Assembly: GCA_022710165.1 (NCBI GenBank)
Contig: JAKLHL010000001.1
Coordinates: forward strand, 1-29,150
DNA length: 29,150 nt
Direction of reading: 5' to 3'
Source of the DNA: Bdellovibrionales bacterium
Lineage (GTDB): Bacteria; Bdellovibrionota; JAFGOL01
The notes beneath the pieces are model-generated. The model worked only from the letters and a program-made list of their open reading frames with translations. It was not told the origin of the DNA and did no database searches. A program made the translations under genes and the position numbers. Below, in pieces: positions 1 to 29,150 of this stretch (its first letter is position 1; every line of letters starts with the position of its first letter).

Positions 1-2
1 CG

Positions 3-1055
3 TTCGGGATCTTAGAGATAGATAGCAAGGTAAGGTCTAAGCGTATATTCTCAACTGAAATTAAAACAGGTTTCTGGTCTAGGAAAATACCAGAACTATG
101 TCAGGGGATGGATGCCTTAAAGGCTATCCCATACATTGAAAGGATCGACCACGCTTCTCACAATCACTACTCCGTCTGCTATTCAATGTTGATAGAAAAA
201 GCTATCAACTTTAAGCCGAGCGAGCATCTTTCAAGAATAAGAACACTTCTGTTAGAAAAAGAAAGGATCTACTCTCATCTACTATACCTAAACAGGATGT
301 TCTTTCTGGCCAACAACCATGTGTTAAGCAACATCACCGAGCTAGCAATAAACAAGATGATAGAGGAGCTTGAAGAAATAAGCGGGCATAGGGCCTACGC
401 AACACTGCACAGACCTTCAGGATTGAACCAATCATTCAGTATAGGGAATCTTACTTACTCCATGTCTGTTAACGACGAGATAAAACTTTATGTCATAAAA
501 ATAAAAGATCTGGTCAAAAAAAGCACATCAATAAGGTCCATGTATTCCTCCCTCGCCTGTATAAAGAGGACAAAAGAAGGTTTTACTGGGCCGTTTTCCT
601 GGTATGTAAAAAATGGTTTCGACACCAGGACCACAGATCCGTACCTTGCTTATGGAGAGGACTGCATAAAGGGCATACTCGCCAACAAGAACATAGTTGA
701 ATCATTCTGTGCTTACGACAGGATAATGGCCATAATAGAGGACACGATATGTTCCTGCGAGATAATATCATCCATACTAAAGACAGTCATAGGTACTGAA
801 TTACCAAAGATAGAGAACCTGGACCAAATAAGCATCCCTAAGGGTGAGTTCCAATTCTCAATAGAAAGCCCGAGGGGCAAGTTAGGTATAACAGTTAACA
901 TGGGCGACAAGAACACACTAAAGTCGCTTAAAATAGAAACACCATCTGAAGCGAATAGAGGCACCCTCATCGAGGCTATCGAACACTCACCAGAAGAGCA
1001 GGTCCAAGAGGCTTTTGAAAGTCTTTACATCTCTGCCATGGAGATCGACAAATGA
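3..1055 (+). CDS. nuoD: NuoD-like subunit (complex I / group 4 hydrogenase large-subunit fold), highly divergent, 5'-partial
   Basis: The frame is open from nt 3 (FGILEIDSKVRSKRIFSTEIKTGFWSRKIPELCQG) into the listed ORF at 108, so the real start lies outside the window. NuoD-like segments: IRTLLLEKERIYSHLLYL, GFTGP..DTRTTDPYLAY, AYDRI, IPKGE..IESPRGKLG, LKIETPS. The C-terminus SLYISAMEIDK resembles NuoD SLDIVLGEVDR. No NiFe-binding CxxC motifs. Confidence 0.8.
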   Translation, partial: FGILEIDSKVRSKRIFSTEIKTGFWSRKIPELCQGMDALKAIPYIERIDHASHNHYSVCYSMLIEKAINFKPSEHLSRIRTLLLEKERIYSHLLYLNRMFFLANNHVLSNITELAINKMIEELEEISGHRAYATLHRPSGLNQSFSIGNLTYSMSVNDEIKLYVIKIKDLVKKSTSIRSMYSSLACIKRTKEGFTGPFSWYVKNGFDTRTTDPYLAYGEDCIKGILANKNIVESFCAYDRIMAIIEDTICSCEIISSILKTVIGTELPKIENLDQISIPKGEFQFSIESPRGKLGITVNMGDKNTLKSLKIETPSEANRGTLIEAIEHSPEEQVQEAFESLYISAMEIDK

Positions 1056-1744
1056 AGCCTTTGATATTTTTCATAACATTCTTGTTAACATGTCTTTTAG
1101 CTGACGCTGTTCATCACTTTTTCCTGACAAGGCTAGAAAGAAGAATAGGCTTGAGCGGTTCAATATTCAAAATGATGATAATGAACAGTCCTCTGTACCT
1201 GCAGCAAACATTATGCTTTCTGCTTATATTCACAAGCGTTTACATTTGGACCGATAACCCGCTGATAACAGCATCAGTAATAGCTATACTAAAAATATCT
1301 GACAACAAAGACAGTTATGGCTACAACATCACAAGCCTGGCATCTTTAGCATCGATCATGCTCTCGGTTTTGTTCCTCAACATATCCAGGTCCATCGAAC
1401 ACGACATGACAGTGGGCGTGCTAATATCTCTTTCTTTTATAATATATTCAGCGAGCTCATATCTCTTCTGTAAAAAAGAGCCCCAAATAAGACCGAACAC
1501 TACCATCAAGCTTATCGCCCTGAACACGACCGGGCTAGTCGCATATTTCGGGATCAAGAACGTCTATGTTCTTATGCTCTTGGCCTTGATCCTGTTCAGC
1601 GGTCAAATAATAACAGGGTGGATCATACCAAGTGTCAACAGCTTCAAGAAAATGCAAGTAGGTTCTAATATCGTGATAATCTCATCGTTCAGCATAATAC
1701 TCCTAACTTTAATATGGACTCTAATAACAAGGGGTGGCCTATAA
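1052..1744 (+). CDS. NuoH-like membrane subunit, shortened and divergent (230 aa)
   Basis: Polytopic hydrophobic ORF. LTRLERRIG resembles NuoH ARMQRRVGP after TM1. Sits between nuoD-like and nuoI. ATGA overlap with the upstream gene. Confidence 0.6.
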   Translation: MKPLIFFITFLLTCLLADAVHHFFLTRLERRIGLSGSIFKMMIMNSPLYLQQTLCFLLIFTSVYIWTDNPLITASVIAILKISDNKDSYGYNITSLASLASIMLSVLFLNISRSIEHDMTVGVLISLSFIIYSASSYLFCKKEPQIRPNTTIKLIALNTTGLVAYFGIKNVYVLMLLALILFSGQIITGWIIPSVNSFKKMQVGSNIVIISSFSIILLTLIWTLITRGGL

Positions 1745-2113
1745 ATGATAGGTAATATAATTTCGTTGCTGTTAAGAAGACAAGACGTCACTGAGATGTA
1801 CCCAAATGAAGTATCCAAACCTTTATTATCAAAAAGATCAAAAGGGTTCCTATCTGTAGACACATATAAATGCATCCTATGTGGCAAATGCTCAGAGACA
1901 TGTCCGACCAGATCGATAAAAATAGACAAACACAACCTGGCCATAAAGATAAACTATGCGACATGCATGTCTTGCGGTTACTGTGTCGACATATGCCCAG
2001 AGTCAGCGATGGTGTTTTCAAAAGAATTCGAAGGAGCATCAAAAAGACAGGATGTCTTCACTTACACTTTTAACATAATAAATGTAGCCAACATAAAAAA
2101 GGAGCCCCAATGA
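1745..2113 (+). CDS. nuoI: NuoI-like 2x[4Fe-4S] ferredoxin subunit
   Basis: Two complete CxxCxxCxxxCP motifs (CILCGKCSETCP, CMSCGYCVDICP). N-terminal TEMYPNE and C-terminal FSKEFE..RQDVFTY resemble NuoI. ATG immediately follows the upstream TAA. Confidence 0.85.
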   Translation: MIGNIISLLLRRQDVTEMYPNEVSKPLLSKRSKGFLSVDTYKCILCGKCSETCPTRSIKIDKHNLAIKINYATCMSCGYCVDICPESAMVFSKEFEGASKRQDVFTYTFNIINVANIKKEPQ

Positions 2114-2538
2114 CATATATACTTCTTTCGATACTAGCAGTTGGGACACTTTGGTTCATTATAGCTGACTCTAAGGCATCGTTTTACACGACCATAGCCC
2201 TTATAGCAGCAACGTCACTTTACCTATACATGGAAAACAGCATAAACATAGCGATGATACTCATCATCAGTTTGTCTTATTTCTGTCTACTGTCCTATTC
2301 TAAACGCTCTAACTCCTCAAAAAATACATATAAGGAACTGCTTAAGTATCTACCTTTAGCGGCTATAATATCGTTGTATTTTTTACCTGCTGGACTTGAA
2401 AAGCTTGGATCAGGGACTTCATCAGACCGCACGACACTACTTCCATCCATACTGATATCGATAATCTCTATAATGATATGCTTTACAGGCATAATAACCT
2501 CATTAAAAAGAACAAGGGGCAACAGGGACTATGATTAA
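2110..2538 (+). CDS. NuoJ-like membrane subunit, divergent (142 aa)
   Basis: About 5 hydrophobic segments. C-terminal LPSILISIISIMICFTGIITSLKR resembles the last NuoJ helix. Follows nuoI with an ATGA overlap. Confidence 0.5.
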   Translation: MTYILLSILAVGTLWFIIADSKASFYTTIALIAATSLYLYMENSINIAMILIISLSYFCLLSYSKRSNSSKNTYKELLKYLPLAAIISLYFLPAGLEKLGSGTSSDRTTLLPSILISIISIMICFTGIITSLKRTRGNRDYD

Positions 2539-2752
2539 TACACTCATACTAGCCATAGCCCTGATCATGCTTTTGTACTCGTCTGTTAAAAAGAATGTAA
2601 TAAACAGATCAATAGGCACCATCATATCCTTATGCTTGATAGCCAGTTTAATATATACCAACAAGGAAGAGCTTATAGTCGTTATAATAAATATTATGTT
2701 CATGTTGATGCTTGTAACCTTAAGTCACAAAAACTATGGAGAAAAAGAGTAG
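2531..2752 (+). CDS. NuoK-like small membrane subunit, divergent (73 aa)
   Basis: Three short hydrophobic segments with KKNVI after TM1 (NuoK RRNLI). Lies between the J-like and L-like genes; 8-nt overlap with the upstream gene. Confidence 0.5.
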   Translation: MINTLILAIALIMLLYSSVKKNVINRSIGTIISLCLIASLIYTNKEELIVVIINIMFMLMLVTLSHKNYGEKE

Positions 2753-2754
2753 TG

Positions 2755-3924
2755 ATGAACATCAGTCTAATTGATTACATATTCATTATTTCTGGCCTCA
2801 TATATGTATTGTTCATAATTATACAAAAAAGATTTAGAATATCCTCGCTTGTGGTGAGCATGCTTCCTTTGTCGCTTATATTTTTTAGATCTCGAGATAT
2901 TTATTTCCCTATACTATCGTTAATATCCGTACTTCAGGCATTCTTTTTCATTAAGAAGCGTACTCCATCCACAGCCTCAAAATACTTCTTGTACAGCTTC
3001 TTGTTCCTTCTTTGCGGCAGTGCGGTAACCAGTTCCATCTATAAAGAGATGTTCATCATTATAATAGCCATTAAAGCTTTATTCAGCGATCAGACATTAG
3101 AGATCGATAATACAGATATCTTCCACTCTAACATGCTGATAACACTCTCGGCATTGCTAAACTTACAAGGCCCTAACAGCAAAGCCTTACACCTAATAGT
3201 ACTCGGTATCATAGCCCTTGCATGTTTCAGGAGCATCTTCGACTCTAGATTAAAAGCTCCTATATATATTTCATCCATCTTCATCCTTCTTGCAACGACC
3301 CACCCAGTATATGCTGGATGTATATTCATATATGCGTTGATCTTTCATTCCATATCTGAGCCAAAAGACAGGACAGACCAAATATTGATTTTGACGGCAT
3401 CATGCCTGCCTTTTTTAGATAACACACTGTTCCAGATCGTGACCCCTTTTATACACCTAAAATGGGTGCTCCCTTCTTTGGCGGTACTAACAGCAATATC
3501 GTTCTCTTTCTACATTGAGAATGTTGAAGTAAACAAGAGATATAAAATAAGGTTTGGGAAACTGTTTCTAGTCATTTTCCCGCTAATCGTGCTAAGCTCT
3601 TTTAACATAATATGGTCCCCGAACCTTCCTACCCTAAACATGCCGATACCGCTCATAGCATGCATCGTATTGATACTATTTAACGGCCTCTACTTAAAGG
3701 TCTCACAGAGAATAAAAATAGGCACGTTGTTGCCCTCCATAACGTCAATTAAAGCAAGAAAGACTGGCGGGACCAGGAAGGGAGCCGAGAGAAGCCTTGA
3801 CTCTTTTTATATCAACTATTCTTATCTTGATAATATTATATCTAAATCAGGCACAGGCACGTTATTATTAATGCTTATGATATCTTTAATGGTAGCAGTC
3901 GCTTGTTACAGGTGGTTGGCATGA
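2755..3924 (+). CDS. NuoL-like antiporter-type membrane subunit, strongly shortened (389 aa)
   Basis: Likely start ATG 2755 (or GTG 2752) right after the upstream stop; the listed 2632 start overlaps the K-like gene. Weak NuoL-like segments: STASKYFLYSF, AIKALF..IFHSNML, SRLKAPIYISS, and a C-terminal amphipathic stretch plus final TM. Confidence 0.5.
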   Translation: MNISLIDYIFIISGLIYVLFIIIQKRFRISSLVVSMLPLSLIFFRSRDIYFPILSLISVLQAFFFIKKRTPSTASKYFLYSFLFLLCGSAVTSSIYKEMFIIIIAIKALFSDQTLEIDNTDIFHSNMLITLSALLNLQGPNSKALHLIVLGIIALACFRSIFDSRLKAPIYISSIFILLATTHPVYAGCIFIYALIFHSISEPKDRTDQILILTASCLPFLDNTLFQIVTPFIHLKWVLPSLAVLTAISFSFYIENVEVNKRYKIRFGKLFLVIFPLIVLSSFNIIWSPNLPTLNMPIPLIACIVLILFNGLYLKVSQRIKIGTLLPSITSIKARKTGGTRKGAERSLDSFYINYSYLDNIISKSGTGTLLLMLMISLMVAVACYRWLA

Positions 3925-5327
3925 ACCAATATTTGACCTTGTTAACCATAATACCGATCGCGGCGGGCTTCTTGGAATTTTTGATATGGAAAATGAATAT
4001 TTCAAGACGTCTGTATGGAGTACTGTCTATTGCAGCTTGTTTGTGTTGTTCAATATTATCCATATGGTTCTCCTATGATCATTATTACTCAAAGGAGTTG
4101 GTAAGCCTAAAGATGGGCCTACCCTGGATACAGAGCATGGGAATAAACCTCTCTTTTGGGATAGACCCTGTGTGCGCCCTGATAGCACCAATACTCATCA
4201 TATCCATGCTCTATTGTTTATTAATATCAAAACTAGACGAAGAAAAAGACAGCTTGTACTTCATCTACATGATGGCATTGATGGTCGGAGCTTCCGGTTT
4301 CATCATCTCAAGGAATATAGCTATCAAGATCTTGTTCTGGGAAATATGCTGGGTTCCCATATTCTTCATTATGATCGGTGAGGGCAAGAAAAGCATCGCT
4401 GCACATTTTTCCATAATATGGTTCATTTCTGAATTAATGATGATCTCGGGCCTTGTCTTGCTATATACTCAGATGGGGCAAAACCACCAGATAGAGAAAC
4501 TTTCTGCTTTAAGAAACAGTGATCTAAATACCGAGATAATATTTTGGTTATTCATGTCGGGTATAGTTTTAAGGAGTATGCTGCTGCCCTTCAACAAGTT
4601 GCTAGCTAAGATAATAGAAGAGCTGCCCTCCAGTTTTTCCTCAATGATCAGCGTCCTAATGCCCTCTTTATCTCTAGTATTCATGGTTCAAGTCATCATA
4701 CCTATATTCCAAATACAACTGAACACGTACAACATATATTTATCGACATCTTTAATAATAATCGCCGGCATAAATCTGATCGGCTTTATAAAAGAAAAGA
4801 CCGTCTATAGCGTTATAAACGCTCAAATAATAGTGTTTACGTCAATAATGCTGGCCTGTTTAGCAGCCATAGACAGGACGTCTATCACTGGGGCCATAGA
4901 GATGATGACGCTGAAGCTCCCTTTAAACCTTTTGATAGTATCCTGCGGAGTAATGGCGGCAAGACATGAAATGAAAATAAAAAGCGTTTACACCTGGATA
5001 TTCGTATCTGCAATATTGTTGTCCTTTGGGATACCTGGACTATCGTTGTTTGGGCCGATCTTTAAGGTTGTAGGATTTTGGAATACGCAACAACTGTGGT
5101 TAGGCATATCGATCTGTACAATATTAGCCGCGCTATTGGTCATCACAAGTTTCATAATTTCAAAAGAAATGGATATGAACAACAGATCAGATCACGCTCT
5201 TTCATATCCAGCGGTTATAACAGCTGTCATAATTATGATCATATCAATCCTGGCAGCGAGCTCCTACTCGCCGATGAAAGATATGTCGGATAATTATTTT
5301 AAAGGAATATCAGGAGATATGTATTGA
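3921..5327 (+). CDS. nuoM: NuoM-like antiporter-type membrane subunit (468 aa)
   Basis: ATG 3921 overlaps the upstream TGA (ATGA). NuoM-like motifs: LPWIQSMGINLSFGIDP, ILFWEICWVPIFFIMIG, LLPF, SFGIPGLSLF. Confidence 0.75.
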   Translation: MNQYLTLLTIIPIAAGFLEFLIWKMNISRRLYGVLSIAACLCCSILSIWFSYDHYYSKELVSLKMGLPWIQSMGINLSFGIDPVCALIAPILIISMLYCLLISKLDEEKDSLYFIYMMALMVGASGFIISRNIAIKILFWEICWVPIFFIMIGEGKKSIAAHFSIIWFISELMMISGLVLLYTQMGQNHQIEKLSALRNSDLNTEIIFWLFMSGIVLRSMLLPFNKLLAKIIEELPSSFSSMISVLMPSLSLVFMVQVIIPIFQIQLNTYNIYLSTSLIIIAGINLIGFIKEKTVYSVINAQIIVFTSIMLACLAAIDRTSITGAIEMMTLKLPLNLLIVSCGVMAARHEMKIKSVYTWIFVSAILLSFGIPGLSLFGPIFKVVGFWNTQQLWLGISICTILAALLVITSFIISKEMDMNNRSDHALSYPAVITAVIIMIISILAASSYSPMKDMSDNYFKGISGDMY

Positions 5328-6472
5328 TGTCAGAAATAATATTATCAGTATCCTGCGGCTTAATACTTCTGGTGGGTTCTTTCAAGTCTACCGCAACACA
5401 AAGACAGACCATGGCCCTTAACGCTATCTTCATGACCGGAACAACATTGGCCATAGCAGCCCAAATATTCCAAATATACGGATCGGGCATACTCCAATTG
5501 CAGAACATACTTAAGCTGTACTTTATGGTATCGTCCATTTTATTCATCCTTTACTATAGCAAGAGATTCCGAACATCAGAACGAATGGGGATATTGGGGA
5601 CAGTCTTGGCCTCATGCTTAATAATTTCATCGACCAACAGCTTGTTCATGTTCTGCTCGATGTCTCTTTTATTTATATCAGCATATACTTTTAGCATGAC
5701 CCGGGAAAGACTATCTAACAACCAGAACACCTTGCTTTTATATTCCATAATAAGCTTGATGCTGCTCTATAAAGTCTCACCCTTAATATCGCTAACATCC
5801 TTGCTTTTAATTTCTATCCTCGTTTTCATAAAGACCAAAAGCAGGGATATTGAGACATTTATAATTATCTTTACTCTGCCAATGATCATATATCTGTGCA
5901 TAGCTGAATTTTCTACACCAAATGGCGCCTTGATCAAGGAGACCTTGATGTATATTGGCCTAGCCCTTATCTCATTAATGTCACTTTTGATAATAAGCAC
6001 AAAGGAAGAAAAGATAAAAAGGTCTTGCAAGTATGGGCTGTTCTACCTTGGAAACATACTTTTGTTCATAAGTGCCGGGTCCCAAGATTCTGTGTCTGTT
6101 GCAATTATACTAATGCTGTTGATCCCTTTTATATATTCACAGCAAGTTGGCCCAATAAGTATACTTAACATGGCCATGCTGCCCCTGCTTCCTCCATTTA
6201 TAGCCAAGATGGGTTTTGCAGCCATCCTAATAGACAGCAACAACTGGATACCGTTGCCGTTTTTATTGATCTCCAGCCTTGTATTCTGGATATATGGCGC
6301 TTACGATCTGGTGAGGCTGTCCCCTTTTGCTGACAGTCAGCCAAAGAGTTACAGGCGTTTGGCTCTTGTTTATTTATCGATACTGGTCCTAATAGCTACT
6401 GCTATCTTCTTTAATTATATACAAGATGTGTTAAAAATAAGTCTGGAGAGCATTTTAAGAAAGGTGATCTAA
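5327..6472 (+). CDS. NuoN-like antiporter-type membrane subunit, shortened (381 aa)
   Basis: TGATG overlap with nuoM. Polytopic. ILNMAMLPLLPPFIAKM resembles NuoN LSLAGIPPLAGFFGKF; TNSLFMFCSMSLLFISAY resembles the TM5 region. Confidence 0.6.
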   Translation: MSEIILSVSCGLILLVGSFKSTATQRQTMALNAIFMTGTTLAIAAQIFQIYGSGILQLQNILKLYFMVSSILFILYYSKRFRTSERMGILGTVLASCLIISSTNSLFMFCSMSLLFISAYTFSMTRERLSNNQNTLLLYSIISLMLLYKVSPLISLTSLLLISILVFIKTKSRDIETFIIIFTLPMIIYLCIAEFSTPNGALIKETLMYIGLALISLMSLLIISTKEEKIKRSCKYGLFYLGNILLFISAGSQDSVSVAIILMLLIPFIYSQQVGPISILNMAMLPLLPPFIAKMGFAAILIDSNNWIPLPFLLISSLVFWIYGAYDLVRLSPFADSQPKSYRRLALVYLSILVLIATAIFFNYIQDVLKISLESILRKVI

Positions 6473-9379
6473 ATGGATAAAAAATATCTAATAAAATTCA
6501 AGGATGGAGTAATAAGGGGCCCTTTCTCTGAAAGTGAAATAGATGACATGATATACGATAACGTCTTAGCTGGAGAAGAAGAGCTAAGAGAATATCCGGA
6601 CGGAGAATGGATAGGAATAGCCAAATTAGAGCATTTCTATGATGTTTTCATGGGCGCCTTTGAGATAGAGAAGAACATAAAGACTAGCGACAAAGAGACT
6701 TTCGTAGATTCACCTACAAGAACGAACATAAAAAAACAGAACAAGGAAACTGAAAAAACGACCATACAGGATAAAAAGAAAATTAAAGACAAGTCGGAGG
6801 CATCAAGATCTGACAAGACAGAAATATATACAAACGAAGATGTAAGAGTGGTGGCAGAATCACTTATAAAAAAGAAAGATGAAGCGGTGCTTGATCCAGA
6901 GAAGAAATCACCGATCATACCTCAAGCCGTTATTGTCTCCTTGGAAGAAAATGCGCCGAAAAAACCATTATCTAAATTAAAGATGCTGCTCCTTGTAGCG
7001 ATCCCACTGGCTTTGACCGGGTTTATTATATATATGAGCAGCGGCACTGGAGGAACTGACTCTGTTAACATAAACGGAGTGACTTTCGAAAAGGATTATG
7101 TAGAGATAAAACTCCCAGTTGCCGAGACCCAGCGTTATTTGCCAAAAGAAGCAATAAAGCTAAAACAAGATGCGGCAAAACTTCTCAACAACGATGACAT
7201 TACAAGCTATAAAAAAGCGCTGGCCATGTTCCATGAGTCCCTTGAATATGATGCTTCAAACTATAGTGTTCTTTCATACATAGCATACTGTTATTCTAGG
7301 CTATACGAGGTATCAAAAAAAGACGCTGAATACAACAATGCCTTACGAGCAATGATAAACCGTGCAGAAAAATCTGACCAGAACATCCAAACTATTTCTA
7401 CGGCTAAGATGGCTTACTTTAACACCCAGAAGGATTATAAAAGCGCAGTGTCTGTCTTCAATGAATTAATGTCATCGATGAAAGATCCGTCTGCAATAGA
7501 CCAAATAGCTTTTATTAGCTCAGCTGAGGCTTTAATAGGTGGAGGAGATTATAACTCTGCCTATCAAATAACATCATCATTAACAAAAAAGATGGCGTCT
7601 CAATACCCTAGGGCCTATTACATACAAGGCCTTATCAGGATGAACAACAAAGACTACGAACTTGCTGCCGGAGATTTCAAAACAGCATTAAAGCTTAATC
7701 CTAATCATTCAGCCTCTCAAATAAAACTCTTTGAGATGAATAAAGATGCTGCGGCAACAAAGATGTTCGGATACCTAAAAAAGAACAGTGCTAATATAAG
7801 CCATGAAGATGCCTCTGCCATACTTTACCTCTTGGGTAATATCGCCGTACAGAACTCTGATATTGAAAGTGCCAAGACGCTTTATGAGAAGTCTTTAGAT
7901 TTTTCCTCATCAAACGTAAAGGCAATGATCGCCTTTGAACAACTTGGAGGAAACATATCAAAGTATAAGAAAACCGCCACTCAGATGCCCAACACACACA
8001 TAGATTCAAGCACCTTTTTAATGAGAGGCGATGAACTATACCACCTCCAGAAATACAGGGACGCTTCTTTACAGTACAGAATGGCAACAAGCCTTGATAT
8101 GCAGAACATGATAGCCTGGTACAAACTGGCTGAATCATACAGGATGAGCTACGAGTATGCCAAAGCCATAGACGCATACAACGAAAGCCTGAAAATAGAC
8201 AAGCTGTCCATGCCGTCCCTGGTAAAACTTGCAAGGGTCCAAACGGATCTTTTTATGTTTAAGGAAGCGACCGAGAACCTAAAAAAAGCTCAAGAGATCG
8301 ATCCTGAAAACGCTGATGTTCTTTTTTCAATTGGATATCTTCATGGAAAGACCAACATGGAAAAAGAGGCTGTAGAATATTATCACAAGGCTGTAAGTCA
8401 GAACTTCTCTCATGTTGAATCTCTATTCATGTTGGCGAAAATAAACTTAAAGTATGAGCGTTATGAAGAAGCCAAACTGCTTTTTGAAAAAGTGTTGTCT
8501 GCACAACCAGATTACTTTGAAGCTTACATATACATAGCGAGGATATTAGCTAGAACAGATCACATATCAAAAGCCGAAAAATATACGGAGTCCTTAAAGA
8601 AGACCTTCCCTGAAGTTGCAGAAATATCTGTAGCAATGGCCTCGGCCTACATGGATGCAATGGACTATGACAGGGCCGAGCTAGAACTAAAAGACGCTCT
8701 TAAGAAGAATAAATACTCTATCCCTGCCCTCAAGACCATGGGTGAGCTTAATGAGAAACTAGGTAGGAATAAAGAAGCCGTAGGATATTATGATACTATA
8801 TCCATCATAGCTCCTTATTATCTTGATGCCTTGAACCAGAAAGCAAAGATAATGTGCAACCTTGGCCAAACAGCCAATTGCGAGCAGGAACTATTAAAAC
8901 TTGTAGAGATCTGCCCAAGGTATCCTAACGCTCACTACACACTCGCAAAGATGTACTATAAGAACGAGCAGTATGAAAACACCGAAGAGGCCCTGAACAG
9001 GGAGATCGAGTACAACCCATTCATAAGGAACTCATACCTTCTATTAGGTGATACATACATAAAATTAAACAAGATACCAAAGGCCATAGAGCTTTACAGT
9101 AAAATGTTAAAAGAGAACAAAAAAGACCCGTACGGTCTTTTAGGACTAGCTAAAGCTTATTACGCAGCGAATGACTTTAGTGCCGCAGAAACAATGGTAA
9201 AGCAGGCAAGGCACATAGACCCATCAATAAACGACATCTACAGAGTTGAGTGCATGGTATATTTCCAGATGAAAATGTTTGCAGAGGCTAAGAATTCGTG
9301 CGATGAGTTCATAAAAAGAGCTCCTGACGATGCCAACGCCCAAGAGGTCAGGGATATTATAGCTAAAATAACAGGCTAA
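6473..9379 (+). CDS. Bitopic membrane protein: N-terminal GYF_2-like domain, charged linker, one TM helix, long TPR array (968 aa)
   Basis: YLIKFKDGVIRGPFSESEIDDMIYDNVLAGEEELREYPDGEWI fits the GYF_2 (GPF..W) pattern. TM LLLVAIPLALTGFIIYMSS. Many TPR-like units (e.g. AYYIQGLIRMNNKDYELAAGDFKTALKLNPNH, AWYKLAESYRMSYEYAKAIDAYNESLKIDK). Confidence 0.85.
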   Translation: MDKKYLIKFKDGVIRGPFSESEIDDMIYDNVLAGEEELREYPDGEWIGIAKLEHFYDVFMGAFEIEKNIKTSDKETFVDSPTRTNIKKQNKETEKTTIQDKKKIKDKSEASRSDKTEIYTNEDVRVVAESLIKKKDEAVLDPEKKSPIIPQAVIVSLEENAPKKPLSKLKMLLLVAIPLALTGFIIYMSSGTGGTDSVNINGVTFEKDYVEIKLPVAETQRYLPKEAIKLKQDAAKLLNNDDITSYKKALAMFHESLEYDASNYSVLSYIAYCYSRLYEVSKKDAEYNNALRAMINRAEKSDQNIQTISTAKMAYFNTQKDYKSAVSVFNELMSSMKDPSAIDQIAFISSAEALIGGGDYNSAYQITSSLTKKMASQYPRAYYIQGLIRMNNKDYELAAGDFKTALKLNPNHSASQIKLFEMNKDAAATKMFGYLKKNSANISHEDASAILYLLGNIAVQNSDIESAKTLYEKSLDFSSSNVKAMIAFEQLGGNISKYKKTATQMPNTHIDSSTFLMRGDELYHLQKYRDASLQYRMATSLDMQNMIAWYKLAESYRMSYEYAKAIDAYNESLKIDKLSMPSLVKLARVQTDLFMFKEATENLKKAQEIDPENADVLFSIGYLHGKTNMEKEAVEYYHKAVSQNFSHVESLFMLAKINLKYERYEEAKLLFEKVLSAQPDYFEAYIYIARILARTDHISKAEKYTESLKKTFPEVAEISVAMASAYMDAMDYDRAELELKDALKKNKYSIPALKTMGELNEKLGRNKEAVGYYDTISIIAPYYLDALNQKAKIMCNLGQTANCEQELLKLVEICPRYPNAHYTLAKMYYKNEQYENTEEALNREIEYNPFIRNSYLLLGDTYIKLNKIPKAIELYSKMLKENKKDPYGLLGLAKAYYAANDFSAAETMVKQARHIDPSINDIYRVECMVYFQMKMFAEAKNSCDEFIKRAPDDANAQEVRDIIAKITG

Positions 9380-9404
9380 AACATAGAATGGAGACAATTA
9401 GAAG

Positions 9405-10682
9405 ATGATAGATCCAAAAAGGTTCTTAGAAAATCCTGAAGAATATAAAAAACACCTTTCAGCTAGAGGAATGGAAACAACTGTAGCCGACAAGATGTTC
9501 TCCCTAGACAAAGACAGGCGTGATCTTATCTCTAAAGTAGAAAAACTAAGAAGTGACAAAAAACAAAAAAGCCAGGATTTTGGAAAAGCAAAAAAATCAG
9601 GACAAGACACCTCATCGATAGAATCTGAAATAAAGGATATCGATAAAGAATTATCTAATTCAGAAGGACAGCTGGAAAAGATACAGAAGGACTTCGAAGA
9701 TATAGCTATGTCAGTCCCAAACTATCTTCTTCCTGACGTACCTATTGGCAACAATGAGACCCAAAACAAGGTAATAAGGGAGTGGGGCAAGAAACCTAGT
9801 TTCAGTTTTACCCCAAAAGACCACGTCGATATCGGCGAGAATTTGGATATCATAGATTTTAAAAGAGCAGGCAAGGTAACCGGGGCAAGATTTGTATTCA
9901 TGAATGGGCTTGGTGCAAGACTAGAAAGGGCCTTAATTAATTTCATGGTAGATACACACACCAACAAACACGGTTATAAAGAGCTACTACCTCCATTCAT
10001 AGTTAATGAGCAGGCTCTGATGGGGACCAGCCAACTACCTAAGTTCAAACAAGACCTTTTCAAGATAGAAGGTTTCCCATACTACCTAATACCAACAGCA
10101 GAGGTCCCAGTAACTAACTTTTACGCTGATGAAATAATAGAACACAACAAACTGCCTATAAAATTTGCAGCATTCTCTGCATGTTTCAGGAGCGAAGCAG
10201 GAAGCTACGGAAAAGATACCAGAGGCATGATAAGGCAGCACGAATTCAACAAAGTCGAGTTGGTCAAAATAACAGATCAGGAAAGTTCCGTAAAGGAACA
10301 CGATGAGCTGACTAAAGACGCAGAGCAGATACTACAGCTTTTGGGATTACCTTATAGAGTTGTAGCGCTATGTTCCGGAGACATAGGTTTTGCAGCAGCA
10401 AAATGCTACGACATAGAAGTCTGGCTCCCTTCAGCTAATTGTTACAGAGAAATATCGTCTTGCAGTATATTTATGGATTTCCAGGCAAGAAGGGCAAAAA
10501 TAAGGTACAGGGACCCTAATACCGGCAAACCTGTGCTCGCTCACACAATAAATGGAAGTGGTCTTGCAGTTGGCAGGACAGTAATAGCAATATTAGAGAA
10601 TTATCAGCAAGAAGATGGTTCAGTGATAATACCAGAAGTTCTTCGTCCATACATGGGCGTAGACAAAATAACCAAAGCCTAG
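9405..10682 (+). CDS. serS: Serine--tRNA ligase
   Basis: N-terminal coiled-coil arm; motifs [43 protein letters not shown]. Confidence 0.98.
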
Positions 10683-11485
10683 TTAAGGTCGTCCCTGAAC
10701 AATATCCTTTCTATCTTGATAGCCTTGCCTGTCATTGTATCTACTTCAACACAGGCACCATTAACTCCAAGGTTGGTCTCATCGCTGAACTTAAAAGCTA
10801 CAGGCAGCTGGGTTATGAACCTTTGTATTATTATATCCCTGTCCACACCTATTACCGTATCCATAGGACCACACATGCCAGCATCAGTTATGTAAGCTGT
10901 TCCTTTGTGCAAGATCCTTTCATCAGAAGTTTGAACGTGTGTATGTGTACCGAACATGGCCGTGACCCTTCCGTCAAGGAACCACCCCATAGCTTCTTTC
11001 TCGCTAGTCGTCTCGGCATGAAAATCGACGAGTATCATCCTGTTATTACCGAGAGAGAACTTGGACAAAAGATTATCCATGGCCTTAAAAGGGCAGTCTA
11101 TGGTATGAACGAAAGTCCTACCCATTATGTTAACTACAATGAACTCATACTCGCCTCTTTTCACTACAGTGTAGCCAACACCAGGCACACGGAATTGCTC
11201 GCTGTTAGGATAATTCAAAGGTCTTATGACCTTGTCTGACTTAGAGTCAAGGTAGTTATACAGTTCCTTATATTTCCATATATGGTTGCCAGAGGTCAGC
11301 ACGTCAACGCCCATTATAAAAAGCTCTTCAGCCACATCGGGAGTAAGACCTATGCCGCCGGCCGCATTCTCACCGTTAGCGATAATAAAATCAGGATTGC
11401 ACTTGGATCTTATCTGGGGGAGGTACTTGTGCAAAGCCCTCCTCCCAGCTTTAGATATGATGTCACCTAAAAAGACGATTTTCAT
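10679..11485 (-). CDS. ymdB: YmdB/TIGR00282-family metallophosphoesterase
   Basis: Motifs [40 protein letters not shown]. Directly downstream of rny with a TAATG overlap at 11485. Confidence 0.93.
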
Positions 11486-13041
11486 TATTTTGCTACACCT
11501 ACCGCCCTTGTTTCTCTTATTACCGTTACTTTTATTTGACCAGGATATGAAAGGTCCTCTTCTATTTTCTTGGCTATGTCGCGTGAAAGTACTACAGCAG
11601 CCTCGTCAGAAACTTCATCGCTCTTGACCAAGACCCTGACCTCTCTTCCTGCCTGTATGGCAAACACTCTTTCAACACCTGGGAATGAGTGAGATATCTT
11701 CTCAAGGTCCTCTACCCTCTTAACATAGGACTCGAGCATTTCTCTTCTTGCGCCAGGTCTTGCACTGCTCAAAGCATCAGCGGCCTGAACAATGAAATCA
11801 AGCACTGATTCTGGTTTTTCTTCTTCGTGGTGTGATTTAATAGAGTGTATTATCTCTGGCTTTTCGCCGTATTTCTTTGCAAGATCAGCGCCTATAGAAG
11901 CATGCGATCCCTCTACAGAATGATCTATTGCTTTACCTATATCATGCAAAAGTCCCGCTCTCTTTGCGAGTTTTACATCAAAGCCAAGCTCGCCTGCAAT
12001 AGTCCCTGACAAGAAGGCAACCTCAAGGGAATGGACATACTGGTTCTGTGAGTAGCTAGTCCTATATTTCAATGAACCAATAAGCTTTAGTATCTCAGGA
12101 TGTACACCCTGTACACCGACTTCGAACATTGCCTGTTCTCCATACTCTTTTACTTCCTTGTCTATCTCCTTCCTTATTTTATCAACGATCTCTTCTATCC
12201 TTCCAGGATGTATCCTTCCGTCAGCGATAAGCCTTTCTATCGAAAGCCTTGCAACTTCTCTTTTTATAGGATCAAACCCGGATATAACGACCGTTTCAGG
12301 AGTATCATCTATTATAAGGTCAACTCCAGTAGCCGCCTCTATGGCACGTATGTTACGTCCCTCTCTTCCTATTATCCTTCCTTTCAACTCGTCGTTAGGC
12401 AGAGTAACTGTAGAGATGGTCCTTTCTGCAACATACTCACCGGCATACCTCTGTATAGCGGTTGATATTATGTATTTGGCTTTCTTTTCTGCTTCTTCCT
12501 TATACTCTTCCTCTATTAATTTTATCCTTTTAGCGGCCTCGTGTTTTGCGTCCGCTATTATCATTTCCACCTGAATTCTTTTTGCTTCTTCTGTGGTAAC
12601 GCCTGTCAAAGACTCAAGTTTCTTTTGGGCTTCTTTAACTTTGTTGCTGTACAGCTCTATCTCTGTTTTTATCTTGTTCTGTGACTGAACGAGTTCTTCT
12701 TCCTGTTTTTTTACTTTATCTTCCTTGGCATCTATAAGACTTATCTTTTTGTCCAGGTTCTCTTCCTTTGACAAAAGTCTTTTCTCCCAGGCTTGAACGT
12801 CCCTGGTCTTGTCCTTTATTTCTCTTTCTATCTCCATTTTGGAATGGAGCATCTGTTCCTTAAGCTGGATCTTTGACTCTTTCTCTATCCTTTCACTTTC
12901 ACTCTTTGCCTCTTCTAAAAGCCTCTGGGCTTCTCTCCTGGTGTTAGAAATGAACCATCTGTCCCTTGCTACAAAATAAACCGTTGCAGCAGCGCCCCCT
13001 AAAAAAAGTGAGCCGATGCCAATATAAATAGCTTGCAACAT
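11485..13041 (-). CDS. rny: Ribonuclease Y
   Basis: N-terminal TM, coiled coil, KH domain ([13 protein letters not shown]), HD domain (LLHDIGK). Start set at ATG 13041 because GGAGGT lies 9 nt upstream; the listed 13077 start is probably too long. Confidence 0.97.
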
Positions 13042-13050
13042 AAAGCTTTG

Positions 13051-13068
13051 ACCTCCTTTGCAGGAGAC
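13051..13068 (-). promoter_or_regulatory. GNRA-tetraloop hairpin that contains the rny Shine-Dalgarno sequence
   Basis: Minus-strand RNA GUCUCCU-GCAA-AGGAGGU forms a 7-bp stem (2 G-U pairs) with a GCAA loop; the 3' arm is the SD sequence. Confidence 0.45.
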
Positions 13069-13102
13069 AAAAATCAAGGTAGGAAATTAAAGAAATAACG
13101 GA

Positions 13103-13402
13103 TCAGCTTATTCTTTCGCCTATAAAATTAACTAGCCTCTCAGACTTCTCGAGCAAAATAGACAACTCCTTTTTTTGCTCTTCTGTACTCTTTAAGTGTC
13201 TATCGGCAATATTCATAGCTGCTAATATTACGGCTATATCGGGTGTTGGGGCCTTTCCAGAAAGGGATCTCTCAACATTTTTTATTTCCCTTTCAACGTA
13301 GTCAGCAATATTTTTAATATATTCCTTGTCTTTATTACTGCCGACAACTAACTTTCGCCCCATTATCTCGACTTCTGTGCTGTTTCCGCCTTCCTCCTTC
13401 AT
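13103..13402 (-). CDS. zapA: Cell division protein ZapA
   Basis: VEIMGRKLVV..EYIKNIADYVEREI..AVILAAMNIAD followed by a coiled coil; usual position upstream of rny. Confidence 0.9.
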   Translation of the reverse strand: MKEEGGNSTEVEIMGRKLVVGSNKDKEYIKNIADYVEREIKNVERSLSGKAPTPDIAVILAAMNIADRHLKSTEEQKKELSILLEKSERLVNFIGERIS

Positions 13403-13445
13403 TTAATATCTCCAGACATATTTTGTTATTTAGAGCATGGTCAAA

Positions 13446-13471
13446 ATTATAATAAAAATTAAAAAAGTCAA
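13446..13471 (-). promoter_or_regulatory. Candidate sigma70-type promoter for zapA-rny-ymdB
   Basis: Perfect TATAAT (13451-13446) in an AT-rich 73-nt gap. TTGACT at 13471-13466 gives only a 14-nt spacer, so the -35 assignment is doubtful. Confidence 0.3.
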
Positions 13472-13475
13472 GGAA

Positions 13476-14321
13476 TTACAAGATTTTATGAACGAAGTTC
13501 TTGGCATTAAATTCACTAATATTTTCAAGCTTTTCACCGGTACAAACATAAAATACTGGTTTCTTTACAAGATCGATTGCACCGAAAAGTGCACCGCCCT
13601 TTGAGGTACCATCAAACTTAGTAAGTATTATTCCATTTATATCAAGAGACTTGGTAAAGAGCTCCGCCTGGTTCTTTATATTCTGGCCTTGAGTTGAGTC
13701 TATGACCAAAACAACATGTTGAGGATCTTTGCCAAGTGCTTTGGAAACCGCTTTCTTGGTTTTTGATATTTCGGACATAAGGCCAATTTGAGTATGAAGT
13801 CTTCCGCCTGTATCAATTATAAGTACATCCGTCCCTTTTTGGAGGGCCATGCTTACACTTTCATATGCAACAGCTCCAGGGTCTGCACCTGGACCTTTTG
13901 AGAAAAAATCACAAGCAATTTTTTGGGACCAATGTTCCAGCTGATCAACGCCAGCAGCCCTAAAAGTATCTGCTCCGGCAAGCATCACTTTCTTTTTATA
14001 TTCATTCTTCATTAAGTTAGCTAGTTTTGCTGCAACGGTGGTCTTGCCAACCCCATTGACTCCGACCAAAAGAACGACATTTAGCCCCTCTTCAATTTCT
14101 AGGGCGCACTGATATGGCTCAAGATGTTCTGTAAGCCTCTGTTCAATAACTGTTTTTATTTCATTTATGTCGTTGGTCTTGTTTATGCTGGATGATAGTT
14201 TCTCTACAAGCACAGAGCTAAGGTCCGCATCGTAAAGTATCTTTTCAAATTCAAGCTTGAACTCAGGGTTATCCTTAACCCCGGTAAAAAGATCTTTTAT
14301 CTTTGAAAAGAACCAGCCCAA
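13476..14321 (-). CDS. ftsY: SRP receptor FtsY, short form (NG domain only)
   Basis: GVNGVGKTT, DTFRAAG, DTGGRLH, TKFDGTSKGG. TTG start 4 nt after the pit stop. No acidic A domain. Confidence 0.93.
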   Translation of the reverse strand: MGWFFSKIKDLFTGVKDNPEFKLEFEKILYDADLSSVLVEKLSSSINKTNDINEIKTVIEQRLTEHLEPYQCALEIEEGLNVVLLVGVNGVGKTTVAAKLANLMKNEYKKKVMLAGADTFRAAGVDQLEHWSQKIACDFFSKGPGADPGAVAYESVSMALQKGTDVLIIDTGGRLHTQIGLMSEISKTKKAVSKALGKDPQHVVLVIDSTQGQNIKNQAELFTKSLDINGIILTKFDGTSKGGALFGAIDLVKKPVFYVCTGEKLENISEFNAKNFVHKIL

Positions 14322-14325
14322 AAAA

Positions 14326-15315
14326 TTATCCTATATGGATCGCTATGTAATAAGTGATCGCTGATATTATAGCTGCTGCTGGGATCGTTATTATCCAGGC
14401 CCAAACTATCTGGCCAGCAACACCCCATCTTACAGCTGAAAATCTTTTTAAAGAGCCAATACCGACTATGGATCCAGTTATAGTATGAGTGGTACTCACA
14501 GGTATTCCCAAAGCTGAAGCAAAGAACAACGAGAATGCCGCTCCAGTCTCTGCACAAAAACCATCTACGGGACGAAGTTTGGTTATCTTCTGGCCCATCG
14601 TCTTAACTATTCTCCATCCGCCAGAAAGTGTTCCAAGGGCGATAGCGCCGTGACAAGCAAGAACGACCCACAGAGGTATGTGGAAAGTCGGGCCTAAAAG
14701 CCCTGCACTAAAAAGCAAGCTTGCAATAATACCCATGGTCTTTTGAGCATCGTTACCACCGTGACCCAAACTATAAGCAGCGGCTGATATAAGCTGGCCT
14801 TTCCTGAACCATGAATCGACCTTGGCCGGTGTTTTACGCCGAACACTCCAGTAAACAACTGCTCCAAGCAAAAGACCTACTATAAGACCTAGCACCGGCG
14901 AAATAACTATAAAAGCTATAGTTTTAATTATCCCGCTATATATTAGCCCAGACGGTCCTGCTTTAACAAGGCCAGCGCCAACAAGTCCTCCCATCAACGC
15001 ATGAGAAGAGCTGGTGGGAAGTCCAAGATACCATGTTATCAAGTTCCAGGCACAGGCCCCGACCAATGTTCCCAGTATAACGCTTTGGTCGACGATGTTT
15101 ATATCTATTATCCCTTTGCCTATAGTTCCCGCAACATGAAGACCAAAGAAAAGGAACGCTATGAAGTTAAAGAACGCCGCCCACATGACAGCATACTTTG
15201 GCGATAAAACTCTTGTTGAGACAATGGTAGCTATGGAGTTCGCAGCATCATGAAAGCCGTTCAGATAATCAAAGAATAACGCGAGCAGGACTAGAAGAAC
15301 TAGCGAAAGAGTCAT
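14326..15315 (-). CDS. pit: PiT-family inorganic phosphate transporter
   Basis: Signature segments NGFHDAANSIAT, PTSSSHAL, HGGNDAQK, PVSTTH. Confidence 0.95.
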   Translation of the reverse strand: MTLSLVLLVLLALFFDYLNGFHDAANSIATIVSTRVLSPKYAVMWAAFFNFIAFLFFGLHVAGTIGKGIIDINIVDQSVILGTLVGACAWNLITWYLGLPTSSSHALMGGLVGAGLVKAGPSGLIYSGIIKTIAFIVISPVLGLIVGLLLGAVVYWSVRRKTPAKVDSWFRKGQLISAAAYSLGHGGNDAQKTMGIIASLLFSAGLLGPTFHIPLWVVLACHGAIALGTLSGGWRIVKTMGQKITKLRPVDGFCAETGAAFSLFFASALGIPVSTTHTITGSIVGIGSLKRFSAVRWGVAGQIVWAWIITIPAAAIISAITYYIAIHIG

Positions 15316-15320
15316 TTAGC

Positions 15321-15950
15321 TCACCCCTGTTTTACGAGTATTGATTGTATCGTTTTAGCTGCATGTTCACAGCTGTCTACAGTACCTTCAGCTGTCTCAT
15401 ACATTTCTTTCCACTTTATTATAACTATCGGATCTTTTACTTTCTCAAACAGGTCAGAGATCGCATTTTCCCTAAGTTGATCGCCGACGTTCTCAAGCCT
15501 GTTTATCTCCAGACAGTATTCCCTTATCCTTGTCCTGTTCTTCGTGTTATCAAGACATTTCACAGCATCAACCAATGCGGCGCAAGACTGCTCTATAACT
15601 ACGGCGAACTGTTTCATATAATTGTCGGGAGTGGTCAATTTGTAGAGCCCCATCCTTTTTGTTATGGCGTCTATGGCATCAAGCACATTATCGAGGTTGT
15701 TTGACAACAAGAAGATATCTTCCCTGTCAAAAGGTGTTATAAAGGTCTTGTTAAGAACGTCAGATATCTCATGACTTATGATATCACCTTCCCTTTCCAG
15801 CTTGTGCATCTTTGCAACGGTATCCTCGTTAAAGTCACCCTTGGTAACCAATTCGTTGAAATACCTTGAAGCCAAATAAACGTTCTCAGCTTCTTTGTTG
15901 AACAGATCAAAAAATTTGTATTCTTTTGGCATTAAACTTAGCGCGGCCAT
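15321..15950 (-). CDS. DUF47/PhoU-like Pit accessory protein
   Basis: LEREGDIISH..LNKTFITPFDREDI..LENVGD..IIKWKEMYE..DSCE pattern; immediately upstream of pit. Confidence 0.93.
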   Translation of the reverse strand: MAALSLMPKEYKFFDLFNKEAENVYLASRYFNELVTKGDFNEDTVAKMHKLEREGDIISHEISDVLNKTFITPFDREDIFLLSNNLDNVLDAIDAITKRMGLYKLTTPDNYMKQFAVVIEQSCAALVDAVKCLDNTKNRTRIREYCLEINRLENVGDQLRENAISDLFEKVKDPIVIIKWKEMYETAEGTVDSCEHAAKTIQSILVKQG

Positions 15951-15974
15951 AGATCCCCCTTTAAAATATTTCCC

Positions 15975-16439
15975 TTATATTTGCTTTAATAGATTTACCA
16001 TCTCAATAACGCTGATCGCAGCATCTGAACCTTTGTTCCCGCCCTTGCTTCCGGCTCTTTCTATCGCCTGTTCCATGTTGTCAGCTGTAACAACACCAAA
16101 GCCTATTGGAGTGCTCTCGTCAATCATCACTTTTGCTATCCCTTTTGAGACCTCGCTGCTTACATATTCAAAGTGAGGTGTTGCACCTCTTATCACACAG
16201 GCAAGAGCAACTATACCGTCATATTTTTTTGAAGCCGCAAGGGTCTTGCAGGCCAATGGCATTTCAAAAGCGCCAGGTACCCACAGAACACTTACCTTAT
16301 CGCTATCAAGACCATGTCTATTTAAAGTATCCAAAGCCCCATCCAGCATCCTCTGGGTCATAAAGCTGTTGAACCTTGATACCACTATAGCTATCTTACA
16401 TGATTTAGCTTCTAGTTTTCCTTCTATAACCTTAGGCAT
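15975..16439 (-). CDS. ribH: 6,7-dimethyl-8-ribityllumazine synthase
   Basis: [30 protein letters not shown]. Start set at MPKVIEG (16439) with GGAGGT upstream. Confidence 0.97.
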
Positions 16440-16543
16440 ACACACACCTCCGAATAAATCTAAATCCGCAAAACAAATAGCACAAAAACGAATTATTGCA
16501 TAGCGTTCAAAAGATTAAAAAGACACCCTCTAAGACCTTGAAA

Positions 16544-17761
16544 TCAATTGATATCTAGGTCATGACCCATTTTTTTCTTCTTTGTACTCAGATACCTAAG
16601 ATTATGCACATTAGGCTCTATTACTATGGGCACGGTCTCTATTATCTCCAAACCATAACCACCAAGCCCAACCCTTTTTGCAGGATTGTTGGTTAGAAGT
16701 CTTATCTTTTTAACACCAAGATAGTGAAGTATCTGTGCGCCAACTCCATAATCCCTTAGATCTGGCTTAAAACCAAGCGCACAATTAGCTTCAACTGTAT
16801 CCATATTCTTTTCTTGCTGAAGATGATAGGCCTTTATCTTATTGATAAGACCAATGCCTCTTCCTTCCTGTCTCATATAGACTATAACACCTGCGCCTTC
16901 TTCATCTATGAGTTTCATCGCCTGGTGCAGCTGATCACCGCAGTCACACCTCAAGGACCCGAACACATCACCAGTAAGACACTCTGAATGGACCCTAACA
17001 AGTGTTGGTTTGTCAGGTTTTATATCGCCCTTAACAATTGCAATATGAACAAAAGGATCAGCCTCGTTAGAAAAAGCCACTATCTCAAATCCTTCACCAA
17101 AAGCTGTTGGGAGTTTCGCCCTTGCCTCTTCCTTTATCAGGGTCTCGTTTGCCATTCTGTATTTTATTATATCCGCTATTGTGCCTATTTTTATTCCGTG
17201 AACTTTAGAGAACTCAACAAGATCATCCATCCTTGCCATAGTACCGTCGTCTTTCATTATCTCACAAATTACAGCGGCAGATTTTAGACCAGCCATTCGA
17301 GAAAGATCTACAGAACCTTCTGTCTGCCCAGCTCTTTTAAGCACGCCACCCTTACAGGCCCTTAGAGGAAAAACATGACCAGGAGTAACGATATCAGAAG
17401 GCTTTACATTATCATTTATAGCAGCAAGTATCGTAGTGGCCCTGTCATGAGCGCTTATACCCGTGGTAACACCTTTTGCAGCCTCTATTGATACAGTAAA
17501 AGCGGTCCCGAACTGTGATTTATTATCATCTGTCATCATGGGGAGTTTTAAACGATCAACTATCTCACCGTCCAAGCTTAGACATATAAGCCCCCTGCCA
17601 TATTTTGCCATGAAGTTTATTACATCAGGCGTAACGAACTCTGCGGCAACTACAAGGTCTCCCTCATTCTCTCTATCCTCATCATCAACAAGGATAACCA
17701 TCTTGCCTTTCTTAATTTCATCTATAAGTTCTTTTACCGGTGATATGTATGTCTTACTCAT
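16544..17761 (-). CDS. ribBA: Bifunctional DHBP synthase / GTP cyclohydrolase II
   Basis: DDEDRENEGD, GRGLIC, TGISAHDR, RAGQTEGS; VRVHSECLTGD, RCDCG, RQEGRGIGL, LLTNNP. ATG 17761 has a GAGGT SD. Confidence 0.97.
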   Translation of the reverse strand: MSKTYISPVKELIDEIKKGKMVILVDDEDRENEGDLVVAAEFVTPDVINFMAKYGRGLICLSLDGEIVDRLKLPMMTDDNKSQFGTAFTVSIEAAKGVTTGISAHDRATTILAAINDNVKPSDIVTPGHVFPLRACKGGVLKRAGQTEGSVDLSRMAGLKSAAVICEIMKDDGTMARMDDLVEFSKVHGIKIGTIADIIKYRMANETLIKEEARAKLPTAFGEGFEIVAFSNEADPFVHIAIVKGDIKPDKPTLVRVHSECLTGDVFGSLRCDCGDQLHQAMKLIDEEGAGVIVYMRQEGRGIGLINKIKAYHLQQEKNMDTVEANCALGFKPDLRDYGVGAQILHYLGVKKIRLLTNNPAKRVGLGGYGLEIIETVPIVIEPNVHNLRYLSTKKKKMGHDLDIN

Positions 17762-18377
17762 AACCAAGACCTCTTAGATATTCTTCTGTTAATTTAGAGC
17801 CCGGCTTTTTTGAAACCATTTTGTTTATATATTTGGCGAGTATATCAAACTCAAGATTCACTGTGTCACCTGCTTTTTGACCCAGAAGATTAGTTTCTTT
17901 TAAAGTATAAGGGATAAGAGTTAGTCTGAACTTTTTATCTTCTACCTCGTTAACAGTAAGGCTTACTCCATTGACCGCAACGCTGCCTTTACTGACCATA
18001 AGCAAAGAGTATTTTTCATCATACTCTACGTACATATCGATACTTGATCCGTTATTCACCACTTTTGAGATCTTACCGATAGTATCTACATGACCAGTTA
18101 CAAAATGTCCGCCGAATCGTCCGTCGGCAGGCATTGCCCTTTCAAGATTCACAGTATCATTTGCTTTTAGTGAAGAAAGATCAGTATGAGAAAGACTTTC
18201 TTTAGATACATCAAAGCCAAGGATATTGGAATTTATCCCTGATACAGTAAGGCAAACACCGTTCACGCACACTGAGTCCCCTAGTTTAACACTAAAGTCT
18301 GGATCAACCTGGACCTCCAATCTATTGGAGCCAAAACTTTTTACCTTACCCGTCTTTTCTATAATACCTGTAAACAT
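17754..18377 (-). CDS. ribE: Riboflavin synthase (alpha chain)
   Basis: Canonical N-terminus MFTGII at 18377; DSVCVNGVCLT, VNLERA, GGHFVTGHVD, KGSVAVNGVSLT, VNLEFD. Confidence 0.97.
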   Translation of the reverse strand: MFTGIIEKTGKVKSFGSNRLEVQVDPDFSVKLGDSVCVNGVCLTVSGINSNILGFDVSKESLSHTDLSSLKANDTVNLERAMPADGRFGGHFVTGHVDTIGKISKVVNNGSSIDMYVEYDEKYSLLMVSKGSVAVNGVSLTVNEVEDKKFRLTLIPYTLKETNLLGQKAGDTVNLEFDILAKYINKMVSKKPGSKLTEEYLRGLGYE

Positions 18378-18387
18378 AACACCGTCC

Positions 18388-19425
18388 TTAAATATCAAAA
18401 TAGCCCTCTAGGGCAAGTGTATTCTCTAGCAACTCTTCCTTTTCTACCACCATATTTGGCATTTTGGGTGCTTTATTATCTTCATCAAGTTCTACCGGAG
18501 CCACAAAGACATTGAATTTATCTATCATATCAACCGCATCTTTAATGAATGCTCCTATCAATACTGGTCCAGCTTCCACCATTACCTCTCTGGCATTAAG
18601 TTCTTCACAAAGTCTTGGCATAAGCTTCCTTATATCTATTAGACCTTTGTCGTTAAGCTCGGATTTTATCATTTTGACGCCATCTATTTTTTTATCACTG
18701 CCAGTAACGACAATTACTTCTTTGGCGAACTTAAATACTTTCAGTTCTCTCTTTTCATAACGCTCATATAGTTTAAGACCCTCGTCTAATATCACCACTC
18801 TACAAGAGCTGAACTTTGGATCATCTTTTTCCACAGTACCAATACCTGTAACTATAAGATCAGAAAAAGCTCTCAGTTCATGTACTCTCTTTCTGGCAGT
18901 TTCGCCGGTGAACCAAGTGCTGCCCATTATACCATTAGCTGACACAGCCAACTTGATCCTCACGAACGGCAGACCTTTTGTGTTGTATTTATGAAAACCA
19001 GGATTTAAGTCTCTGCACGCCTTTTCCAAAACACCTGTCTTAACTTCTACGCCGCCAGATCTTAATTTTGCTATACCCTCACCGCAAACAGTTTTACAAT
19101 CATCTGTAGTCCCTACGTAGACCCTTTTTATCCCAGCGTTAATTATAGCCTCTGAACACGGCGGGGTTTTTCCTTGATGATTACATGGTTCAAGTGTCAC
19201 ACAAAGGTTCTTCCCGTTTATATTGCAGTTCCTTTTTTTAGCATCATTTATAGCCTCGACCTCTGCATGATCTGATCCAAAAGACCTATGATAACCCTCG
19301 CCCAAGACATTTCCCTGGTCATCAAAAATAACGGCGCCAACCCTCGGGTTTGGCAGGGTTTCAGACTTGGCCTTTCTTGCCAAGAGTATAGACCTTCTCA
19401 TCAATGATTCTATTAGCTCTTTCAT
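18388..19425 (-). CDS. ribD: Bifunctional diaminohydroxyphosphoribosylaminopyrimidine deaminase / reductase
   Basis: PNPRVGA, HAE, TLEPCNHQGKTPPC zinc motif. Reductase half (WFTGETAR, GIGTVEKDDP, VEAG) is somewhat compact. Confidence 0.93.
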   Translation of the reverse strand: MKELIESLMRRSILLARKAKSETLPNPRVGAVIFDDQGNVLGEGYHRSFGSDHAEVEAINDAKKRNCNINGKNLCVTLEPCNHQGKTPPCSEAIINAGIKRVYVGTTDDCKTVCGEGIAKLRSGGVEVKTGVLEKACRDLNPGFHKYNTKGLPFVRIKLAVSANGIMGSTWFTGETARKRVHELRAFSDLIVTGIGTVEKDDPKFSSCRVVILDEGLKLYERYEKRELKVFKFAKEVIVVTGSDKKIDGVKMIKSELNDKGLIDIRKLMPRLCEELNAREVMVEAGPVLIGAFIKDAVDMIDKFNVFVAPVELDEDNKAPKMPNMVVEKEELLENTLALEGYFDI

Positions 19426-19847
19426 TTCTTAAGATTTTTTGCTTCCTCGTAAAGTTTTTTATCCTCTTCGGTCTTTGGCTCTATAACAACCCCATGCGGA
19501 GTTGGTTTTGTATGTTCGTTAACATGTACAAAAGATATGAACCCATCAACAATAACATCCTGGCTGCCTCTTAAAGAGACTTTTGTATAGGCGACTATAC
19601 TGGTCTTTCCTGCATAAACGGTCTTACTCGAAAAGCGGACTATATCGCCAAGCCTAACAGGCTTAGAAAAATGCATCCCATGCATTTTAACGCATATAAG
19701 GTTCTGGGGTTTGACCAGTTCAGTTGCTGCTATAAAAGATGACTCAACGAACCACTCGGCACTCCTTCCAGCAAAAAGTGTTCCATGATGGTTAAGGTCC
19801 TCTGATTTTATCAACCTATGAGTAACGAATTCTTTTGGGGTGCTCAT
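19422..19847 (-). CDS. Hotdog-fold acyl-CoA thioesterase
   Basis: EDLNHHGTLFAG, HFSKPVRLGD, AGKTSI, FVHVNEHTKP match YciA-type hotdog thioesterases. Confidence 0.85.
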   Translation of the reverse strand: MSTPKEFVTHRLIKSEDLNHHGTLFAGRSAEWFVESSFIAATELVKPQNLICVKMHGMHFSKPVRLGDIVRFSSKTVYAGKTSIVAYTKVSLRGSQDVIVDGFISFVHVNEHTKPTPHGVVIEPKTEEDKKLYEEAKNLKK

Positions 19848-19851
19848 TTTA

Positions 19852-20202
19852 TTACCTCACTATTTTGTTTGTTTCGTCTAATCTTATTACTGTTGGCTTA
19901 TGGGTCCTTATATCTTTCTCTTCTATGTGAGCATAAGAGGCCACTATTATCTTGTCGCCGGCTTTCGCCCTGTGCGCAGCAGCACCATTAACGAAAAAAT
20001 TGCTGCTGCCTGCCGGTTCCTTAATTACGTAAGTAGAGAAACGTTCACCGTTAGTAACATTATAGACATCGATCCTTTCATTAACATAAAGACCGCAGGC
20101 CTCTATCATGTCCTCGGGTATTCCAAGGCTACCTTCGTAGTTAAGATCGGTCCTTGTAACTCTTGCACCATGGATCTTTGATTTCAATACTTCTATCAAC
20201 AT
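19852..20202 (-). CDS. panD: Aspartate 1-decarboxylase
   Basis: KSKIH, YEG-S self-cleavage site, RFSTY, NGAAAH, GDKII. Confidence 0.97.
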   Translation of the reverse strand: MLIEVLKSKIHGARVTRTDLNYEGSLGIPEDMIEACGLYVNERIDVYNVTNGERFSTYVIKEPAGSSNFFVNGAAAHRAKAGDKIIVASYAHIEEKDIRTHKPTVIRLDETNKIVR

Positions 20203-20219
20203 CTTTTTTCCCTTCCTTC

Positions 20220-21056
20220 TTATAGTATAATATTATCTATCAACCTCACCGAACCGCAAAAGCCCGCAACTGCCACCAAACAGCCTTGTGATGCATTTTC
20301 CACACTGCTTAGATCGTTGGCGTCCAGTATCTCAAGATACTGAACAGATACATCAGGGACCAGAACACTAAGACCTATTTTTTTCAAATTATCGGTTTCG
20401 TTATTACCCTTTTCGAAAGACTCCTTTATAGCTTTAAGGGCTTTGTTTATTTTCAATGCTTTTTTTCTATCCTCAGTGCTCAAATAAGAATTCCTCGAGC
20501 TCATTGCAAGACCATCATCATCCCTCACTAAAGTACACGGAACCACCTCTACTCCCATGTTAAGTGCTTCGCTCATCTTTCTTATCAAGACCAACTGCTG
20601 ATAATCTTTCATCCCAAAGTAAGCCCTGTTCGGATGGCATATGTTAAAAAGTTTTGCTACCACAGTAAGAACGCCGTCAAAGTGACCGGGCCTGAATTTC
20701 CCACAAAGGGCTGTGCTTGCCGTTTTTTCTGTGACAAAAAAGCTGTTCCCACCGTCTTTATAGATAGCGTCAACTTCCGGTACGAAAACAAAGTCACAAC
20801 CAGCCTTTTCAAGCTTTTCCATGTCAGCTTCTATAGTACGAGGGTACTTGTTGTAGTCCTCTGATGGACCAAATTGTGTTGGGTTAACAAAGATGCTTAC
20901 TCCGACAATGTTATTCTCTTTCTTGGCACGCTCCACCAAAGAGACATGCCCCTGATGAAGATTCCCCATTGTAGGAACGAACCCTACGGTTTTACCTACA
21001 GACTTTATCAACGACGTAAAATGTTTTACCTGATCGATGTTCTTAAAGACTTTCAT
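20220..21056 (-). CDS. panC: Pantoate--beta-alanine ligase
   Basis: PTMGNLHQGH, SIFVNPTQF, RPGHFDGV, FGMKDYQQ, GLAMSSRN. TGATG overlap with coaBC. Confidence 0.97.
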   Translation of the reverse strand: MKVFKNIDQVKHFTSLIKSVGKTVGFVPTMGNLHQGHVSLVERAKKENNIVGVSIFVNPTQFGPSEDYNKYPRTIEADMEKLEKAGCDFVFVPEVDAIYKDGGNSFFVTEKTASTALCGKFRPGHFDGVLTVVAKLFNICHPNRAYFGMKDYQQLVLIRKMSEALNMGVEVVPCTLVRDDDGLAMSSRNSYLSTEDRKKALKINKALKAIKESFEKGNNETDNLKKIGLSVLVPDVSVQYLEILDANDLSSVENASQGCLVAVAGFCGSVRLIDNIIL

Positions 21057-22282
21057 CAATGTGCCTCTTGAGATGTTTTAGCCTTTGCCGCTTCCTGACC
21101 TGCAAGTAGTTTTTCTACTTCTTTTAATATTTCATCAGCTACTATCCTTTTCTCTGACTCCTTAACGTATTTCCTTATACCCTTGGAGTCGATTATGACC
21201 ACGCTGCTTGAATTAGAATCTATGGCCTCTACGGAATTGGCCACGATAAGGTCCATACCTTTTGAGTTGAGTTTTTCTTTTGCGTTGCGCTCAAGGTCAC
21301 TGGTCTCTAAGGCAAAACCTATCATGAGCTGTTTTTTCTTCGATCTGGAAAGTTCGCTAAAAACATCAACTGACGGTTTTAGTTTTATTGTTATGTCTTT
21401 GTTGTCTTTTTTTATCTTCTCCAGCTGAGGCTCGTTCTTAAAATCACAAAGAGCGCCAGCGCTGATATAAATATCTGCAGCATCAAAAAGACCGCGGACA
21501 TTATTATAAACGTCTTCGGTGGTCTCTACCAAAACTGTCGTATCTGTGTAATACTTTGCCCACTGGAACTTTTCTATGACCTCTTTGTTGCATATCAATG
21601 TAACCTTTGCTCCCCTAAGCCAAGCCTGTCTCGCAAGTTCTGCACCCATAAGACCACTTGACCCATTCTCTATATATCTGACAGGGTCTATATAGGACTT
21701 TGTTGAACCGGCAGTAATAAGGACGTTCTTGCCAGATAAAGAAGAGAATATCTCTGCCCTTTCTGTTTCTGCCATCACCATCTGGTAAATAAGATCAACG
21801 TCCGGAAGCCTGCCCTTTCCTGTATCTCCGCAAGCAAGTTCTCCTTCTGCAGGGTCGTAAACAATATATCCCCAATCCCTAAGCTTAGCGATATTATCGT
21901 TAACAGAAGGGTGTGTAAGCATATTCGTGTTCATTGCCGGGAAGATGTAGCAAGGTTTATCTAAAGCAAGCACGACCGTACTTAAGAGGTCGTCACAGAT
22001 ACCATTAGCTATCTTGCCTATTATGTTCGCAGTAGCCGGGGCTATTATCATTATGTCTGCCCATTTTCCAAGCTCCACATGTTCAACATCCCTGGTACTG
22101 CTAAAAAGCTCTGTGTGGCATTTGTTCTTACTAAGGGTCTCAAGCGTAACAGGAGTAACAAAATACTTGGCGTTCTCTGTAAGGATGGTCTTAACCTGAT
22201 GACCCTCCTTAATGAAAAGCCTTACAAGGTCAGCTATCTTGTATGCAGCTATCCCGCCGCTAACACCTATCAATATATTCAT
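21056..22282 (-). CDS. coaBC: Phosphopantothenoylcysteine decarboxylase / phosphopantothenate--cysteine ligase
   Basis: GGIAAYK, HVELGKWAD, APATAN, PAMN, ELACGDTGKGRL; TAGST..IDPVRYIENGSSGLMG, GFALET, DLIVAN. Confidence 0.96.
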   Translation of the reverse strand: MNILIGVSGGIAAYKIADLVRLFIKEGHQVKTILTENAKYFVTPVTLETLSKNKCHTELFSSTRDVEHVELGKWADIMIIAPATANIIGKIANGICDDLLSTVVLALDKPCYIFPAMNTNMLTHPSVNDNIAKLRDWGYIVYDPAEGELACGDTGKGRLPDVDLIYQMVMAETERAEIFSSLSGKNVLITAGSTKSYIDPVRYIENGSSGLMGAELARQAWLRGAKVTLICNKEVIEKFQWAKYYTDTTVLVETTEDVYNNVRGLFDAADIYISAGALCDFKNEPQLEKIKKDNKDITIKLKPSVDVFSELSRSKKKQLMIGFALETSDLERNAKEKLNSKGMDLIVANSVEAIDSNSSSVVIIDSKGIRKYVKESEKRIVADEILKEVEKLLAGQEAAKAKTSQEAH

Positions 22283-22283
22283 A

Positions 22284-23003
22284 TTAAGCTCCTCTATTAT
22301 TGTGTATGTTCATCATCCCTCTGAATATAAGGTTATCAACATACTCATATTTCATCTCTAATAGTTCACCCAAGAATTTCCCTGCTCCACCGGTAACAAG
22401 GACTTTCATATCGCTGAGCCCAAAACTTTCGCGTGATGCCGATATTATGTGTTTTACGCCAGAAGCGATGGTAAGGCAGATCCCGCAATTCATTGCATTC
22501 ATGGTATCTGTGCCATAAGAGCCTTTTGGAGAGATCGGTTTTAGACGTGGCAGCATAAAAGTGTAATCATTAAGTGCTTTAAAGCAAAGTTCAAAGCCAG
22601 GAATTATAACGCCACCCTTATAGACATTAACACCATCCTGTTTGATCACAAAATCCACGGTTATAGCCGTGCCTGCGTCTATAACAACAAAAGGAGGGTC
22701 AAGCAGCGTAATACCGCCTTCGACAGCAATAAGCCTGTCCGTACCAACACCGTCTACGTTATGTTTAAAAGAAAATTTCGATCTATTATTTATCAAACCA
22801 AATTTCTTACCTATAGACTGCAGGTATAATCCAAGCTCGTTTATCATATCAGGTACGACACCTGAGACCACAACAGCATCACAGCCTATAAGGACATCCC
22901 TTGTTGACCTTGGGTCAAATCCTGTAGTAGGGAAAGAATGAAGGGTCATCCTCTCGTCCATTATCTTTATATTAGTGTTACCAACATCTATATAGGCAGC
23001 CAT
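22284..23003 (-). CDS. coaX: Type III pantothenate kinase
   Basis: IDVGNTNIK, GTDRL, VIDAGTAITVD, GGVIIPG, TGGAG. Confidence 0.95.
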   Translation of the reverse strand: MAAYIDVGNTNIKIMDERMTLHSFPTTGFDPRSTRDVLIGCDAVVVSGVVPDMINELGLYLQSIGKKFGLINNRSKFSFKHNVDGVGTDRLIAVEGGITLLDPPFVVIDAGTAITVDFVIKQDGVNVYKGGVIIPGFELCFKALNDYTFMLPRLKPISPKGSYGTDTMNAMNCGICLTIASGVKHIISASRESFGLSDMKVLVTGGAGKFLGELLEMKYEYVDNLIFRGMMNIHNNRGA

Positions 23004-23008
23004 CGCAT

Positions 23009-23767
23009 CTATTCTCCTCTTACTTGTTTAGAGAAATCATTTACAGCCTTCTTTATCTCACCGGCAAGGTCCAGTTTTGGTTTAACGAAAGATGGGACTT
23101 TTGATGTTGTTAGACCTATAAGGTCGTTTATGACGAGGACCTGGCCGTCGGTGTAAGGACCAGAACCTATGCCAATTGTTGGGACGCTCACCTCTTGTGT
23201 TACTGCCTTTGAAAGCTCCTCGTTAACACACTCAAGGACTATAGAAAAAACACCGGCATCACAAAGTGCTTTTGCGTCATTCATTATCTGCTCTGCAGAT
23301 TTTTGAGTATTGCCCTGTGTTTTATATCCTCCAAGTTTAAGGTAACTTTGAGGTGTAAGACCAAGATGTCCCATAACAGGAACACCTGCGTTGCCGAGAG
23401 CCTTTATAAGTTCAACGTGTTCTTTGCCACCTTCTATTTTTACACCGTGAGCGCCAGTGCTCTGCATAACGTTCATAACATTTTCAAGAGATCTTTCTAG
23501 TCCCATTGAAATGCTCATGAACGGCATGTCAACTATGACAACCTTGTTAGGAGCACCTTTAACAACGGCTTTTGCATGATGTATCATATCGTTAAGCGTT
23601 ACAGCGATAGTATCCTTGTGACCGAGCATTACGTTGCCCAGCGAATCACCAACAAGGATCATGTCTATGTCGGTCTGGTCCAGTATGCTGGCCATAGAAT
23701 AATCATATGCTGTGAGCATAGTTATCTTGTGCGTACCTTTTTTATTCAACAAATTCCCTGGATACAT
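23009..23767 (-). CDS. panB: 3-methyl-2-oxobutanoate hydroxymethyltransferase
   Basis: MLTAYD, LVGDSLG, DMPF, VKIEGG, GHLGLTPQ, IGIGSG, DGQVLV. Confidence 0.97.
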   Translation of the reverse strand: MYPGNLLNKKGTHKITMLTAYDYSMASILDQTDIDMILVGDSLGNVMLGHKDTIAVTLNDMIHHAKAVVKGAPNKVVIVDMPFMSISMGLERSLENVMNVMQSTGAHGVKIEGGKEHVELIKALGNAGVPVMGHLGLTPQSYLKLGGYKTQGNTQKSAEQIMNDAKALCDAGVFSIVLECVNEELSKAVTQEVSVPTIGIGSGPYTDGQVLVINDLIGLTTSKVPSFVKPKLDLAGEIKKAVNDFSKQVRGE

Positions 23768-23785
23768 GGCGCCTCCCTCTCAGCC

Positions 23786-24907
23786 TCAAGAAAAACTTTG
23801 AACGGCCGAGTCAAAATGTTTGGACCTTTTTCTTATCTGCTCTGCGATATTCTTTTTACTTGAACCACCAAGCGTTGAAAGGAATTTCTTGGTCTTGATG
23901 TCATCAAAGGCATTATGCATTATCTCTTTTATAGACCTTCCTTTTTCCATTTCTTCCCAGATCTTGAATCCGCCCGATGCAGCAACGGGGCTTATGGCTT
24001 CGTACATCCCTGATATGCCTTTCTCTTTTATTACGTCCAGCATGTAGGACAGCTCATAAAGGCACTCTTGAAGTGCAACCTCTTCTGATATCCCCTTTTC
24101 CTTAAGCATATTGAAAGTCTCTACTATTAACGCTGGAACTCCGCCGCAAATTATCATCTGTTCAGTAAAAAGATCAGATAATGTCTCTTCCAAAAAAGTC
24201 GATCTTATCAAAGGATAAAGTTTAAGGCCTTTAGCCAACTCTATGGCAATGTTCTTATCCTTAACGGATTCAGTATAAATAACCGCTGGAGTGTTTTTGT
24301 CGTCCAAATAATTCATCCTCATGGTCCTTGCAACGGACTTAGGCGCAAGAAGGATCTTTCTGGCATTTAGTTTGATCCCTTCATAAGAAACGCTAAAACC
24401 GTGTGCAAATATAAAAACGAACTCCGGGTCTATGATGCTTGAATATTTATCAAAGAACTTTTTGTGATCTTCATCAGGCATTAAAACACAAAACACCTTG
24501 CTGTCTGGATTTAAGAGGCCATCCTTTATGCTCTTAACCTCAAAGCCGTCATCAAGCGCTTTCTTTATGGAGGAACTCCCTTCTCTCAAGAGGACTGTAA
24601 CAACAACTCCAGAGTCCCTTAGATTTTTTGCCCACACCGCACCCTGATTACCATAACCGATCACATTGACCCTCAACCTCGTACGATCGTTCGTGGTCAA
24701 TGGGTCTTTCTTAAGTTCTTTTGATCTTTTTATTTCAAGGATGGTCTCAAGTGCATCTTTGGTCCAGACCCTCCAGCCCCTTCCATCACGCAGTGGTTTT
24801 GGTATGGTGCCATCCTCTTCCCATCTTATCAATGTGTTCTTAGAAACACCCAAAAGACGTGCAAGCTCTGAAGAGTTGTAATAAGGTCCGTTATATTTTT
24901 TATTCAT
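23786..24907 (-). CDS. ilvC: MerR-like winged-HTH fused to short (class I) ketol-acid reductoisomerase; probably provides ketopantoate reductase activity
   Basis: aa 9-60 SELARLLGVSKNTLIRWEEDGTIPKPLRDGRGWRVWT is a MerR-type HTH plus wing. From about aa 78: GYGNQG, NLRDSG, LREGSSS, MPDE, FAHGF, APK, DLFTEQ..CGG, ECLYEL, all KARI motifs. One uninterrupted frame. Confidence 0.9.
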   Translation of the reverse strand: MNKKYNGPYYNSSELARLLGVSKNTLIRWEEDGTIPKPLRDGRGWRVWTKDALETILEIKRSKELKKDPLTTNDRTRLRVNVIGYGNQGAVWAKNLRDSGVVVTVLLREGSSSIKKALDDGFEVKSIKDGLLNPDSKVFCVLMPDEDHKKFFDKYSSIIDPEFVFIFAHGFSVSYEGIKLNARKILLAPKSVARTMRMNYLDDKNTPAVIYTESVKDKNIAIELAKGLKLYPLIRSTFLEETLSDLFTEQMIICGGVPALIVETFNMLKEKGISEEVALQECLYELSYMLDVIKEKGISGMYEAISPVAASGGFKIWEEMEKGRSIKEIMHNAFDDIKTKKFLSTLGGSSKKNIAEQIRKRSKHFDSAVQSFS

Positions 24908-24945
24908 AGGTATACCTATCTATACCCACAAATAAAAGATGTCAA
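24906..24945 (-). promoter_or_regulatory. Candidate promoter and operator of the HTH-ilvC/pan/coa/rib operon
   Basis: Perfect TTGACA at 24945-24940; possible -10 TATAGA or TAGATA (15- or 17-nt spacer). Perfect 14-bp palindrome ATAGGTATACCTAT at 24906-24919. TATACC direct repeat at 24911 and 24921. Confidence 0.55.
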
Positions 24946-24950
24946 GCCAT

Positions 24951-25616
24951 CTAAACCCTAAGGCCTGTTGCGCTATACCCTTGATCTTTAAAGATATTTT
25001 CAAATAATTCGAGCTGATCCTTGTCGTAAGTTCTTTCGTTATTGCACTTTTGAATGAACAATCTATCCCTATGGTTCAAGCATGGGAGCAATTCATCTAT
25101 GACAGTGGTATCTATAAAATCAGGATAGCAGGTCATTCTAAGTTCATAATCAACGCCCGAGTCTTTAATGATGTTGTAGCTTTCAAGTATCCTTGAACCA
25201 TCAACTCCAAGTGAGTTTTTATATCTTTCAAAAGAGGTCTTTATATCAAGCGCAAGATAATCAACGATTTTTTTAGAGATGAGTTCTTTTATGACTTGTG
25301 GATTAGATCCATTGGTATCCAGCTTTATTAAAAGTCCGTATGTTCTTTTTATCTCTGAACAAAAATCTACAAGATCCTTTTGAAGAGTTGGTTCGCCCCC
25401 GCTTATTGATACACCGTCTATAAAACCTGCCCTTTCTTTTAAAACATCAAATATATCATCCATGGGCATGGCTTCTGGTTGTTCTGCAAAATCAAAAGAT
25501 ATCTGTTTGTTATGGCAGTAAGGACACTTCATATTACAGCCAATAGTGAACAGAACTGTACAAACTTTACCAGGATAATCTATCAAGCTTGTCTTTTGGA
25601 CACCGGCTATCTGCAC
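24951..25616 (-). CDS. nrdG: Anaerobic ribonucleotide reductase activating protein (radical SAM)
   Basis: KTSLIDYPGK, GCNMKCPYCHN (CxxxCxxC), SGGEPT, KLDTNG, LDIK. GTG start 2 nt after nrdD. Confidence 0.95.
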   Translation of the reverse strand: MQIAGVQKTSLIDYPGKVCTVLFTIGCNMKCPYCHNKQISFDFAEQPEAMPMDDIFDVLKERAGFIDGVSISGGEPTLQKDLVDFCSEIKRTYGLLIKLDTNGSNPQVIKELISKKIVDYLALDIKTSFERYKNSLGVDGSRILESYNIIKDSGVDYELRMTCYPDFIDTTVIDELLPCLNHRDRLFIQKCNNERTYDKDQLELFENIFKDQGYSATGLRV

Positions 25617-25618
25617 AT

Positions 25619-27742
25619 TTATACACGGCTCATTTTATAAGTTTCTCTTATCTCGAACTCCGCTTGTTTTCCCTTGTTCCATTGTCTTACCGGTCTGTAA
25701 AAACCGACGACCCTTGAGAATACCTCTGTATCACAATGTCCGTTATCATTTGGGCACTTGTCGTGCCTGCCAGTTATATATCCATGATTTGAGCAGACTG
25801 TGAAAGTTGGTGATATCGTAAAATAAGGAAGATGGAAATTAGATGTTATCTTTTTAACAAGGTTCTTGCAGGATTCAGAGGAATCCATCGCTTCGCCTAT
25901 GAAACCATGCAACACGGTACCGCCGGTGTACTGAGTTTGAAGATCGTCCTGCTGTTTTAGGGCTTCAAATATGTCGCTTGTAAAATCAACCGGCAGATGT
26001 GTCGAGTTCGTATAGAACGGGATCTCCTTCCCTTGAGTCCTTATCTCTGGGAATTTTTTCTTATCAAGCTGTGCTAGTCTGTATGAAGTTCCCTCTGCAG
26101 GGGTGGCTTCAAGATTATAAAGATGTTTTGTCTCTATCTGATATTCCCTCATCCTTTCTCTCATCAGGGTCAATATCTCTTTAGAGAACCTGTGGCCTCT
26201 TTCTGTGGTTATGGTTTCCCCGAAAAGATTAAGACAGGCTTCGTTCATTCCAACCAATCCTATAGTAGAAAAATGGTTCGCCCAGTAACTTCCATGATGC
26301 TGATATATTGGTTCAAGATATATCTTGGAGACTGGATAAAGGTTGTGGTCCATCAATTTGTCGAGGACCTTTCTCTTTATTTCCAATGAGTCTTTAGCCT
26401 TGTCCATCAGATCAATAAGGCGCTCTTTGAACTCTTTCTCGTCTGCAGAAAGATAACCAAGTCTAGGCATATTTATTGTAACAACACCTATAGAACCCGT
26501 CATAGGATTTGAGCCAAAAAGCCCTCCACCCCTTGCAACAAGCTCTCTGTTATCAAGTCTCAGCCTGCAGCACATGGACCTTGCATCCTCTGGCTTCATG
26601 TCGCTGTTAACGTAGTTAGAGAAATATGGGATACCGTACTTTTTTGTCATGTCCCAAAGGAAATCATATTTTGGGTTATCCCATTCAAAATCCTTTGTGA
26701 TGTTATATGTCGGGATAGGGAAAGAAAAGATCCTTCCCATTGCATCGCCGGCCATAAGGACTTCGCAGAAAGCCCTGTTTATCATTATCATCTCTTCGTG
26801 GAAATCCTTATAGGTATCCGTTGGATGAAGAGTCCCGCCCCAGACCACAGGTTCGTCCCTGTGAGTAGACGGTACTTCAAGGTCCATGGTTATATTTGTA
26901 AAAGGTGTCTGGAAGCCAACCCTTGTAGGAACGTTCATATTGAATATGAACTCCTGCATAGCCTGTTTTATTTCTGCATATGAAAGCCCGTCGTACTTAA
27001 CGAATGGTGCAAGATAAGTATCAAAGTTTGAGAAAGCCTGAGCACCAGCTGATTCTCCCTGTAGAGTATAGAAGAAATTAACTATCTGGCCCAAGGCCGC
27101 CCTAAAATGTTTTGCCGGTTTACTCTGAACCTGTCCATAACTTCCTCTAAATCCTTTTAGCAAAAGCTCCTTAAGGTCCCAGCCGCAGCAATAGGTGCTG
27201 ACCAGGCCAAGATCATGAAGATGAAAATCACCCTCGCTGTGAGCTTCACGTATCTCTGCAGGGTATATCTTGTTAAGCCAGTAAAGGGCGGATACTTTAG
27301 ATGAGATGTAGTTATTCAAGCCCTGCAGGGAGTAACCCATGTTGCTGTTCTCTTTTATCCTCCAATCATCCCTTCCAAGATATTCATCAATTACTTCTAT
27401 AGAGTCCATCAAAAAATCCTTGGACTCTCTTATCTTTCTTCTCTGTTCTCTGTATAGTATGAAAGCCTTGGCCGTTTTTGCATGGCCAAGCTCTATCAGG
27501 GTTTTCTCGACCAGGTCTTGTATCTCTTCTACGTTAGGGGTTGTCCCGCTGGCTGCGTGCCTTTGGACCAGCATTTGATAAATATGGTACGCAACATGAT
27601 CTGCTATTTTAGTATCTTTTCCACCAACAGCTTTAGCTGCTTTAAAGATAGCGTGTGATATCTTTTTCTCGTCAAAAGGAACAGTTTGGCCATCCCTCTT
27701 TACGACGTACAATAGCGAACCCGAATTTGTAGTATTTGACAT
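25619..27742 (-). CDS. nrdD: Class III (anaerobic) ribonucleoside-triphosphate reductase with N-terminal ATP cone
   Basis: VVKRDG..FDEKKI ATP cone; KENSNM, HLHDL, YCCGW, AGAQAF, SMCCRL, YNLEATPAEG, QTQYTGGT; C-terminal metal site and glycyl-radical loop SRVVGFYRP. Confidence 0.97.
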   Translation of the reverse strand: MSNTTNSGSLLYVVKRDGQTVPFDEKKISHAIFKAAKAVGGKDTKIADHVAYHIYQMLVQRHAASGTTPNVEEIQDLVEKTLIELGHAKTAKAFILYREQRRKIRESKDFLMDSIEVIDEYLGRDDWRIKENSNMGYSLQGLNNYISSKVSALYWLNKIYPAEIREAHSEGDFHLHDLGLVSTYCCGWDLKELLLKGFRGSYGQVQSKPAKHFRAALGQIVNFFYTLQGESAGAQAFSNFDTYLAPFVKYDGLSYAEIKQAMQEFIFNMNVPTRVGFQTPFTNITMDLEVPSTHRDEPVVWGGTLHPTDTYKDFHEEMIMINRAFCEVLMAGDAMGRIFSFPIPTYNITKDFEWDNPKYDFLWDMTKKYGIPYFSNYVNSDMKPEDARSMCCRLRLDNRELVARGGGLFGSNPMTGSIGVVTINMPRLGYLSADEKEFKERLIDLMDKAKDSLEIKRKVLDKLMDHNLYPVSKIYLEPIYQHHGSYWANHFSTIGLVGMNEACLNLFGETITTERGHRFSKEILTLMRERMREYQIETKHLYNLEATPAEGTSYRLAQLDKKKFPEIRTQGKEIPFYTNSTHLPVDFTSDIFEALKQQDDLQTQYTGGTVLHGFIGEAMDSSESCKNLVKKITSNFHLPYFTISPTFTVCSNHGYITGRHDKCPNDNGHCDTEVFSRVVGFYRPVRQWNKGKQAEFEIRETYKMSRV

Positions 27743-27921
27743 ATAAAACCCCCATAACCCGTAACGAAAATACTACACGTTTTAAAATTACAGTTCCATA
27801 TTTTTACTAAAATCGAACTAAAATTTTTATAAAACACCTAAGTATCTGAAATATAATAAAAATGATTTTAACTGCCAGAAGACGTGATAAAATATCATTG
27901 ACAAAAAAAGGAGTTTTAGGA

Positions 27922-28344
27922 ATGGCACGAATAGGAGTGATATCGGACACGCACGGCAGTTTGTCGTCTAAGATATTCGACATTTTCAAGGATGTTGACC
28001 TGATAATACACGCAGGGGACATAGGGAAAGACGAGATAATAACTGAACTTGAGACCATAGCCAGAGTAAGTGCCGTCCACGGCAATATAGATGGCCACGA
28101 TCTACTTAATAGATACCCAAGGCAGATGGTCTTAGATGAGTTCGGATTAAAGATACACGTCTCACATAAGGACAGTCACAGCGCCGGATCTGTGGATATA
28201 GCCATACAGGGCCACACACATTTGGCAGAAATTAAAAGGGAGCTAGGAAAACTTTACATCAACCCCGGAAAAGCATCAGATTCAGTCGTTATATTGGAAA
28301 TAGACGACAGGTCTATTATAGATTCAAAGATAGTGTTCCTTTGA
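27922..28344 (+). CDS. YfcE/MJ0936-family metallophosphoesterase
   Basis: ISDTHG, HAGD, HGNID, GHTH, INPG. Start set at MARIG (27922) with AGGAG upstream; the listed 27862 start is probably too long. Confidence 0.9.
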   Translation: MARIGVISDTHGSLSSKIFDIFKDVDLIIHAGDIGKDEIITELETIARVSAVHGNIDGHDLLNRYPRQMVLDEFGLKIHVSHKDSHSAGSVDIAIQGHTHLAEIKRELGKLYINPGKASDSVVILEIDDRSIIDSKIVFL

Positions 28345-28352
28345 TCTTTGAC

Positions 28353-29042
28353 CTAGAGATCCTTTTTACATTCATCTATGCAGTTATCAGTAAGGAGGCC
28401 ATACTCCTTACCTATAATTAAAAGCCTTTCTACTTCTTCCTTTGGCAGTGGAGGTACTCCTCCAAGCATCTTTGCAACAACACCAGTAAGGGCTGCATTC
28501 TCCAGCCTTTCAAGCTTGTTGTAAGCGCTGTATATGTCACTCCCTACAGTCAGGACACCGTGCCTTTTAAGTACAACAGCGTCGAAATTCTTTATATACC
28601 CTTCTATTATGTCGGCGTTCTGTGGACTTCCGACCGTAGAGTAGGCGGTAACGGGAATGCTGCCCATGGTGACCACGACTTCTGGAAGCACATCTACAGG
28701 AGGTTTAACATCAGCGACGGTATATGCTGTAATATATGGCGGATGAGAGTGAATAACGGCATTAATATCCGGCCTTAATTTATATGCCCTTAAATGCATC
28801 CTCCATTCAGATGATGGCTTTAACTTTTTATTACCTGATATTACTTTTGCATTCTCATCTATTACTATAAGGTCACTAGCCTTCATAAATGCCTTGTTCA
28901 GACCGCTTGGGGTCATAAGGAACTTGTTCTTTGCTACCTTGATGCTTATATTGCCATCCGTGGCACAGATAAAGCCTTTGGCGTTCATGAGCTTAGCCAC
29001 CTCTATTATGCTGGCTTTAAGGTTTTTGAGGTCTTTTTCCAT
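28353..29042 (-). CDS. Class II aldolase/adducin family protein (FucA/MtnB-like)
   Basis: TDGNIS, TPSG, KPSSEWRMH, AVIHSHPP, VLKRHG, ERLE: catalytic Glu and three Zn-binding His present. Confidence 0.92.
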   Translation of the reverse strand: MEKDLKNLKASIIEVAKLMNAKGFICATDGNISIKVAKNKFLMTPSGLNKAFMKASDLIVIDENAKVISGNKKLKPSSEWRMHLRAYKLRPDINAVIHSHPPYITAYTVADVKPPVDVLPEVVVTMGSIPVTAYSTVGSPQNADIIEGYIKNFDAVVLKRHGVLTVGSDIYSAYNKLERLENAALTGVVAKMLGGVPPLPKEEVERLLIIGKEYGLLTDNCIDECKKDL

Positions 29043-29075
29043 TGCTTAGAACCCTCCAAAACAGTGTTTAAGCCC

Positions 29076-29084
29076 CTTATACCA
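29076..29084 (-). promoter_or_regulatory. Candidate extended -10 promoter (TG-n-TATAAG) for the aldolase gene
   Basis: TGGTATAAG about 35 nt upstream of the ATG; GGAGG SD present; no convincing -35. Confidence 0.25.
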
Positions 29085-29098
29085 GAGGAATTAAATTA

Positions 29099-29127
29099 TT
29101 GACATGATTAAAGCCTTTTGTTAGTTT
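29099..29127 (+). promoter_or_regulatory. Candidate sigma70 promoter pointing out of the window
   Basis: TTGACA (29099-29104), exactly 17 nt, then TAGTTT (29122-29127). Suggests a divergent gene beyond the right edge. Confidence 0.4.
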
Positions 29128-29150
29128 CTCCGCTTGTTTGTGGGTCGTTA

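Follow-up and report, generated by a model that had tools for sequence, protein, structure and literature searches.

BirA, NadR and PutA each unite an enzyme with an HTH acting on genes of the enzyme's own cofactor or amino-acid pathway, and their regulons are tiny and include autoregulation. The gene described here, an N-terminal MerR-type HTH fused to a ketol-acid reductoisomerase (KARI), similarly places an enzyme domain and a DNA-binding domain in one polypeptide and would also serve a tiny regulon that includes itself, but both its HTH class (MerR type) and its enzyme class (KARI) differ from those of the three precedents. It lies in a 29,150-nucleotide stretch of a Bdellovibrionales genome (contig JAKLHL010000001.1), hereafter the window. 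No enzyme-repressor of this kind was found for the CoA pathway in the literature searched.

Canonical members of the MerR family (MerR, CueR, SoxR, NmlR) share with HTH-KARI the winged HTH, the signature TLxRWE...R.G.R.W and a palindromic operator of ~18-22 bp. Unlike them, HTH-KARI has neither the alpha-5 coiled coil nor the C-terminal effector pocket, and its candidate operator would cover the -10/start region rather than sit within a 19-20-bp spacer. In MerR-type promoters (MerR, CueR, SoxR), the dyad centre is found inside this spacer, ~10 bp downstream of the -35 element. The closest precedent is CarH. Like HTH-KARI, CarH/CarA proteins carry a MerR-type HTH without the coiled coil, connected by a linker to a ligand-binding body with a Rossmann-like fold; CarH is a repressor, the oligomeric state of its body controls operator binding, and among the structural matches (Foldseek) it has the highest sequence identity to the HTH studied here (31-32%). 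The CarH body is a B12-binding photoreceptor, however, whereas the HTH-KARI body is an enzyme of the pathway that it would regulate, and CarH uses 11-bp direct repeats where HTH-KARI is associated with an 18-22-bp dyad.

With regard to the enzyme, Corynebacterium glutamicum IlvC acts as a ketopantoate reductase. IlvC, a class I KARI, can replace PanE experimentally, and Buchnera IlvC serves as a ketopantoate reductase (PMC4306246). HTH-KARI has the same fold and the same catalytic residues and would likewise stand in for a missing PanE; it differs from IlvC in occurring without a branched-chain pathway, in belonging to a diverged pan-operon subclade (ISPxA, APKxIA), and in bearing a DNA-binding domain.

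How bacteria regulate CoA and pantothenate synthesis at the level of transcription is poorly understood, and type III pantothenate kinases operate without the CoA feedback of type I enzymes. A precedent for control at the reductase step comes from Thermococcus kodakarensis, whose ketopantoate reductase is given as the CoA-inhibited step in the part of PMC6650551 that cites Tomita et al. 2013. There, as we propose here, control falls on ketopantoate reductase in an organism lacking a CoA-inhibited pantothenate kinase; on that account it takes the form of allosteric or competitive inhibition of a PanE-type enzyme, whereas transcriptional control through the HTH is proposed at our locus. In kind, HTH-KARI is a combination of known things: enzyme-repressor fusions, coiled-coil-free MerR HTHs, and KARI as ketopantoate reductase. 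Through comparative analysis of sequences and predicted structures, we propose, with a probability of roughly 0.6, that it is a bifunctional ketopantoate reductase and operon autoregulator, probably a repressor.

Architecture, context and spread of the fused gene

The initial annotation described a 373-aa protein composed of a winged HTH, a short linker and a class I KARI, and all of these parts were recovered by Pfam and AlphaFold2 (AF2). The features of the window discussed below are as follows.

15975-19847, minus strand: thioesterase into riboflavin genes ribD-ribE-ribBA and ribH, a gapless continuation of the pan/coa cluster
19422-19847, minus strand: 4HBT/YciA-like acyl-CoA thioesterase, overlapping the ribD start by 4 nt
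19852-20202, minus strand: panD, above the NCBIfam cut-off
20220-21059, minus strand: panC, above the NCBIfam cut-off
21056-22282, minus strand: coaBC, above the NCBIfam cut-off
22284-23003, minus strand: coaX (type III pantothenate kinase), passing a subfamily model and not the main NCBIfam cut-off
23009-23767, minus strand: panB (ketopantoate hydroxymethyltransferase), above the NCBIfam cut-off
23786-24907, minus strand: HTH-KARI fused gene (P0001), 373 aa
23858-24673, minus strand: class I KARI module (KARI_N, residues 79-226; KARI_C, residues 238-350)
24674-24709, minus strand: flexible linker, residues 67-78, of low pLDDT and unconserved sequence
24710-24883, minus strand: MerR-type winged HTH, residues 9-66; Pfam MerR_1, MerR and HTH_17 all above cut-off
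24909-24926, no strand assigned: candidate operator, an 18-bp palindrome that reads GGTATAGATAGGTATACC on the minus strand, marked by conservation, uniqueness and co-occurrence with the HTH
24940-24945, minus strand: consensus -35 hexamer (TTGACA), the same in all 19 distinct homologous promoters
24951-27742, minus strand: nrdD-nrdG (anaerobic ribonucleotide reductase and its activase), directly upstream
27862-29042: YfcE-type phosphodiesterase and class II aldolase, beyond nrdD-nrdG

The open reading frame begins with ATG and translates with zero internal stops. Its HTH scores 36.8 bits against MerR_1 (residues 10-64; cut-off 21.6) and 33.7 bits against MerR (cut-off 28.2), and its KARI_N and KARI_C domains score 101.3 bits (cut-off 20.6) and 91 bits (cut-off 29.1), respectively, which places the module among class I KARIs. 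The AF2 model has a mean pLDDT of 90.5. Its HTH is made up of a short strand, a helix (12-19), the recognition helix (23-31), a beta wing (39-49) and a further helix (50-66), followed by disordered linker residues (67-73, pLDDT <50). When modelled in isolation, the HTH superimposes on the DNA-binding domains of MerR-family proteins with TM 0.70-0.74 and rmsd 1-2 A (Foldseek; partners NmlR, RacA, BldC, CadR, MtaN, CarH, CueR and SoxR), and the top 50 matches of the KARI body are all class I KARI. The model contains no long antiparallel MerR dimerisation helix after the HTH; the linker occupies that place and leads into the KARI Rossmann domain. Among the hallmarks of the MerR family, HTH-KARI therefore retains the winged HTH and lacks the dimerisation coiled coil and the dyad within a long spacer.

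A protein search covering 5.8 billion clusters (90% identity) and 1.84 billion representatives at 50% identity returned the full-length architecture in ~36 of the former, 42-82% identical to the query, and the next-best matches, <=40% identical, were plain KARIs. Among the 1.84 billion representatives at 50% identity, the HTH is covered by two clusters only, P0001 and P0036. The fusion is real rather than an artefact of assembly or gene calling, since the window's reading frame has no stop and these ~36 clusters, from several sources, keep the same continuous architecture on independent contigs. The longer KARI matches P0217, P0240 and P0142 carry no HTH; P0142 (523 aa, metagenomic) is a different kind of KARI fusion, with a C-terminal phosphoribosyltransferase domain. 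Public annotation labels the fused protein as either "MerR family regulator" or "ketol-acid reductoisomerase". The literature searched contains no paper that links MerR to KARI, or Bdellovibrio to pantothenate and ilvC, in keeping with the earlier impression that the architecture is undescribed.

Among 401 genomes sampled from the phylum, full-length matches are confined to the window's own family, where eight of nine genomes (1.3-1.7 Mb) encode the fusion. The exception, G052, was considered and rejected as a counter-example: it is 75% complete and carries an ordinary KARI and ilvD, and panB was not found in it. A tree built from KARI domains groups the fused proteins in a single clade (SH-aLRT 94-98). 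Its closest relative is the unfused metagenomic P0037, a 306-aa KARI (L069:2675-3595) that has the GYGNQ..VWA signature in common with the fused clade, and next is a clade of 306-307-aa unfused KARIs from the phylum's largest family. Taken with the genomic context, this topology argues strongly that the fusion arose when an HTH was added to a member of a pan-operon KARI subclade serving as ketopantoate reductase. P0037 itself is encoded on an AT-rich contig, does not adjoin panB, and is without both the HTH and the operator element described below.

Genomic context is constant downstream of the gene. On six more contigs, whose fused genes are 42-57% identical to that of the window, HTH-KARI always heads panB-coaX-coaBC-panC-panD, and the upstream neighbour varies (nrdG, CLC channel, M20 peptidase, ThiS, or hypothetical proteins). 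The checks on architecture, spread and context describe a rare fusion, found in only one small-genome family of the phylum and always at the head of a pan/coa cluster. The statement that it is the first gene of its operon requires one qualification: it does head panB-coaX-coaBC-panC-panD in the window, but nrdG, on the same strand, is a mere 43 nt upstream of it. Read-through from nrdG is possible, as no terminator was detected between the two genes. Two metatranscriptomic RNA libraries provided only three short contigs, two within the fused gene and one in panB, with no end information.

A candidate operator and its promoter geometry

Conservation in HTH-KARI is highest in the recognition helix and the wing. 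Across 34 members, 16 HTH residues are invariant (Y10, E14, S22-K-N-T25, R28, W29, E30, R40, G42, R43, W45, R46, W48 and K50) although overall identity drops to 42%, and the adjoining linker is unconserved. The DNA upstream of the gene is also conserved. Nineteen distinct promoter sequences of fused genes carry TTGACA, 13 unconserved nucleotides, and then the invariant 18-mer GGTATAGTTAGGTATACC or its reverse complement; 13 of them have one orientation and six the other, with near-zero information in the flanks. When loci were picked by protein alone, this pattern was present in 11 of 14 upstream regions. The 18-mer lies 1 to ~40 nt from the start codon among aligned loci, and a symmetric T/A pair enlarges the dyad to 22 bp, which in the window (24907-24928) takes in the A of the start codon (ATG at 24907). 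The two most distant members, L041 and L042, have degenerate elements at other distances, and none was found within 110 nt upstream of the fused gene of L043.

The element is also specific to the fused gene. GGTATA-N6-TATACC occurs as a single copy in the 1.57-Mb genome that contains the window, against 0.15 expected, and as exactly one copy, just upstream of the fused gene, in all eight family genomes that carry the fusion. For the reverse test, 241 million metagenome records were scanned with the DNA pattern alone: 12 of the 14 matches precede a same-strand HTH-KARI gene by 1-45 nt, and the remaining two have a different centre and no HTH-KARI gene. The pattern is absent from G052 and from the promoters of unfused sister KARI-panB operons. 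The HTH and the element therefore appear together and only together, and this co-occurrence is the main new evidence for HTH-KARI as an operon-specific DNA binder. Together with the invariant residues and the genome-unique promoter palindrome, it lends strong comparative support to the DNA-binding role that had been suggested for the HTH.

Two other interpretations of the element were set aside. A larger regulon is at odds with the strict genome search, which returned one site only; relaxed sites at C98:2231 (intragenic, three mismatches) and C2:11437 (a different pattern) were judged chance-like, and the 57 sites with one mismatch per arm in the same genome are uninformative. An RNA element or riboswitch was rejected on the grounds that there is no Rfam match and that the element is too near the -35 to be fully transcribed. 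As a separate observation, the 6 bp at the centre of the operator are asymmetric (GTTAGG) and conserved, yet appear inverted (CCTAAC) relative to the -35 in six of 19 promoter variants. Loci L036, L037, L038, L040 and L044 differ in this way from the window, L035 and L039, as if a turn of the entire 18-mer had taken place between the perfect arms of 6 bp. The data fit two readings of these arms, as a dyad and as GGTATA direct repeats with a spacing of 10 bp.

The position of the dyad bears on how it would work. It begins 13 nt past the -35 hexamer, and its centre is ~22 bp downstream of the -35 end. The classical MerR spacer-distortion switch does not fit this geometry (~22 bp versus ~10 bp), and HTH-KARI is not a classical MerR-type switch because the operator is outside the spacer of a 19-20-bp promoter. 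The dyad directly adjoins the ATG in five promoter variants, implying an mRNA that is leaderless or almost so. No canonical -10 hexamer is found 16-18 nt from the -35, which makes both the start of transcription and the sign of regulation uncertain. Occlusion of polymerase, hence autorepression, is the simplest and most likely reading of the dyad's position in these promoters.

The same protein and site could instead form an activator that remodels the promoter, in the manner of MerR-type DNA distortion, and induces the operon when CoA or pantoate runs short. A MerR-type HTH and a perfect TTGACA, retained in all 19 promoters next to the missing -10, are what such an activator would lead one to expect. 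However, the dyad centre is ~22 bp downstream of the -35 end, against ~10 bp in MerR-type promoters, and the coiled coil that transmits the distortion in MerR proteins is absent. We consider activation unlikely and continue to favor autorepression.

The KARI module as a probable ketopantoate reductase

The KARI motifs listed in the initial annotation were all present, and the family conserves GYGNQ, LLRxxSxS, FAHG, LLAPK, SDLFTEQ, QECLxEL and ISPxA. Specifically, the catalytic residues H169, K190, D245, E249, E281, E285 and S306 and the NADPH loop LLRxxSxS are conserved in 36 family members of 42-100% identity. The protein nevertheless scores below the IlvC equivalog cut-offs (TIGR00465, 188.5 versus 226.15; NF004017, 201.5 versus 336; NCBIfam), and its subclade carries ISPxA in place of canonical iSxTA and APKxIA in place of APKgpG. 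The low ilvC scores fit a changed substrate preference, and they could also reflect reduced activity. Likewise, it does not belong to PanE/ApbA, as the ApbA score of 13.7 bits is below the cut-off of 22.2 and covers the Rossmann part only. On these sequence criteria, HTH-KARI is a functional analogue of PanE and not a family member.

Gene content provides the physiological setting. The genome carries panB, panC, panD, coaX, coaBC, coaD, coaE and an IlvE-type aminotransferase; with coaD, coaE and the aminotransferase present, every step from valine-derived ketoisovalerate to CoA is covered apart from the reductase. At 1.57 Mb the genome is 88% complete and the family genomes are incomplete MAGs, so absences there are not proof. 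Within this 88% complete genome, no second KARI, PanE or PanG-like DUF2520 protein was found, and neither was ilvD (PF00920) or the AHAS large subunit (TIGR00118). Two candidates for a second KARI or PanE, C56 and C168, were dismissed as weak, Rossmann-only matches (PF07991, PF02558) in ORFs of 498 and 440 aa. HTH-KARI is therefore the only candidate ketopantoate reductase in the 88% complete genome, since AHAS, ilvD, PanE and PanG are absent and the pan/coa genes are present, and its KARI module is probably the only such enzyme of the cell. The enzyme seems dedicated to pantoate because the branched-chain pathway is absent here. Across the eight family genomes with the fusion, ilvD is absent from all and the PanE C-domain from seven; the remaining genome, G020, has a partial PanE_C match.

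The unfused sister KARIs extend this pattern beyond the family. These 306-307-aa proteins (L026, L028; family f9) are encoded by the first gene of KARI-panB-coaX, adjoined by a divergently transcribed class IV (IlvE-type) aminotransferase, and they share the substitutions APKxIA and ISP(N/V)A with the fused proteins. Five of their genomes, 92-99% complete, lack both ilvD and PanE. Judging from this comparison, a diverged KARI, fused or not, would seem to reduce ketopantoate in much of the phylum. The initial annotation had suggested that the KARI makes pantoate, and comparison argues strongly in its favor: the KARI is an orphan without ilvD, AHAS, PanE or PanG, it always heads a pan/coa operon, and its unfused sister clade heads the same kind of operon.

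If the KARI body were a ligand sensor and the protein a regulator only, pantoate would have to come from an unrecognised reductase or from import. The sub-cut-off ilvC scores and the altered substrate loop are in line with such a loss of catalysis, but the residues of metal binding, acid-base chemistry and the NADPH loop vary little if at all among members of 42-100% identity, panB and panC are kept with no other reductase found, and the same substitutions recur in unfused pan-operon KARIs of high-quality genomes without PanE. We regard a purely regulatory role as improbable and retain the bifunctional reading.

Proposed autoregulation and its consequences

Least probable of all is an enzyme whose HTH does not serve the palindrome (e.g., nucleoid tethering or protein contacts), leaving the palindrome to another factor or to the promoter: TATA-rich sequence in the element could belong to a -10 region, but the recognition helix and wing are the best-conserved part of the protein, the element is present only with the HTH and is missing from the sister KARI-panB promoters, and, unlike a plain -10, it is a dyad in both orientations.

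We propose that the bifunctional HTH-KARI would operate as follows: (i) the KARI module, dependent on NADPH and Mg2+, would reduce ketopantoate (2-dehydropantoate) and so make pantoate between PanB and PanC; (ii) the N-terminal MerR-type HTH, on its flexible linker of ~12 residues, would bind the single 18-22-bp palindrome that covers the -10/start region of the gene's own promoter; (iii) binding would block RNA polymerase and lead to autorepression of KARI-panB-coaX-coaBC-panC-panD, perhaps into the rib genes; and (iv) occupancy of the KARI active site by NADPH/NADP+, by ketopantoate/pantoate, or by CoA in the dinucleotide site may modulate binding. Because the coiled coil is absent, two HTHs for the dyad would have to come from the oligomeric KARI body, which would supply two or more. 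Class I KARIs are dimers or dodecamers, and the N-termini of a class I KARI dimer may be too far apart for an 18-bp dyad. A more tentative, somewhat doubtful part of the proposal is that the ketopantoate reductase, by its catalytic or ligand state, determines how strongly the entire pantothenate/CoA operon is transcribed. CoA or NADP(H) bound in the dinucleotide site might, for example, draw the KARI domains together and so place the tethered HTHs on the dyad.

If true, this last part would provide the missing end-product control for organisms with a feedback-insensitive type III pantothenate kinase, and HTH-KARI would become the first described transcription factor that is dedicated to CoA biosynthesis in bacteria. 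Should the HTH bind as proposed, it would join CarH as the second MerR HTH that functions in the absence of the coiled coil. One protein and one candidate operator defined to the base constitute a clean system, and the hosts are uncultured. The reading as a diverged KARI would also correct the automatic annotations "ilvC" and "MerR family regulator".

Finally, the pan/coa genes run without gaps into the riboflavin genes, and no match to an Rfam family, the FMN riboswitch included, exceeds its threshold in the window. Transcription from the HTH-KARI promoter may therefore extend to the riboflavin genes. With respect to the wider neighbourhood, L039, L040 and L044 keep the nrdD-nrdG/YfcE/aldolase arrangement upstream of the fused gene, and the adjacency of pan and rib genes recurs in L040, L043 and L044.
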